NCBI GenBank assembly: GCA_002402825.1
Contig: DHGP01000018.1
Location: forward strand, 9,150-73,149
From: Firmicutes bacterium UBA4795
Lineage (GTDB): Bacteria > Bacillota > Desulfotomaculia > Desulfotomaculales > Nap2-2B
Direction: 5' to 3'
Length of the DNA: 64,000 nucleotides
Shown: in pieces, positions 1 to 64,000 of the stretch
Numbering within the stretch: position 1 is the stretch's first letter
Layout: each line of letters opens with the position of its first letter
Made by a program: the position numbers and the translations under genes
The notes under the pieces: generated by a model
Databases searched by the model: none
What the model saw: the letters and a program-made list of their open reading frames with translations, nothing else
What the model was told of the DNA's origin: nothing

Positions 1-676
1 GTTTAGCCAGGCGCATAAACTGGGGAGCGCAGGTAGGTTTTAATTCCAGGGGGATTTCCTGTTGTTTTTTTAAAATGCGGCGGAGCAAATCTTCATATTG
101 AGCGGAGCGTAAAGTGGTTTCTTCAATATTTACGGCCCGGCCGGCGGGAACCAAAAAGAAAATATGGTGGGCCACCGCTCCCATCTTAAGGGCAAAATCA
201 GTTAGGTCCTCAATTTCATGGCTGTTCCAATCCATTACGGTGGTATGAATTTGAAAAGAAAGACCTTCCTTTAAACAAGCCCGCATACCATTTACGGCAG
301 CCTGCCAGGAGCCCGGGACGGCGCGAAAATCATCATGCAAAGCAATGTTTAAGCTGTCCAAACTAATTCCTGCTACTTGAACCCCTGCCTTTTTTAAGTT
401 TTGGGCTGTTTGGCCGTCAATTAAAGTTCCGTTAGTTCCTAATACAGGTCGTAAACCTTGTTTTTTGGCCTGACGAATTAAATCGTAAATATCCGGTCGC
501 ATTAAAGGTTCCCCGCCGCTAAAAATCATGATTCGAAAGCCGGTGTGAGCAATCTCATTTATTAAATTTATCCCTTCCGGGGTGGTAAGCTCATTAGCGG
601 CTGTCCAATGGGCATCACGGTAGCAGTGTTTACAGTAAAGATTACAGGAGTTAGTAACATTCCAGGAAACCAGCAT
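1..676 (-). CDS. Radical SAM protein, NirJ/AhbC-like (tetrapyrrole modification); 3' end cut by window edge
   Basis: Absent from the ORF track because it runs off the window. Minus-strand translation from ATG 676-674 gives MLVSWNVTNSCNLYCKHCYRDA...IFSGGEPLMRPD, with a CxxxCxxC radical-SAM motif and a GGEP motif. A purine-rich GGGGGATAGGAAA lies upstream. It sits in the hem operon. Confidence 0.7.
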   Translation of the reverse strand, partial: MLVSWNVTNSCNLYCKHCYRDAHWTAANELTTPEGINLINEIAHTGFRIMIFSGGEPLMRPDIYDLIRQAKKQGLRPVLGTNGTLIDGQTAQNLKKAGVQVAGISLDSLNIALHDDFRAVPGSWQAAVNGMRACLKEGLSFQIHTTVMDWNSHEIEDLTDFALKMGAVAHHIFFLVPAGRAVNIEETTLRSAQYEDLLRRILKKQQEIPLELKPTCAPQFMRLAK

Positions 677-735
677 CAATTTCCTATCCCCCTAATTCTT
701 AATCTCTACTTTTTAAGTAACTTAATTATTTATTT

Positions 736-1713
736 TCAGGCTTTACTTAGCCACCGGGCTGCTTCAAGGGCATGGTAAGTCAGAATAAAGTCTGCCCCGG
801 CCCGCTTTATGGCCGTCAGGTTTTCTATAACCAGGCGCGGCTCGTCAATCCAACCTTTTTGCGCCGCGGCTTTAACCATGGCGTATTCCCCGCTAACGTT
901 ATAGGCAGCTACGGGATAGGGGAAGGTGTCTTTAACCAGGCGAATAATGTCCAGGTAGGCTAAAGCAGGTTTAACCATTACTATATCCGCTCCTTCTTGA
1001 AGGTCCAGGTAAACTTCCCGCAAAGCTTCAATTGCGTTAGCCGGGTCCATTTGGTAACTCTGCCGGTCACCAAACTGAGGGGTTGAGGCGGCTGCTTCCC
1101 GGAAAGGGCCGTAGTAAGCCGAGGCGTACTTGGCCGCATAGGCTAAAATAGGAACCTGGTCAAAACCAGTCTCGTCAAGCAACAATCGGATAGCTTTTAC
1201 CCGTCCGTCCATCATATCGGAAGGCGCCACCATATCGGCTCCTGCTCTTACGTGGGAAAGAGCGATTTTGGCCAGCAGTTCTAAGGTGGCATCGTTTAAA
1301 ATTTTCCCATTGGCTACCACCCCACAGTGTCCGTGGCTGGTATAGGCGCAAAGACAAACATCTGTGATAACCAAAAGGTCAGGAAACTTATCTTTAATTG
1401 CTCTTACAGCCTGGCTTACAATGCCCTCACGGGCGTAAGCTTCAGAACCTCTTTCATCCTTGACTTTAGGGAGGCCAAAAATAATAATGCCCGGAATGCC
1501 AGCTGCTTGCACTAGTTTTAACTCTTCTTGTAAAGCATCAATGGAAAAATGATGGATTCCCGGCATAGATTGAATAGGTTCACGAATTCCTTTACCATGG
1601 CATACGAAGGCCGGGTAAATCAGGTCGGTAACTTTAAGCTGGGTTTCCCTTACTAGTTGCCGGAAAGAGCTTTTAGCCCTTAACCGGCGGGGCCGGAAAA
1701 CTGGGTAATACAT
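736..1713 (-). CDS. hemB: Porphobilinogen synthase (delta-aminolevulinate dehydratase)
   Basis: 325 aa. Cys-rich Zn site [14 protein letters not shown] and the Schiff-base Lys context [10 protein letters not shown]. Confidence 0.93.
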
Positions 1714-1782
1714 TTTTGACGTCAGCCTTTCTATGGAGGACGATTCTGTTGACAGCTTACGTCAAACCCTTTTCAAGTCTGG

Positions 1783-2988
1783 TTACATTTTTTTCCTGTT
1801 TGTCAACAGAACTGTCCCCTCGTCTATTTCCTCTTCACTTAAATAACATGCCGGGTCGGAAGCCCAAAAATCACCGTAAAAAGCCTCAGCCCGGGCGCGT
1901 AAATTACCGTTGCAAAGATTAAGCCAGCCGCAACCGGCGCAGCGACCTTTTAGATATGCCCGGCGGTTCCTTAAGGCTTTCAGGACCGGGTGAGATTCGT
2001 CATTCCATATATCCCCAAAACTGCGTTCTTTGACATTGCCAAAAGAAAAGGTACGGGTAAACTGGTCTGCCAGCACAAAGCCTTTCCAATCTATGGCGCC
2101 AATAGCTATTCCCGAACGGTTACCTCCATTTTGGGCCAGTAAGGTGTAAGCCCTTTTAGCTATGGCAGGTTCTTTTTCCCTTAATTTAAGGTAAAGATAA
2201 ATTCCGTCGGCGTGGTTGTCCACCGTTAAAATTTCTTTTTCTAATCCTCGCTGCTGAAAGTCAAGTGTTTTTTTTATAATTAGGTCTAAGGCTGCCCTTG
2301 ATTGTTCATGAGTTAAGTCTTCGTTAACTAATTTAGCTCCCCGCCCGGCATAAACTAAATGATAAAAGCACACCCGGGGGATGTTTTCTGTTTCTACTAA
2401 TTTGAAGATGTTTTCAAGCTCGCCAGCATTGTAACGGTTAAGGGTAAAACGCAAACCTACCTTTTGCCCCACCGCCAGGCACTCCCTTATTCCTGCTAAG
2501 GCCTGGTCAAAAGCCCCGGGCACCCCCCGGAAAAAGTCATTCACCTCGCCTAGACCGTCTAAACTAACACCTACGTAACTAACCCCGGCTTCTTTAATTT
2601 TTTGGGCCATTTGATGGGTAATTAAAGTCCCGTTAGTGGATAAAGTAACCCTGATTCCTTTATCTACGGCGATTGAGGCAAGCTTAAAAATATCCTGGCG
2701 CAGGAGCGGCTCACCCCCGGAAAGAAGCAAAACCGGGACTTTAAAGGCAGCCAGTTCAGTAATTAACTTTTTTGCTTCAGTGCCTGTCAGTTCTTCTCCG
2801 CCCGGGTGCTGGCCGGCCCCCGCGTAACAATGCCGGCAGCGCAAGTTGCAAAGGCGGGTCATATTCCAAACCACCACCGGACCTAAGCCGGCCCCTGCGC
2901 CATGCTTTGAGCGGCGGGAGGCAGGGCTATAACGTAAAGCATCGCCGTAATTTTCCCTTCCGCCAAGAAGCTTACTAATACTAAGCAT
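1783..2988 (-). CDS. Radical SAM/SPASM protein, NirJ/AhbD-like (putative haem synthase of the sirohaem-dependent route)
   Basis: CNLRCRHCY cluster motif, SGGEPLL, and a C-terminal Cys-rich region GRCAGCGWLNLCNG (SPASM-like). Located in the hem operon. Confidence 0.65.
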   Translation of the reverse strand: MLSISKLLGGRENYGDALRYSPASRRSKHGAGAGLGPVVVWNMTRLCNLRCRHCYAGAGQHPGGEELTGTEAKKLITELAAFKVPVLLLSGGEPLLRQDIFKLASIAVDKGIRVTLSTNGTLITHQMAQKIKEAGVSYVGVSLDGLGEVNDFFRGVPGAFDQALAGIRECLAVGQKVGLRFTLNRYNAGELENIFKLVETENIPRVCFYHLVYAGRGAKLVNEDLTHEQSRAALDLIIKKTLDFQQRGLEKEILTVDNHADGIYLYLKLREKEPAIAKRAYTLLAQNGGNRSGIAIGAIDWKGFVLADQFTRTFSFGNVKERSFGDIWNDESHPVLKALRNRRAYLKGRCAGCGWLNLCNGNLRARAEAFYGDFWASDPACYLSEEEIDEGTVLLTNRKKM

Positions 2989-2997
2989 ATTTCAATT

Positions 2998-4563
2998 TCA
3001 GTCGCCGGACCTCATGACGACTATTTCCTCCTCTCTCGTAAGGCAGGCATCTTGCCTGTCCACCAGGGCTTTAACCAGTCCCTCTACGGTGTATTCCTGG
3101 GCTACAAGGTCAACCTTTAAACCGGCCTTAATTGCCGTTTGCGCGGTAACCGGTCCAATACAAGCAACAGTGACTTTGGCCAATAAATCAGCTAAATCAG
3201 AGGCGTTTAACAAAGAAATAAAATTGCGTACCGTTGAAGAACTAGTGAAGGTAATAACATGAATGTGCCCTTTGGCCAGCATAAACCGGACCAGGTCTAT
3301 ATTACCCTTATCGCCGGCTACTTGGTAAGCGGTTACTTCATCTACGTGTGTCCCTAGGTCAGTTAAGGCTGTAACCAGCACGTCTCTCGCTCCTTTTGCC
3401 CGGGGCAGTAAAACCCGTGCTCCAGGAAAAAGCCTATATTTCAGGCCGGCACTGATTTCCTCCGCCTGGTAGCTTTCCGGCACAAAGTCCACCATCAAAC
3501 CGAAATTTTCCAAAGCTTCTTTTGTGCGGGGACCTATAGCGCCCAGGTGAATATCTTTTAAGCGGCGAATATCCCCTTTTTGCTCCGCCAGCCGCCTGAA
3601 AAAAAACTTGACTCCGTTTACGCTGGTAAAAATTATCCAATCATAACTTTCTATAAAAGCAATGGCTTGATCTAAAGGGCCAAAATCATCGGGCGGGGTA
3701 ATTTTAATGGTAGGAAACTCAAAGGGCTCCCCTCCCAAAGCGGCAATCGCCCGGGATAAAGAATCGGCCTGCTCCCGGGCGCGAGTAACCATGACCCTTT
3801 TTCCAAACAAAGGTTTCTTTTCCCGCCATTTTAATTTTTCTCTTAAAGCTACTACGTCACCTACTACTACCACCACCGGGTTGGTAAGGCCTGCTACGGT
3901 TGCTTTTTGGGCAATATCAGCCAGAGTACCCACATAAGTTTGTTGTTCACTAAAAGTCCCGCAGTAGATTAGCGCGACCGGTGTTTCCGGCGCTCGTCCC
4001 GCCTGGATTATTCTGGCAGTAATTGACTTTAAATTGGCCATACCCATTAAAATTACCAGTGTTCCTACGGCTGAGGCAATTTCTTCCCAGTTAACCCCAT
4101 CCTCACCTTTATCTACGTCTTGATTGCCAGTAACAATTCCTAAACTGGAAGCATAACCCCGGTGGGTAAGCGGAATTCCCGCGTAAGCCGGTACCGCTAT
4201 GGCTGACGTAACCCCGGGTACTATTTCAAAGGTTAAATTATGCGCGGCTAAAGCTTCTGCTTCTTCGCCACCCCGGCCAAAAACGAAGGGGTCTCCTCCT
4301 TTAAGCCGGACTACCACCTTGCCTTCTTTGGCCCGGCTTACTAAAAGACGGTTAATTTCCTCTTGCCTTAAGCTGTTGCTGCCCGGTATTTTTCCTACAT
4401 AAACTAATTCGGCCTCAGGTCTGGCGTATTTAAGCAAAACCGGGTTGATTAAACGGTCGTAAATGATAACTTGCGCTTCTTGAAGACATCTTATCCCTTT
4501 TAGCGTGATCAGTCCTGGGTCGCCCGGCCCTGCACCCACCAGATAAACAATTCCTTTTAGCAC
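2998..4563 (-). CDS. cobA-hemD: Fused uroporphyrinogen-III C-methyltransferase / uroporphyrinogen-III synthase
   Basis: 521 aa. The N-terminus VGAGPGDPGLITLKG is a tetrapyrrole methylase motif. The C-terminal ~250 aa resemble HemD. Confidence 0.88.
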   Translation of the reverse strand: MLKGIVYLVGAGPGDPGLITLKGIRCLQEAQVIIYDRLINPVLLKYARPEAELVYVGKIPGSNSLRQEEINRLLVSRAKEGKVVVRLKGGDPFVFGRGGEEAEALAAHNLTFEIVPGVTSAIAVPAYAGIPLTHRGYASSLGIVTGNQDVDKGEDGVNWEEIASAVGTLVILMGMANLKSITARIIQAGRAPETPVALIYCGTFSEQQTYVGTLADIAQKATVAGLTNPVVVVVGDVVALREKLKWREKKPLFGKRVMVTRAREQADSLSRAIAALGGEPFEFPTIKITPPDDFGPLDQAIAFIESYDWIIFTSVNGVKFFFRRLAEQKGDIRRLKDIHLGAIGPRTKEALENFGLMVDFVPESYQAEEISAGLKYRLFPGARVLLPRAKGARDVLVTALTDLGTHVDEVTAYQVAGDKGNIDLVRFMLAKGHIHVITFTSSSTVRNFISLLNASDLADLLAKVTVACIGPVTAQTAIKAGLKVDLVAQEYTVEGLVKALVDRQDACLTREEEIVVMRSGD

Positions 4564-4603
4564 CTTGATTTACTCCTTTTGGTTAATCAGGACGATTGAC
4601 CTA

Positions 4604-5527
4604 TCATTTTTGCCAGGCGTATGGCCATACGCCCCTACTGTGAAATTTTTCAGCCAGTGTTTCCCCCAGCCATGTGGCTTCGGTCACCTTCCCGGTGATA
4701 GTATTCCGGACAAGTTGTTTGCCATTTTCTGAGGCCACCATACCGGTAATGGTAAGTTTATCTCCTTCAACTTCTCCTAAAACGCCAATGGGATATTGGC
4801 AGCCGACCCCCAATTTACGTAAAAAGGCTCTTTCGGCTGTAACCGTTGCGTTGGAAGAAGGATGGTTTAAAGAAAAAGCTATTTGAGCAACTCGACTGTC
4901 CCCTGCCCTTCCTTCAATACCGATTGCTCCTTGGGCCGCCGCCGGTAAACAGATAGAAAAGGGGATTATTTCGGTGATATTTTTAGCCAGCCCTAGACGT
5001 TGCAATCCAGCCACCGCTATAACAATCCCATCTAATTTTTGCTCATCCATTTTTTTAAGCCGGCGGTCAATATTCCCGCGTAAAGGGACAATTCTGAAAT
5101 CAGGCCGGTAATAAAGCAGTTGCGCGGCGCGACGCAAACTGCTGGTGCCGATAACCGCGTTTTTAGGAAGAGAGCCTAAGGCTAGACCTGTCCGTGAAAC
5201 AAGAGCGTCTGCCGCGTTTCCCCGCGGGCATACCGCCAGCAAAACTAATCCTGTTGGCAACTGGGTGGGCAGGTCTTTTAAGCTATGCACGGCCAGATCA
5301 ATTTCCCCCTTTAAAAGAGCCAGCTCTAATTCCTTAGTAAACAAACCCATGCCACCCGCTTGAACTAAGGACGCCTTTGCAAATTGGTCACCGGTAGTTT
5401 TAATTTTAACCGGCAAAAAGTCAATATCGCGGTGTTTTTCTTTCAAACACTTAATTACCCATTCTGTCTGCCAAAGAGCTAATTTACTTCCTCTGGTACC
5501 AATAAGAAGCTTCTTTTGCATCCTCAC
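4604..5527 (-). CDS. hemC: Hydroxymethylbilane synthase (porphobilinogen deaminase)
   Basis: IGTRGSKLALWQ N-terminal signature and cofactor Cys context GVGCQYPIG. It overlaps the hemA stop, so the start may be the second Met at 5521. Confidence 0.92.
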   Translation of the reverse strand: MRMQKKLLIGTRGSKLALWQTEWVIKCLKEKHRDIDFLPVKIKTTGDQFAKASLVQAGGMGLFTKELELALLKGEIDLAVHSLKDLPTQLPTGLVLLAVCPRGNAADALVSRTGLALGSLPKNAVIGTSSLRRAAQLLYYRPDFRIVPLRGNIDRRLKKMDEQKLDGIVIAVAGLQRLGLAKNITEIIPFSICLPAAAQGAIGIEGRAGDSRVAQIAFSLNHPSSNATVTAERAFLRKLGVGCQYPIGVLGEVEGDKLTITGMVASENGKQLVRNTITGKVTEATWLGETLAEKFHSRGVWPYAWQK

Positions 5528-6824
5528 TTAACACCTTGTTTTTATTTTCTTGCTCTTCAAGTATTTTTAAGTCAAATAAATTTTGTAGTATTTCCGTATA
5601 TAAGTGTCCCTCACCTGCTCCGGCATAAGCTTTTAACTGGGTAATAGGAATGTGGAGTAATTGGTTTACGATGGTGTTGGCTAGCTTAACTAGAACCTGA
5701 TGTTCTTGCTCCGAAAGGTCAGGTAAACTACGCAAGGCTTGCTGTAAGGCTTTTTGTTTAATTTCCTCTCCTTTTTGTTTTAAAAAAACAATGGTCGGCA
5801 CCATAAATTGGGTGCCCAGCCACCGCATAAACTTGACTAATTCTTCTTCAATAATAACCTCCGCTGCCGCTGCCGCTTTTTTGCGTACTTCCAGGTTAGC
5901 GTCAACCACGTTTTGCAGGTCGTCAATATCATAAAGAGATACCCCTGGTAAGGTAGCCACGGCAGGTTCAATATCCCGGGGAACAGCAATATCAATAAGA
6001 ATGAATTGCCTTTCTTCTTGCTGTCGGAGCGCATCTGCCATTTGCTGGTAATAGATAACGTAATGGGGGGCAGCTGTACAACTAATGATAATATCTATTT
6101 CCTTTAAGTGGTTATAAACTTGTGTAAATTTAATTGCTTGTCCCCCAAGCTGTCCGGCCAGCTCAACGGCCTTGGCGTAAGAACGGTTGGTAATGTATAT
6201 TTTATTAGCTTTGTTAGCTTTTAAGTAACCGGCAGTCAAGGTGGACATTTTACCGGCCCCAATAAGTAAAATTGCTTTCCCGGACAAATTTTTAAGGTTT
6301 TGGCGGGCTAGTTCAACGGCTGCGTAACTAATAGAAACAGCGTTTTGGTCAATGCCGGTTTTTTGACGCACCTTTTTGCCAACAGCCAGGGCTTTTTGGA
6401 ATAAAACATTTAGCACCTGGTTTACCGTGCCCACTTCAAAAGCCTGCTGGTAAGCCCGTTTTACCTGGCCCAAAATTTCCGTTTCCCCTAAAAGCATAGA
6501 GTCTAAGCCGGCTGCCACCCGAAAAAGGTGCCGGATAGCATCATAAAGGGTGTAAGTATAGGTATAGTTTTTAATTTCCGTGTCGTTTATACCAGATTTA
6601 TCCTTAAGAAAATCACGGGTTGCCTTTAAGCCCTGGTTTAATTCCCGGGTGGTGACGTAAATTTCCGTCCGATTACAGGTGGATAAAATCACACAACCTT
6701 CAACACCCTGGCAGTTGTATAGGTTCAAGCAAGACTTCGGTATAGAATTTGGTGTAGTAGAAAGTTTTTCCCTAAATTCTACTGGCGCCGTCCGGTGATT
6801 AATCCCTACCACCACGATAAACAA
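5484..6824 (-). CDS. hemA: Glutamyl-tRNA reductase
   Basis: VVGINHRTAPVEFREK, catalytic Cys motif LSTCNRTEIY, and Rossmann LLIGAGKMS. Confidence 0.92.
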   Translation of the reverse strand: MFIVVVGINHRTAPVEFREKLSTTPNSIPKSCLNLYNCQGVEGCVILSTCNRTEIYVTTRELNQGLKATRDFLKDKSGINDTEIKNYTYTYTLYDAIRHLFRVAAGLDSMLLGETEILGQVKRAYQQAFEVGTVNQVLNVLFQKALAVGKKVRQKTGIDQNAVSISYAAVELARQNLKNLSGKAILLIGAGKMSTLTAGYLKANKANKIYITNRSYAKAVELAGQLGGQAIKFTQVYNHLKEIDIIISCTAAPHYVIYYQQMADALRQQEERQFILIDIAVPRDIEPAVATLPGVSLYDIDDLQNVVDANLEVRKKAAAAAEVIIEEELVKFMRWLGTQFMVPTIVFLKQKGEEIKQKALQQALRSLPDLSEQEHQVLVKLANTIVNQLLHIPITQLKAYAGAGEGHLYTEILQNLFDLKILEEQENKNKVLSEDAKEASYWYQRK

Positions 6825-7464
6825 GGGTTAGCCGCTCCTTTGCTTCTTCCAGTTTTTCTTCCCGTACCAATTGTAATAACTTTAAATCCACCAAACGAGT
6901 TAGAATGGCCTGCTTTTGGTCAGATTCGGCAACTTCATTTATGGCTTTCTGCCGTATTTCCCCTAAAAAAGAGACCAGCCACTCAAAAGCCGGACCGTAT
7001 TGTATTTCCAATTCTTCTCTAATTTTTTTGGCTAAAATTGGGCTTTTACCTGTGGTAGAAACGGCAATTTGCAAAAATCCTCTTTTAACCACAGCTGGCA
7101 CAAAAAAGTTACTATATTCAGGGTCGTCAACTACATTAACCAGAATATTGTTTTTAAAACAATCTTTAGCCACCTGCCGATTTATTTCCTTTTGATTAGT
7201 TGCGGCAATTACTAAAACAACTCCGATAAGATCAGCCGGCTGGTAAGTACCTTGCCTGAAGTTGAGTCGCCCATTTTTTACCAGCTTTCTTAAATTTGGC
7301 GTTGCCTCACCAGCCACCATCTTTATCTGGGCGCCGTAATCAAGTAAAGTTAATATCTTTCGTTCGGCCACTGTTCCACCTCCCACCACCAGACATTTCT
7401 GGTTGGTTAAATTTAAAAAAAGGGGATACAGTTTCGCCGCCGGTGGTCTTACCTCAATGTTCAT
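6799..7464 (-). CDS. sirC: Precorrin-2 dehydrogenase / sirohydrochlorin ferrochelatase (CysG N-terminal type)
   Basis: 221 aa with Rossmann VVGGGTVAERK. Sits directly upstream of hemA. Confidence 0.8.
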   Translation of the reverse strand: MNIEVRPPAAKLYPLFLNLTNQKCLVVGGGTVAERKILTLLDYGAQIKMVAGEATPNLRKLVKNGRLNFRQGTYQPADLIGVVLVIAATNQKEINRQVAKDCFKNNILVNVVDDPEYSNFFVPAVVKRGFLQIAVSTTGKSPILAKKIREELEIQYGPAFEWLVSFLGEIRQKAINEVAESDQKQAILTRLVDLKLLQLVREEKLEEAKERLTLVYRGGRD

Positions 7465-7472
7465 TCTTAATT

Positions 7473-8438
7473 TTAATACTCTCTCTTACCAATATAATCA
7501 GCAATCATAGTCAGGTTTTTTTTAGCTGGTTGTTCGGGAATAAAAGCCAGTTCATTTTTAGCTTTTACCAGATAGCGCCAGGCAATTTCCTGAGCGTGGC
7601 CTATGCCCCCCGAATTTTTAATGATTTCTACCGCTTTATCAAGAATAAAAGCATCATTTTGGGTGCTTAGCAAGCTTAAAAGGTTCTTTAAGTCCTCACG
7701 CGCCGGGCTATGCTTTAAGGCATAAATCGTGGGCAGGGTAATAACTCCCTGTTGTAAATCGCTGCCCACTGGTTTACCTAATTGCTGTTCCTTAGCTACA
7801 AAGTCTAAAATATCATCGGTAATTTGAAAAGCCATCCCCACATAATGTCCGTAACGGCGTAAGGCTTCTGACAATTTACGCGGAGCTTCGCAGACCAGGG
7901 CCCCTAATTGACAGCAGGTTGCAATTAACAAAGCTGTCTTACGGCTAATTCGGGAAAAATAATCTTTTATTGGTTGGGCCCAGTTATAACCGTTTTTAAT
8001 TTGCTCTATTTCGCCGACACACATTTTTACCCCCGTGTTGGCTAATATTTTAATAATTGGTTTATCGTAATTAGAAATTAACTTTAATGATTCCGCAAAA
8101 AGATAACTTCCAACGTGTACGGATAATTTATTTCCCCATTTTGCTTTTATAGTTAGTGTTCCCCGGCGCACCAGGGCAGAATCTACTACGTCATCATGCA
8201 CTAAAGAGGCCATATGGGTAAGTTCTACAGCTGCCGCTACTGGTAAAATTTTTTCAAAATTAAAATTACCACACTTGCCGCTTAGGATACAAAAAGCAGG
8301 ACGCAAGCGTTTTCCCCCTGCTTTTAAAAGGTGGGTAGCCGCTTCCGTGACTAAAAGATCCGGTGTTTGGACAACTGAATTAAGCTTTTCTTCTACTCCG
8401 GCCATTTCAGCCTGTATTTCATAAAATAAGCTTTGCAA
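7473..8438 (-). CDS. trans-Polyprenyl diphosphate synthase (heptaprenyl/octaprenyl type)
   Basis: Two Asp-rich motifs, LVHDDVVD and ITDDILD. 321 aa. Confidence 0.85.
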   Translation of the reverse strand: MQSLFYEIQAEMAGVEEKLNSVVQTPDLLVTEAATHLLKAGGKRLRPAFCILSGKCGNFNFEKILPVAAAVELTHMASLVHDDVVDSALVRRGTLTIKAKWGNKLSVHVGSYLFAESLKLISNYDKPIIKILANTGVKMCVGEIEQIKNGYNWAQPIKDYFSRISRKTALLIATCCQLGALVCEAPRKLSEALRRYGHYVGMAFQITDDILDFVAKEQQLGKPVGSDLQQGVITLPTIYALKHSPAREDLKNLLSLLSTQNDAFILDKAVEIIKNSGGIGHAQEIAWRYLVKAKNELAFIPEQPAKKNLTMIADYIGKREY

Positions 8439-8561
8439 TATTTTAAACCACTTTACTAAAAATCCTCTATTTTATTTGGCTTAAAGCGTACCTTATTTTA
8501 AATTAAAAATCAATAGTAGTTTTTAACATGAAAAAATAAAATGTTCCTTTTTAAAGAATTA

Positions 8562-8570
8562 TGTTATAAT
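8562..8570 (+). promoter_or_regulatory. Extended -10 promoter element (TGtTATAAT) for tRNA-Sec
   Basis: TGTTATAAT lies ~44 nt upstream of the mature tRNA 5' end. There is no good -35. Confidence 0.4.
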
Positions 8571-8613
8571 CTACTTAAAACTGTTTAAAATAAAAGTTTT
8601 AGAAGTCTATAAA

Positions 8614-8711
8614 GGGGGTGGCTGGGGCCTGGTGGCCCTCCTGGTCTTCAAAACCAGCCGTGGGGCGGTGCTCCCGTCCCGGGTGAGTTCGATTCTCACC
8701 CACTCCCGCCA
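8614..8711 (+). tRNA. selC: tRNA-Sec (anticodon UCA)
   Basis: Hand-folded. The 8-bp acceptor is GGGGGTGG/CCACTCCC with one G-U. The D-stem is 6 bp (GGGGCC/GGCCCT) with a 4-nt loop TGGT. The anticodon loop is CTTCAAA. There is a long variable arm, a 5-bp T-stem GTGAG/CTCAC with a TTCGATT loop, discriminator G and encoded CCA. The 98 nt fit the bacterial 8/5 Sec architecture. Confidence 0.9.
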
Positions 8712-8782
8712 AAGATTTAATGGTATCATAAACAGGGTTTCAAAAGCGGGTGAGGGGTATAAAAAACATAGGTAAGACTTTC

Positions 8783-8811
8783 TTGACAATCAGCAAAAAT
8801 TGTGTTAAAAA
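8783..8811 (+). promoter_or_regulatory. Sigma-A-type promoter of the sucCD leader
   Basis: TTGACA (8783-8788), a 17-nt spacer, then TGtTAAAAA (8803-8811). Confidence 0.5.
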
Positions 8812-8837
8812 AAGAAAAACTAAATAATTTAATTCAT

Positions 8838-8970
8838 GTCGGGTTCCTGCAGGCATTGCAGGAAAATAGGGAACCAGGTGTAAATCTTGGAAGGTCCGGC
8901 CACTGTAAGCTGGAATTAGAAAAGAAAGGTTATCCTCTGGAATTGTTTTACTTAACCAGGTTTAATTTGC
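8838..8970 (+). promoter_or_regulatory. Cobalamin riboswitch-like aptamer
   Basis: The core AAAATAGGGAACCAGGTGTAAATCTTGGAAGGTCCGGCCACTGTAAGC (8862-8910) matches the conserved AGGGAA / GGUGxAAAUC / GCCACUG blocks. It is preceded by GGGTTCC and a CTGCA-GGCAT-TGCAG hairpin. The 3' B12-box region is atypical. Confidence 0.6.
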
Positions 8971-9037
8971 AATGGTATAATTTGAATTACGTTAATTAGC
9001 CAGATTGAGATAAACAATCAGAGGAAGAGTCGGGTCA

Positions 9038-10174
9038 GTGAGAATATTTGAGTATATAGGAAAGGAACTTTTTAACCGTTTTGGCCTGCCGGTACCAAAA
9101 GGAAAAGTGGTCTCTTGTGCTGATGAAGCAGCTTTGGCGGCTGCAGAAATTGGTCCGGTAGTAGTCAAAGCACAGATTCTTTCGGGTAAACGCGGGAAAA
9201 GCGGCGGCATTAGATTTGCAAACACACCGGCAGAGGCTAAAAGTATTGCTTTAGAATTGTTAGGCGCAAATATCCGGGGTTACCTGGTAGAAAAACTACT
9301 GGTAGAAGAAAAATTAGCTGTTGATCAGGAATTTTATTTAGCCGTTACGATTGATGAAGAAGCCAAAAGTCCAGTAATTATTGCTTCTAATCAGGGTGGC
9401 ATAGATATTGAAGAAGTACCTGAAAACCGGATTTTAAAGGTTCATACCGATGCAGAACTTGGCATGTATCCTTTTATTGCCCGTAACATTGTTCGCCGGT
9501 TGGGTCTGGATTTAGGCAGCCAGCACGGAAAAGAACTGGTTAAGGCAATTTTAGCAACTTATCAAGTGTTCCAGGAAAAAGATGCGGTACTGGTTGAGAT
9601 TAACCCGCTGGTATTTAGTGGGGAGAAAATTTTTGCTGCTGACGCCAAGGTAATTATTGATCCTGAAGCCCGGTTTAGACAAAAAGATATTCCATACGTA
9701 GAAGACCAAACCGAAACGGAAAAACTGGCCCATGACCTTGGTCTTTCTTACGTTGAACTAAAAGGGGACATTGCCGTAATGGCCAATGGGGCCGGCATTG
9801 CCATGAGTACCCTGGATATACTTATGCATTATGGCGGAACACCGGCTAATTTTTTGGATGTAGTTGGCGGAACCGATACAGAAACTATTGCTCGATCTTT
9901 AGAAATTTTACTGGCGAAGAAGCCGAAAGTTATTTTTATTAATATTTTCGGCGGTAGTACCCGCTGTGATGATGTTGCCAGAGCTTACGTGAAAGTTAAG
10001 AAGAAAGGTTCTGGCATCCAGGTACCGGTAGTAATCAGACTGGAGGGAACTAACCAGGATAAAGGAAGGCGTATTTTACAGGAGTGCGGTATCGAGGCAT
10101 ACACAGATATGGAGGAAGCAGCGGCTAAAGCAGTGGAGTTGGCCGCATGTGCGCCAGCAGGTAGTTCTAGTTAA
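9038..10174 (+). CDS. sucC: Succinate--CoA ligase (ADP-forming) beta subunit
   Basis: 378 aa with a GTG start and SD GAGGAAGAG 8 nt upstream. ATP-grasp N-terminus, and MANGAGIAMSTLD in the CoA-ligase domain. Confidence 0.9.
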   Translation: MRIFEYIGKELFNRFGLPVPKGKVVSCADEAALAAAEIGPVVVKAQILSGKRGKSGGIRFANTPAEAKSIALELLGANIRGYLVEKLLVEEKLAVDQEFYLAVTIDEEAKSPVIIASNQGGIDIEEVPENRILKVHTDAELGMYPFIARNIVRRLGLDLGSQHGKELVKAILATYQVFQEKDAVLVEINPLVFSGEKIFAADAKVIIDPEARFRQKDIPYVEDQTETEKLAHDLGLSYVELKGDIAVMANGAGIAMSTLDILMHYGGTPANFLDVVGGTDTETIARSLEILLAKKPKVIFINIFGGSTRCDDVARAYVKVKKKGSGIQVPVVIRLEGTNQDKGRRILQECGIEAYTDMEEAAAKAVELAACAPAGSSS

Positions 10175-10197
10175 AGGAATGGTTTTAATGGCTAATA

Positions 10198-11064
10198 ATG
10201 GCTATTATTGTTGATCAAAATACTAAGGTGATCGTTCAAGGCATAACCGGTAAGCAGGGTTCTTTTCATATCAGGCAAATGTTAGCTTACGGTACAAAAG
10301 TTGTTGCCGGTGTAACTCCTGGAAAAGGCGGTATAACATTTGAAGGCGTGCCGGTTTATGACACTGTACAAGCGGTTTTAGAAAACCACCAGGTTGATGC
10401 CACGGTAATCTTTATCCAAGCTGCAATAGCTAAAGATGCTGTGATGGAGGCCCTGGAAGCTGGAATCGGGATTGTGGTAGTAATTACCGAACACATTCCG
10501 ATCCACGACGAACTTGAGTTTATCTCCTACGCCCGGCGTAAAGGAGCAATTCTTATTGGTCCTAATACATTTGGCATTATTTCTTCTGGAAAGTGCAAAA
10601 TCGGTATCCCGCCCAATCAGTTTTTTATCCCTGGTCCGGTGGGGTTGGTATCCCGTAGCGGAACTTTAGCTTATGAGATTGCAAAAAAACTGGCTGCAGC
10701 TGGATTTGGACAGTCTACTGCTGTCGGTATGGGTGGGGACTGCGTAAAGGGGCTTACCTTTGTTGAGATATTAAAACTTTTTGAAGCTGATCCGGAAACC
10801 AGAGCAGTTGTATTAATTGGTGAAATTGGCGGTGATGCTGAGGAAGAAGCCTCAGTTTACATTAAAGAGATGACCAAGCCGGTGGTAGCCTATATTGCCG
10901 GTAAGAGCGCACCCCCGGAAAAGCAGATGGGCCATGCCGGAGCAATTATCAGGGGAGGGAGAGGAACCTACCAGGGTAAAGTTAAAGCTCTTTCCAAAGC
11001 TGGTGCTCTGGTAGCCGAAATGCCATCCGAGGTGCCGGAAAAAATTAGTAAACTGTTGGCTTGA
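10198..11064 (+). CDS. sucD: Succinate--CoA ligase alpha subunit
   Basis: [12 protein letters not shown] CoA-binding motif and phosphohistidine loop QMGHAGAII. Confidence 0.92.
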
Positions 11065-11081
11065 GTGACCAAAAGGAGTAC

Positions 11082-11108
11082 GGAACGTGGGGACGGTTCC
11101 TTTGTTTT
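11082..11108 (+). terminator. Weak intrinsic terminator after sucD
   Basis: GGAAC-N9-GTTCC followed by TTTGTTTT. The stem is only 5 bp. Confidence 0.3.
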
Positions 11109-11331
11109 GAAGGAAAAAACCGAAATCAAATAAGGAACTCTTTTCTCTATTATTTATGAATCGGCACAAGAATGGGCTTTGCGCTTCTTCTTCCGTCATC
11201 TTATTCGCAGAGTAGTTGACATTTTAAGCGATCACCACTTGTTTTTTAAAACGAACGGCGGAACCGTCATTAATAACAATCACTTTTAGGAATTGTCCTT
11301 GCTTATTTAGCCTTAACCATAAGTGTGGCCG

Positions 11332-11466
11332 TTAAATTATGGAAGATAAGTCTCTTTTTAAGTGAAATCTACAATACTGGTATTCTGCCTCAAAGTAATC
11401 AGCACCTTCACGAATCCAACTTGAACCATCTCCCCCAATAATAATCCTGGTGCAACTAATTATAAT
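11332..11466 (-). mobile_element. Remnant of an ISLre2/UPF0236-family transposase gene (internal fragment only)
   Basis: Minus-strand translation gives IIIGGDGSSWIREGADYFEAEYQYCRFHLKRDL, resembling the GDGAxWI...DxFHL block of that family. There is no start and only ~45 codons. Confidence 0.45.
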
Positions 11467-11520
11467 GGCCAAAGAAATTCAGACAAAAAATAAGCCTTAT
11501 TTAAGGTGTATACGAGGAGT

Positions 11521-11885
11521 ATGAGAAAGACATATACAAATAACTTTAGAACAAGAGCTGTACTGGAAATTTTTAAGGAAGAAAAATCTATATCTGAGAT
11601 TGCTTCGGAGTATGAAGTACATCCCAATCAACTAGGAAAATGGAGAAAACAAGCAATCAATGGTCTTGGCTAGTCATTCTTGCCGATGACCGTAGGAAGG
11701 AGGACAAAGAAAAAGAAGTTTTAAAGCAACAAATTAAAGATTTGTATACAGAAATTGGTGAACTTACAACCAAGCTAAACTGGCTTAAAAAAAATCTGGC
11801 CTCAAATTGGAGTAGGTCAGAACTCTTCGAGGTTCGAGGTTCGAGAGAGGTTAAAATAGACAAACGGGATAAAGACAAAATCTAA
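11521..11885 (+). mobile_element. IS3-family orfA (HTH + leucine zipper) remnant, frameshifted, no orfB
   Basis: MRKTYTNNFRTRAVLEIFKEEKSISEIASEYEVHPNQLGKWRKQAINGL stops at 11671. It continues in another frame as ILADDRRKEDKEKEVLKQQIKDLYTEIGELTTKLNWLKKNL. A vestigial A8 slippery run lies at 11789-11796. No DDE domain follows. Confidence 0.65.
11826..11846. repeat. Heptamer tandem array (TTCGAGG)x3
   Basis: TTCGAGG TTCGAGG TTCGAGA at the 3' break of the IS3 remnant. Confidence 0.8.
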
Positions 11886-11961
11886 AGTGATAAATTCCAG
11901 TTAATGTATTCTATTAATAGGATATTATGGGATTAAAACAATTAGATTGGAGGGAATAAAT

Positions 11962-12120
11962 TCACCTTATATAAAGGCGAAAAAATGTCTTGACAAAGTT
12001 AGCCGCCTTAACAAAGATATCTATAAAATGAACTGGATTATCTTTTGTTATATAATAATCGACGGCTTCCGGAAATAATGCTATCTGTTTTCGGTCAATC
12101 CCCCGGATATAGGCCTTCTT
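11962..12120 (-). mobile_element. N-terminal remnant of an IS1182/IS5-like transposase gene
   Basis: Minus-strand translation gives KKAYIRGIDRKQIALFPEAVDYYITKDNPVHFIDIFV. This resembles the conserved N-terminus (..DRxQxxLxPxxxDDxIxxDxPVRxIDxFV) of that family. It diverges and stops after ~50 codons. Confidence 0.45.
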
Positions 12121-12161
12121 TTAGCTACTTTTTGAAGTTTTTCTTGTTTAATTATACCATT

Positions 12162-12194
12162 AAAGGTATAGTAAAGGTATAGTAAAGGTAAGGT
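12162..12194. repeat. 11-bp tandem repeat (AAAGGTATAGT x2 plus a degenerate third copy) upstream of corA
   Basis: AAAGGTATAGT AAAGGTATAGT AAAGGTAAGGT, preceded by the palindrome TATACC-ATTAAA-GGTATA. Confidence 0.8.
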
Positions 12195-12227
12195 TTTCAT
12201 ACGGTCTGACAAGAAAGGATCAAATAA

Positions 12228-13289
12228 ATGAATCAGCCATCTAAGAAAAGAGTGGTAAAAGCCGGTCTTCCGCCGGGTACATTGGTTCATATAGGGCATA
12301 AAAAGACCGACCAGGTATTCATTACGGTCATCGAGTACGCTGAAGAACAATTTCAACAAAGAGAAATAAAACAAGTTGAGGAATGTTTCCCGTTAAAAGA
12401 TAAAACCACCATAACCTGGATAAATATATCCGGCATACATGAGCTTGACGTCATCGAAAAAACAGGGATACAGTTCGGCCTGCACCCGTTGACTTTAGAG
12501 GACATCGTAAATACGGAACAACGTCCAAAAATAGAAGATTATAAGGACTATATCTTTATCGTTCTAAAGGCGCTTCATTATGATGCCGATCAAAGCCTGA
12601 AAATAGAACAGATCAGCATTATTATTGGTGTAAATTATGTTATTACTATCCAGGAGAACAGAAAGGATATTTTCTGCCCCGTCAGGGAGAGGATAAAAAA
12701 TAGTACCGGCCGGATCAGGAAGATGGGGGCAGATTATCTGGTCTATGCGTTAATTGACGTTATTGTGGACAATTACTTCGTAGTTCTGGAGCAGCTTGAA
12801 GGGAAGATAGAATTTCTGGAAGAAGAGTTAATTACCAACCCCACGAAGAGAACCTTGCATTTAATCCACCAACTGAAAAGAGAAATGCTATTTATGCGTA
12901 AATCACTCTGGCCGTCAAGGGAAGTGATCAACATTCTGCAAAGGGGCGAACTGCCCTTTATTAATGAAACTACAGTTGTGCAATTAAAGGACGTTTACGA
13001 TCATACAATTCAGGTCGTTGACATAATCGAAACACTGCGGGACATCCTTTCCGAAACACTTGACATTTACCTTTCCAGTATCAGCAATAGAATAAACGAC
13101 GTGATGAAGATATTAACAATCATCACTACTATTTTTATTCCCCTGTCGTTCGTAGCGGGTATTTATGGAATGAACTTCAAATACATGCCAGAGCTCGAAT
13201 GGCGTTTTAGTTATCCTATGATACTAATTTTCATGGCGGTGGTAGCCATCGTAATGTTGTTTTTTTTCAAAAAGAAAAAATGGATTTGA
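12228..13289 (+). CDS. corA: CorA-family Mg2+/Co2+ transporter
   Basis: YGMNF signature (IYGMNFKYMPEL) followed by two C-terminal TM helices. 353 aa. Confidence 0.9.
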   Translation: MNQPSKKRVVKAGLPPGTLVHIGHKKTDQVFITVIEYAEEQFQQREIKQVEECFPLKDKTTITWINISGIHELDVIEKTGIQFGLHPLTLEDIVNTEQRPKIEDYKDYIFIVLKALHYDADQSLKIEQISIIIGVNYVITIQENRKDIFCPVRERIKNSTGRIRKMGADYLVYALIDVIVDNYFVVLEQLEGKIEFLEEELITNPTKRTLHLIHQLKREMLFMRKSLWPSREVINILQRGELPFINETTVVQLKDVYDHTIQVVDIIETLRDILSETLDIYLSSISNRINDVMKILTIITTIFIPLSFVAGIYGMNFKYMPELEWRFSYPMILIFMAVVAIVMLFFFKKKKWI

Positions 13290-13354
13290 TTTCTGGTCCA
13301 GCCGCAACCTTTCAGGGCTGTTCTTGAAGGGGTCAATCAGGAGTTTTGCGCATG

Positions 13355-13394
13355 AAAAAGGCTCAACCGACGGATGTTCGCTATTTGTTGAGCC
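13355..13394 (-). terminator. Intrinsic terminator for the minus-strand small ORF
   Basis: The 8-bp stem is GGCTCAAC/GTTGAGCC (13360-13367 / 13387-13394). On the minus strand it is followed by TTTTT and lies immediately after the ORF stop. Confidence 0.55.
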
Positions 13395-13613
13395 TTAATA
13401 ATACCTATGCGCAAAGCCTACCCGCAAAAAATTTAATTGCCCCAGAAGAATGAAGTCGCGACTACTGTCTTTAGCTATAGGGTTGTTCAAAAGGATGGTT
13501 TGTCTTAAGCGAACGGCTAAATCAATAAGCTTTTGTATTTCTTTTGCATCTTCGTGGGTTAGCGTTCCAGCTAATTCACGTAAAGATTTCCTTTTAGGAC
13601 GATCTCGTTGCAT
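13395..13613 (-). CDS. Small hypothetical protein; the N-terminal half looks like an antitoxin tail and it may be a remnant
   Basis: 72 aa. KSLRELAGTLTHEDAKEIQKLID resembles VapB-like antitoxin segments, but the rest has no recognisable fold. It has its own terminator. Confidence 0.25.
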   Translation of the reverse strand: MQRDRPKRKSLRELAGTLTHEDAKEIQKLIDLAVRLRQTILLNNPIAKDSSRDFILLGQLNFLRVGFAHRYY

Positions 13614-13681
13614 CTTGATTTTTTCCGGTTATTGATATTATGATTATATTGATCAAATTGCTCATAGGAGGACGAAAGAAA

Positions 13682-13978
13682 ATGCTGAAGAAAATATCTG
13701 CTGTTAAAGCCAGGTAAAATTTGGGTAGCGTTATGAATGAAGTTTATTTAAGGGATGATCAATACATCATTGAAAGAGATGGTAAACCTTTGGTAGCAAT
13801 TGTTCCTATATGGAAGCTGCAACAATGGGAAAAGAGGAAAGATATTTTCTTCAAGGGCGTAGAAAAAATTCAGCAAAAGTTTATAGGGCGGGATGAAGAA
13901 GAAGTGGAAAAATTTTTAGATGAGGCGGTGCAAGAAGCCAAGAAAAATTTTAATAAAGAAGGAACCAACAGTATTTAA
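13682..13978 (+). pseudogene. Phd/YefM-type antitoxin gene with an in-frame TAA at codon 12
   Basis: ATG 13682 gives MLKKISAVKAR-TAA(13715-13717)-NLGSVMNEVYLRDDQYIIERDGKPLVAIVP. This matches the ISAxEARxNL...RxGKPVAVL N-terminus across the stop. Confidence 0.6.
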
Positions 13979-14426
13979 TGATCCGGGCTGTATTAGACGC
14001 CAACCAGTTTGCCAGTGCTTTAATTAGGCCAGGTAGTAATCCTGCTCGAATTCTCGATTTTTAAAAAATAATATGTTCCAGTTGGTTATTTCGGAAAGCA
14101 TTGTAGAGGAAATTAAGCGAATTTTGTTTTATCCAAAGCTGAAAAAAATTCATGGGTTAGAAAAAGAAGAAATTGACCTTTTCCTTGATGATCTGATTGC
14201 TTTTGCTTATTTTACGCCGGAAGAATTAAAACTGGAGGCAGTTTCTAGTGACCCCATTGACAACAAATACCTGGTCTGCGCTGTTGAAGGTAAAGCGGAT
14301 TATATTATTTCTGGCGACCATCATTTGCTTACCCTGGGGATTTGGGAGGCTATAAATCTTATTACCGCAAAGGAACTTTTAGATCTGCTCTTTTTCTGCT
14401 CTTTTAATGAGCGCAAAAATTGGTAA
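13978..14426 (+). pseudogene. PIN-domain (PIN_3/TIGR00305-like) toxin gene, frameshifted in a T5A6 run
   Basis: MIRAVLDANQFASALIRPGSNPARILDF stops at 14062. The frame then changes to (L)KNNMFQLVISESIVEEIKRIL...DPIDNKYL...ISGDHHLL. The acidic PIN residues are present and the ATG overlaps the antitoxin stop (TAATG). Confidence 0.6.
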
Positions 14427-14451
14427 TTAGGTGGTCAGATTTAAGTTCTAT

Positions 14452-14479
14452 TATTCAGTATCTTCTATTCAGTATCTTC
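14452..14479. repeat. Perfect 14-bp tandem duplication TATTCAGTATCTTC x2
   Basis: Read directly from the sequence. It sits at the 5' break of the hsdR stub. Confidence 0.9.
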
Positions 14480-14955
14480 ATGACGGCAAAATCCGTTCCT
14501 TCTACCATACTTACGCAAAGATCAGGCAGCTTGCCGAGGTCATTAAAAAACCACCCTATCACCTGACCCCGGAACTTCTCTGACAGGCTTATGAAAAACT
14601 GGAAAAGTCAAAAGTAAGAGAGGCCGGCCCCCAAAAAGTGCTCACTGACATTATTTCCCTCATCCGCTTTGCCATAGGGGAAAGCGGTGTCCTTGAGCCG
14701 TTCGCCGAAACCGTAAATGAAAGATTTCACCGGTGGTTAGCAGAGCAAGAAAAGGCGGACCACAGGTTTACCCCAGAACAAGTAGACTGGCTGATCATGA
14801 TTAAAGACCACATAGCCACCAGCCTGGGCATTGAAATGGAAGATTTTGAACTGGCGCCATTTTACGAGAAAGGCGGAGCAGTAAAAGCATACCAGCTTTT
14901 CGGACCAGAATTAAATAATCTTTTAGCGGAATTAAATGAGGTGCTGGCCGCATGA
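14479..14955 (+). pseudogene. hsdR: C-terminal stub of a type I restriction R subunit (EcoEI_R_C-like domain) with an in-frame TGA
   Basis: ...KPPYHLTPELL-TGA(14581-14583)-QAYEKLEKSKVREAGPQKVLTDIISLIRFAIGE...FTPEQVDWLIMIKDHIATSLGIEMEDF...GGAVKAYQLFG...LNEVLAA. The helicase and nuclease parts are absent. Confidence 0.6.
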
Positions 14956-14965
14956 GGAAAATAAT

Positions 14966-15056
14966 GTAGGGGCGTATTGCCATACGCCCATATAAAGAAT
15001 GATAAAACATTTGATGTAGGGGCGTATTGCCATACGCCCCTACACGAATGTTTCAT
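14966..15056. repeat. REP doublet, family A (GTAGGGGCGTAT-TGCC-ATACGCCCCTAC)
   Basis: Copy 1 (14966-~14993) has a decayed 3' arm. Copy 2 (15016-15043) has a perfect 12-bp stem, and the flanking AAACATT/AATGTTT extend the stem. Confidence 0.85.
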
Positions 15057-15086
15057 ATAAGTAGTTAGTGAGGAGTCGGAAAGGGA

Positions 15087-16529
15087 ATGAACTTTGAAGG
15101 TCCCTACAAAATCCCCAGAAATTGGGTGTGGACGAGGCTGGGGGAAGTTTGTTTAGACCCTCAATATGGTTGGACAACAAGTGCAAAAGCGGAAGGGAAA
15201 CTTCACTTATTGAGGACTACCGATATAACTTCTGGAAATATCGATTGGTATACTGTTCCATTTTGCAAAAAAGAACCGCCTGAAAAAGAGAAATACTTGC
15301 TAAAAGATGGAGATATTGTTATTTCAAGGTCAGGTTCTGTTGGCCATAGTCATCTTATAACAAATCCTAAAGAAGCTATATTTGCATCGTATTTTATTCG
15401 GTTTAGACCTTTAATTAATGAAAAATATTTAGCAATTTTCTTAAAGAGCCCATCTTATTGGAACTCTATCTCAGAAAAAAGCCTTGGGATAGCTATGCCT
15501 AATGTTAACGCATCCAAGCTAAAACAAATTCCCCTCCCCCTCCCTCCCCTTGCCGAGCAGCACTGCATTGTGGCCAGGATTGAGGAACTTTTTACTAAGC
15601 TGGATGCCGGCGTGACGGCGTTAAAAAAAGTAAGGGCACAACTAAAACGTTATCGTCAGGCGGTTTTGAAATACGCCTTTGAAGGAAAATTAACTGAAGA
15701 ATGGCGGGAAAATCATAAGAATGAGCTGGAGCCTGCCGCCGTAATTTTGGAGCGGATAAAAGAAGAACGAAAAAAAACCGCTAAAGGAAAACTTAAAGAA
15801 CTGCCGCCACCGGATACGTCAGATTTAACTGAAATACCTGAAGGGTGGGTATGGACGAGGCTGGGGGAGATTGTTACCGATGTTGAAAAGATCAATCTTA
15901 AGATAGAACCGAATAAAGAGTTTATTTATTTGGATATTGCTTCAATTGATAACTGTCAACAAAAAATAACAAATCCTAAAAAACACATAGGTAAAGACGC
16001 TCCCTCTAGAGCAAGACAGCTTGTTAAGTCAGGGGATATTTTATTTTCTACCGTTAGAACCTATCTTAAAAATATTGCTATTATAAACGAAATCTATGAT
16101 GGGCAGATAGCATCTACAGGGTTTTGTATTATAAGACCTCATAGTTTATTAGATAATAAAATGGTATTTTATTGGGTTCAAACAGAGGAATTTGTAAATC
16201 CGTTAAATAAGATTCAGCGAGGCACAAGCTATCCTGCTGTACGGGATTTTGATGTTTTTACTCAGTTTATTCCCCTTCCTCCCCTTGCCGAACAACATAA
16301 AATTGTTGAAGAAATTGAACGCCGTTTTTCTATCGCTGACGAAGTTGAAAAAATCGTGGAACAAAGCCTCAAGCAGGCGGAAAGATTGCGCATGAGCATT
16401 TTAAAAAGAGCCTTTGAAGGGAAACTAGTTCTCCAGAATCCTAACGACGAGCCGGCCGAAAAATTGTTAGAGCGGATTAAATATGCAAGAGATCAAAAAT
16501 TTAAACCTATTAAATCTGACGAATACTGA
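15087..16529 (+). CDS. hsdS: Type I R-M specificity subunit, two target-recognition domains, apparently intact
   Basis: Duplicated architecture: IPRNWVWTRLGEV / IPEGWVWTRLGEI, plus conserved helices PLPPLAEQHCIVARIEELF / LPPLAEQHKIVEEIERRF. Confidence 0.88.
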   Translation: MNFEGPYKIPRNWVWTRLGEVCLDPQYGWTTSAKAEGKLHLLRTTDITSGNIDWYTVPFCKKEPPEKEKYLLKDGDIVISRSGSVGHSHLITNPKEAIFASYFIRFRPLINEKYLAIFLKSPSYWNSISEKSLGIAMPNVNASKLKQIPLPLPPLAEQHCIVARIEELFTKLDAGVTALKKVRAQLKRYRQAVLKYAFEGKLTEEWRENHKNELEPAAVILERIKEERKKTAKGKLKELPPPDTSDLTEIPEGWVWTRLGEIVTDVEKINLKIEPNKEFIYLDIASIDNCQQKITNPKKHIGKDAPSRARQLVKSGDILFSTVRTYLKNIAIINEIYDGQIASTGFCIIRPHSLLDNKMVFYWVQTEEFVNPLNKIQRGTSYPAVRDFDVFTQFIPLPPLAEQHKIVEEIERRFSIADEVEKIVEQSLKQAERLRMSILKRAFEGKLVLQNPNDEPAEKLLERIKYARDQKFKPIKSDEY

Positions 16530-16593
16530 GAGAGAATAATTTGAAAGAAATGGCTCCATAGAGGTTTTGTGACTGGAAAGGAATGGTTATAAA

Positions 16594-17184
16594 ATGAAAT
16601 TCAATAATGAAATACACCATCGAAGGTCAATTAGATTAAAGGATTATGATTATTCACGGGCAGGTGCGTATTTCGTGACAATATGCACACACAATAGGGA
16701 ATGTCTATTTGGTGAGATTTTAAGTGGGAAGATGATAATAAATGATTTTGGAAGAATTGCCTACGATGAGTGGCTTAATACATTTCAGATACGAAGCAAT
16801 GTTGAATTAGATAAATTTGTCGTGATGCCCAACCATATCCACGGCATCATGATTATAAATTGTAGGGGCGTATGGCCATACGCCCCTACATTAGGATTAC
16901 AATATAATCGCGGGATGGGTATTTCGCAATGTCACCCTACAGCGGAATTTCGGTCACCATCCCAAACGATTGGTGCAATCGTGCGAGGTTATAAGTCAGC
17001 AGTTACTAAAAAAATAAATACATTGCGAAATACACCCAAAATGCCCTTTTGGCAACGTGCTTATTACGAACATGTGATTAGAAATGAAGATGATTTAAAC
17101 CAGGTTCGAGAATACATTATAAACAATCCCCTAAAATGGGAGCTAGATCGGGAAAATCCCAGTAATATAGAAAAAAGGAAGTAG
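16594..17184 (+). CDS. REP-associated tyrosine transposase-like protein (Y1/HUH, IS200/IS605 superfamily)
   Basis: HUH motif MPNHIHGIM and C-terminal FWQRAYYEHVIRNEDDLNQVREYIINNP. 196 aa. Wedged between hsdS and hsdM. Confidence 0.8.
   Translation: MKFNNEIHHRRSIRLKDYDYSRAGAYFVTICTHNRECLFGEILSGKMIINDFGRIAYDEWLNTFQIRSNVELDKFVVMPNHIHGIMIINCRGVWPYAPTLGLQYNRGMGISQCHPTAEFRSPSQTIGAIVRGYKSAVTKKINTLRNTPKMPFWQRAYYEHVIRNEDDLNQVREYIINNPLKWELDRENPSNIEKRK
16862..16889. repeat. Family A REP, perfect 28-nt palindrome, inside the RAYT-like CDS
   Basis: GTAGGGGCGTATGG|CCATACGCCCCTAC, translated in frame as CRGVWPYAPT. Confidence 0.9.
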
Positions 17185-17192
17185 GATATAAT

Positions 17193-18648
<1,456 letters not shown>

Positions 18649-18697
18649 TACCTTGATTCTTTAATAACTTAATCCTTAACCTAAAATAATTTTTTTG

Positions 18698-18726
18698 TTG
18701 ACACAACTAACGTATCTAGATATTCT
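18698..18726 (+). promoter_or_regulatory. Putative promoter of the MoxR gene
   Basis: TTGACA, a 17-nt spacer, then TATTCT. Confidence 0.35.
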
Positions 18727-18759
18727 TTTAAGGGAATTATTATAGGGAGGATAAGAAAA

Positions 18760-19632
18760 GTGAAACCTGCCCCAACTTTTGAAAGTACCAGCAGCTATTT
18801 GGTTTCTGACGACCTCAAGGACGTGGTAAATGTAGCTATTGCCATAGGAAGACCTTTATTAATAAAAGGGGAACCGGGCACCGGTAAAACTATGCTGGCC
18901 AAAGCAATTGCTGATTCACTGGGACTGCCGCTAATTACCTGGAATATTAAATCCACCACCAAGGCTCAGGAAGGCCTTTACGTATATGATACAGTTCAAA
19001 GGCTGTACGATAGTCAATTTGGCGATCACGATGTTTCAGACATTAAACAGTACATCAAGCTGGGTAAATTAGGCGAAGCCTTTTTATCAGAGAAAAAAAC
19101 TGTTTTATTAATAGACGAAATAGATAAGGCCGACTTAGAATTCCCTAACGATTTGCTTTGGGAACTGGATATTATGAGTTTTTATATTCCAGAGATTAAG
19201 GAAACAATAGCCGCGAAACAAAGACCGGTGGTGGTAATTACCAGCAACGCTGAAAAAGAATTACCCGACGCATTTTTAAGACGCTGTGTCTTTCACTATA
19301 TTAGTTTCCCGGATGAGGAAATGATGGAAAGAATTATTCGGGTACACTTTCCGAATTTAGAAAACAAATTACTCCAGGAAAGCTTAAAGGCTTTTTATTG
19401 GGTAAGAAGTATAAGCGGCCTGCATAAAAAACCAAGTACCAGTGAGTTGTTGGATTGGATTTTAGCTTTAATCTCAGGAGGAATACGTTCGGAAAAAATT
19501 TGTGCCGAAATGCCTTTTTTAGGTGTTTTGTTAAAAAAGAATAAGGATTACGACTTGGTTTTACAAAAACTAGCAAGTTCAGGAAAACAAAAGCCTGCTG
19601 CAGCTACAGGATACGGACAAAAAAACTGGTAA
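18760..19632 (+). CDS. MoxR-like AAA+ ATPase
   Basis: Walker A GEPGTGKT and Walker B VLLIDEIDKAD. GTG start with a GGGAGGA SD. Confidence 0.8.
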   Translation: MKPAPTFESTSSYLVSDDLKDVVNVAIAIGRPLLIKGEPGTGKTMLAKAIADSLGLPLITWNIKSTTKAQEGLYVYDTVQRLYDSQFGDHDVSDIKQYIKLGKLGEAFLSEKKTVLLIDEIDKADLEFPNDLLWELDIMSFYIPEIKETIAAKQRPVVVITSNAEKELPDAFLRRCVFHYISFPDEEMMERIIRVHFPNLENKLLQESLKAFYWVRSISGLHKKPSTSELLDWILALISGGIRSEKICAEMPFLGVLLKKNKDYDLVLQKLASSGKQKPAAATGYGQKNW

Positions 19633-19775
19633 GAAAAACGATAAGGGGAGTAATCTACCTTCGTTAATGGTAGTTTTTTTCTCTTAAGATTATTAAGTGC
19701 TCCCTAGAAATATTCTATAAATATAGGAGATAGGAGCCGAAATTTTAAATCAGGCCCAGTTTAGGAGTAAGGTTA

Positions 19776-20972
19776 TTGTTTAGTGGTTTTTTTTATTTAC
19801 TTAAACAAGAAGGAGTCCCGGTTTCCCTAAATGAATGGATGATGTTAATGGAAGCCCTGGATAAAGGTCTGGCCCAAAATAGCCTTCTGGGTTTTTATTA
19901 TCTGGCGCGGGCTTTACTGGTAAAAAGCGAAGCGTATTACGACCGTTTTGACCAGGCATTTCAACAATACTTTAAGGGGATTGAAGCTTCACCTAAAATA
20001 GCCGAAAAAGTAATGAAATGGTTGGAACGTTCTTTGCCCCCATTATGGATGGACCCCGTGCAAAGGGAAAAACTTTTTTCCTGGGACCTGGACACCTGGC
20101 GTAAAAAATTAGCTGAACTTATAGCGCAGCAAACAGGGGAACATCACGGTGGTTCACGTTGGATTGGTACGGGAGGCACCTCACCCTTTGGCCATTCAGG
20201 TTATCACCCGGCCGGGGTGCGCATTGGGGGCGAATCTTTAAATCTTTCCGCCGTTAAAGTAGCTGCCCAGCGCCGCTACCGCGATTTTCGCAACGATGAA
20301 ACTTTAAATACTAGGCACTTTGAACTGGCCTTACGAAAGCTACGTACCCTTGGGCACCAGGACGAAGGGCCAAAAGATGAACTGGATCTAGAAAACACTA
20401 TTGACGCTACCTGCCGTAACGCCGGGTATTTAAAAATAATTTGGACCCGGCCGCGGAAAAACACCGTGAAATTATTAGTTTTAATGGATTCCGGTGGCTC
20501 CATGGACCCTTACGCTAGGCTTTGCGCTCAACTTTTTAATGCCGTGCACAAAGTTGGCCACTTTAAAGACCTGAAATTTTATTATTTTCATAACTGTGTT
20601 TACGAAAAGATTTACCTTGACCCATATTGCTACCGCTTTGCCTCTCTGCCTACTTTGGAGATGCTACAAAATTTGGATCAAGATTATTACTTAATTATTG
20701 TCGGCGACGCTAGCATGGCTCCCAGTGAACTGTTAATGGTGGGCGGAGTAATTGATTGGTACGACTTTAATGGTGAAACAGGGCTGTCCTGGCTGGAAAG
20801 ACTGGCGGCACACTTTCCCCGTTCGGTTTGGCTGAACCCTGTCCCCCAAAAAACTTGGACCTATGCCTGGGGGAAGGAAACAATTAAAGCAATCAGTAAG
20901 ATATTTCCAATGTTTGAGCTAACCGTGGAAGGGTTGGAACAGGCGGTAAAAAAACTTAAAGTCCGCCACTAA
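19776..20972 (+). CDS. VWA-domain protein (CoxE-like partner of MoxR ATPases)
   Basis: 398 aa with a MIDAS-like LVLMDSGGSM. Has the conserved pairing with the upstream AAA+ gene. Confidence 0.65.
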   Translation: MFSGFFYLLKQEGVPVSLNEWMMLMEALDKGLAQNSLLGFYYLARALLVKSEAYYDRFDQAFQQYFKGIEASPKIAEKVMKWLERSLPPLWMDPVQREKLFSWDLDTWRKKLAELIAQQTGEHHGGSRWIGTGGTSPFGHSGYHPAGVRIGGESLNLSAVKVAAQRRYRDFRNDETLNTRHFELALRKLRTLGHQDEGPKDELDLENTIDATCRNAGYLKIIWTRPRKNTVKLLVLMDSGGSMDPYARLCAQLFNAVHKVGHFKDLKFYYFHNCVYEKIYLDPYCYRFASLPTLEMLQNLDQDYYLIIVGDASMAPSELLMVGGVIDWYDFNGETGLSWLERLAAHFPRSVWLNPVPQKTWTYAWGKETIKAISKIFPMFELTVEGLEQAVKKLKVRH

Positions 20973-20975
20973 GCA

Positions 20976-22229
20976 ATGAAAAAAATTAAAATAAGGCTGG
21001 TTATTTTACTTTTTTTTGTTTTTATGTTTCCCCTTTTTTTAGAGGCAAGCACTACTCAAGCTCCGGATATTGATGGTGAAGCGGCTGTATTAATGGATGC
21101 CCGTAATAAGCAAATACTCTACCAAAAAAATATGCATTGTTTGATGTATCCGGCCAGCACAACAAAAATATTAACGGCTGCGGTAGCGTTAGAAAAAGGT
21201 AAGCTTGACGATACAGTTACCATACCGCGGGCAGCCTGCTTGCAAGACGGCTCGTCTATTGGCCTGCAGGAAGGAGAACAATTATCCTTAAGTGACCTCT
21301 TATATGCTTTAATGTTAGCCTCGGGCAATGATGCCGCTACAGCCTTGGCTATGCACATTTCTAAGTCAGAGGTTGAATTTGCCGCCTTAATGAACGAATG
21401 GGCGCGCTCATGCGGGGCCAAAGAAAGCAATTTTGTTAATCCCAGCGGTTTGCCCAATCCTTTACACTTCACTACCGCTTACGATTTAGCCCTTATTACG
21501 CAAAAAGCCATGCAAAATCCTATTTTTCGGCAAATAGTAGCCCGTCGACTGGCAGTAATTCAAAGACCCCTGGCTGACCGCAGTAAAGGACCGCCGCAGG
21601 AACATTTATGGAATCATAACCGGTTGCTATCTCTTTACCTTGGAGCGATTGGGGTTAAAACAGGATATACGGTGGAAGCAGGCCAATGTATTGTGGCTCA
21701 AGCCAAGCGCGGGGATAAGGAGTTAATCGCGGTGGTTTTAAAGAGCCAGGGTTCGAATGTTTACCATGACGCCATTAATTTGTTGGACTACGGTTTTAAT
21801 AATTTTGTGGTTACCCCCGTAGTTACAAAAGGAGCAAAAATATCCTCTTTGAAAGTGCGGCAAGGGAAAGAGGAAGTAAATTTAGTGGCTAAAAATTCTT
21901 TTTATCTTAATTTTCCGGCCGGGCAAAATAAAAATTTACCTGACCAATCCTTTAGCCGCCAGGTTGTCTTAAATGGAAAACTTTGTGCTCCCCTCCCCAA
22001 AGGAAAAAGGGGAGGGGAATTAATCTTCCTTCAGGAAGGACTGGAATTGGGCCGGGTAGATTTGATAACCGACCGGTCAGTAGAAAAAAAATATCCTTTC
22101 TGGTTAGGATGGTTGACCTTGCTGGTATCATTATCAATTTTTATGCGCTTTTATGTTCGCGTAAAACGAAGGCGGGCGCAAAAAAATTATATATTCCGTA
22201 ATTACCTGATTAAAAGAAATGTTCGTTAA
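20976..22229 (+). CDS. D-alanyl-D-alanine carboxypeptidase (S11 low-MW PBP) with signal peptide and C-terminal anchor
   Basis: SxxK ASTTK, SxN SGN and KTG KTGYT. It starts 3 nt after the VWA stop. Confidence 0.88.
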   Translation: MKKIKIRLVILLFFVFMFPLFLEASTTQAPDIDGEAAVLMDARNKQILYQKNMHCLMYPASTTKILTAAVALEKGKLDDTVTIPRAACLQDGSSIGLQEGEQLSLSDLLYALMLASGNDAATALAMHISKSEVEFAALMNEWARSCGAKESNFVNPSGLPNPLHFTTAYDLALITQKAMQNPIFRQIVARRLAVIQRPLADRSKGPPQEHLWNHNRLLSLYLGAIGVKTGYTVEAGQCIVAQAKRGDKELIAVVLKSQGSNVYHDAINLLDYGFNNFVVTPVVTKGAKISSLKVRQGKEEVNLVAKNSFYLNFPAGQNKNLPDQSFSRQVVLNGKLCAPLPKGKRGGELIFLQEGLELGRVDLITDRSVEKKYPFWLGWLTLLVSLSIFMRFYVRVKRRRAQKNYIFRNYLIKRNVR

Positions 22230-22256
22230 TTTTTTTAGAGTAGGGGGAAAAAAATA

Positions 22257-23333
22257 ATGGACAAACCACCACAATTTATACCAGATTGCTTGGCTACTGG
22301 AATAGGGAGCTTGCCTTTTGACCAGCCTCAGACTGCTTTAAATCTTATCCTGGAATCATTTCCCCAAGCTCCTCACTGGCCACAACTTCCCCAGCGCGGC
22401 ATTCAAGAAGGTTTTGTGTTTCAATTTTTAAATCCGCTGGTCCAAACTGGTCTTTTGGAACTAAAAGTAAACCAGGCTTTTTTTACCAATGAACACCCTG
22501 CCTGGCCGGAGCGTTTAACGGAATTTTACCGCCTTTACCTGGCAGGTGAAGCTGGGGAGCGGGCGGCGCTTAAATTTTTCTCCATTCCGCCTAGTGCGGC
22601 TACCGGTTTTTACGCCTTCATTGAAACCATAAAAGAAACAGGAACCAGCCAGGCCCTTTATTTAAAGGGGCAATTGGTGGGCCCGGTTACTCTTGGGTTG
22701 CAGGTTAAAGATGCCAATGGAAACCTGGCTTATTATGACCCCCAGCTACGTGATATACTGGTCAAGACCTTGGCGTTAAATGCCCGCTGGCAAACAGGTC
22801 AGCTAACGAGCCTGGGCCGGCCGGCCGTAATTTTTATAGACGAACCGGCGATTAGTATTTACGGCCAATCCGGTTACATCACCGTTACTAAAGAAATGAT
22901 TAAAAATGACCTGACCGAAATTATTCAAGTCATAATTACTGCCGGCGGAAGAGCGGGGGTTCATTCTTGCGCTGCCCTTGACTGGACTATTTTATTTGAA
23001 ACCCACCCGGACATTGTTAATTTAGATGCATACAATTACGGCCATTCTTTGCTTCCATACGCCAAGGAATTAAATGACTTTTTAGCCTGGGGCGGGGTAA
23101 TGGCCTGGGGAATTACCCCTACTTCTGAAAAAGCCTTTACCGAAAACACGGCCACTTTAACCGCTAAATTACAGGCCCTCTGGTCTGAATTAACCGCAAA
23201 AGGCATCAATCCGAAAGTTTTAAAAAAACAGGCTATGATTACGCCGGCTTGCGGCACCGGTTTACTTGAGCCAGCTCTTGCCCGGCACATATACCGCTTG
23301 ACCAGCTTGACCGCCGGGCAAATTAAAGGATAA
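22257..23333 (+). CDS. MetE-like / URO-D-like TIM-barrel protein of unknown function
   Basis: Putative Zn ligands in GVHSCAAL and ITPACGTG resemble cobalamin-independent methionine-synthase C-domain proteins. Confidence 0.4.
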   Translation: MDKPPQFIPDCLATGIGSLPFDQPQTALNLILESFPQAPHWPQLPQRGIQEGFVFQFLNPLVQTGLLELKVNQAFFTNEHPAWPERLTEFYRLYLAGEAGERAALKFFSIPPSAATGFYAFIETIKETGTSQALYLKGQLVGPVTLGLQVKDANGNLAYYDPQLRDILVKTLALNARWQTGQLTSLGRPAVIFIDEPAISIYGQSGYITVTKEMIKNDLTEIIQVIITAGGRAGVHSCAALDWTILFETHPDIVNLDAYNYGHSLLPYAKELNDFLAWGGVMAWGITPTSEKAFTENTATLTAKLQALWSELTAKGINPKVLKKQAMITPACGTGLLEPALARHIYRLTSLTAGQIKG

Positions 23334-23346
23334 AAGGAGTTTTACC

Positions 23347-24165
23347 TTGTTGCCTGATTATCACTTACACACCTGGCGTTGCGGCCACGCTGCAGGTCAA
23401 ATGGAGGAATACCTCAAGACAGCCCGGCAAAAAGGCTTAACCGAGGTAGGTTTTGCCGATCATATACCCATGTACTGGCTTTTACCGGAACAGCGAGATT
23501 CCTCTTTAGCCATGCGGGAAGAAGAATTAGCGCTTTATCTTGCTGAAATAAGTCGGCTGCAGGCTAAAAATCCAGATTTGACGCTTAAAGTTGGCCTGGA
23601 AGTAGATTACATCCCGGGACGGGAAAAAGAACTGGCGCTTTTTTTAAATAAATACACCTTTGATTATCTTATTGGCGCGGTACATTACTTAAATGGTTGG
23701 GGCTTTGATCAGACAACCCAGCAGGCCGCTTATGCCAATAAAGACCCTATTGCTGTTTACCACCGGTATTTCAGCCTGCTGAAAGAGGCTGCATTATCCG
23801 GTTTATTTGACATTATGGCTCACCCAGATTTAATTAAAAAGTTTAATTATCGCCTAGTCGAAGAACCCAACGCATTATATCTGGAGGCGGCAAAGGCTTT
23901 TGCCCAAGCTGGTGTTTGCGTGGAAGTAAACACAGCCGGTTTGCGCGTTCCGGCGCGCGAGATTTACCCCTGCTTGAGTTTTTTAAAGATTTGCCAGCGG
24001 TGCGGTGTTCCTGCCACCGTCGGTTCAGACGCGCACCAGCCAGATCAGGTAGGATATGGATTTAAAGAAGCCGTCCAGCATTTAAAGCTGGCGGGATATC
24101 ATGAAGTTACGCTGTACTCTAGGCGTTACCGATACACCCATAATATTGTAAATTTTAAGTGGTAA
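23347..24165 (+). CDS. PHP-family histidinol-phosphatase (HisJ/HisK type)
   Basis: DYHLHTWRCGHA N-terminal metal motif and ...GSDAH near the C-terminus. Confidence 0.7.
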   Translation: MLPDYHLHTWRCGHAAGQMEEYLKTARQKGLTEVGFADHIPMYWLLPEQRDSSLAMREEELALYLAEISRLQAKNPDLTLKVGLEVDYIPGREKELALFLNKYTFDYLIGAVHYLNGWGFDQTTQQAAYANKDPIAVYHRYFSLLKEAALSGLFDIMAHPDLIKKFNYRLVEEPNALYLEAAKAFAQAGVCVEVNTAGLRVPAREIYPCLSFLKICQRCGVPATVGSDAHQPDQVGYGFKEAVQHLKLAGYHEVTLYSRRYRYTHNIVNFKW

Positions 24166-24213
24166 ATTTTAAATCTTAAATTAAAAAATTAAAAATATAA
24201 AAACGGCAAAAAA

Positions 24214-24240
24214 AGTCAGAAAACAAATCTGGCTTTTTTT
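24214..24240 (+). terminator. Intrinsic terminator
   Basis: AGTCAGA-AAACAAA-TCTGGCT (7 bp including one G-U) followed by T7. Confidence 0.6.
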
Positions 24241-24287
24241 AATTTTTTTAATTTTAAGCAGGAATTTTTTAGACCAGCTAGAATCTA

Positions 24288-24316
24288 TAAAGTGGGGAAT
24301 AGTAGTGTAAAGTGGT
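24288..24316 (+). promoter_or_regulatory. Candidate MraZ operator (three AGTGG/AGTAG boxes at 10-bp spacing)
   Basis: AAAGTGGGGA ATAGTAGTGT AAAGTGGTAG lies 30-55 nt upstream of the mraZ start. Confidence 0.35.
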
Positions 24317-24343
24317 AGATAGGGACAAAAGGAGCTAATCCGG

Positions 24344-24769
24344 GTGTTTATTGGTGAATACCAGCATACCATTGATTGCAAGGGAAGGCTTATTATACCT
24401 GCCTGTTTTCGGGAAGGCTTAACGGAGAAATTTATTTTAACTAAAGGTCTGGATAGCTGTCTTTTTGCTTACCCACCTTCTGAATGGATAGCCCTGGAAA
24501 ACAAAATGCGTGCTTTGCCTTTAAATAAAGCTGATGCCCGTGCCTTTATCCGTTTCTTTTTTGCCGGAGCCTGTGAATGCAGCTTTGACCGTCAGGGAAG
24601 AATATTAATTCCCGCTAATCTTCGTAAATATGCCGGGCTAGAAAGGGAAGTAATGGTTACGGGCGCATCAATGCACGTGGAAATCTGGGCCAAAGACCGT
24701 TGGGACCTTTACACCACAGAAGTAGCTAATAAAATAACTCAACTGGCGGAAAGTTTAATGGAGTTTTAG
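24344..24769 (+). CDS. mraZ: Transcriptional regulator MraZ
   Basis: MFIGEY start and two DxxGR repeats (DCKGRLIIP, DRQGRILIP). Confidence 0.92.
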   Translation: MFIGEYQHTIDCKGRLIIPACFREGLTEKFILTKGLDSCLFAYPPSEWIALENKMRALPLNKADARAFIRFFFAGACECSFDRQGRILIPANLRKYAGLEREVMVTGASMHVEIWAKDRWDLYTTEVANKITQLAESLMEF

Positions 24770-24806
24770 TTTTTTTTAAAATTAAAGTTTGACAAGGGTT
24801 AGGTTA

Positions 24807-25790
24807 ATGGAGGCAAATTATAATCAGGATTATTTACACCAACCGGTTCTTTTAAAAGAAGTCTTGGATGGCTTAAATTTAAAACCTGAGGGAATATACG
24901 TTGACTGCACTGTAGGTACAGGAGGACATAGCTTGGGGATCCTACGGTCTTGCGGGCATGAAGCCAGGCTGGTTGGTTTTGACCAGGATACTTTCGCCTT
25001 AGGCGTAGCTAAACAACGCTTGTCTTTTTACAAAAAACAAGTAATCTTAGTCCAGGAAAATTACATTAACTTGGCGCAAGTTCTTAAAAAATTAAGAATT
25101 AACGAGGTAGACGGCATACTTTTTGATTTAGGTGCCAGTTCCCTCCAACTGGATGACCCCCAGCGGGGTTTTAGCTACCAGTATGAAGGACCGCTGGATA
25201 TGCGGATGAATCCGGATAAATTAGTAACGGCGGCAAACCTGGTTAATAAACTTTCGGAAAAAGAACTGGCCACAATCATTTCCCGTTTTGGTGAGGAACG
25301 CTGGGCGAGACGGGTAGCTGCTTTTATTGTTCAGGATAGAAAACGCCAACCCATTGAAACAACCACTCAACTGGCAGAAATCATTAAAAAAGCTATTCCT
25401 GCCTCAGCCAGACGAACGGGTAAACACCCGGCTAAGCGCACCTTTCAAGCTTTACGTATTGCCCTTAATAATGAACTGGAAAACTTAGCGCAGGCATTGC
25501 CAGAAGCAGTAAATTTGTTAAAACCGGGTGGGCATCTTTGCGTGCTTTCCTATCATTCCTTGGAAGACCGTCTGGTTAAAAACACTTTTAAGAATTTGGC
25601 GGCTTCTTGCGAGTGCCCCCCTGAATTTCCCCTTTGTGTATGCAACAAGACTGCTTTAATTAAACAAATCACGCCGCAACCAATTACCCCATCACCAGAA
25701 GAAATTTTTCGAAATCCCCGCTCCCGAAGCGCCCGCTTAAGAATTGCTGAAAAATTATCCCCTGTTCTAAAAAGGAAGGAGGAAGCATAA
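24807..25790 (+). CDS. rsmH: 16S rRNA (cytosine1402-N4)-methyltransferase
   Basis: [10 protein letters not shown] and [10 protein letters not shown]. The ORF is open from TTG 24789; ATG 24807 was chosen by N-terminal length. Confidence 0.9.
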
Positions 25791-25793
25791 ATT

Positions 25794-26276
25794 TTGACTA
25801 AGGCCCAAAAACATGTATTTAGGCAAGAATTACCGGAAAAAAATGAACCGTTAATTAATCGAACCAGACATTATATTTTACCAACTAAAAAATTGTTAAC
25901 GTACGCCGGTTTAATTTTTGCGGGATTTTGTTTGGGACTGCTTACTATTTTCTTTTACACCCAGGTACAGACCACAAACTACCAAATTTACTGTTTAAAG
26001 GAAAACTTGGCGGTCTTAGATATGGAAACGCAAGAACTTTCGGGAAAACTGGCCCGCTTATCCTCCTTGGAAAAGGTAGAAGCAGCGGCCACAACCAGGC
26101 TGGGAATGGTTCCTGCCGATTACAGTAACGTTTTATTAGTTAAGGTGCCGGAGGAAAAAAAGAAGTCTGTGGCCACCGAAAAAGGAAATTTACCGGGTAG
26201 AACAACTAGACTAAACCATAAGCAGGCCCAAAACTGGTTAATTCAGGCCTTTGTGAATTTAGTCAATCGTTCCTGA
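25794..26276 (+). CDS. ftsL: FtsL-like cell-division protein
   Basis: Single TM (LLTYAGLIFAGFCLGLLTIFFY) plus a coiled coil, in the position after rsmH. Confidence 0.7.
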   Translation: MTKAQKHVFRQELPEKNEPLINRTRHYILPTKKLLTYAGLIFAGFCLGLLTIFFYTQVQTTNYQIYCLKENLAVLDMETQELSGKLARLSSLEKVEAAATTRLGMVPADYSNVLLVKVPEEKKKSVATEKGNLPGRTTRLNHKQAQNWLIQAFVNLVNRS

Positions 26277-26316
26277 CCAAAATACCGCGTCAATAAATGG
26301 TAGGAAGTGAAAGTAG

Positions 26317-28518
26317 GTGCGCCATCCCCGCCTGCTTGGGCAAAAAAGATTGACCTGGCTTATTGTGCTCGCGAGCCTGGCTTTAATTTGCTTAACCGGC
26401 CGGCTGGTTTGGATTCAGTTTATTAAAAGTGATGTTTTGCAAAAAAAGGCCTTAGAAGTACGCCTGCGGAATGTTCCGGTAGCCGCTGGACGAGGTAATA
26501 TTTATGATCGGAAGGGCCGGGTTTTGGTAACTAACACCAGTACTGATTCCTTATACGTTGTTCCTTTTATGATAAAAGACCCCGAAAAAACGGCCAAAAT
26601 TTTGTCTCTCCTGGTAAATATAAAAGAAGCCGAACTTTTCCAGAGAATAACACGTCCTACCTGTTTTGAATGGATAAAACGCAAGTTAGCGAAACAAACA
26701 GCACAAAAAATAAAAGCTTTAAAGCTGCCTGGCGTATTTTTAATTACGGAAAGCAAACGCTACTATCCTTATCGCGATTTGGCTGCCCATCTTCTTGGCT
26801 TTACCGGAGTAGACAATCAAGGACTAATTGGTCTTGAAAATAGTTTTGACCGCGAGCTTCAGGGAGAACAAGGCAGGATAGTCATCGAGCAAGATGCGGC
26901 CGGCCGGGAACTGCCGGAGCCAATTCATAAATTTTTTCCGCCCCAACAGGGAAAAAATCTGACTTTAAACCTTGATGCCACCATCCAGCAATTTGTAGAG
27001 CGGGAATTAAATTTAATCGTAGAAAAGTACAATCCCCGTTTAGCGGTAATTATAGTTATGAATCCAAAAACAGGTGAGATATTAGCTATGGGCAACCGGC
27101 CCTCCTTTGATCCTAACGACTGGTTAAATACTCCCCGTCAAATCTGGGACCGCAACCCGGCTATATGGTATAATTATGAACCGGGATCAACTTTTAAGGT
27201 GGTAACGGCAAGCGCCGCTTTGGCCGAAAAAACAGTTAAAATGGATGACCCTTTCTATTGTCCAGGTTACATTAAAGTAGCTGACCGTTATATTCACTGC
27301 TGGTTGGATGGAGGCCACGGCAGCCAAAAATTTGCCGAAGTAGTAATGCACTCCTGCAACCCGGGTTTTGTTGAGGTTGGTTTACGCGTGGGCAAGGAGA
27401 GATTTTACCATTACCTTGAAAAATTTGGCTTTGGCGTTCCTACGGGAATTGCATTGCCGGGTGAAGCGGCAGGAATTGTAATTCCAAAAGATAAGGCCAC
27501 TAACTTAAACATAGCCACCATATCACTGGGTCAGTCTATTGCCGTTACCCCTATTCAGATGCTCTCGGCCGTCAGTGTCATAGCCAACGGTGGAGTTTTG
27601 TACCGTCCCCAGTTAGTAAAAAAAATTCAAAACAATTCAGGAAAAAACCTGGTTGAGTTTAAACCAGAGCCGATTTGTCAGGTGATCCCACCGGAAGCAG
27701 CCCAAAAGACAGCGTCCCTGTTGGAGAAAGTAGTTCTTAAAGGCACGGGCAGAAACGCTTTCGTGGCTGGTTACCGGGTTGCCGGTAAAACCGGCACCGC
27801 CCAAGTGGTGGGAGAAGGTGGGGGTTACGTAAGCGGGCGGTACGTAGCTTCGTTTGTTGGCTTTGCTCCGGTAAATGATCCCTGCATGGCTGCTCTGGTA
27901 ATGGTCGCCGAACCACAAGGGGGCCTTTACTACGGCAGCCAGGTTGCCGCGCCTGTTTTTGCCTCGGTAGTACGTGATACCCTTCATTATTTACGGGTGC
28001 CAGAAACACCGGGTTTAGAAAAGCCGGAACAGCCTTTTGTTTACGAAGAAGAAAGAAAGCCCGTAATTGTTCCCAACGTAATTAATTACCCTATAGAGGA
28101 AGGGACGAAAAAACTGCGGGAGGCTAATTTAAACCTTAAAACCCAAGGAGAGGGGAAGGTTATTTACGGTCAAATACCAGAAGCAGGGGCAGAAGTGATA
28201 AGTGGTACGGCGATTATTTTAAACTTAAAAAAACCATCCAAAAAACAAATAAAAGAGCAGGTAACAGTCCCGGATTTAGCAGGATTGAAGCTAACTGAGG
28301 TGGCTGATTTACTCGCCCGCATAGGTTTATTTTTAGAACCATCTGGTATAGGATGGGCATATCACCAGAATATACCGGCAGGTAGCAAAGTGCCCCAAGG
28401 TACGGTAATTTACGTAGAGTTTAGACCAGCTACAAAGAAGGACTTACTTCGAAAGGATAAAAACATACCCTCTTTCTTAAATATTACTACGCAAAAAGAA
28501 TTTATTGAATATCCGTAA
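26317..28518 (+). CDS. Class B penicillin-binding protein with C-terminal PASTA domains (FtsI/PBP2B/SpoVD family)
   Basis: STFK, SCN and KTGT motifs. 733 aa. Confidence 0.9.
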   Translation: MRHPRLLGQKRLTWLIVLASLALICLTGRLVWIQFIKSDVLQKKALEVRLRNVPVAAGRGNIYDRKGRVLVTNTSTDSLYVVPFMIKDPEKTAKILSLLVNIKEAELFQRITRPTCFEWIKRKLAKQTAQKIKALKLPGVFLITESKRYYPYRDLAAHLLGFTGVDNQGLIGLENSFDRELQGEQGRIVIEQDAAGRELPEPIHKFFPPQQGKNLTLNLDATIQQFVERELNLIVEKYNPRLAVIIVMNPKTGEILAMGNRPSFDPNDWLNTPRQIWDRNPAIWYNYEPGSTFKVVTASAALAEKTVKMDDPFYCPGYIKVADRYIHCWLDGGHGSQKFAEVVMHSCNPGFVEVGLRVGKERFYHYLEKFGFGVPTGIALPGEAAGIVIPKDKATNLNIATISLGQSIAVTPIQMLSAVSVIANGGVLYRPQLVKKIQNNSGKNLVEFKPEPICQVIPPEAAQKTASLLEKVVLKGTGRNAFVAGYRVAGKTGTAQVVGEGGGYVSGRYVASFVGFAPVNDPCMAALVMVAEPQGGLYYGSQVAAPVFASVVRDTLHYLRVPETPGLEKPEQPFVYEEERKPVIVPNVINYPIEEGTKKLREANLNLKTQGEGKVIYGQIPEAGAEVISGTAIILNLKKPSKKQIKEQVTVPDLAGLKLTEVADLLARIGLFLEPSGIGWAYHQNIPAGSKVPQGTVIYVEFRPATKKDLLRKDKNIPSFLNITTQKEFIEYP

Positions 28519-28651
28519 TGAAAATACCGGTAATAAAATTGAATAACGGTAAGACAAAAAAACCATAATATGGTTATTAGAAGTAGTAATGGTGATTACT
28601 GCAAATATTCTTGGGTATTAATACTTTTTTTAAGGCGGGAAACATGTTAAA

Positions 28652-30160
28652 ATGTATTTTAAAGAATTACTAAGGAAACAAAAAATAATTTGCGGTAGCG
28701 GTAATTACGAAATCGATATCCGGGGTTTAGCTTACGACTCACGTCAGGTAAAGCCAGGCTTTGTTTTTGTAGCTATTGAAGGTTTTAAAACTGACGGGCA
28801 TAAGTTTATCCCCCAGGCAATAGCTAACGGTGCAGTAGCCTTGGTAGGACAAAAAAAGATATCTTACCCAGCCGGGGTAATCTGGGTTCAGGTACCGGAC
28901 ACTCGCCTTGCTTTAGCTCAGATGGCGGCATGTTTTTATGACTACCCAGCGCAAAAACTAAGGTTAATTGGGGTAACAGGAACCAACGGTAAAACCACCA
29001 CGGCAAATTTAATCGCGGCTATTTACCGGGGCTTGGGCAAACAGGTAGGTCTAATAGGAACAATTGCTCATTATATTGGATCGCGCACTATAACTGGACA
29101 GCATACCACGCCTGAATCACTTGATTTGCAGCAGTTGCTGGCGAAAATGACGACTGAAAAAATAAATACCACGGTGATGGAGGTCAGCTCCCACGCTCTG
29201 GCATTAAAGCGCGTTGAGGAGTGTTTTTTTGATATAGGGATATTTACTAATCTCACCCAGGACCACCTTGATTTTCACCAGCATATGGACGATTACCTGA
29301 CGGCAAAGCAACACTTATTTGAAGTGCTGGGGAAGGGAAATAAAAAGGGTTCGTGCTTTGCTGTCGTTAACCGCGACGACCATTACGCCGAACAAATAAT
29401 TAAAGTAACGCGAGTACCGGTAATCACTTACGGAATAACTAAGCCGGCTCATGTACAGGCAAAAGAAATTCAAGTTTCACCTGCGGGGACATCCTTTGCA
29501 GTTGCCAGTCCCTGGGGAGAAGCTTTGGTAAAACTAAAACTAACCGGCCTCTTTAACGTTTATAATGCTCTGGCTGCTTTGGCCGTAGGGGGAGGAGAGG
29601 GTTTTCCTCTGTCTCAAATAGTTTTAACTTTAGAAAATATTTCTGGGGTGCGCGGCCGCTTTGAACTGGTAAACCAAGGTCAGGACTTTACGGTAGTGAT
29701 CGATTACGCTCACACCCCTGACGGCTTGGAAAACCTTTTAAAAACGGCCCGGCAAATATGCGCCTGCCGTTTAATTACGGTATTTGGCTGCGGCGGCGAC
29801 CGCGACCGGACTAAGAGACCGGTAATGGGCGAAATTGCCGCCCGTTACAGTGACCTGCCCGTAATTACTTCGGACAATCCCCGCACGGAAGATCCGGCGC
29901 AAATTATAGCGGCCATTGAAAAAGGGGTCTTAAAGGTGCTTGAAAAGGGTGACTACCTGGTTATCGTCGATAGAAGCGAGGCCATTCGCCAGGCTTTGGC
30001 GTTAGCCGGAAAAAATGACGTGGTGGTCATAGCCGGAAAAGGACACGAAGACTACCAGATAATTGGAACGCAAAAATACCCCTTTGATGATCGGTTAGAA
30101 GTAATTAAAAACTTAAAGGCTATGGGGTTTAAGCAAAAAGATGAAAATAATGACCATTGA
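28652..30160 (+). CDS. murE: UDP-MurNAc-L-Ala-D-Glu:meso-DAP ligase
   Basis: GVTGTNGKTT P-loop and the DNPR motif (meso-DAP type). Confidence 0.92.
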   Translation: MYFKELLRKQKIICGSGNYEIDIRGLAYDSRQVKPGFVFVAIEGFKTDGHKFIPQAIANGAVALVGQKKISYPAGVIWVQVPDTRLALAQMAACFYDYPAQKLRLIGVTGTNGKTTTANLIAAIYRGLGKQVGLIGTIAHYIGSRTITGQHTTPESLDLQQLLAKMTTEKINTTVMEVSSHALALKRVEECFFDIGIFTNLTQDHLDFHQHMDDYLTAKQHLFEVLGKGNKKGSCFAVVNRDDHYAEQIIKVTRVPVITYGITKPAHVQAKEIQVSPAGTSFAVASPWGEALVKLKLTGLFNVYNALAALAVGGGEGFPLSQIVLTLENISGVRGRFELVNQGQDFTVVIDYAHTPDGLENLLKTARQICACRLITVFGCGGDRDRTKRPVMGEIAARYSDLPVITSDNPRTEDPAQIIAAIEKGVLKVLEKGDYLVIVDRSEAIRQALALAGKNDVVVIAGKGHEDYQIIGTQKYPFDDRLEVIKNLKAMGFKQKDENNDH

Positions 30161-31520
30161 AGAAATAGCCCGGGTTACCGGGGCAATTCTTTTGCAGGGG
30201 GGTCCCCGGCTAGAAATAGAAAACGTATCTATTGATACCCGGCATTTAAAAAAGGAAAGTTTATTTTTTGCTTTAAAAGGAGAATGTTACGACGCCCATG
30301 ATTTTTTAGGGCAAGCTGCAGCTGCCGGTGCGGCCGGCGCAGTCGTGGCTCATTGTCCAGGCTTTAATTTATCCTCCGACCTGGCCTTATTAAAGGTGCC
30401 CGACCCAAAAGAAGCCCTGCAAAAACTGGCCCGGCATAACCGCCAAAGATGCCCGGCGCTTATTATTGGAATTACCGGCAGTACGGGAAAAACTACCACC
30501 AAGGATATTTTAGCCACTCTTCTGGCTGAAAAATTAGTTACCTTGAAAACCAGCGGCAATTTAAATAATGAAATTGGGTTACCTTTAACTTTATTAGAGT
30601 TAAATAACTCTCACCAGGTAGGCGTGGTAGAAATGGCCATGCGGGGACCGGGCGAAATTGATTTTCTCTGCCGCCTGGCATGCCCTGATGGGGCCGTTAT
30701 TACCAATATCGGCATGGCTCACTTGGAACGCTTGGGTTCTCAAGACAACCTCGCCCGAGCAAAAGGGGAAATATTAGACCATATCTCTCAAAATGGTTTT
30801 GCTGTTCTTAACGGCGAAAGCCCACATATTTACCGTGAAGCGCGCCGGACCCAGGGAAAGGTTTTATTTTTTGGTCTCCAGGGAGCAACGGATATTTTAG
30901 CCTTTAACCTTAAAACCGCTAAAAAGGGTACCCGGTTTACCGTGCGCTTAAATGACGTTGAGGTGAGCGAGACAGAAGTATATCTACCCTTACCAGGAAG
31001 GCATAATGTCCTGAATGCTTTGGCGGCCATAGGGGTAGCTAAAATTTTAGGCTTTTCCTTAGCTAAAATTAAGGCTGGTTTAGCCAAAGTAACCTTAAGT
31101 AAAATGAGGTTAGAAATTAGCGACCGAGACGGCCTTACCATTATTAACGATACTTATAACGCCAACCCGGATTCCGTACTGGCGGCCCTGGAAGTTTTAA
31201 ATGAAGTTGCCGGACAAAACCCCAAGGTAGCCGTTTTAGGCGACATGCTGGAACTTGGTTCCTACGCCTTCGAAGGTCACCTGAAAACAGGCAAGGCGGT
31301 AGCCGCCTTAAATATCCAGTACCTGGTGACTGTTGGGGAACTGGCCTTGCAAATAGCCGCTGGGGCAAGCGTGGCCGGGATGCCGGAAAAGCACATTTTT
31401 ACCTGCCGCGATAATGATGAGGCAGTAAGCTGCCTGCAAAAAATTTTAGTCCCGGGTAGCGTGGTGTTAATTAAAGGCTCGCGTTTACTAAAAATGGAGG
31501 ATATTGTTAATAAAATTTAA
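30141..31520 (+). CDS. murF: UDP-MurNAc-tripeptide:D-Ala-D-Ala ligase
   Basis: GITGSTGKTTTKD. Overlaps the murE stop. Confidence 0.9.
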   Translation: MKIMTIEEIARVTGAILLQGGPRLEIENVSIDTRHLKKESLFFALKGECYDAHDFLGQAAAAGAAGAVVAHCPGFNLSSDLALLKVPDPKEALQKLARHNRQRCPALIIGITGSTGKTTTKDILATLLAEKLVTLKTSGNLNNEIGLPLTLLELNNSHQVGVVEMAMRGPGEIDFLCRLACPDGAVITNIGMAHLERLGSQDNLARAKGEILDHISQNGFAVLNGESPHIYREARRTQGKVLFFGLQGATDILAFNLKTAKKGTRFTVRLNDVEVSETEVYLPLPGRHNVLNALAAIGVAKILGFSLAKIKAGLAKVTLSKMRLEISDRDGLTIINDTYNANPDSVLAALEVLNEVAGQNPKVAVLGDMLELGSYAFEGHLKTGKAVAALNIQYLVTVGELALQIAAGASVAGMPEKHIFTCRDNDEAVSCLQKILVPGSVVLIKGSRLLKMEDIVNKI

Positions 31521-32513
31521 ATGATTAGGTGTACTTTACTTGAAGCCGGTATAGTATCATTTGTGATTACTATACTGCTTGACCCAATAGCTATCCCTTT
31601 TTTGCACCACTTAAAATTTGGCCAAAGGGTACGCTCAGACGGTCCGGCGCGTCATTTAACCAAGACAGGTACCCCAACTATGGGAGGTCTGATTTTCTTA
31701 GTTGGGATAACCTTAAGCATTTTATGGTTTGTTCCTTTTAATCCTGAGGCAATTTTAGTGTTGGGCCTTACCTTAGGTTTTGGTTTTATTGGTTTTCTTG
31801 ACGATTTAATTAAGGTACACTGGAAAAGACCGGTAGGTTTAAGGGCCAGGGAAAAACTGGCGGGCCAAATATTGCTGAGCCTTTTATTAGGGGCCCTGTT
31901 GGTTTTAACGTTAAGCCACAAGACAGAAGTAATCGTTCCTTTTAGCGGTTTTCTATCGCCTGGAGGAATGACGCTAGATTTAAATTTGGGGGTTTTTCTT
32001 GCCCTTACTGTTCTGGTGATTGTAGGAACGGCTAATGCGGTAAACCTTACCGATGGGGTAGACGGCCTAGCCGCAGGGGTAACCTTTATTGCCGCCTTTG
32101 CTTTCTTGTATCTTGCTCTACTAAAAGGGAAAGTTGGAGTTGCCCACACCATGGCTGCCTTTATGGGGGGATGCGCTGGTTTTTTATTTTTCAACCGTCA
32201 CCCGGCTAAAATATTTATGGGCGACACAGGCTCGCTGGCTTTAGGCGGAGGGTTAGCTGCCACAGCGGTTATTACTCAAAGCGAACTTTTTTTAATTTTT
32301 TTTGGCGGTGTTTTTGTTTTGGAAACTTTATCCGTAATTATACAGGTGATTTCTTTTCAGTTTTTTAAGCGTCGCATTTTCAGAATGAGCCCTTTGCACC
32401 ATCACTTTGAGTTGGGCAACTGGAGTGAAAATAAGATTGTGTTGGTTTTTTGCAGTCTGACGATAATCTTTTCCTTATTGGGGCTGGTAGGCGGCTATAA
32501 TATATGGTGGTAA
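31521..32513 (+). CDS. mraY: Phospho-MurNAc-pentapeptide translocase
   Basis: 10-TM protein with NAVNLTDGVDGLA and MGDTGSLALGG motifs. Confidence 0.93.
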   Translation: MIRCTLLEAGIVSFVITILLDPIAIPFLHHLKFGQRVRSDGPARHLTKTGTPTMGGLIFLVGITLSILWFVPFNPEAILVLGLTLGFGFIGFLDDLIKVHWKRPVGLRAREKLAGQILLSLLLGALLVLTLSHKTEVIVPFSGFLSPGGMTLDLNLGVFLALTVLVIVGTANAVNLTDGVDGLAAGVTFIAAFAFLYLALLKGKVGVAHTMAAFMGGCAGFLFFNRHPAKIFMGDTGSLALGGGLAATAVITQSELFLIFFGGVFVLETLSVIIQVISFQFFKRRIFRMSPLHHHFELGNWSENKIVLVFCSLTIIFSLLGLVGGYNIWW

Positions 32514-32690
32514 GTCGTCAGATGTCGGACGTCGGAAGACATCTAATGTACATTTTCGCAATTGATTTCTAACGTCTGACGACTGGCGACCGAATTTACG
32601 GACGGCAGTCATCAGGGTTATATGGTAGAAATTCGCTTTAGCAAACTCTATCTATTCTGACGTCTGACGTCTAACGACTGACGACCGAAT
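32514..32690. repeat. Heptamer-array elements, family C (GACGTCA-type), three copies in the mraY-murD spacer
   Basis: C1 is 32514-32543 (GTCGTCA GATGTCG GACGTCG GAAGACA). C2 (32568-32595) and C3 (32656-32690) are in inverted orientation (TCTGACGTCTGACGTCTAACGACTGACGACCGAAT). Confidence 0.85.
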
Positions 32691-32706
32691 GGGGAGGTAA
32701 TTTAAA

Positions 32707-34089
32707 ATAGGTAAAGTATTAGTAATCGGAGCAGGTAAAACAGGTTTGGCGGTAGCCTGGTTTTTAAACCGCAAAGGCATTGAGGTAGTGCTTACAGATA
32801 AACAAAACATTGCCCCAGATAAACTGGCTGCTTTAGAGGTCGTCGGTCGCCAGACGTCAGACGTCAGGGGGGACGCTGGCGTAAAGGTACATTTTCCTGA
32901 CTACCCCATAATCAAACCTGGCGATTATTCCCTGGTAGTGGTAAGCCCGGGAGTGCCGCTGGATATACCTCCGGTAGTTCAGGCTAAAAATTTAAATATT
33001 CCGGTTATAAGCGAACTGGAACTGACTTACTGGTACGCTTTAGCTCCTATTGTGGCTATTACCGGTACTAACGGTAAAACAACCACCACTAGTTTAGTGG
33101 GGGAAATTTGTAAAGACGCCGGTTTAAATACCCTGGTGGCCGGTAATATTGGCCTGCCACTAATAGCAAAAATAGAAAACTATACCACCCATGATCTCGT
33201 TGTGGCGGAAGTAAGCAGCTTTCAACTCGAAACAACTGTTTTTTTCCGGCCCCATGTGGCCGTCATCTTAAATATTTCGTCTGATCACCTGGACCGGCAT
33301 AAAACTTTAGCTAATTATACCGCTGCCAAAACAAAAATCTTTGAAAATCAAAAGGCAGGCGATTATACCATTTTGAATTATGATGATCCTTATACCCGAA
33401 GTCTGGCGAGTTATTCACCAGGAACAGTTATATTTTTTAGCCGTCGGCGTATTTTAGAAAAAGGGGTTTTTACGCAAAATGATTGGATTATCAGTAATCT
33501 TACCGGGAAAATAGAGCCCGTTTTACCGGTAAAAGAAATTCAACTGCCCGGTGCACATAACCTGGAAAACGTCCTGGCCGCTGCGGCCAGCGCCTTGGTT
33601 TTAGAAATTGAACCTCTGAAAGTAGCTAAAACTTTACGCCTCTTTAAAGGGGTAGCTCACCGTCTGGAATTTGTGGCTGAAATTAACGGGGTGCGTTATA
33701 TAAACGATTCTAAAGGAACCAACCCGGAAGCCAGCATTAAAGCCTTGGAAGCATTTGCTGCCCCCATTATTTTACTAGCCGGCGGCAAAAACAAAGGGAA
33801 TGATTTTACTGCTTTAGCGCAAAAGATTAAAGAAAAGGTCCGGGTATTGATTACCCTGGGGGAATGTGCCGGTGAACTAGAGAAAGAAACTAAACTGGCC
33901 GGGGTAGTTAAGGTAATACGGGCGCATGATCTAAGGCAGGCAGTTTTTTCAGCCTACCAGCTGGCCCAACCAGGGGAAGTAGTTTTATTATCTCCTGCTT
34001 GCGCCAGTTGGGATATGTTTCAAGATTACGTGGAAAGAGGCAACCTATTTCGAAAAACTGTTCTGGAATTTTCCGCCAAGCAATTATAA
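32707..34089 (+). CDS. murD: UDP-MurNAc-L-Ala:D-Glu ligase; probable non-canonical ATA start
   Basis: GTNGKTTT P-loop. The N-terminal Rossmann loop VIGAGKTG lies upstream of the first canonical start (TTG 32746). An in-frame stop is at 32698-32700, and SD GGGGAGG lies 9 nt before ATA 32707. Confidence 0.85.
   Translation: MGKVLVIGAGKTGLAVAWFLNRKGIEVVLTDKQNIAPDKLAALEVVGRQTSDVRGDAGVKVHFPDYPIIKPGDYSLVVVSPGVPLDIPPVVQAKNLNIPVISELELTYWYALAPIVAITGTNGKTTTTSLVGEICKDAGLNTLVAGNIGLPLIAKIENYTTHDLVVAEVSSFQLETTVFFRPHVAVILNISSDHLDRHKTLANYTAAKTKIFENQKAGDYTILNYDDPYTRSLASYSPGTVIFFSRRRILEKGVFTQNDWIISNLTGKIEPVLPVKEIQLPGAHNLENVLAAAASALVLEIEPLKVAKTLRLFKGVAHRLEFVAEINGVRYINDSKGTNPEASIKALEAFAAPIILLAGGKNKGNDFTALAQKIKEKVRVLITLGECAGELEKETKLAGVVKVIRAHDLRQAVFSAYQLAQPGEVVLLSPACASWDMFQDYVERGNLFRKTVLEFSAKQL
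32838..32867. repeat. Family C heptamer element copy C4 inside murD, in frame
   Basis: GGTCGTC GGTCGCC AGACGTC AGACGTC AG is the reverse complement of C3 at 27/30 positions. It encodes VVGRQTSDVR. Confidence 0.85.
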
Positions 34090-34110
34090 TTTTTTGGAGT
34101 CAAGGGTGAG

Positions 34111-35220
34111 ATGAGACATATAAAACAACCATCAGATTTTATTCTTTTTCTTACCGTGCTTATACTTTTAAGTATAGGAATTGTGATGGTATTTAGCGCC
34201 AGTTGTTATTATGCTATGTTTCCTCCTTTTAATAATCCTTACTATTTTTTTACCCGCCAGCTAATTTATGCTGGCCTGGGCTTGATTGTCTTGTTTTTTT
34301 TCTGGCACTATGATTACCAGCACCTTAAAAAATGGTCTAGTTTTTTATTGATTTTAGCCTTTATTCTTTTGACGGCCGTCTTAATTCCCGGCCTTGGGGT
34401 GGAAAAACTGGGTGCCCAGCGTTGGTTAAAAATAGGGTCTTTAAGTTTTCAACCTTCTGAATTGGCCAAACTTTGTTTGGTAATTTTTATGGCTTACGGC
34501 TTATCCCGTTACCCGGAAAAGGTGTTTAATTTTTGGCGGGGAGTTTTTCCTTACTTGTTAATTTTAGGCCTTGCCGCTGGCTTAATTATGAAGCAGCCTG
34601 ATTTAGGCACCACCGTGACCCTGGCTGGAACAGTCTTTATTATGCTCTTTGTGGCGGGAGCAAGGATTAAACACCTGGCGGCCCTGGTCACCTTGGGAAT
34701 AGGGGCAGTTGCGCTGGCAATATGGCAGGAACCTTACCGGTTGAAACGTTTTCTTGCTTTTTTGAATCCCGAAAAAGACCCAACCGGCAGCGGTTGGCAT
34801 ATTTTAAATTCCTTGTTATCTTTAGGCTCAGGGGGACTTTTAGGTACCGGCTTAGGTCAGGGACGACATTCCAAGTTCCTTTATCTGCCCATCAGGGAAG
34901 CAGATTTTATTTTTGCGGTAATTGGCGAGGAATTAGGCTTTATTGGCGCTTGTTTAGTTATTATCTTATTTCTTATTTTTATTTGGCGCGGTTTCAGAAT
35001 TGCTATTATTTCTCCCGACCCCTTTGGTAGCTTGCTGACCACAGGTATTGTTGGTGGTATTGCCATCCAGGCAATTATAAACATTGGGGTAGTAACCAGC
35101 ACCCTGCCTATTACGGGCATTACCCTTCCCTTTATCAGTTTTGGCGGCACCTCGCTGGTTTTTACGTTGGCCGGGGTAGGAATTTTGCTTAATATTTCCC
35201 GGCATACAAGGAGAGTTTAA
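34111..35220 (+). CDS. ftsW: SEDS-family peptidoglycan polymerase (FtsW/SpoVE)
   Basis: 10-TM SEDS protein located between murD and murG. Confidence 0.9.
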   Translation: MRHIKQPSDFILFLTVLILLSIGIVMVFSASCYYAMFPPFNNPYYFFTRQLIYAGLGLIVLFFFWHYDYQHLKKWSSFLLILAFILLTAVLIPGLGVEKLGAQRWLKIGSLSFQPSELAKLCLVIFMAYGLSRYPEKVFNFWRGVFPYLLILGLAAGLIMKQPDLGTTVTLAGTVFIMLFVAGARIKHLAALVTLGIGAVALAIWQEPYRLKRFLAFLNPEKDPTGSGWHILNSLLSLGSGGLLGTGLGQGRHSKFLYLPIREADFIFAVIGEELGFIGACLVIILFLIFIWRGFRIAIISPDPFGSLLTTGIVGGIAIQAIINIGVVTSTLPITGITLPFISFGGTSLVFTLAGVGILLNISRHTRRV

Positions 35221-35225
35221 GTAAA

Positions 35226-36344
35226 TTGAAAACACGATTTATTGTCAGCGGCGCCGGCACAGGGGGTCATATTTACCCTGCCCTGGCCATAGCTAAAGGC
35301 TTAAAAGAAAAATATCCGGGTTCAGAGATTCTCTTTGTGGGGGGTAGTTACGGCCTGGAAGGCAAGCTGGTTCCTCAAGCCGGTTTTCAATTAAAAATTA
35401 TTTCCGCCGCAGGTTTTAAACGTAAATTTACGCTGCAGAATTTAACTATCCTGGGAAAAGCAATTATATCACTTAGTAAGGCCTGGCAAATTATTCGCCA
35501 CTTTCGACCCCAGGTGGTAGTGGGTACGGGGGGCTATGTATGTGGTCCGGTAGTTTTAGCCGCAGTGTTATGTGGTATTCCCACCCTTATCCACGAACAA
35601 AATGCCTATCCCGGCTTAACCAGCCGCATATTAGCTTATTTTGCCCGGGGAATTGCCGTAACTTTTGCGGATTCAAAAAAATATTTTCCCCGTACCAAAT
35701 GGCTTGAGGTAACCGGTTTACCCGTCCGCTCAGAATTGGTAAATATGCAAATCCAACCGGAAGAGGCGCGCCAGCGGTTAGGCCTGCCCGTAAAAAAACG
35801 GTTGATTTTATCCTTTGGAGGAAGTCAGGGGGCCCAAAGTATTAACCGGGCCATGTTGCAATTGTTAAAGATTTTTCAAGCCAATAAAGAAGAGTATTTT
35901 TTACACGTTACGGGTCCCGATCAATACAAAGATTTTATAAATCAAGCCCGACGTTTAGGATTAAAAATGACGAATAATGGTAATATTACCATTGTACCTT
36001 ATCTTAATGAAATGCCCCTGGCCATGAAGGCAGCGGATTTAGCTGTTTGCCGGGCTGGTGCGTCAACCCTGGCTGAATTAACAGCGGCAGGTTTACCGGC
36101 TATTTTAATCCCCTATCCTTACGCCACAGGTAACCACCAGGAGTACAACGCCCGTTCAATAGTTAATCAGGGAGCCGCATTTTTAGTCCGGGAACAAGAA
36201 TTAAGCGGAGCAAAGCTGGCTGAAATAATAAGGATGCTTTTTAATTCCCCAGATATTCTTAGCTCCATGGCCTGGAGCAGTAAAAAAATTGGTCGGCCTC
36301 AAGCCTTGGCTGATATTCTAGAAATGATTGCGACCTTTATTTAA
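35226..36344 (+). CDS. murG: UDP-GlcNAc:lipid I GlcNAc transferase
   Basis: SGAGTGGHIYPALA N-terminal motif. TTG start. Confidence 0.92.
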   Translation: MKTRFIVSGAGTGGHIYPALAIAKGLKEKYPGSEILFVGGSYGLEGKLVPQAGFQLKIISAAGFKRKFTLQNLTILGKAIISLSKAWQIIRHFRPQVVVGTGGYVCGPVVLAAVLCGIPTLIHEQNAYPGLTSRILAYFARGIAVTFADSKKYFPRTKWLEVTGLPVRSELVNMQIQPEEARQRLGLPVKKRLILSFGGSQGAQSINRAMLQLLKIFQANKEEYFLHVTGPDQYKDFINQARRLGLKMTNNGNITIVPYLNEMPLAMKAADLAVCRAGASTLAELTAAGLPAILIPYPYATGNHQEYNARSIVNQGAAFLVREQELSGAKLAEIIRMLFNSPDILSSMAWSSKKIGRPQALADILEMIATFI

Positions 36345-36448
36345 TTATTTAATGGACAAGCTCATAATATTACCATTTTAACTTTATTAACACCTGGTTT
36401 GAAAAAAACATAAGATATAGAGGTTAAAACAAAAGGAGAGGAAAAATA

Positions 36449-37855
36449 TTGCCGGCAAAATTTGAACCCCTCAGACACGGCAAGAATCTGGTGCACTTTA
36501 TTGGTATTGGGGGCACTGGAATGAGCGGCTTGGCTAAAATCTTACTGGAGTTGGGCTTTTCAGTATCCGGCTCAGATTTAGTAGCCACTCCGGTTACCAA
36601 GCGGCTGGAAACTCTAGGCGCTACTTGCTACATTGGGCATGAGGCTAAAAATGTAACTAACCCAAGTCTAGTGGTAGTATCATCAGCCATTAAGCCTGAT
36701 AATCCAGAGCTCAAAACGGCGCAAAAAAGGATGCTCCCGGTGATCCACCGCAGTGAATTACTGGCCTACCTGATGGAAAAACAAAAAGGTATTGCCGTTG
36801 CCGGTACGCACGGTAAGACCACCACCACTTCTATGTTAGCTCTGGTTTTGGAGAAAAATGGCCTTGATCCTACCGTGGTGGTAGGAGGAGAATTAAGCGA
36901 CCTTGGAAGCAACGCCAAATTAGGGCAAGGTGAATACTTAGTTACCGAAGCTGATGAAAGCGATGGTTCTTTCTTAAAACTAAAGCCTGTCGCTTCCATA
37001 ATTACCAATATTGAAGATGATCATCTTGATTATTACGGAAATATAAGCAAAATAAAGGATGGTTTTAGCAAATTTATCTCCCGCACTACAGATACTGCAT
37101 TTGTATGTCTAGATGATCCCCAGATAATTGAAGTTATAAATAACTGTAAGCTTCCTTTAGTTACATACGCCATTAATAATCAAAGGGCTGATTATGTCTT
37201 GAAAAACGTTCACTTGAACCCTAAAGGTTCGCGGGGAGAGGTTTTTTACCACGGTCATTTGATGGGTTTACTTGAACTGGCTATTCCCGGACAACATAAT
37301 CTGCTAAATGCTTTAGCCGCCCTGGCCGCAGCACGTTGGGTTGGCCTTGATTTTGAACGAGTCGCCCTAGCCTTGCGCCATTTTTTGGGGGTAGGACGGC
37401 GCTTTCAGTTGCTTGGCGAGGTAAGGGGAATAAAAGTAGTGGATGATTATGCACATCATCCCAGTGAAATTAAAGCAACTCTGCAGGCTGCCAGGCAAAT
37501 AAAGCCCCAAAGAATAATCAGCGTATTTCAACCTCACCGTTACACCCGAACCTTGTTCCTGAGTGAACATTTTGGTTCTGCTTTTAAGCAAAGCGATTTA
37601 GTTATTGTAAGTGAAATTTACAGTGCGGGTGAAGCCTGTTTAAACGGGGTAAACGCCCAGTTAATTGTTAAAGCTATTTTACGGCAAGGCAATAAAGAAG
37701 TAAAATATATCGCGGACAAGAAAGAAATTGTCCCTTATTTAGCCGGGGTGATTAGACCAGGAGATTTGGTGATAACCATCGGCGCCGGCGATATCTGGAC
37801 TGTTGGCGAGGCCTTGGTAAAAAAATTAGGAGAGAAGCAACATGAACGCAAGTAA
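36449..37855 (+). CDS. murC: UDP-MurNAc:L-Ala ligase
   Basis: GIGGTGMSGLA and GTHGKTTTTSM. Confidence 0.92.
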   Translation: MPAKFEPLRHGKNLVHFIGIGGTGMSGLAKILLELGFSVSGSDLVATPVTKRLETLGATCYIGHEAKNVTNPSLVVVSSAIKPDNPELKTAQKRMLPVIHRSELLAYLMEKQKGIAVAGTHGKTTTTSMLALVLEKNGLDPTVVVGGELSDLGSNAKLGQGEYLVTEADESDGSFLKLKPVASIITNIEDDHLDYYGNISKIKDGFSKFISRTTDTAFVCLDDPQIIEVINNCKLPLVTYAINNQRADYVLKNVHLNPKGSRGEVFYHGHLMGLLELAIPGQHNLLNALAALAAARWVGLDFERVALALRHFLGVGRRFQLLGEVRGIKVVDDYAHHPSEIKATLQAARQIKPQRIISVFQPHRYTRTLFLSEHFGSAFKQSDLVIVSEIYSAGEACLNGVNAQLIVKAILRQGNKEVKYIADKKEIVPYLAGVIRPGDLVITIGAGDIWTVGEALVKKLGEKQHERK

Positions 37856-38810
37856 AAGCACAAGTGCAAGTAGGGACGGTTCTTCTTGCTTGCCTAATCG
37901 GGAGTTTAAAGCTGTCTATAAAGAATTAAAGCAGCTTTTGCCTGACCAGGTGCGCATACAAGAGCCAATGTCCCAACATACTACTTTTCGTATTGGCGGA
38001 CCGGCGGATATTTTAGTTGAGCCCCGCACAATAGCTGCTTTAAGGGAAACAATTTCTTACGCTAAAGTCAAAAATATCCCTGTCTTTGTTATGGGGGCCG
38101 GTTCCAACTTACTGATCCGTGACGGTGGAATCAGGGGCATGGTAGTAAAAATAGGTCGTCACCTGGCCAGGATTAAAATAGATGGCGTTGTGGTTATGGC
38201 AGAAGCAGGAGCAACCCTGTCACACTTAGCCCTGACTTGCTGTCAAGCCAGCCTGGCCGGTTTTGAGTTTGCCGTCGGCATCCCTGGAACAGTGGGGGGT
38301 GCAGTCGTAATGAACGCTGGGGCAGAAGGTCGCGCCATGAGTGATGTAGTGCAGGAAGTTCTGGTTCTTAACCAGAAAGGTTGTTTTGATCGGCTGAAAA
38401 AAGAGGATTTGGGATTTGGCTACCGGAGCAGTAATTTATTAGATCACAATCAGATAGTGGTAGAAGTAGTTTGCCAGGGAACACCTGATCAAAAGGAACG
38501 TATTCAGGAAAGGCAAAAAAAACATCTCCACCACCGGCAGAATACCCAACCGCTTATGTACCCTAACGCCGGCAGTGTTTTTAAAAATCCTCCTGGTTTT
38601 ACCGCCGGATACCTAATTGAACAGGCAGGAGCAAAGGGACGGCAAATTGGAGCAGCTAAAGTATCGTTAAAGCACGCTAATTTTATTATTAACTTAGGTA
38701 TGGCACGGGCCAAAGAGGTGCAAGATCTTATATCCCAGGTTCAAGAAATGGTGAAGCAACGCTTTGGCATCCAATTGGCCTTAGAGATTCAAATAGTCGG
38801 AGAGGATTAA
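37842..38810 (+). CDS. murB: UDP-N-acetylenolpyruvoylglucosamine reductase
   Basis: HTTFRIGGPADILV FAD-binding N-terminus. The first ~18 codons are an atypical low-complexity extension, and an alternative TTG start lies near 37887. Confidence 0.88.
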   Translation: MNASKSTSASRDGSSCLPNREFKAVYKELKQLLPDQVRIQEPMSQHTTFRIGGPADILVEPRTIAALRETISYAKVKNIPVFVMGAGSNLLIRDGGIRGMVVKIGRHLARIKIDGVVVMAEAGATLSHLALTCCQASLAGFEFAVGIPGTVGGAVVMNAGAEGRAMSDVVQEVLVLNQKGCFDRLKKEDLGFGYRSSNLLDHNQIVVEVVCQGTPDQKERIQERQKKHLHHRQNTQPLMYPNAGSVFKNPPGFTAGYLIEQAGAKGRQIGAAKVSLKHANFIINLGMARAKEVQDLISQVQEMVKQRFGIQLALEIQIVGED

Positions 38811-38820
38811 AAACAACCTA

Positions 38821-38925
38821 GTTAAGAGGTAAGAGGTGAGCGGTTAGAAGTGAGAATTTCATATCTCATTTTTCAGTTAAGAATTTTAATTCCCACTTCT
38901 GACTTCTTACATCCCACTTCTCAGT
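38821..38925. repeat. Heptamer-array inverted repeat, family D (AAGAGGT / AGAAGTG type), filling the murB-murA spacer
   Basis: The left arm is TAAGAGG TAAGAGG TGAGCGG TTAGAAG TGAGAAT. The right arm is ATTCCCACTTCTGACTTCTTACATCCCACTTCTC. The segment 38844-38857 pairs with 38889-38902 at 13/14 positions. Confidence 0.8.
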
Positions 38926-38940
38926 TAAGAGGTGAAAAAA

Positions 38941-40188
38941 ATGGCCAAGTTTATAATTACCGGTGGTAACCGCCTAAAAGGAACTATAACCGTAAACGGC
39001 AGTAAAAATGCTACCTTGCCTATATTAGCTGCCAGCATTCTAGCCGCTGGTGAATGTATTATTCACGAAGTGCCGTATCTGCAGGACATTACTACCATGA
39101 GCAATGTGCTGGAAACTCTGGGAGCAAAAGTCAAACGGGAAGGAACTACTTTAATTATAAATACCCGTGATATTTATAGTTGGGAAGTAGGAGAAAATTT
39201 AATGCGCCAAATGCGGGCTTCTAACTTGGTCTTAGGCCCTTTATTGGGACGCTTTAAGCAGGTAAAAATTTCTTACCCTGGTGGCTGTAATATTGGTTCC
39301 CGGCCCATGAACTTACATCTAAAAGGCTTAAGGGCCTTAGGGGCCGACATAAACGAAAGATACGGCTATATTAACGTAAAGGCCAAAGACTTAAAGGGAA
39401 CCGAAATACACCTGGATGTACCAAGTGTCGGGGCTACCGAAAATATTCTGATGGCGGCGGTAATGGCTAAAGGAGTAACTATAATTAGAAACGCCGCCAG
39501 GGAACCAGAAATAGTTGATTTACAGAATTTTCTTAACTACCTGGGGGCAAAAATCAGAGGGGCCGGAACAAGTTTAATTAAAGTTGAAGGGACTACCTCC
39601 CTGCATGAGGCCGAACATACCGTTATTCCCGACCGTATTGAGGCAGGTACATATTTAATTGGGACGGCAATTACCGGCGGAGACGTTACGGTAACCAACG
39701 TTATTCCGGAACATCTGGAATCACTACTGGCCAAGTTAAAAGAGATAGGGGTTAAGGTGGAGGTTAAAGATGAGGCCATAAACATAAGCTCAACTGGTTG
39801 CTTTAAAGCTACCAACATTAAAACAATGCCTTACCCTGGTTTTCACACGGATTTGCAACCCCAAATGATGGCCTTGCTGACCCTGGCCCAGGGAACTAGT
39901 GTAATTACCGAAACAATCTTTGAAAACCGCTACCAGCACGTTAGTGAGTTAAGACGCTTGGGGGCTGAAATTACCGTAGAAGGGCAAACCGCCATCATTA
40001 AAGGAGTAAAAAAATTAAGCGGGGCATCTGTAGAAGCAACTGACTTAAGGGCTGGGGCAGCCTTATTATTGGCTGCCTTGGCCGCGGAAAACAGTACGGT
40101 CATTGAAGGGGTGGAACACATTGACCGTGGTTATGAACAAATGGAGAATAAATACAATACTTTAGGAGCTAACATTATACGTGTTTAA
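38941..40188 (+). CDS. murA: UDP-GlcNAc 1-carboxyvinyltransferase
   Basis: MAKFIITGGNRLKGTITVNGSKNA N-terminus. SD AAGAGGTGA lies 5 nt upstream of ATG 38941. Confidence 0.92.
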   Translation: MAKFIITGGNRLKGTITVNGSKNATLPILAASILAAGECIIHEVPYLQDITTMSNVLETLGAKVKREGTTLIINTRDIYSWEVGENLMRQMRASNLVLGPLLGRFKQVKISYPGGCNIGSRPMNLHLKGLRALGADINERYGYINVKAKDLKGTEIHLDVPSVGATENILMAAVMAKGVTIIRNAAREPEIVDLQNFLNYLGAKIRGAGTSLIKVEGTTSLHEAEHTVIPDRIEAGTYLIGTAITGGDVTVTNVIPEHLESLLAKLKEIGVKVEVKDEAINISSTGCFKATNIKTMPYPGFHTDLQPQMMALLTLAQGTSVITETIFENRYQHVSELRRLGAEITVEGQTAIIKGVKKLSGASVEATDLRAGAALLLAALAAENSTVIEGVEHIDRGYEQMENKYNTLGANIIRV

Positions 40189-40298
40189 AGTTAAAATTTT
40201 TTTAACCTTATCTGGGACAAGTATTGTTTTGCTTTATTTTTTAAAAAATATATGATATAAGTTGCTTATGGATAAAACTTGATTTAAATACCGGATGA

Positions 40299-41159
40299 AT
40301 GAGGTTTTCAAGGAACAAACAACTAAAAAAATTTAAGTTAAACGCGGGAGAAAGCATATTTTTTATTTTCCTGGTTATTCTGGCGGCTTATATTTTCTGG
40401 CGGTCATCTTTATTTGAAGTTAAGGAAATTTTTGTCCAGGGCAACCATTCTTTAACCACCACCGAGATTGTAGCTTTATCCCGGATTAATGAGGGGACAA
40501 ATATTTTTAAAGTTAATTTATCCCAGGCAGGCGAAAGAATTAAGGCTCTGCCGTTGGTTAAAGAAGTGCATTTAACCCGTAAATTTCCTTCCCAAATAAT
40601 TATAGAAATAAAAGAACGCTACCCGGTGGCCTTGGTCCCGGTAAAGGGTGGTTTTGCAGAAGTAGATAGAGAAGGGGTATATTTAAGGCCAGGTAAAATA
40701 AGCTCTTCAGGACTGCCGGTAATAATGGTAACCAAAGAAAAAGCATCTAATGGTAGGTCAATCAGCGGCACAGGCCAAGGGCAGGCTTCGGGAAGGCAGG
40801 ATGCCTACCCTACAAGCCTACCTTCCCTTCAGCCTGTGGTTGACAGTAAACCGGCCCAAGCTCTTAAACCAGGGCAGGTTTTTGACTTTCCCGGGTTAAA
40901 AATTGCTTTAAAAGTAATTAATGCCTTGCCCCGCGAATTAATAACCAGTCTTTCCGAAGTTTACGTGGACAAACAAGGACAAATATTCCTTTACCACTTA
41001 AGCGGGGTAGAATGTCGCTTGGGTCAACCGGTAAATATAACTAAGAAGGGGATAATCCTTAACCAACTTTTTAGCCAGCTTAAAAACACGCGCCAGTTTG
41101 AATATATTGATATTTCCCTTGCCGGTTCACCGGTGGTAAAATATAAGGATGGTAAATAA
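40299..41159 (+). CDS. ftsQ: FtsQ/DivIB cell-division protein carrying a repeat-derived insertion
   Basis: N-terminal TM, a POTRA-like region (FEVKEIFVQGNHSLTTTEI), and the position after murA. Confidence 0.8.
   Translation: MRFSRNKQLKKFKLNAGESIFFIFLVILAAYIFWRSSLFEVKEIFVQGNHSLTTTEIVALSRINEGTNIFKVNLSQAGERIKALPLVKEVHLTRKFPSQIIIEIKERYPVALVPVKGGFAEVDREGVYLRPGKISSSGLPVIMVTKEKASNGRSISGTGQGQASGRQDAYPTSLPSLQPVVDSKPAQALKPGQVFDFPGLKIALKVINALPRELITSLSEVYVDKQGQIFLYHLSGVECRLGQPVNITKKGIILNQLFSQLKNTRQFEYIDISLAGSPVVKYKDGK
40782..40836. repeat. Family B element copy B1 (32-nt core plus inverted partial copy) in frame in ftsQ
   Basis: The core is CAGGCTTCGGGAAGGCAGGATGCCTACCCTAC (40782-40813). The arm 40817-40836 pairs back to 40782-40800 (16 bp with an internal loop). 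It encodes QASGRQDAYPTSLPSLQP. Confidence 0.85.
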
Positions 41160-41868
41160 AGCTATATTTAAAAATAAAAGTATTTACTTTATAATGGCTT
41201 TTATTGCGCTAAGCCTGGGTTTTATTTTTGCTTTGCAGTTTCGCACTAATACCATGGTTAAACAAAGTCCTCCCTTACAGCAAACACAAGAATTGGCGGC
41301 GCGTTTAAAAACTGCCCGGGAGGAAAATGAGGCTTTGCAAAACCGGGTGGATAAATTACGCCGGCAATTAGACCAGGTTACCGATAGCTTTTACTTAACC
41401 ACCCTGCACCAAGAATTAAGCAAAACCCGTATTGCGGCTGGAATGACGGAATTAACCGGTCCTGGAATAGAAGTTACTCTTAGTGACAGTAATAAAAAAA
41501 TTCAGCCTGGTGAAAATCCCAATCTTTATGTCTTGCACGATGAAGATATTTTAAAGGTTATTAATGAATTAAAGGCGGCCGGCGCAGAAGCTATAGCCCT
41601 TAATGGTCAGCGTCTTTTAGCCACCAGTGAGATTCGCTGTCTTGGTCCCACCGTGCTTACTAATAAAAATCAGCGGCTTACTCCTCCCTTTGTAATTACG
41701 GCCATTGGTAATCCTGGTAATTTGGTTAACGCTTTGCAAATGCGCGGGGGAATAGTGGATCAGCTTCGTTTCTGGGAAATTCAAGTAACGATTAAGTCTA
41801 TGCCCAATATTATTATACCAGCTTATACCGGCCAGTTGCGCTTTGATTACGCCAAACCGGTAAGTTAA
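41149..41868 (+). CDS. DUF881-family division-associated membrane protein
   Basis: N-terminal TM, a coiled coil, and TGPGIEVTL...DEDILKVINELKAAGAEAIALNGQR. Confidence 0.75.
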   Translation: MVNKAIFKNKSIYFIMAFIALSLGFIFALQFRTNTMVKQSPPLQQTQELAARLKTAREENEALQNRVDKLRRQLDQVTDSFYLTTLHQELSKTRIAAGMTELTGPGIEVTLSDSNKKIQPGENPNLYVLHDEDILKVINELKAAGAEAIALNGQRLLATSEIRCLGPTVLTNKNQRLTPPFVITAIGNPGNLVNALQMRGGIVDQLRFWEIQVTIKSMPNIIIPAYTGQLRFDYAKPVS

Positions 41869-41927
41869 CCGACGATTTTCGAATAACGAATTATAAATGG
41901 TAAAAAAACTGAAAAGGTGGGAATAAT

Positions 41928-42662
41928 ATGAACCAAAAATTATACCTTTCTGTTTTTTTAGTGGCCTTAATTATAGGTTTAATGGCGGCCTTGCAGTTCC
42001 GCACCACCAACTTTATAGAGCAAGGTGTTCCCCTTGGCCGATCCCAGGAATTATCCGTTGATTTAAACCAGTTAAATGCAGAGAAAAAACAATTGGAGAC
42101 AGAAGTTAAAGATTTAACGCAAAAAATTCAGCAGACCACTAAAGGACAGGCTTCGGGCAGGCAGGATGCCTACCCTACTTTGGCAAAAGAGGTTCTAGTA
42201 GGTGAATTAAAAAAAGCCCGATTAGGTGCTGGCCTGACCGCGGTATCGGGGCCGGGTATTGAAATAACCCTGGATAATCCTTCGGCTGAACAAAACAAAG
42301 GCCTGGAAGATACCATGTTTGCTATCCGGGATGAGGATTTACTGCACCTGGTAAACGAACTAAACGGGGCCGGAGCAGAAGCAGTGTCAATTAACGGACA
42401 AAGAATTCTGGCTACCAGTGAAATCCGTTGGGCCGCTCCTTTTATTAACGTTAATTTAACCAGAATAGCCCCGCCTTACCATATACTGACGATTGGTTCA
42501 CCCAAAAATTTAACCAGCGCTTTAGAAATATCCGGTGGATTGGCTGAATATTTACAAAGCCTTGGCGCGAAGGTAAAAATTCAACCTTATGAAAATTTAA
42601 CCGTTCCTGGTTATACCGCCCCAATTGAGTTTCGCTACGCCAAACCAACAAAAGGAGAGTAG
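41928..42662 (+). CDS. DUF881-family protein (paralogue) carrying a repeat-derived insertion
   Basis: SGPGIEITL...DEDLLHLVNELNGAGAEAVSINGQR. Confidence 0.75.
   Translation: MNQKLYLSVFLVALIIGLMAALQFRTTNFIEQGVPLGRSQELSVDLNQLNAEKKQLETEVKDLTQKIQQTTKGQASGRQDAYPTLAKEVLVGELKKARLGAGLTAVSGPGIEITLDNPSAEQNKGLEDTMFAIRDEDLLHLVNELNGAGAEAVSINGQRILATSEIRWAAPFINVNLTRIAPPYHILTIGSPKNLTSALEISGGLAEYLQSLGAKVKIQPYENLTVPGYTAPIEFRYAKPTKGE
42147..42178. repeat. Family B element copy B2 in frame in the DUF881 gene
   Basis: CAGGCTTCGGGCAGGCAGGATGCCTACCCTAC is 31/32 identical to B1. It encodes QASGRQDAYPT. Confidence 0.9.
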
Positions 42663-42667
42663 GTAAA

Positions 42668-43012
42668 GTGGGGATATTAGCCTGGGTAATAATTTTAGGA
42701 GGATTAGCCATTGGAGTATTGGTAGGTCTAAACGTTCCTTTTTTAATCCCTCAGCTATACGCTAAATATTTATCGGTAGCGATCCTGGCCGCTCTTGATT
42801 CGGTTTTTGGGGGCATAAGAGCAGCCATGGAAGACAGCTACGACAACACCATTTTCCTGACGGGTTTTTTCAGCAATGCCTTGTTGGCTGCTGGTTTGGC
42901 TTTTATCGGGGAAAGACTAGGCATGGATTTATATCTGGCAGCCGTGGTTGCTTTTGGTGTTCGTCTTTTTCAAAACCTGGCCATTATCCGGCGTCATTTG
43001 CTTAAAAAATAA
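42668..43012 (+). CDS. sbp: Small basic membrane protein (Sbp/DUF1290)
   Basis: 114 aa, hydrophobic, with C-terminal RRHLLKK. Has the conserved position after the DUF881 pair. Confidence 0.65.
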   Translation: MGILAWVIILGGLAIGVLVGLNVPFLIPQLYAKYLSVAILAALDSVFGGIRAAMEDSYDNTIFLTGFFSNALLAAGLAFIGERLGMDLYLAAVVAFGVRLFQNLAIIRRHLLKK

Positions 43013-43117
43013 CTTTTCTTTAAAAAAAGGAGAAACAATATAAATATTGAAATTAAGACTTAAATTAGGGTACTCAAAAAAAGCTTAAATTAATTTAACC
43101 AAAAGGAGGCTTAAGCT

Positions 43118-44170
43118 ATGATTGATTTTGAACTTGAGACAAAACAATTTGCCAATATAAAAGTTATTGGAGTAGGAGGAGGAGGCAATAATGCGGTTAA
43201 CCGAATGATTATCGGCGGTTTAAAGGGAGTTGAATTTATCGCGGTAAATACTGACGCCCAAGCTTTACAATTAACCCAAACGTTAAATAAGGTTCAAATA
43301 GGGGCAAAATTAACCAAGGGATTGGGGGCCGGCGGTAATCCAGAAATTGGTCAAAAGGCGGCTGAGGAAAGCAAAGAGGAGCTTAATCAGATTCTAAAAG
43401 GGGCTGATATGGTCTTTGTAACCGCCGGGATGGGTGGAGGTACGGGAACCGGGGCGGCACCAGTGATTGCGGAGGTAGCTAAAGAATTGGGGGTATTAAC
43501 CGTTGGGGTGGTAACCAAGCCTTTTACTTTTGAGGGGCGCAAACGGATGAATCAGGCGGAGATAGGAATTCAAAATCTTAAAGAAAAAGTAGATACCTTA
43601 ATCACTATTCCTAATGACAGGTTATTACAGGTAATTGATAAGCATACTTCTATCGTGGAAGCTTTTCGAATTGCCGACGATGTCTTACGGCAAGGCGTCC
43701 AAGGGATTTCTGATTTAATTGCGGTACCAGGGTTAATCAATTTAGATTTTGCCGACGTCAAAACCATCATGAAAGATACTGGTTCAGCACTAATGGGAAT
43801 TGGGGTGGCCAAGGGTGAAAACAGGGCCACTGAAGCAGCTAAAATAGCCATCTCCAGTCCGTTACTGGAGACCTCAGTAGAAGGAGCCAAAGGGGTTTTA
43901 TTAAATATTACAGGCGGAACTTCCCTAACTTTATTTGAAGTTAATGGCGCCGCAGAAATTATCTTCCAGGCGGCAGACCCGGAAGCTAATATTATTTTTG
44001 GAGCAGTAATTGAAGAAAACATGGAAGAAGAAGTCCGGGTTACGGTTATTTCCACAGGCTTTGACCAAAAAAGGGTAAAAAGAGAACGCATCCTGCCAGA
44101 GCTAGAAATAAAACCTTTTACCGACCATGAAGAACTAGACATTCCGGCCTTTTTACGCCGGCGCTATTAA
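43118..44170 (+). CDS. ftsZ: Cell-division GTPase FtsZ
   Basis: [13 protein letters not shown] and the tubulin signature [10 protein letters not shown]. Confidence 0.96.
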
Positions 44171-44185
44171 AAATGATTCTTTTGT

Positions 44186-45742
44186 TTATAACTTAAGTTT
44201 TATAAAAGAACGTAAACGGTTTAAATCGTAACTGTAAATACCGCCGGTAAGATATAAAAAGATAGAATAACATAGGGCCCCAATTAGCAAAAGATTAATG
44301 GTTTTAAAATTAGCTGAACCAAAAAAAACAGGCAGAAAAAGTTTCGTTTGCCAAATAACCAGGGCCATACCGGTTGAGGCCAAAAGAGGTTTAGCTACAC
44401 AGTAATTAAAATCAAGGGGTAAACGGACTAGTGTTTTTAAGTCGTAGTAGTTTAAACCGGCCAGAATAAAGTAGCTGATTAACATAGCCAGAACAGTTCC
44501 TTTTATCCCTAGTTGAGGCAGCGCCGTCAGATAATAAATACCGGTAATTTTAAAAGCGGAGGCAATTACCAGATTTTTAAGGGGGCGGGCGGCATATCCT
44601 AAGCCCTGTAAAATACCGGTAAAAGTCTGTTGGAGATATAAAAAGGGGCCTCCTAAAGCTAAAAGACCTAAAATAGCTCCTGCTGCTTCGTAGCCGTAAA
44701 ATAAAGCGCATAATTCATCAGACAACTGGTAAAATACAGCTACGGCGGGCAAACCCGTCAGCATGGTTACCCGTAAAGATTCTTCGATACGTGTTCGGAT
44801 AAGATAATGATCATTTTGAGCCGCAGCTTCACTTACGGCTGGAATCAAAGTAGTAGCCAGGGAAGCGGTAACAATGCTGGGTATATAAAGCAAGGACTCC
44901 GCAATACCGGTAAGCTGTCCAAAAACAGCGGTAGCCTGGGAATAGGTTAAGCCCGCCGTCTGGAGTCTACCGGGGATAAGCAAAGCTTCTATAGCCGAAG
45001 ATATAGTAGAAATAAAGCGAATAAAGGTTACGGGAATTGCGAGTTGAAAAATTTGCGTCAGCACGGTAAGAAGTTTTTCCGGTAAGAAAGGAATTGTTTT
45101 TTTAAAACGAGGCCGTCGGCGAACGTAGATATACAGCATCAGTAAAAAGCCCACAAATTCACCAATAACAATTCCTATCGCCAGTCCCATCACCGTGTAT
45201 TCAACCCCGTAAGGTAGCATAAAATAAGCAATAATTAAGCCGCTGGTTACTCTGACTAACTGCTCCACCACCTGGGTAACCGCCGTAGGGGTCATTTGTT
45301 GTAACCCCTGAAAAAATCCCCGGAAAGCGGAGCACAAGGAAACGATAAGCAAAGCAGGGGTGAAGCAAAAGAAGCTGTAGATAACTTTAGGATGGGCTAA
45401 AAAGTATTTTTGTAACCAGGGTACGCTGATCAAAAATAAAACGCTAAAAAACAAGCTGCTAAAAGTTAAACAAATAAGTGAGATATATAAAACGCGGTAA
45501 GCTTCCCGCAAATTACCACAAGCCGTCTTTTCAGCCACCAGTTTAGCTACAGCTACGGGGATACCGGCCGTAGCCAGAATTAAAGCAAGGACATAAATGG
45601 GGTAAATCATATTAAATAATCCTACCCCTTCCGGTTGAATGAGACGGAGCATTATAATTTGGTAAACAAAACCAATAAAATGATTAAAAAAACTGGCTAA
45701 AAGAAGAATTAAGGTGCCGCCAAGAAATGATTGCCGGGTCAT
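44186..45742 (-). CDS. spoVB: Stage V sporulation protein B (MOP/MurJ-type flippase)
   Basis: 518 aa, ~14 TM, with N-terminus RQSFLGGTLILLLASF..GFVYQI typical of SpoVB. Confidence 0.7.
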   Translation of the reverse strand: MTRQSFLGGTLILLLASFFNHFIGFVYQIIMLRLIQPEGVGLFNMIYPIYVLALILATAGIPVAVAKLVAEKTACGNLREAYRVLYISLICLTFSSLFFSVLFLISVPWLQKYFLAHPKVIYSFFCFTPALLIVSLCSAFRGFFQGLQQMTPTAVTQVVEQLVRVTSGLIIAYFMLPYGVEYTVMGLAIGIVIGEFVGFLLMLYIYVRRRPRFKKTIPFLPEKLLTVLTQIFQLAIPVTFIRFISTISSAIEALLIPGRLQTAGLTYSQATAVFGQLTGIAESLLYIPSIVTASLATTLIPAVSEAAAQNDHYLIRTRIEESLRVTMLTGLPAVAVFYQLSDELCALFYGYEAAGAILGLLALGGPFLYLQQTFTGILQGLGYAARPLKNLVIASAFKITGIYYLTALPQLGIKGTVLAMLISYFILAGLNYYDLKTLVRLPLDFNYCVAKPLLASTGMALVIWQTKLFLPVFFGSANFKTINLLLIGALCYSIFLYLTGGIYSYDLNRLRSFIKLKL

Positions 45743-45932
45743 ATTTAAGCCACCTCTTGTTATATTTATGATATTTTACCAGCTTGTATGTGATTTAAGC
45801 CTTTAAAATTGTTTTCTCGTCAGGACAAGGAGATTAGACTTTAATGTAGAATTTGTTTAATGATTATGGTATAAAAGTTGTGACAAGTATAAGCGTATAA
45901 ATAGCCAATTATCTGAAGGAGGCATAAAAATA

Positions 45933-47981
45933 TTGAAAAATTATCCCCGCGAAAAAATTCGTAATATTGGGGTGGTTGCACACGGGGGAGCGGGCAAAAC
46001 CTCCCTGGTAGAGGCCATGCTTTATAACACGGGAGCAATTACCAGATTAGGCCGGGTAGAAGATGGGACGACCACGGCTGACTACCACCCTGAAGAAATC
46101 AACCGTAAGGTAACTATTCACCTCAGCCTGGTACCTTGTGATTGGCAGGACTGTAAACTTAATATTTTAGACACCCCCGGCTACGCTGATTTTATAGGTG
46201 AAGTATACTCGGCTTTACGGGTAGTGGATACAGCCCTTTTTGTGGTTTCAGCCGTGGACGGCGTAGAAGTACAGACGGAGGTTATATGGGAATACGCGGC
46301 CCGGGCTGGTTTACCGGCCCTGGTATTTGTAAACAAAATGGACCGGGAAAACGCTAATTTTTTTAACGTCCTAACCGAATTAAAAGATAAATTAAAGGCT
46401 AATTTTGTCCCCGTTCAGCTTCCGGTTAGTCAGGCTTTGGGCAGTCAGGATGCCCACCCTACTGATTTTACTGGTATTGTTGATCTGATTACCCAAAAGG
46501 TCTACACATATCCGGATAACGGCAAAAGCCACCAAGAAATCCCGGTGCCTGATGATTTAAAAGAAACAATGGCCAGTTACCACGAAAAGCTAGTTGAAGC
46601 AGCAGTAGAAACCAACGATGAATTAATGTTAAAGTATTTAGAAGGGGAAGAGTTAAGTAATGAAGAAATAATTTTGGGCTTAAAAAACGGTATTGCCCAA
46701 GCCAAAGTGATTCCAGTGCTGTGTGGTACAGCCACTAAAAATATGGCGGTGATAAATTTAATGGATATTATTGCTAATTATTACCCGGCTCCGGCTCCAG
46801 CTAATGATGCTCCTTTTTCGGCCCTGGTGTTTAAAACCTTAGTTGACCCTTACGTAGGAAAAATGAACTTCATCCGGGTTTATACGGGAACGCTAAAAAA
46901 CGATATGCTGGTTTACAACAGCACCAAAGAAAAAACAGAAAAAATAGGTCAAATCCTTTATGTCCGGGGTAAAAACTCAGTCCCCACGGCAGAGGTATCG
47001 GCAGGAGATATGGCCGTGTTGGTTAAACTGCAACACACCGCTACTGCTGATACCCTTTGCGAAAAAGATAAGGGTGAAATATTGGAAGGGATTACCTTCC
47101 CAAAACCGGCTCTTTCCGTGGCTATTTCCCCCAAAAGTAAAGGGGATGAAGATAAATTAGGTAATGCCTTAAACAGGCTTTTAGAAGAAGATTTGACGGT
47201 GCAAATTGAAAAAAACCTGGAAACCAAAGAAAACATCCTTACGGGAATGGGTGAGCTACACCTGGAAATTATTCTAGAAAGATTGAAAAGAAAATACGGT
47301 GTCGATGTTTCCATGGAACCACCTAAAGTACCTTACCGGGAAACAATTCGTAAGACCGTTACCATGGAAGGCAAATATAAAAAGCAAACCGGCGGCCATG
47401 GTCAGTACGGGCACGTTTGGCTGCGCCTGGAACCATTGGCAGAAGGCGAATTTGAATTTACCGAAGAAATTTTTGGGGGGGCGGTGCCCAAGCAATATAT
47501 TCCAGGGGTAGAAAAAGGGGTCCGGGAATCTCTTACCGAAGGAGTGCTGGCTGGTTACCCGGTTACAGGAGTAAAAGTAGTCTTGTACGACGGTTCCTAT
47601 CATCCGGTAGACTCTTCCGAACTGGCCTTTAAAATTGCGGCGGCCATGGCTTTTAAAAAAGGGGTGCAAAATGCCGCCCCGGTACTGTTAGAACCAATTA
47701 TGTACGTTGAAGTAACCGTACCGGAGAACTTTATGGGTGACGTAATTAGTGATTTAAACACCAAGCGCGGCCGCATCCTGGGCATGGAACCAGCAGGCAA
47801 CAAAACAGTGGTCAAGGCAATAGCTCCGCTGGCTGAGTTAACACGTTACGCTATTGACTTAAAATCAATGACCCAGGGCAGAGGGTCCTTTGAAATGAAA
47901 TTTAACAACTACGAAGAGGTTCCGGCCCGCCTGGCAGAAGAAATAATTAAAAAAGCCAAGGAGACAACCAACCAGCAGTAA
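45933..47981 (+). CDS. Elongation factor G paralogue (EF-G2-like) carrying a repeat-derived insertion
   Basis: G1 AHGGAGKTS, G3 DTPGYADF and G4 NKMD, with domains II-V present. TTG start. Confidence 0.85.
   Translation: MKNYPREKIRNIGVVAHGGAGKTSLVEAMLYNTGAITRLGRVEDGTTTADYHPEEINRKVTIHLSLVPCDWQDCKLNILDTPGYADFIGEVYSALRVVDTALFVVSAVDGVEVQTEVIWEYAARAGLPALVFVNKMDRENANFFNVLTELKDKLKANFVPVQLPVSQALGSQDAHPTDFTGIVDLITQKVYTYPDNGKSHQEIPVPDDLKETMASYHEKLVEAAVETNDELMLKYLEGEELSNEEIILGLKNGIAQAKVIPVLCGTATKNMAVINLMDIIANYYPAPAPANDAPFSALVFKTLVDPYVGKMNFIRVYTGTLKNDMLVYNSTKEKTEKIGQILYVRGKNSVPTAEVSAGDMAVLVKLQHTATADTLCEKDKGEILEGITFPKPALSVAISPKSKGDEDKLGNALNRLLEEDLTVQIEKNLETKENILTGMGELHLEIILERLKRKYGVDVSMEPPKVPYRETIRKTVTMEGKYKKQTGGHGQYGHVWLRLEPLAEGEFEFTEEIFGGAVPKQYIPGVEKGVRESLTEGVLAGYPVTGVKVVLYDGSYHPVDSSELAFKIAAAMAFKKGVQNAAPVLLEPIMYVEVTVPENFMGDVISDLNTKRGRILGMEPAGNKTVVKAIAPLAELTRYAIDLKSMTQGRGSFEMKFNNYEEVPARLAEEIIKKAKETTNQQ
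46431..46462. repeat. Family B element copy B3 (diverged) in frame in the EF-G paralogue
   Basis: CAGGCTTTGGGCAGTCAGGATGCCCACCCTAC is 29/32 identical to B2. It encodes QALGSQDAHPT in the same frame as B1 and B2. Confidence 0.8.
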
Positions 47982-48016
47982 CTACATTTTACAATAAAAA
48001 AGGATTATAAAATAAA

Positions 48017-49078
48017 ATGGTTAAAGTTGGTATAATTGGCGCTACTGGTTACACGGGAGCAGAACTGGTACGATTACTAGGTCGACACCCACAAGTGGAG
48101 TTGGTAGCTTTAACCACCCAGCAGTATGTAGGTCTACCCTTTACGGAAGTTTATCCCCACTTATCGGGTAAAGTAAACCTGGTAGGGGAAGAATTAAATA
48201 TTCCTGCTTTGGTGGCCAAGTGCGAGGCAATTTTTGTTTCCCTGCCCCATGGCCACGCGCTTCCTGTTGCTCAGGAGGTTATCCGTCAAGGGAAAAAAAT
48301 GATTGACTTAGGGGCGGATTTACGGTTAAAAGACCCGGCTGCTTACGCTAAATGGTACCAGGTTGATTTAAACCAGTCTTTAGGCCGCACAATAGTGGCG
48401 CAACTATTGGCGCAAGCCGTGTACGGCCTGCCTGAACTACACCGCCAGGAAATTAAGCAGGCTAAAGTAGTGGCTAATCCTGGTTGTTACCCAACCAGTG
48501 CGCTTTTAGGTTTAGCCCCGCTTTTAAAAAATAAAATAATTGGCCAAAACAGGATTATTATAGACGCCAAGTCGGGGGTATCCGGGGCAGGAAGAGGGCT
48601 TTCTTTAAACACCCATTACGGTGAAGTAAATGAAAATATAAAAGCGTATTGCGTAGCAAATCACCGCCATACCCCGGAAATAGAGCAGGAAGTAAGTCTT
48701 CTGGCGGGCGGGGAAATTAAAGTAACTTTTACCCCGCACTTGACGCCTATGACCAGAGGAATTCTTAGCACCATATACGCTCCCCTGACTGTTAACGCGT
48801 CGCCGCAGGAAATATTAAACTTATACCGTACTTTTTACCAGGGTGAGCATTTTATCCGGATTATGCCGTCGCACATCCTGCCCGGCACAAAAATGGTGGC
48901 CGGTTCTAATTATTGTGCCTTAGGGATAGTGGTTGACGAGCGCACAAACCAGGTTATAATTTTATCCGCCATTGATAATTTAATTAAAGGAGCTTCCGGT
49001 CAGGCCGTGCAAAATATGAATATAATGTTTGGCCTTCCAGAAACTACGGCTTTAGAAGAAGCTGGCGTTTATCCGTAG
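48017..49078 (+). CDS. argC: N-acetyl-gamma-glutamyl-phosphate reductase
   Basis: GATGYTGAEL and the active-site NPGCYPTS. Confidence 0.93.
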   Translation: MVKVGIIGATGYTGAELVRLLGRHPQVELVALTTQQYVGLPFTEVYPHLSGKVNLVGEELNIPALVAKCEAIFVSLPHGHALPVAQEVIRQGKKMIDLGADLRLKDPAAYAKWYQVDLNQSLGRTIVAQLLAQAVYGLPELHRQEIKQAKVVANPGCYPTSALLGLAPLLKNKIIGQNRIIIDAKSGVSGAGRGLSLNTHYGEVNENIKAYCVANHRHTPEIEQEVSLLAGGEIKVTFTPHLTPMTRGILSTIYAPLTVNASPQEILNLYRTFYQGEHFIRIMPSHILPGTKMVAGSNYCALGIVVDERTNQVIILSAIDNLIKGASGQAVQNMNIMFGLPETTALEEAGVYP

Positions 49079-49105
49079 GAAGTTATTGAGGGGAAGGAAA
49101 AGCTT

Positions 49106-50314
49106 TTGCCTTATAAGCATATTGCCGGCGGGGTTACCGCCCCTAAAGGATTTAAGGCCGCAGGTGTAGCTGCTGGAATTAAAGACCCCAGCCGCAAGGA
49201 GTTAGCTTTAATTTACTCGGTTGTTCCGGCCTGCGCCGCTGGCTTGTTTACGGCCAACCGGGTAAAGGCGGCTCCTCTTTACGTTACCAAAGAGCACCTG
49301 AGAGACGGGCGCGCTCAGGCAGTGGTTATTAACAGTGGCAACGCCAACGCCTGCAACGGAAGCCAGGGTCTAGAGGATGCTAAAGCCATGGCTCGTGAGG
49401 CTGCCCGCCTTTTACGCTTGTTGCCTGAAGACGTTCTGGTGGCTTCCACCGGGGTAATTGGCCAACCGTTACCTTTAGCCAAAATTATAAAAAGCCTTGG
49501 CCAGGCGGTGGTTGCTCTGAGTGAGCAAGGGGGAGGAGCAGCCGCTGAAGCAATCATGACTACGGATACCAGGCCCAAAGAAGCAGCCCTGCAATTTGAA
49601 CTGGCAGGGAAAGTAATCACGGTAGGCGGCATGGCTAAGGGAGCCGGGATGATTCACCCCCAGTTGGCCACCATGCTTTGCTTTTTAACTACTGACGTCG
49701 CAATATCCGTTCCCTGCCTGCAGGAAGTTATTCGTATGGCCGCGGCCTCCAGTTTTAATTTGCTTACGGTGGACAGAGACACCAGCACAAATGATATGCT
49801 GGTCATCTTGGCTAACGGACGGGCTGAAAATCCGGCCATAAACAAAAGGAATGCAGCTTACAATATGTTCCAAGAGGCGGTGCTTAAAGTTTGTACTGAG
49901 TTAACCATAGCTATTGCCCGTGACGGGGAAGGAGCAACCAAATTGCTTGAGGTGCGGGTGATTAACGCGGCCTCAAGGGAAGATGCGTGTTTGGCGGCCC
50001 GGGCAGTAGCCGCCTCAAATTTAGTCAAAACAGCCATATTCGGGCAGGACGCTAACTGGGGAAGAATAATTTGCGCCGTTGGTTATTCAGGCGCAAAATT
50101 TGACCCCTACCGCATAAATATATTTTTAGGCAATGAACAAGTAGCGCAAAACGGCTCAATGCTTCCTTTTAGTGAGGCTGCTGCAGTTCAGGCTTTAGCC
50201 GGCAGTAAAGTGTCCATTTTAATTGATTTTAATGAAGGTACTTATGAGGCTATGGCCTGGGGATGTGATTTAACCTATGATTATATCCGGATTAACGCCA
50301 GCTACCGGACTTAA
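49106..50314 (+). CDS. argJ: Bifunctional ornithine acetyltransferase / N-acetylglutamate synthase
   Basis: Self-cleavage site context LATMLCFLTTD. Confidence 0.92.
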   Translation: MPYKHIAGGVTAPKGFKAAGVAAGIKDPSRKELALIYSVVPACAAGLFTANRVKAAPLYVTKEHLRDGRAQAVVINSGNANACNGSQGLEDAKAMAREAARLLRLLPEDVLVASTGVIGQPLPLAKIIKSLGQAVVALSEQGGGAAAEAIMTTDTRPKEAALQFELAGKVITVGGMAKGAGMIHPQLATMLCFLTTDVAISVPCLQEVIRMAAASSFNLLTVDRDTSTNDMLVILANGRAENPAINKRNAAYNMFQEAVLKVCTELTIAIARDGEGATKLLEVRVINAASREDACLAARAVAASNLVKTAIFGQDANWGRIICAVGYSGAKFDPYRINIFLGNEQVAQNGSMLPFSEAAAVQALAGSKVSILIDFNEGTYEAMAWGCDLTYDYIRINASYRT

Positions 50315-50372
50315 GTATTTAGGATTCTTTTTTAAATAGAAATAAAAAGAGATTATCGAAAAAGTTCAAATC

Positions 50373-50421
50373 CCTTTCCCCCTAACCCCCTCCCCTTGAA
50401 GGAGGGGGTTAGGGGGAAAGG
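50373..50421. repeat. Perfect 21-bp-stem palindrome in the argJ-argB spacer
   Basis: CCTTTCCCCCTAACCCCCTCC-CCTTGAA-GGAGGGGGTTAGGGGGAAAGG. The outer TCGAAAAA/TTTTTCGA are also inverted. Confidence 0.95.
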
Positions 50422-50464
50422 TCAATAAAAGGGTTTTTCGACATTCTCAAAAAGGGGTTATCAA

Positions 50465-51343
50465 GTGAAAGGTGCTTTAACCAAAGCAGCTGTTTTAGTG
50501 GAAGCTTTACCGTATATAAAAAAATTTTACGGGAAAACGGTGGTTATTAAATACGGAGGCCACGCCATGGTGGACAAGGACTTAAAAAACGCTGTCCTTA
50601 CCGACATTGTCCTGATGAAATACGTGGGGATGAACCCGGTGGTGGTGCACGGCGGAGGACCAGAAATTACCGAAATGTTAGCCAGGCTAGGCGTAAACTC
50701 CCAATTTAGAGTGGGTCTGCGGGTAACCGATAAAGAAACCATGGAAATTGTAGAGATGGTTTTAGTAGGCAAAATTAACCGGGAAATTGTTTCGCTTGTA
50801 AACAGGATTGGAGGCCGGGCCATAGGTTTGTCCGGTAAAGACGATTGCTTTTTGCAAGCCAGAAAAAAGATGATTAATAATGGTTTTCCGGCCGGTGAAA
50901 TTGACCTTGGTTACGTAGGCGAAATTAGCCACGTAAAGTCAGGGCTTATTTTTAACCTTATCAGCCAGGGCTACATTCCGGTTATTGCCCCTGTAGCGGT
51001 AGGAAGTGAGGGGGAAAGTTATAACGTTAACGCCGACCACGCGGCTGGGGAAATCGCGGCGGTATTGGCAGCCGAAAAATTGGTGATTCTTACGGACGTG
51101 GCCGGCGTGCTGGCGGATTTAAATGACGAAGACACGCTCATTTCCACTATTAAAGTTTCCGAAATACCCGCCTTAATAGAAAGAAAAGTAATTACCAAAG
51201 GGATGATTCCTAAAATAGAATGCTGCGTGGCCGCGTTAAGCGGGGGTGTGCAAACAGCTCATATTTTGGACGGACGAATATCCCACGCCATTTTACTTGA
51301 AATATTTACTAACCAGGGTGTAGGCACCATGGTAGTACCTTAG
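50465..51343 (+). CDS. argB: Acetylglutamate kinase
   Basis: VIKYGGHAM and an amino-acid-kinase fold. Confidence 0.92.
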
Positions 51344-51355
51344 GAGGAAAAGAAA

Positions 51356-52564
51356 TTGACCAGTCAGGAAATTATTGAGCTAAGCCATAACTACCTTATG
51401 CCCACGTACAATCGTTTTCCTATTGCCCTAGTAAAGGGCAAGGGGGTTAAAGTATGGGATGCCAACGGTAAAGAATACCTGGATTTTACCGCCGGGCTGG
51501 CCGTTTGCTCCTTAGGACACTGCCACCCCGTGGTAGTTGAAGCCATTTGCCGTCAGGCTAAAGAGTTAATTCACGTGTCTAATTTATACTACATCCAACC
51601 CCAGGCCAAATTGGCCGCGTTAATAGCCCAAAATTTTAAAGGAGCCCGGGTTTTCTTTTGCAACAGCGGGGCAGAAGCCAACGAGGCCGCCTTGAAGCTA
51701 GCCCGCAAATACGCTAAAGTTAACGGTCAACCTGAAAGATACGAAGTTATTACGGCCTTACAGTCCTTTCACGGTCGAACCCTGGCTACTCTAGCCGCTA
51801 CCGGCCAATCTAAACACCAGCAAGGATTTGAACCTTTACCGTCCGGCTTTTGTCACGTACCCTTCAACGACCTTAAAGCTTTAGAGAAAGCAATTAATGA
51901 CAAAACCGGTGCGGTAATGCTGGAACCAGTTCAAGGAGAAGGCGGAGTTAACCCGGCCACCAAGGATTACTTGGTCGGTGTGCGGGAATTATGTCACCGG
52001 CACAAGCTGACCCTTATTTTTGATGAAGTGCAGTGCGGGTTAGGCCGCACGGGTAAATTTTTGGCATTTCAACACTACGGTATTGCCCCAGACGTTCTTA
52101 CCCTGGCTAAAGGTCTGGGCAGCGGGTTTCCTATTGGGGCTATGGTGGCTAAAGAAGAATTTGCCCTGGCTTTTCAGCCCGGTAGCCATGCTTCTACCTT
52201 TGGAGGTAATCCTCTGGCCTGCGCCGTTGGCCTGGCCGTGCTTGAATATATTTTAAATCATGGCCTTATTGAACATGTGGCTTCAATTGGGTATTATTTT
52301 AAGGAGCGACTGACCCTCCTGGCGCAACGTTTTCCTTTTATCCGGGAAGTGAGGGGGATGGGCTTAATGCTGGCCTTAGAATTAAACCAAGACCAAAACG
52401 GCCCTGAAATAGTCCGCCGGTGCATGGAGAAAGGGTTATTAATTAACGGTATTGAGCAGCATATTTTACGTTTCCTGCCCCCGCTTATTGTTACCTGGCC
52501 GGAGATAGACCAGGCTGTAAACATATTAAGTCAGGTTTTTTTGGAAAAGGCAAATTTAACCTGA
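51356..52564 (+). CDS. argD: Acetylornithine aminotransferase
   Basis: Class III aminotransferase with DEVQCGLGRTG and PLP-Lys TLAKGLG. Confidence 0.9.
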   Translation: MTSQEIIELSHNYLMPTYNRFPIALVKGKGVKVWDANGKEYLDFTAGLAVCSLGHCHPVVVEAICRQAKELIHVSNLYYIQPQAKLAALIAQNFKGARVFFCNSGAEANEAALKLARKYAKVNGQPERYEVITALQSFHGRTLATLAATGQSKHQQGFEPLPSGFCHVPFNDLKALEKAINDKTGAVMLEPVQGEGGVNPATKDYLVGVRELCHRHKLTLIFDEVQCGLGRTGKFLAFQHYGIAPDVLTLAKGLGSGFPIGAMVAKEEFALAFQPGSHASTFGGNPLACAVGLAVLEYILNHGLIEHVASIGYYFKERLTLLAQRFPFIREVRGMGLMLALELNQDQNGPEIVRRCMEKGLLINGIEQHILRFLPPLIVTWPEIDQAVNILSQVFLEKANLT

Positions 52565-52574
52565 AGTTAAAATT

Positions 52575-52602
52575 GTAGGGGCATATAGCTATACGCCCCT
52601 AC
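52575..52602. repeat. Family A REP between argD and argF
   Basis: GTAGGGGCATAT-AGCT-ATACGCCCCTAC with one mismatch, and an AAAATTGTAG left flank. Confidence 0.9.
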
Positions 52603-52620
52603 AGAGAAAGGAAGGACAAT

Positions 52621-53568
52621 TTGACGGTAACGCTGGTGGAAAGTTTAAAAGGAAGAGATTTGCTTTCTTTAGCGGAATTTACCCCCGCCGAAATAAAATG
52701 TATTTTGGATTTAGCTGCTGAATTAAAGCAAAAACAAAAAAGAGGAGAGCCGCAAACCTCTATTTTGGCTGGAAAAACTTTAGGGATGATTTTTCAAAAG
52801 GCTTCCACACGCACCCGGGTATCCTTTGAAGTAGCTACGTACCAGTTAGGAGGATACGCGCTTTTCCTTAACGCTAACGATTTACAGTTAGGACGAGGCG
52901 AGACCATCGCAGATACAGCCCGCGTTTTGTCCCGTTATTTAGACGGCCTGGTTATTCGCACTTACGCCCATCAAGATGTGGAAGAGCTAGCGCTTTACGC
53001 TAATATTCCTGTAATCAACGGACTTTCTGACCTGTACCATCCCTGCCAGGTATTGGCCGACTTGCAAACAATCCGGGAGCATAAAGGGAATTTAGATGAT
53101 TTAAAATTAGCTTACGTGGGGGACGGTAATAATGTTTGTCATTCTTTACTTATTGCGGCCGCTAAACTAGGTCTGCCCTTCTTTGTTGCAACTCCTGAAG
53201 AATATCCTCCCGCGGAAAAGGTAATTTCCTTGGCCAGGCAAATTGCTTGGCAAACCGGAAGCCAAATTAAAATTTTAAACTCTCCAGTGGCAGCAGTAGC
53301 GGACGCGGACGTTGTAATTACGGACGTCTGGACCAGTATGGGTCAGGAGGCAAGCTCAAAACAACGAAGAAAAGCTTTTGCTCCTTACCAGGTAAATACT
53401 GAATTAGTAAAACACGCCAGGCCGGATTTTATCTTTTTGCATTGTTTACCGGCCCACCGGGGCGAAGAGGTAACAGCCGACATTATTGACGGACCCCACG
53501 CGGTAGTGTGGGATGAGGCGGAAAATAGACTGCACGTCCAAAAAGCTATTTTAAGTCTTGTTTTGTAA
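52621..53568 (+). CDS. argF: Ornithine carbamoyltransferase
   Basis: STRTR, HPCQ and HCLP motifs. Confidence 0.93.
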   Translation: MTVTLVESLKGRDLLSLAEFTPAEIKCILDLAAELKQKQKRGEPQTSILAGKTLGMIFQKASTRTRVSFEVATYQLGGYALFLNANDLQLGRGETIADTARVLSRYLDGLVIRTYAHQDVEELALYANIPVINGLSDLYHPCQVLADLQTIREHKGNLDDLKLAYVGDGNNVCHSLLIAAAKLGLPFFVATPEEYPPAEKVISLARQIAWQTGSQIKILNSPVAAVADADVVITDVWTSMGQEASSKQRRKAFAPYQVNTELVKHARPDFIFLHCLPAHRGEEVTADIIDGPHAVVWDEAENRLHVQKAILSLVL

Positions 53569-53590
53569 AAATAAACGTTTCAAAATTGTA

Positions 53591-53618
53591 GTAGGGGCGT
53601 ATTGCTATACGCCCCTAC
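53591..53618. repeat. Family A REP between argF and argG
   Basis: GTAGGGGCGTAT-TGCT-ATACGCCCCTAC, perfect stem, with the same AAAATTGTAG left flank. Confidence 0.9.
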
Positions 53619-53638
53619 ATTGAAAGGGGTTTAAAAAA

Positions 53639-54850
53639 ATGGTTAAAAAAGTAGTTCTAGCTTATTCAGGCGGTCTGGATACCTCCATTATTATTCCCTG
53701 GCTCAAAGAAAATTACCACTGTGAGGTTATTGCCATGGTGGCAGATTTGGGCCAAGGGGAGGAACTGGCCCCTTTAAAAGAAAAAGCCTTAAAAAGTGGG
53801 GCCAGTAAAATTTACCTAGAAGATTTAAAACAAGAATTTATTGAGGAGTACATTTTTCCTACCTTACAGGCCGGGGCAGTTTACGAAGGTAAATACCTTT
53901 TAGGCACATCCATAGCCCGCCCCTTGATTGCTAAATACCTGGTCTTAACCGCCCAAAAAGAAGGGGCTGAGGCAGTTGCCCATGGCGCCACCGGCAAGGG
54001 TAACGACCAGGTCCGTTTTGAATTAAGCGTTAAAGCGCTAAACCCGAATTTAAAAATTATTGCCCCATGGCGTGAGTGGCGTATCCGCTCCCGGGAAGAA
54101 GCTATTGATTATGCGGCTGTCAGAAACATTCCTATCCCGGTAACTAAAAAAGACCCTTACAGCCGGGACCGCAATCTTTGGCACTTAAGCCATGAGGGCG
54201 GAAACCTGGAAGACGTGACTAAAGAACCACCCCCGGATTTATTGCAGCTTACCGTTCCCCCGGAAAAAGCCCCTGATTCACCTGTCTACGTGGAAATTTC
54301 CTTTGTTGAAGGCCTCCCTAGGGAAGTTAACGGTAAACAAATGCCGGCCGTGACCCTGGTGGAAGAGTTAAACCGGTTGGGTCAGGCAAACGGTATTGGA
54401 GTGGTTGATTTGTTGGAAAACCGCCTGGTAGGAATGAAATCACGCGGGGTGTACGAAACACCAGGGGGAACCATACTTTACCTGGCGCACCAAGAATTAG
54501 AATATTTAACTTTAGACCGCCAAACCATGCACTTTAAAAATATAGTGGCCCAGCGGTACGCCGAACTGGTTTACGACGGCCTATGGTTTTCCCCGCTTAA
54601 AACGGCTCTGGATGCTTTTGTAAAGGCCACCCAGCAGACAGTTACGGGAAAAGTGCGTCTGAAGCTTTACAAAGGAAACTGCATCCCGGCCGGCGCCAGC
54701 TCACCTTACTCCTTATACCATCAGGAACTAGCTACCTTTGGCCAGGATGAAATATACAGCCAGGCTGACGCCACAGGCTTTATTAATTTATTTGGATTGC
54801 CTTTAAAAGTCCAAGCCCTTTTAAGACAAAAAGGGAAGGTGGAACATTAA
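53639..54850 (+). CDS. argG: Argininosuccinate synthase
   Basis: [10 protein letters not shown]-loop. 403 aa. Confidence 0.94.
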
Positions 54851-54968
54851 TCTGAGCTTATAGCTTTAAAACGCAATCTTTAATTCTAGACAGCTGCTTT
54901 TTTCTGTGATAAGATTTTAATGTACATAGACGCTATATCGTATAATCGAAAGAAGGAAGTGGTCTATA

Positions 54969-55655
54969 TTGAAGTCTACGGCCGAAAAAGTAAGTGAACT
55001 GGAAAAGGCAATGATGGAGCTTGTTTACCAATCCAGGCTTACGGAAATGAGACTAAAACAATTAGCGGAGGAAATGATAGATTTCAAGGATGAAATGAAA
55101 GAGTTTAAGGATGAAATGAAAGAGTTTAAGGATGAAATGAAAGAGTTTAAGGATGAAATGAAAGAGTTTAAGGATGAAATGAAAGAGTTTAAGGATGAAA
55201 TGAGGGCCTCCAAGAAAGAAATGGATAAAAAATGGGGTGAATTGGCTAAAAAGATGGGCACCCTGATTGAGGATATTTTTATCCCTTCCTTAGACCTAAC
55301 CATAGAAAAATACTTTAACGTTACTCCACATGACGTAATGCCGCGCCGTAAAGTGAGAAAAAATGGTAAAAGCAAAACCATGGAAATAGATATCCTTGCC
55401 TTAGCCGATAACCAGGCCTTTGTGGTGGAAGTAAAGGCTTCACCAAACAGGTTAGAGTATGTTTATGATTTTATCGAAAAAATAAAAACCATACCTGATT
55501 TTATTCCGGAAATTAAAAACTACAAAGTAATACCCATCTATGCCGCCCTGGATATGGAAGAAAGAACCATAAGTCTCCTTACCAAAAACAATATTTACGC
55601 CATGATTTTAAGAGGAGACATTTTAGAAATAATTAATTTTAAAGACGTAAGTTAA
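54969..55655 (+). CDS. Coiled-coil protein with a C-terminal PD-(D/E)XK nuclease-like fold (DUF3782-like)
   Basis: The N-terminal heptad-repeat region includes (FKDEMKE)x6. The C-terminal EIDILA...VVEVKAS gives a D...ExK arrangement. TTG start. Confidence 0.5.
   Translation: MKSTAEKVSELEKAMMELVYQSRLTEMRLKQLAEEMIDFKDEMKEFKDEMKEFKDEMKEFKDEMKEFKDEMKEFKDEMRASKKEMDKKWGELAKKMGTLIEDIFIPSLDLTIEKYFNVTPHDVMPRRKVRKNGKSKTMEIDILALADNQAFVVEVKASPNRLEYVYDFIEKIKTIPDFIPEIKNYKVIPIYAALDMEERTISLLTKNNIYAMILRGDILEIINFKDVS
55083..55203 (+). repeat. 21-bp in-frame tandem repeat, ~5.8 copies, four of them identical
   Basis: TTYAAGGATGAAATGAAAGAG units begin at 55083, 55104, 55125, 55146, 55167 and 55188 (the last is partial). 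Confidence 0.95.
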
Positions 55656-55757
55656 TCCATGCAAAGTAGCCATAAAAAGTATGGCAAACTTCTCCAGGCT
55701 AGCTACCTAAATGCTTTTTTGAATATGGTATATAATAGCTAGAGGCGGTGAATATTA

Positions 55758-56570
55758 ATGCCCGGGTTACAAATAGCGGTATGTGTTAAATTTGTTCTCG
55801 ACCCAAAAGATGTATCTGAAGAAAGTATAGATTCTGCAACAGGCATAATAAATCGTGCTAAATACAAACTAGTCATTAATCCTTTAGACAAACATGCGCT
55901 TTTTGCCGCCCGTCAACTGCAAAAGGTAGCCGGAGGGGTAGTTACCGCAGTTAGCATGGGACCGCCTTCCATTGCTGAAGATTTAACCGAAATTTTATCC
56001 CTGGGTGCAGATCATGCTTTTTTACTTAGCGACTCGCTATTTGCCGGGGCAGATACATTAGCCACTTCTTACACCCTGGCCTGCGGCATTAAAAAGTTCA
56101 TCAGCAATTTTGATTTAATTTTATGCGGGGCCAAAAGCTTGGACGGAAGCACCGCTCAGGTAGGCCCTCAATTGGCAATTCATTTAGGGGTGCCTTGCGT
56201 AACCAACGTGTCCGCCTTAAGTTGGCAACAGAATGGATTTTTTAACCTCAGGATGAAGTTGGAAGACGGTTATTTATCTTTTACTGTCAAGCCTCCGGTG
56301 TTATTTACGGTAAACCGGAATCTTAACACGCCTCAACCACCAACGTTAATGGATATTGTTATGGCCCGAAGTAAAAAAGTTACTGTTATTTCTAACCAGG
56401 ATTTAGGCCTAGATTTAAATCATGTAGGACTAGCTGGTTCCCCTACCCGGTTTAAAGATATGTTTTACCCCCCGTCAAAGCGAAAAAGAGAGCTACTTTC
56501 AGGTTTACCGGAAGAAATGGTAAATACATTATTTCAAGAATTAAGAACGAAAGGCATTTTCGGCCAATGA
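55758..56570 (+). CDS. etfB: Electron transfer flavoprotein beta subunit
   Basis: DLILCGAKSLDGSTAQVGPQLA resembles the DGDTAQVG type seen in bifurcating Etfs (inference). Confidence 0.85.
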   Translation: MPGLQIAVCVKFVLDPKDVSEESIDSATGIINRAKYKLVINPLDKHALFAARQLQKVAGGVVTAVSMGPPSIAEDLTEILSLGADHAFLLSDSLFAGADTLATSYTLACGIKKFISNFDLILCGAKSLDGSTAQVGPQLAIHLGVPCVTNVSALSWQQNGFFNLRMKLEDGYLSFTVKPPVLFTVNRNLNTPQPPTLMDIVMARSKKVTVISNQDLGLDLNHVGLAGSPTRFKDMFYPPSKRKRELLSGLPEEMVNTLFQELRTKGIFGQ

Positions 56571-57550
56571 AACCTGAAATCTGGGTATTTATAGAAACAC
56601 GTTGGGGAGAAATAATGGCGGTAAGTATAGAGTTAATCGGCCAGGCGCGTAAGTTGGCCTTACAAAACTACGAGGTCGCAGCTATTTTAACGGGAGATAA
56701 CCTAAATCCCTTTTTTAGTCCGCTTTTTGAGGCCGGGGCTGATAAAATCTATGCCTTTGCCCATCCCGCTTTAGCCAGTTACCGCAACGACTTATATCCT
56801 AACCTTATCGTACAGTTAGCCAATAAATACAAGCCAGCCGTAATTTTTGTGGGTGCTACTACTGTAGGCCGGGACTTGGCCCCAGCAGTTGCGGCACTAT
56901 TAAACACGGGTTGTGTAGCTGATTGTTGCCAAGTATACTTTGACGCCAAGGGGGAATTGCTTCAAATTGTACCTGCTTTTGGTATCCATGCCATGGCTAC
57001 CATTGTCACTCCCAATCACTGGCCTAAGATAGCTACCGTACGCCCTGGTGTTTTTCCTAAACTAAAGGATGTTTCACGTACCGGTAAAATAGAATATTTG
57101 TCCCTTAGCTTACCTCCTGAAAGATTAATTTTTCATGAAGCTACACGCGAGACAATTTATCATTCCTCCTTAGTTGAGGCAAGCGTTGTTGTTGCTGGAG
57201 GCAGTGGTATAGGCAGTCAAGAAGGGTGGGACATGCTGCAAGAATTAGCCATGCTCCTGCATGGCGCTTTAGGAGGCACCCGTCCTGCCGTTGATGATGG
57301 CTGGATTCCGGAAAGTCAAATGATTGGGCAAAGTGGGCAAATTATTCGTCCGGATTTATATATTGCGGTAGGTATTTCTGGAGATATGCAGCATATGGTC
57401 GGGGCCCAAGATGCAAAGGTGATTGTGGCTATTAATAAAGATAAGCGGGCCCCTATTTTTCAACAAGCAGATTATGGTATAGTAGGTGATTATAAAGTAA
57501 TTATACCTCTTATGCTTAATTTTCTTAAAAATAAAGAGGAGGTTTTTTAA
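56567..57550 (+). CDS. etfA: Electron transfer flavoprotein alpha subunit
   Basis: C-terminal FAD domain PDLYIAVGISGDMQHMVG. Overlaps the etfB stop. Confidence 0.88.
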   Translation: MKPEIWVFIETRWGEIMAVSIELIGQARKLALQNYEVAAILTGDNLNPFFSPLFEAGADKIYAFAHPALASYRNDLYPNLIVQLANKYKPAVIFVGATTVGRDLAPAVAALLNTGCVADCCQVYFDAKGELLQIVPAFGIHAMATIVTPNHWPKIATVRPGVFPKLKDVSRTGKIEYLSLSLPPERLIFHEATRETIYHSSLVEASVVVAGGSGIGSQEGWDMLQELAMLLHGALGGTRPAVDDGWIPESQMIGQSGQIIRPDLYIAVGISGDMQHMVGAQDAKVIVAINKDKRAPIFQQADYGIVGDYKVIIPLMLNFLKNKEEVF

Positions 57551-57551
57551 G

Positions 57552-58697
57552 GTGAATTTTCAATTTACCGCCGAACAAGAACTATTACGTAAAGCAGTAA
57601 GAGAATTTGCGGAAACCCAAATTGCTCCTTTAGTAGATGAAATGGAACGAACAGACGAAATGCCCATGGAGTTGATTAAAAAAATGGCCAACCAGGGCTA
57701 TTATGGCGTCACGATTCCCCAAGCTTATGGAGGATCGAATCTGGGTCATGTGGCCCGGCTTATTATCCTGGAGGAAATTGGCCGAATTTCCGCCGCCGTA
57801 AGTATGTCCTTGCAGTGCCTTCAATTTGGCGGGGGTTGCCTTAATAGTTCAGGAAATGAGGCGCAAAAACAAAAATATATTCTTGATTTTGTCCAAGGGA
57901 AAAATATTGCTGCTGCTGCTATTACTGAAGCTACGGGAGGATCTGACCCTTCAGCCACTGCCACAGAAGCAATTGAGCATAAGGATTATTATCTTCTTAA
58001 CGGACGCAAGGTCTTTATTACTAATTCTAATATTGCCAACATGGCCGTTGTCTTGGCCAAAACAAAAGACGAACCCAAAAAAGAATTTAGTGCTTTTATT
58101 GTAGATAAAAGCATGGCTGGTTTTCGGGCCGGGCGAGTTGAAAACAAAATTGGTTTTAAAGGTTGTGGAACTGGTGAGCTAATTTTTGAAAACTGTAAAG
58201 TGCCCAAAGAAAATCTTTTAGGCAAACCCGGTCAAGGGTTAGCTATTGCCTTAAAAGGAATTAGCGAATACGGCCGGGTTGGTATTATTGGAGTGGCATT
58301 AGGAATAATGCGGGCTTCTTATGATGCGGCCTTAAAATTTTCTCGCGAACGGGTGATGTATGGAAAACCAATCAGCAACCTTCCTGCCGTTTATTACCGC
58401 ATTGCGGAAATGTACGCTGACCTTGAAGCCAGCAGGCTATTGGCTTACCGGGCCGTTTGGCTGCTTGACCAGGAAAAAAATGCCGATGTTGAAATAGCTG
58501 CAGCAAAATTTTTTGTTACGGAAGCTGCACTACGCTGCACACGTAAAGCAATGGACATCCACGGTGGTTATGGTTGCGTTAAAGAATACGCAGTAGAAAG
58601 GTACTGCCGTGATGCTCAGCTTTTAATTCCTGCTGACGGAACTAATGATATTCAACGGATGGTGGTTGGCCGCACTCTTACGGCCAGTAAAAAATAA
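57552..58697 (+). CDS. Acyl-CoA dehydrogenase family protein (catalytic-base position is Asp)
   Basis: 381 aa ACAD. The C-terminal AVERYCRDAQLLIPADGTNDIQRMVVGR aligns without gaps to PVERxxRDAKIxxIYEGTxEIQRxxI. Confidence 0.85.
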   Translation: MNFQFTAEQELLRKAVREFAETQIAPLVDEMERTDEMPMELIKKMANQGYYGVTIPQAYGGSNLGHVARLIILEEIGRISAAVSMSLQCLQFGGGCLNSSGNEAQKQKYILDFVQGKNIAAAAITEATGGSDPSATATEAIEHKDYYLLNGRKVFITNSNIANMAVVLAKTKDEPKKEFSAFIVDKSMAGFRAGRVENKIGFKGCGTGELIFENCKVPKENLLGKPGQGLAIALKGISEYGRVGIIGVALGIMRASYDAALKFSRERVMYGKPISNLPAVYYRIAEMYADLEASRLLAYRAVWLLDQEKNADVEIAAAKFFVTEAALRCTRKAMDIHGGYGCVKEYAVERYCRDAQLLIPADGTNDIQRMVVGRTLTASKK

Positions 58698-58735
58698 TTT
58701 AAAAAATAAATATTCAGAACCAGAATAATATTTAA

Positions 58736-58763
58736 TTGACAACAAAAAACTTAATGGTAAAAT
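58736..58763 (+). promoter_or_regulatory. Sigma-A-type promoter
   Basis: TTGACA, a 16-nt spacer, then TGgTAAAAT. Confidence 0.5.
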
Positions 58764-58822
58764 ACTTGTAATATCATCTTACCGAATTTTTGAAAGTCTT
58801 AAGTAAAAGAGGGGATAAAAAT

Positions 58823-59299
58823 ATGATTCCCGTTAGTGTAAAAGGAATTGCTTACGATGCTTCCGGCAATCCGGTGGTTCTTTTAATTGACCAAAAAGAA
58901 GAGCGGGTTTTACCTATTTGGATAGGTCCGCTAGAGGCCCACGCCATTGCCGTAGCTTTGGAGAAGGTAAACTTACCCCGCCCTTTAACCCATGATTTAT
59001 TGAAAAACGTTTGTGATCGTTTAAGTGCTCAGGTATCCCAAGTAATAATTAGTGACTTACTGGATAATACTTTTTACGCTGAAGTTCACCTGGTGTTACC
59101 AAAAGAAGAAATGATTTTAGACGCCCGGCCAAGTGATGCTATAGCTTTAGCCCTGCGTGCCACTTCACCTGTTTTTTTAAGCGATAAACTTACCAGTCAT
59201 ATGTTAAACATTAAAGATTTATTTGACGAAGAAGCCCAGGCTGAATTGCAAAAAATACTAAACACCAGCGAAGAAGAGGAAAAAAAGTTGCTGCACTAA
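58823..59299 (+). CDS. Bifunctional nuclease (BFN/DUF151) family protein
   Basis: MIPVSVKGIAYD...VLPIWIGPLEAHAIA...RPLTHDLL. ATG 58823 has an AGAGGGG SD. Confidence 0.75.
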   Translation: MIPVSVKGIAYDASGNPVVLLIDQKEERVLPIWIGPLEAHAIAVALEKVNLPRPLTHDLLKNVCDRLSAQVSQVIISDLLDNTFYAEVHLVLPKEEMILDARPSDAIALALRATSPVFLSDKLTSHMLNIKDLFDEEAQAELQKILNTSEEEEKKLLH

Positions 59300-60162
59300 C
59301 ATTGGTGCTCAGGATAAGAACCTAATATTCGTAACGAAAGAGTATGTTTTATTATTTCGTCCAGTGCTTCATGCACGTTTTTATCTAAACGATGGCCTAA
59401 AAAATCAATAAAAAACAAATAATCTCCCAATTTACGTTTGGCAGGACGGGATTCGATACGGGTTAAGTTAATGTTGCGCCGGGCAAACTCGGCTAAAATA
59501 CTGTAAAGCGCTCCGGGACGATCCTTAATTGTAACTATAACGGACGTCTTGCAACCAGGGACTTGTTCATTATCTTCCAATCCAACAACGATAAAGCGGG
59601 TAGCATTATCGGGATAATCATTTATATTACTAGCCAATATCTGTAAGCCATTATTTTCAGCTGCCAAAGTTGTTCCAATAGCTGCCCAAGGCTCATGGCT
59701 GCCGGCCACTAAAGCGGCAGCACTAGTAGTACTGCTTGTTTCTATGGTCTCTACGTCAGGAAAATTTTGTTCAATATAGTTCCTGCACTGAGCTAATGCC
59801 TGGGGATGAGAGATAATTTGCTTTAGGCTGGACGGCTTAGTACCAGGACGGACTAATAAGTGATGTATTACCGCTAGAATTATTTCTTTTTGGAAATATA
59901 TTTTAAAAAAGTTATGGGCCAGTAAGTCCAGGGTTTGGTTAACTGCTCCTTCTACCGAATTTTCTAAGGGCACTATTCCTGCCGTCACGATCCCTTTCTC
60001 CACGGCTAACAGCACTTTTTGCAGAGACGAAAAGGGAGTGAGCACAGCTTCTTCATGGTGCTTATTTTCAGACATTTCTTTTTTTATCTTTTCTTCAATA
60101 TAATAACGGGCTGCCAATTCAGAAAAGGTACCCGCCGGGCCAAGGTAGCCAATATTTAGCAT
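59296..60162 (-). CDS. pheA: Prephenate dehydratase with ACT domain
   Basis: NATRFIVV and TRIESRPAK motifs. Confidence 0.9.
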   Translation of the reverse strand: MLNIGYLGPAGTFSELAARYYIEEKIKKEMSENKHHEEAVLTPFSSLQKVLLAVEKGIVTAGIVPLENSVEGAVNQTLDLLAHNFFKIYFQKEIILAVIHHLLVRPGTKPSSLKQIISHPQALAQCRNYIEQNFPDVETIETSSTTSAAALVAGSHEPWAAIGTTLAAENNGLQILASNINDYPDNATRFIVVGLEDNEQVPGCKTSVIVTIKDRPGALYSILAEFARRNINLTRIESRPAKRKLGDYLFFIDFLGHRLDKNVHEALDEIIKHTLSLRILGSYPEHQC

Positions 60163-60202
60163 TATTATCTCCTTCCTAAAAAATACTGCTTCCCTTAAAA
60201 AT

Positions 60203-61144
60203 TTATTTTTTTGTTTTATTTTTTCGTTCTATTTCCTGATGGTACTTTTTAGCCGCGGTGGCTGCTATAGCACCATCAGCAACTGCCGTTACAATTTGAC
60301 GTAAGTTCTTTTTTCGCACATCACCAGCCGCAAATAACCCTGGACATTTGGTCCTCATTTCCTCGTCAGTAACAACATACCCTTGCTCGTCTAATGTTGC
60401 CAGGTCTTTTACCAGTTCAGAATTGGGCTGTGTCCCACCATAAACAAAAACTCCTGCCACCTCAAGATGCCGGCTTTCACCGGTACGCACATCTTTAACC
60501 TTAATTCCTGTTACCACTTCATCTCCGTGTATTTCCTTAACGGTATGATTTAAAATAAATTCTATCTTAGGATTTTCCTTGGCCCGGAGCAAGTTGATTA
60601 TTGCTGCTTGTAGTTCTTCTCTTTTATGGATAAGATACACCTTAGCTGCAAAGTTAGTCAAAAACAAAGCTTCTTCAACCGCGGCGTCGCTACCGCCAAC
60701 CACCGCAATATGCTTATCCCGAAAAAAGGCGCCGTCACAAGTAGCACAATAAGAAACCCCCCGGCCACGAAAATCATGTTCTCCTTTTACTTTTAGCAGC
60801 TTTGGTTGTGTGCCGGTAGCCAGGATGACGGTCTGCCCCTTTATTTCCTCGCTGCTTGTATTAACCATAAAGATACCGTTAGCCCAAGTTAGGGATTGTA
60901 CTTGGTCAATAATAAATTTTACCCCAAAGTGATGGGCCTGCTTTTCCATTTGCGCCATCAGCTCAGGACCGCTAATCCCATCTGCAAAGCCAGGGTAATT
61001 TTCAACCAGGTATGCGGTTGCCGCTGTTCCGCCAGGGACTCCTCTTTCAATTATAACGACGTCTAGATTAGCCCGGGCGGCGTAAATTCCTGCGGCCAAA
61101 CCTGCGGGTCCGCCGCCAATAATGATGAGTTCTCTTTTTTCCAT
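60203..61144 (-). CDS. trxB: Thioredoxin-disulfide reductase
   Basis: GGGPAG, redox CATCDG and GGSDAA. Confidence 0.92.
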   Translation of the reverse strand: MEKRELIIIGGGPAGLAAGIYAARANLDVVIIERGVPGGTAATAYLVENYPGFADGISGPELMAQMEKQAHHFGVKFIIDQVQSLTWANGIFMVNTSSEEIKGQTVILATGTQPKLLKVKGEHDFRGRGVSYCATCDGAFFRDKHIAVVGGSDAAVEEALFLTNFAAKVYLIHKREELQAAIINLLRAKENPKIEFILNHTVKEIHGDEVVTGIKVKDVRTGESRHLEVAGVFVYGGTQPNSELVKDLATLDEQGYVVTDEEMRTKCPGLFAAGDVRKKNLRQIVTAVADGAIAATAAKKYHQEIERKNKTKK

Positions 61145-61172
61145 CTTGTTTTTACCTCCGCATATTTTGTTT

Positions 61173-62078
61173 TTATTGTTTAACTTCTAAAGCCCTTGCT
61201 CCTGTCAGGCTAGGTTCCAAAACCATGGTCTTAGCTGGCACCCCATTTTCTTTAAAGGTTTCTTTCATCACCTGGGCAATATGTTCTGGATTACTATCAA
61301 CAAAAGCAGCTATAGCTGGGCCTGCTCCACTTAAGGTTACCCCTCGCGCTCCGGCCAGGCGAGCCGCAGCAAAAATTTTTTTCATTCCCGGAATAAGTTG
61401 GGCCCGGTAAGGCTGGTGAAGGCGGTCTTCCATAGCTGTAGCCAAAAAACTTAAATCTCCCTGGTGCAAGGCAGCTACTAACAAGGCTAACCGGCCCAAA
61501 TTAAAAACCGCATCCTGTAAACTTACCTGTTGGGGTAACGCTTCACGTGATTTTTTCGTTGCTAAGGGATAACCAGGAATGCCAATGATCACTCTTAACC
61601 CGGGAGGAGGTGAAATCTTCAGGCATTTTATTTCACTATCTACCGGAACAGAAACTAAAATTCCTCCGTAAATAGCCGGCGCCACGTTATCTGGGTGCCC
61701 TTCCATGTTTGCCGCCAGGGTAAGAATATCTTTTAAAGATAGCTTGCCGCCAGATAACGTATTGGCGCCAATTAAACCACCTACAATAGCGGCCGCGCTG
61801 CTTCCCAATCCCCTGGTCACCGGAATATGATTAATTAACTTTATTTTAAGACCGTTAAGGGGATAGTTTATTTGCTTAAACAAGCGCCATACTGCCTGGT
61901 AGACAATGTTTCTTTCATCACGGGCTATTTCTTTTGCTCCTTCACCAATCACTTCTATGGAAATGCCCGCGGCTTGTTGTTCTAGTTCAATAATATTATA
62001 AAGCTTAAGCGCCATTCCCAGGCAATCTAAACCGGGTCCAAGGTTAGCTGTGGTAGCAGGAACCTGGACGCGGACCAT
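61173..62078 (-). CDS. thrB: Homoserine kinase
   Basis: GHMP motif PVTRGLGSSAA. Confidence 0.92.
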   Translation of the reverse strand: MVRVQVPATTANLGPGLDCLGMALKLYNIIELEQQAAGISIEVIGEGAKEIARDERNIVYQAVWRLFKQINYPLNGLKIKLINHIPVTRGLGSSAAAIVGGLIGANTLSGGKLSLKDILTLAANMEGHPDNVAPAIYGGILVSVPVDSEIKCLKISPPPGLRVIIGIPGYPLATKKSREALPQQVSLQDAVFNLGRLALLVAALHQGDLSFLATAMEDRLHQPYRAQLIPGMKKIFAAARLAGARGVTLSGAGPAIAAFVDSNPEHIAQVMKETFKENGVPAKTMVLEPSLTGARALEVKQ

Positions 62079-62092
62079 AAAAATCCCCCATT

Positions 62093-63394
62093 TTAAACTT
62101 CTTCCCCTTCTACCCTAATAAAATTACATACTTCTTTAACTGCTGACAACTGGTTTATCAGATTTAGGGCTGCGCGGAAATTTTGTTCCTTAACCCGGTG
62201 GGTAACCAAAACAATTTCAGCCTGCTGGTCAAGGTTAAGCTTTTGAATTACGGAAGCCAGACTAACCCTTTTATCCCCAAAAGCATAAGCTATGGAAGCC
62301 AATACTCCAGGACGGTCATCCACTATTAAGCGTAAATAATACTTACATTCAACTTCTTCTATTGGTTTGATTTGTTTTTGAGCGTAACAGGTACACTTAA
62401 TAATTCCCGGTACTTTATACAAACGGTGGCGAGCAGCGTCCATAATATCCGCAACCACTGCACTGCCTGTTGGTAACGCTCCGGCTCCCTGCCCGTAAAA
62501 CATTGTATCCCCCGCCGCATCACCCCTGATGAAAATAGCGTTAAACACTTCATTAACCGCCGCTAAAGGATGACTTTGGGGTATAAGAGCCGGATGTACC
62601 CGTACTTCCACCCCTTCCGGAGTTTCTTTGGCCATCCCCAACAACTTAATGACATAGTTCAGTTCCCGGGCGTAATTAATGTCCCTGGCGGTTATACGGG
62701 TGATCCCCTCAACATATACATCGTTAATTGACACGCGGGTATTAAAAGCAATAGAAGCTAAAATAGCAATTTTACGTGCTGCATCCAACCCTTCAATATC
62801 AGCTGTCGGATCTCTTTCTGCGTAACCTAACTCTTGTGCCTCGGATAAAGCGTTGGTAAAATTAACCCCCTGATAGCTCATTTTAGTTAAAATGTAATTG
62901 GTCGTACCGTTAATAATCCCAATAACCTCTTTAATCTGGTTTGCCGCCAGACATTGCTTTAAGGGACGAATAATCGGAATACCGCCAGCTACACTGCCTT
63001 CAAAAAACAAATCTGCCTTCCCTGCGGCGGCAGCTTCAAAAAGTTCTTTTCCGTGTAAAGCAAGCAAATCTTTATTAGCGGTAACTACACTTTTACCACG
63101 TTCTAAAGCTGAAAGCACGTAATTTAAGGCCGGGTCTAGACCGCCTATTAACTCCACCACAATTTCTATTTCAGGATCTTCTAAAATATCACGATAATCT
63201 TTGGTTAAAAGGGCCGGTTCAAGCTCCAGACCCCTGTTTTTCGCTAAATCACGCACTAAAATACGGGTTACTTTAATTTCCGCCCCTACTTTTTGCGTAA
63301 GATTGTCTTTATTACCCGTCAGAATACGGTAAGTTCCTTGTCCTACAGTTCCTAAGCCCAATAAGCCTAATTTTATTATTGGAAACAAGCACAT
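62093..63394 (-). CDS. hom: Homoserine dehydrogenase with C-terminal ACT domain
   Basis: LGLLGLGTVG. The start is ambiguous: ATG 63394, or TTG 63388 which is better spaced from the AAGGAG SD. Confidence 0.9.
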   Translation of the reverse strand: MCLFPIIKLGLLGLGTVGQGTYRILTGNKDNLTQKVGAEIKVTRILVRDLAKNRGLELEPALLTKDYRDILEDPEIEIVVELIGGLDPALNYVLSALERGKSVVTANKDLLALHGKELFEAAAAGKADLFFEGSVAGGIPIIRPLKQCLAANQIKEVIGIINGTTNYILTKMSYQGVNFTNALSEAQELGYAERDPTADIEGLDAARKIAILASIAFNTRVSINDVYVEGITRITARDINYARELNYVIKLLGMAKETPEGVEVRVHPALIPQSHPLAAVNEVFNAIFIRGDAAGDTMFYGQGAGALPTGSAVVADIMDAARHRLYKVPGIIKCTCYAQKQIKPIEEVECKYYLRLIVDDRPGVLASIAYAFGDKRVSLASVIQKLNLDQQAEIVLVTHRVKEQNFRAALNLINQLSAVKEVCNFIRVEGEEV

Positions 63395-63502
63395 TACTCC
63401 TTTTACCAAAAAAAACTTAATGTGCTTATTATTATAACATTAAAGAATTTTAGAGGCAATGTTAGCTAATCAAAAATTCAATTAATTTATAAAGCTCAAT
63501 AA

Positions 63503-64000
63503 TTATATAATAATACAAATTATACCACCACCCTCGTTAACAATACGCTGCATAGTTTCTTGCAGTTTATATTGGGTATTTTCCGGTATCCGGTATAGTT
63601 TATTTTGAATACCCTCCCGCACTAGATCATGCAAGGATTTACCGAATATTTCTGACTGCCAGATTTTTTGGGGGTTTTCTTCAAATTCAGTCATCATGTA
63701 GCGCACCAATTCTTCACATTGTTTTTCCGTTCCAAAAATAGGAGTAATTTCAGTATCAATATTGGCCTTAATCAAGTGAATTGATGGGGCACTGGCTTTA
63801 AGTTTTACTCCAAAACGACTACCCTGTCTCATTAATTGGGGTTCTTCTAAAATCAATTCGTCTATACCAGGAATAACCACTCCGTAGCCGGATTCTTTCA
63901 CCTCCTCCAAGGCGCCGGCCACTTTATCGTACGCTCTTTTAGCCCCGGTCAATTCCTTAAATAAACGGTATAGCGAACGTTCATCATCCACCCGAAAGCC
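63503..64000 (-). CDS. spoIVA: Stage IV sporulation protein A, C-terminal part (5' end outside window)
   Basis: ...GYGVVIPGIDELILEEPQLMRQGSRFGVKLKASAPSIHLIKANIDTEITPI...NEGGGIICIII is the characteristic SpoIVA C-terminus. The ORF is open to the window edge. Confidence 0.85.
   Translation of the reverse strand, partial: GFRVDDERSLYRLFKELTGAKRAYDKVAGALEEVKESGYGVVIPGIDELILEEPQLMRQGSRFGVKLKASAPSIHLIKANIDTEITPIFGTEKQCEELVRYMMTEFEENPQKIWQSEIFGKSLHDLVREGIQNKLYRIPENTQYKLQETMQRIVNEGGGIICIII

Follow-up and report, generated by a model that had tools for sequence, protein, structure and literature searches.

GTAG-tagged REPs were defined by Di Nocera, De Gregorio, and Rocco in 2013, who also catalogued intragenic REPs of the GTAG and CGTC types (PMC3733652). 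Intragenic examples are known from Opitutus terrae and others; the hosts described there are Proteobacteria, Cyanobacteria, Chloroflexi, and the PVC group, and the word Firmicutes occurs 0 times in the paper (PMC3733652). A second described system is that of the Rickettsia palindromic elements (RPEs; Ogata et al.), which insert in frame, often in essential genes, where they form extra surface segments; RPE-1 insertions are longer palindromes found in Rickettsia only (PMC3733652).

The repeat analysed here, family B, was noticed in frame within the second of two adjacent DUF881 genes. It resembles the GTAG REPs in several ways: it is an imperfect palindrome of 20-40 nt with a GTAG end, and G.T pairing favours one of its strands; it appears dispersed and, in the sampled tiles of a sister genome, mostly intergenic, with nested or compound arrangements; it occasionally inserts in frame, adding about 10-30 residues; and the genome has a RAYT gene, though one linked by sequence to another REP family. 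Family B differs from the REPs of PMC3733652 in its host, a Firmicute (Peptococcaceae), and in the genes struck, which serve division and translation rather than the repair emphasised there. It also differs from the catalogued GTAG REPs in its 23-nt core, which is identical in several other phyla (among the matches listed).

The likeness to RPEs is a functional analogy only. Family B is likewise palindromic, in frame in genes, and translated, but it measures 27-51 nt, is GTAG-tagged, and is unrelated in sequence; because it is also shorter, and its Peptococcaceae host is not a Rickettsia, membership of that class was rejected. The IS200/IS605 TnpA proteins are Y1 HUH enzymes, relatives of the RAYTs, and act by single-strand transposition. 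Family B shares with the IS200/IS605 elements its hairpin-defined ends, lack of target duplication, fixed orientation, and apparent insertion 3' of ..CAGGC; unlike them, it has no transposase gene of its own, its junctions include small replacements, and its target motif is not universal. MITEs (for example, the cyanobacterial Nezha) are also short and non-autonomous, and cyanobacterial copies of the hairpin core lie in a longer TAGACATCTCC...GGAGATGTCTA unit. The Peptococcaceae copies have neither TIRs of the transposase-binding type nor target-site duplications, on which grounds this class too was rejected.

Family B has a 9-bp stem, a 3-nt loop, and GTAG at one end. Most copies in the sampled sister-genome tiles are intergenic, GTAG lies on the strand with the perfect stem, and the window contains a RayT gene; the repeat is therefore read as a GTAG-type REP. 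Very probably, a non-autonomous element of this type inserted into DUF881 copy 2 and persists there as a near-neutral loop. (A full-text literature search for the repeat sequence returned only unrelated primer matches, and the REP-encoded peptides were not found in the supplements of PMC3733652.)

A recent insertion in DUF881 copy 2

The window is the whole 64,000-nucleotide stretch of DNA that was analysed. Its + strand carries murB, murA, ftsQ, two DUF881 genes, DUF1290 (sbp-like), and ftsZ. Positions 42147-42178, within the 244-aa ORF of the second DUF881 gene (hereafter DUF881b), read CAGGCTTCGGGCAGGCAGGATGCCTACCCTAC, 32 nt, translated QASGRQDAYPT; the surrounding protein sequence is ..KGQASGRQDAYPTLAKEV.. 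and the Pfam PF05949 match covers residues 93-239 (E = 5e-45). The features of the locus are as follows.

41149-41868, + strand: DUF881 copy 1, the adjacent paralogue, which lacks the insert
41928-42662, + strand: DUF881 copy 2 (YlxW/UPF0749-like; PF05949), 244 aa, host gene of the insert
42147-42178, + strand: 32-nt stretch common to other family B copies (repeat comparison, empty-site alignment)
42147-42151, + strand: CAGGC, native target sequence (empty-site alignment)
42152-42178, + strand: 27-nt family B unit, TTCGGGCAGGCAGGATGCCTACCCTAC (empty-site alignment)
42155-42163 and 42167-42175, + strand: stem arms, with the loop at 42164-42166
42175-42178, + strand: CTAC, the GTAG tag of the - strand
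42153-42182, + strand: codons S76-L85 (SGRQDAYPTL), in place of a single conserved Glu (alignments)

Sequence and translation bear out the preliminary description, which had placed a 32-nt repeat in frame within this gene. The internal stem that it reported, 8/9 bp around GGA, is that of the + strand, GGGCAGGCA-GGA-TGCCTACCC, with a C.A mismatch. The - strand, which runs GTAG-GGTAGGCA-TCC-TGCCTGCCC, pairs at 9/9 positions, including one G.T wobble, with GTAG 5' of the stem. CTAC is unchanged in every family B copy compared, and the DUF881b copy matches the family consensus at all 32 nt. Folding energy is unremarkable relative to shuffled sequence, with z = -0.16 on the + strand and -1.58 on the - strand.

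A search of 5.8 billion proteins yielded 206 DUF881 homologues, and 114 of these were aligned with the window protein (115 sequences). None of the 114 has residues at the position of SGRQDAYPTL; the closest orthologues, 85-87% identical over the full alignment, are 235 aa long and lack the insert. Alignment likewise finds the segment missing from the adjacent paralogue, as had been stated.

Comparison with the DNA of four relatives defines the event. Their empty site reads GGACAGGC|TGAGGCAAAAG, where the window has GGACAGGC-TTCGGGCAGGCAGGATGCCTACCCTAC-TTTGGCAAAAG. In net terms, 27 nt (9 codons) were gained just 3' of native ACAGGC, which turns KGQAE into KGQA-SGRQDAYPTL. At the junction, the GAG codon for the conserved Glu has become TTG, two bases unlike those of all relatives. 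The residues GQA, which the preliminary description counted within the element, are native instead: KGQxE is conserved across genera.

Logan contigs from three independent public runs (a 2014 hydrocarbon metagenome and 2025 samples) span both junctions with 0 mismatches, and no empty-allele read-through joint was found among the contigs of these runs. This backing of both junctions led to the rejection of an assembly artefact. Contigs of the public runs diverge at 42146/42147 and 42178/42179, which supports the boundaries of the 32-nt repeat.

The distribution of copies among relatives places these events in time. In the dcw region, the SCADC1_2_3-like lineage (L123, L100) is 92% identical to the window, and GCA_002327235.1 (L121) is 88% identical. 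The window and the SCADC-like lineage share the copy in an EF-G paralogue; the more distant L121 lacks it and has the empty site GGTCAAGC|CAATGATTTT. This insert follows native GGTCAAGC and adds 24 nt net. Among the relatives compared, only the window lineage has the ftsQ and DUF881b copies, and only the SCADC genome has two others, one upstream of trxB (intergenic) and one inside a hydrolase gene. Window-only, sister-only, and common copies together mean that family B inserted repeatedly in both lineages. The DUF881b segment is a genuine, recent insertion that followed the split from the closest sequenced relatives. Repeats and empty sites thus uphold the earlier statement that a dispersed nucleotide repeat has placed a copy here.

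The protein was modelled with AlphaFold2 from the 115-sequence alignment (mean pLDDT 80). The model has a membrane helix at residues 3-30, a long helix at 36-74, a further helix at 84-100, and then the DUF881 fold, with GPGIE on its first strand. Residues 76-82, between the second and third of these helices, have pLDDT below 50, and the insert (S76-L85) corresponds to this low-confidence stretch. It lies at the conserved KGQxE turn, 8 residues ahead of the Pfam DUF881 domain, which starts at residue 93. Model and Pfam boundaries show that the preliminary description was essentially right to place the insert in a linker ahead of the conserved GPGIE domain. No Pfam or NCBIfam family covers the inserted segment. 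Most likely, SGRQDAYPTL is tolerated as a disordered loop, as the model suggests, and is a near-neutral passenger rather than a functional element.

Family B in the window, the sister genome, and other phyla

With up to 3 mismatches allowed, the window contains the 21-nt core 3 times, vs 0 in 100 shuffles. A repeat finder located 37-nt copies at 40777 (ftsQ), 42142 (DUF881b), and 46426 (the EF-G paralogue); identity to the ftsQ copy is 95% for DUF881b and 78% for EF-G. All three are on the + strand in one frame (QASGRQDAYPT or QALGSQDAHPT), in accord with the earlier observation that the DUF881b copy shares the orientation and frame of the ftsQ copy. A looser scan of the window added a fourth, diverged copy. 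The three copies outside DUF881b are as follows.

40775-40825, + strand: composite copy of about 51 nt, in frame in ftsQ (comparison with relatives' DNA)
46431-46462, + strand: copy in frame in the EF-G paralogue, older and partly decayed (DNA alignment with relatives)
3038-3061, - strand: diverged fourth copy, GGACAGGCAAGATGCCTGCCTTAC, read VDRQDACLT (looser scan)

The ftsQ composite insert sits within an older solo hairpin repeat, GTGGCACAGGCTTCCAGCCTGTGG, already present in the ftsQ of relatives, and FtsQ is 286 aa long in the window vs 270 aa in relatives. The EF-G copy bears stem-breaking changes, and its sequence has drifted (SQALGSQDAHPT vs GQALGRQDAHPT). The fourth copy occupies the C-terminal tail of a cobA/hemD fusion gene (2998-4563, - strand), again sense and in the same frame. 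The ftsQ, DUF881b, and EF-G copies fall within a 6-kb division gene neighbourhood, and 1.4 kb of a single operon separates the two young ones, in ftsQ and DUF881b. The window copies are single and kilobases apart, and the arrays in other phyla are head-to-tail and lack spacers; on these grounds, a CRISPR repeat was rejected.

The query AGNCAGGATGCCNACCCTAC, run once against 185,579 species genomes, matched at least 113 stretches. Among the matches listed, 18 are from Peptococcaceae bacterium SCADC1_2_3 (JJNX02); wherever these stretches overlap the window, the two are 91-94% identical. At least 19 exact-core copies are present in the 18 sampled 8-kb tiles of this genome, only 2-3 of them genic. 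In the window, by contrast, 4/4 copies are genic, and all are sense-oriented in one frame; this difference from the mostly intergenic copies of the sister-genome tiles is a point against the preferred reading. Open frames also run over the SCADC copies near coaX, trxB, and an rpn-like gene; these copies were left out of the genic tally because they lie upstream of the true starts.

The usual SCADC1_2_3 form is CCACAGGC-TTC-GGGCAGGCA-GGA-TGCCTACCC-TAC-GAGCCTGTGCCAC, and canonical copies read CCACAGGC-TTC-hairpin-CTAC-GAGCCTGTG. The canonical hairpin is nested in an outer stem, CACAGGC/GCCTGTG, which is also found solo, as CACAGGCTTCCAGCCTGTG hairpins. The solo outer hairpin GTGGCACAGGCTTCCAGCCTGTGG is present in the sister genome (L005, L047), and the ftsQ of relatives carries it exactly where the window has the 51-nt composite insert. 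In four metagenome runs, the element is covered about 10 times as deeply as its flanks. A metagenome scan with the exact 27-nt unit gave 0 matches.

Beyond the Peptococcaceae, the exact 23-nt core GGCAGGCAGGATGCCTACCCTAC is found, among the matches listed, in many Cyanobacteria, in Holophagae/Acidobacteriota, in Planctomycetota, and in Verrucomicrobiota. In Cyanobacteria it often lies within the longer unit noted above, and in some of these taxa it forms head-to-tail arrays.

Reading frame and rival explanations

The preliminary description proposed that family B inserts at random and survives within genes only in a single stop-free frame, QASGRQDAYPT, kept by purifying selection. Four genic window copies, all sense and all in this frame, speak for that proposal, as does TAG in two of the three antisense frames; the reverse-strand TAG that had been reported is real. 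The + strand of the element, however, has no TAA, TAG, or TGA in any frame: f0 reads QASGRQDAYPT; f1, RLRAGRMPTL; and f2, GFGQAGCLPY. Because all three sense frames are open, the notion of only one stop-free frame is wrong. On the - strand, GTAGGGTAGG contains two TAGs, each of which shuts one frame; the third (RVGILPARSL) is open, so that the element has 4/6 stop-free frames.

At least one other frame is used in SCADC1_2_3. An alpha/beta-hydrolase (P0121) carries a composite element in f2 (GFRQAGCLPY), read as PTGFRQAGCLPYEPV; its 12 extra residues are missing from an 89%-identical orthologue and from nine further homologues, and the net gain in DNA is 36 nt. Another copy is read in f1 (RAGRMPTL) between shikimate kinase and dehydroquinate synthase, in an uninterrupted aroK-aroB frame, and is ambiguous as to whether it is a linker or an intergenic spacer. 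The six genic events of the window and the 18 sister tiles comprise four in f0, one in f2, and the ambiguous one in f1, all sense. Under a binomial, the probability of all being sense is about 0.18 against a 3:1 expectation, and that of at least 4/6 in one named frame is about 0.10. The frame counts are not significantly unlike those for tolerance of any stop-free frame (p about 0.1-0.3, binomial). By the preliminary description's own test, copies in all frames and orientations within other genes, gene-disrupting ones included, would tell against frame selection. Copies in another frame do exist (f2, and possibly f1), whereas no antisense or gene-breaking copies were seen in the window and the 18 sister-genome tiles.

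The native target codons offer another account of the shared frame. Native Gly-Gln-Ala codons precede both inserts, GGA-CAG-GC in DUF881b and GGT-CAA-GC in EF-G, and one junction in one codon phase would give both copies the same frame. Target codons (GGN-CAR-GCN) probably explain the DUF881b and EF-G frame better than frame-specific selection does. Selection for one frame is therefore opposed by the open sense frames, the f2 and possible f1 copies of the sister genome, the non-significant count, and the identical native codons, and we consider it improbable. The DUF881b gene itself stayed open, since the added length is divisible by three and no stop lies on the element's sense strand.

Two rivals assign the segment a function, and each is still less probable. 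In the one, the peptide (G)RQDA(Y/H)PT would be a functional motif, such as an interaction or modification tag, recruited to division and translation proteins and selected at the protein level. The peptide is common to FtsQ, DUF881b, the EF-G paralogue, and the CobA/HemD tail, and three of these carriers lie within the 6-kb division neighbourhood. But the ftsQ and DUF881b copies are 95% identical in nucleotides, synonymous positions included; in the sister genome this DNA lies mostly between genes and is also read in other frames; close orthologues work without the peptide; the older EF-G copy is drifting; and the segment is predicted to be disordered and matches no Pfam or NCBIfam family. We give this motif very little credence. 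It is equally hard to credit that the hairpin acts as RNA or DNA in the dcw operon (by stabilising or pausing translation of the mRNA, or as a site for processing or for gyrase/IHF-type proteins) and is kept for that role, with the peptide a by-product. Effects of REPs on mRNA stability have been reported, as has their binding to DNA-structuring proteins (PMC3733652), and two young copies stand 1.4 kb apart in one operon. The mRNA strand, however, is the one with the C.A mismatch, and it folds no better than shuffled sequence (z = -0.16); no T-run follows the hairpin; relatives with the same operon have neither copy; and an Rfam scan of 38000-48000 at E <=1 found no relevant family. The preferred reading remains a near-neutral REP-type insert.

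Mobilization and implications

The window encodes a candidate for the class of enzyme that would mobilize such an element.

16594-17184, + strand: RayT-type (REP-associated tyrosine) transposase gene, candidate mobilizing enzyme class (NF047646, PF01797, motifs)

This protein scores 75.7 bits against NCBIfam REP_Tyr_transpos NF047646 (cut-off 80) and 28.5 against Pfam Y1_Tnp PF01797 (cut-off 23). Its HUH motif is intact, the HUH and YY motifs are invariant in the alignment with homologues, and its identity to proteins that carry the JGI name "REP element-mobilizing transposase RayT" is 55-63%; a sequence search of the PDB gave no match at E <=0.01. The RayT coding sequence contains the window's other REP family (GTAGGGGCGTATGGCCATACGCCCCTAC), not family B, and no RAYT gene flanked by family B was found in the window or in the sister-genome DNA examined.

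The GTAGGGGCGTATGGCCATACGCCCCTAC sequence is encoded in the RAYT gene as RGVWPYAPT, and RAYT homologues of distant taxa conserve a homologous peptide, RGVLQYAPT.

In the canonical copies and in DUF881b, ftsQ, and EF-G, the element always faces the same way with respect to a 5' ..CAGGC. The sequences just 5' of the inserts are ACAGGCT (DUF881b), CACAGGC (ftsQ), and CAAGC (EF-G, from the outgroup), and two independent native sites (ACAGGCT and CACAGGC) fit the canonical left arm 7/7. The motif is not universal: other copies follow CTCCGC, CCCTGC, or AAACC. Empty and filled pairs contain no target duplication and no terminal inverted repeats beyond the hairpin. The EF-G, hydrolase, and ftsQ events include small replacements or composite inserts. 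Together with the two-base change at the DUF881b junction and the copies behind other sequences, these tell against clean transposition, and a fixed unit moved by plain cut-and-paste was rejected as the full account. GC skew tracks gene orientation and is uninformative as to replication direction or strand bias.

These features suggest a route. A family B copy, a GC-rich GTAG-tagged palindrome, entered DUF881 copy 2 after the lineages split. A RayT-type HUH tyrosine transposase may have mobilized it as single-stranded DNA and joined it 3' of a short sequence that it prefers; alternatively, it may have been copied from another family B copy under the guidance of microhomology. The preferred site would be approximately (C)ACAGGC, an arm of the second hairpin repeat, whose loop holds most canonical copies. 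Insertion directly 3' of native ACAGGC added the 27 nt (9 codons), and SGRQDAYPTL is predicted to form a disordered loop at the helix-helix turn upstream of the conserved DUF881 domain.

A bolder version can be entertained, although it is rather unlikely as a whole: family B would be a site-specific single-strand inserter at ..CAGGC (the arm of the second REP family and also of its own stem), a property that would produce both the nested REPs and the genic hits at Gly-Gln-Ala codons, and it would have spread horizontally between phyla. If so, unrelated proteins would acquire the same peptide through a preference for Gly-Gln-Ala codons, and the identical 23-nt core would represent inter-phylum horizontal spread of a REP/RAYT system. 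Such spread would run counter to the view that REP-RAYT systems are mainly vertically inherited and lineage-specific.

Intragenic REPs are an already described kind of event. New here are the host phylum, the genes struck, the dating by empty sites, and the target-codon account of the shared frame. Together, the empty-site comparisons document a REP-type hairpin that has been recently and repeatedly active in a Firmicute lineage, and they show that such inserts can be accommodated as loops even in division-cluster genes that look essential, here ftsQ and a DUF881 gene. A tempting argument from selection is corrected, and its replacement, a target preference for CAGGC read as Gln-Ala, is testable. 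For annotation, the common peptide (G)RQDA(Y/H)PT should be seen as repeat-derived and not as a domain. Moreover, a core that is identical across phyla and a REP-like stretch conserved within the RAYT gene may be of interest for the evolution of REPs and RAYTs.

Nested and junctional repeats in and around genes

The window's ftsQ gene carries nested repeats from two families. A solo hairpin repeat, AGTGGCACAGGCTTCCAGCCTGTGGTTG, is already present in the ftsQ genes of relatives (L118 and L123; L123 6953-6969), where it is read SGTGFQPVV. Over 28 nt this repeat of the relatives is identical to a copy at another place in the sister genome, Peptococcaceae bacterium SCADC1_2_3 (L005 1634-1650). The window's 51-nt composite is inserted within this older repeat. 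The ftsQ region is listed below with two further copies of family B, the GTAG-tagged REP hairpin repeat, which lie at a gene end or a domain junction:

Window 40766-40838: ftsQ nested repeat region, with the 51-nt composite placed inside the solo hairpin repeat
Window 3038-3061, minus strand: diverged family B copy that makes up part of the cobA/hemD fusion protein's C-terminal tail (..ALVDRQDACLTREEEIVVMRSGD)
Sister genome, L072 3120-3143, minus strand: family B copy that separates the shikimate kinase domain from the 3-dehydroquinate synthase domain

At the sister-genome junction, both domains and the repeat occupy a single uninterrupted frame of 575 codons. An ATG within the repeat (CAGGATGCC) could be the start of aroB (MPTLPLEDVLVDLG..); alternatively, the repeat may have fused the shikimate kinase and 3-dehydroquinate synthase genes.

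At the EF-G paralogue's 3' end and in the downstream spacer, the window (47962-48009) and sister-genome locus L100 differ by a 46-nt indel. The two genomes therefore do not share the C-terminal residues of this paralogue (EF-G2) or the position of its stop codon.

A second repeat family, and the family B core in other phyla

The window also holds a second GTAG-tagged REP family, GTAGGGGCGTAT-NGCN-ATACGCCCCTAC:

4616-4638: overlaps the final codons of an ORF at 4604-5527 (minus strand)
14966-14993
15016-15043
52575-52602
53591-53618

In contrast to family B in the window, this family lies mainly between genes (four copies out of five). The copy at 52575 has no counterpart in L100 and is therefore a lineage-specific insertion.

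Other repeats also occur in the window. An intergenic spacer (50370-50422) contains a perfect GC-rich palindrome (CCCTTTCCCCCTAACCCCCTCCCCTTGAAGGAGGGGGTTAGGGGGAAAGG); at this position L100 instead shows a long array of the heptamer GTTAGTT, and CCAAAGA repeats come after it. A tandem array at 55035-55244, made up of at least seven 21-nt units (AAAGAGTTTAAGGATGAAATG), codes for KEFKDEM heptad repeats.

Among the matches listed (L001-L113), the exact family B core GGCAGGCAGGATGCCTACCCTAC occurs across many Cyanobacteria (Microcoleaceae, Phormidium, Floridaenema, Calothrix, Nostoc, and Anabaena), usually enclosed by a TAGACATCTCC...GGAGATGTCTA unit, and also in Holophagae, Acidobacteriota, Planctomycetota, and Verrucomicrobiota. 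Four of the listed matches (L007, L087, L093, and L103) contain head-to-tail arrays with periods of 25-30 nt.

A REP within the transposase gene

The REP-associated tyrosine transposase (RAYT) gene itself contains a palindromic repeat:

16594-17184, plus strand: RayT-type transposase gene, set in a type I restriction-modification operon with hsdS and hsdM on either side
16862-16889: palindromic repeat GTAGGGGCGTATGGCCATACGCCCCTAC inside this gene, in frame and translated CRGVWPYAPT

Protein alignment places RGVLQYAPT at the matching position in all aligned RAYT homologues, from distant taxa. The REP-encoded peptide of the window therefore looks like a conserved feature of this RAYT clade and not a new insertion.
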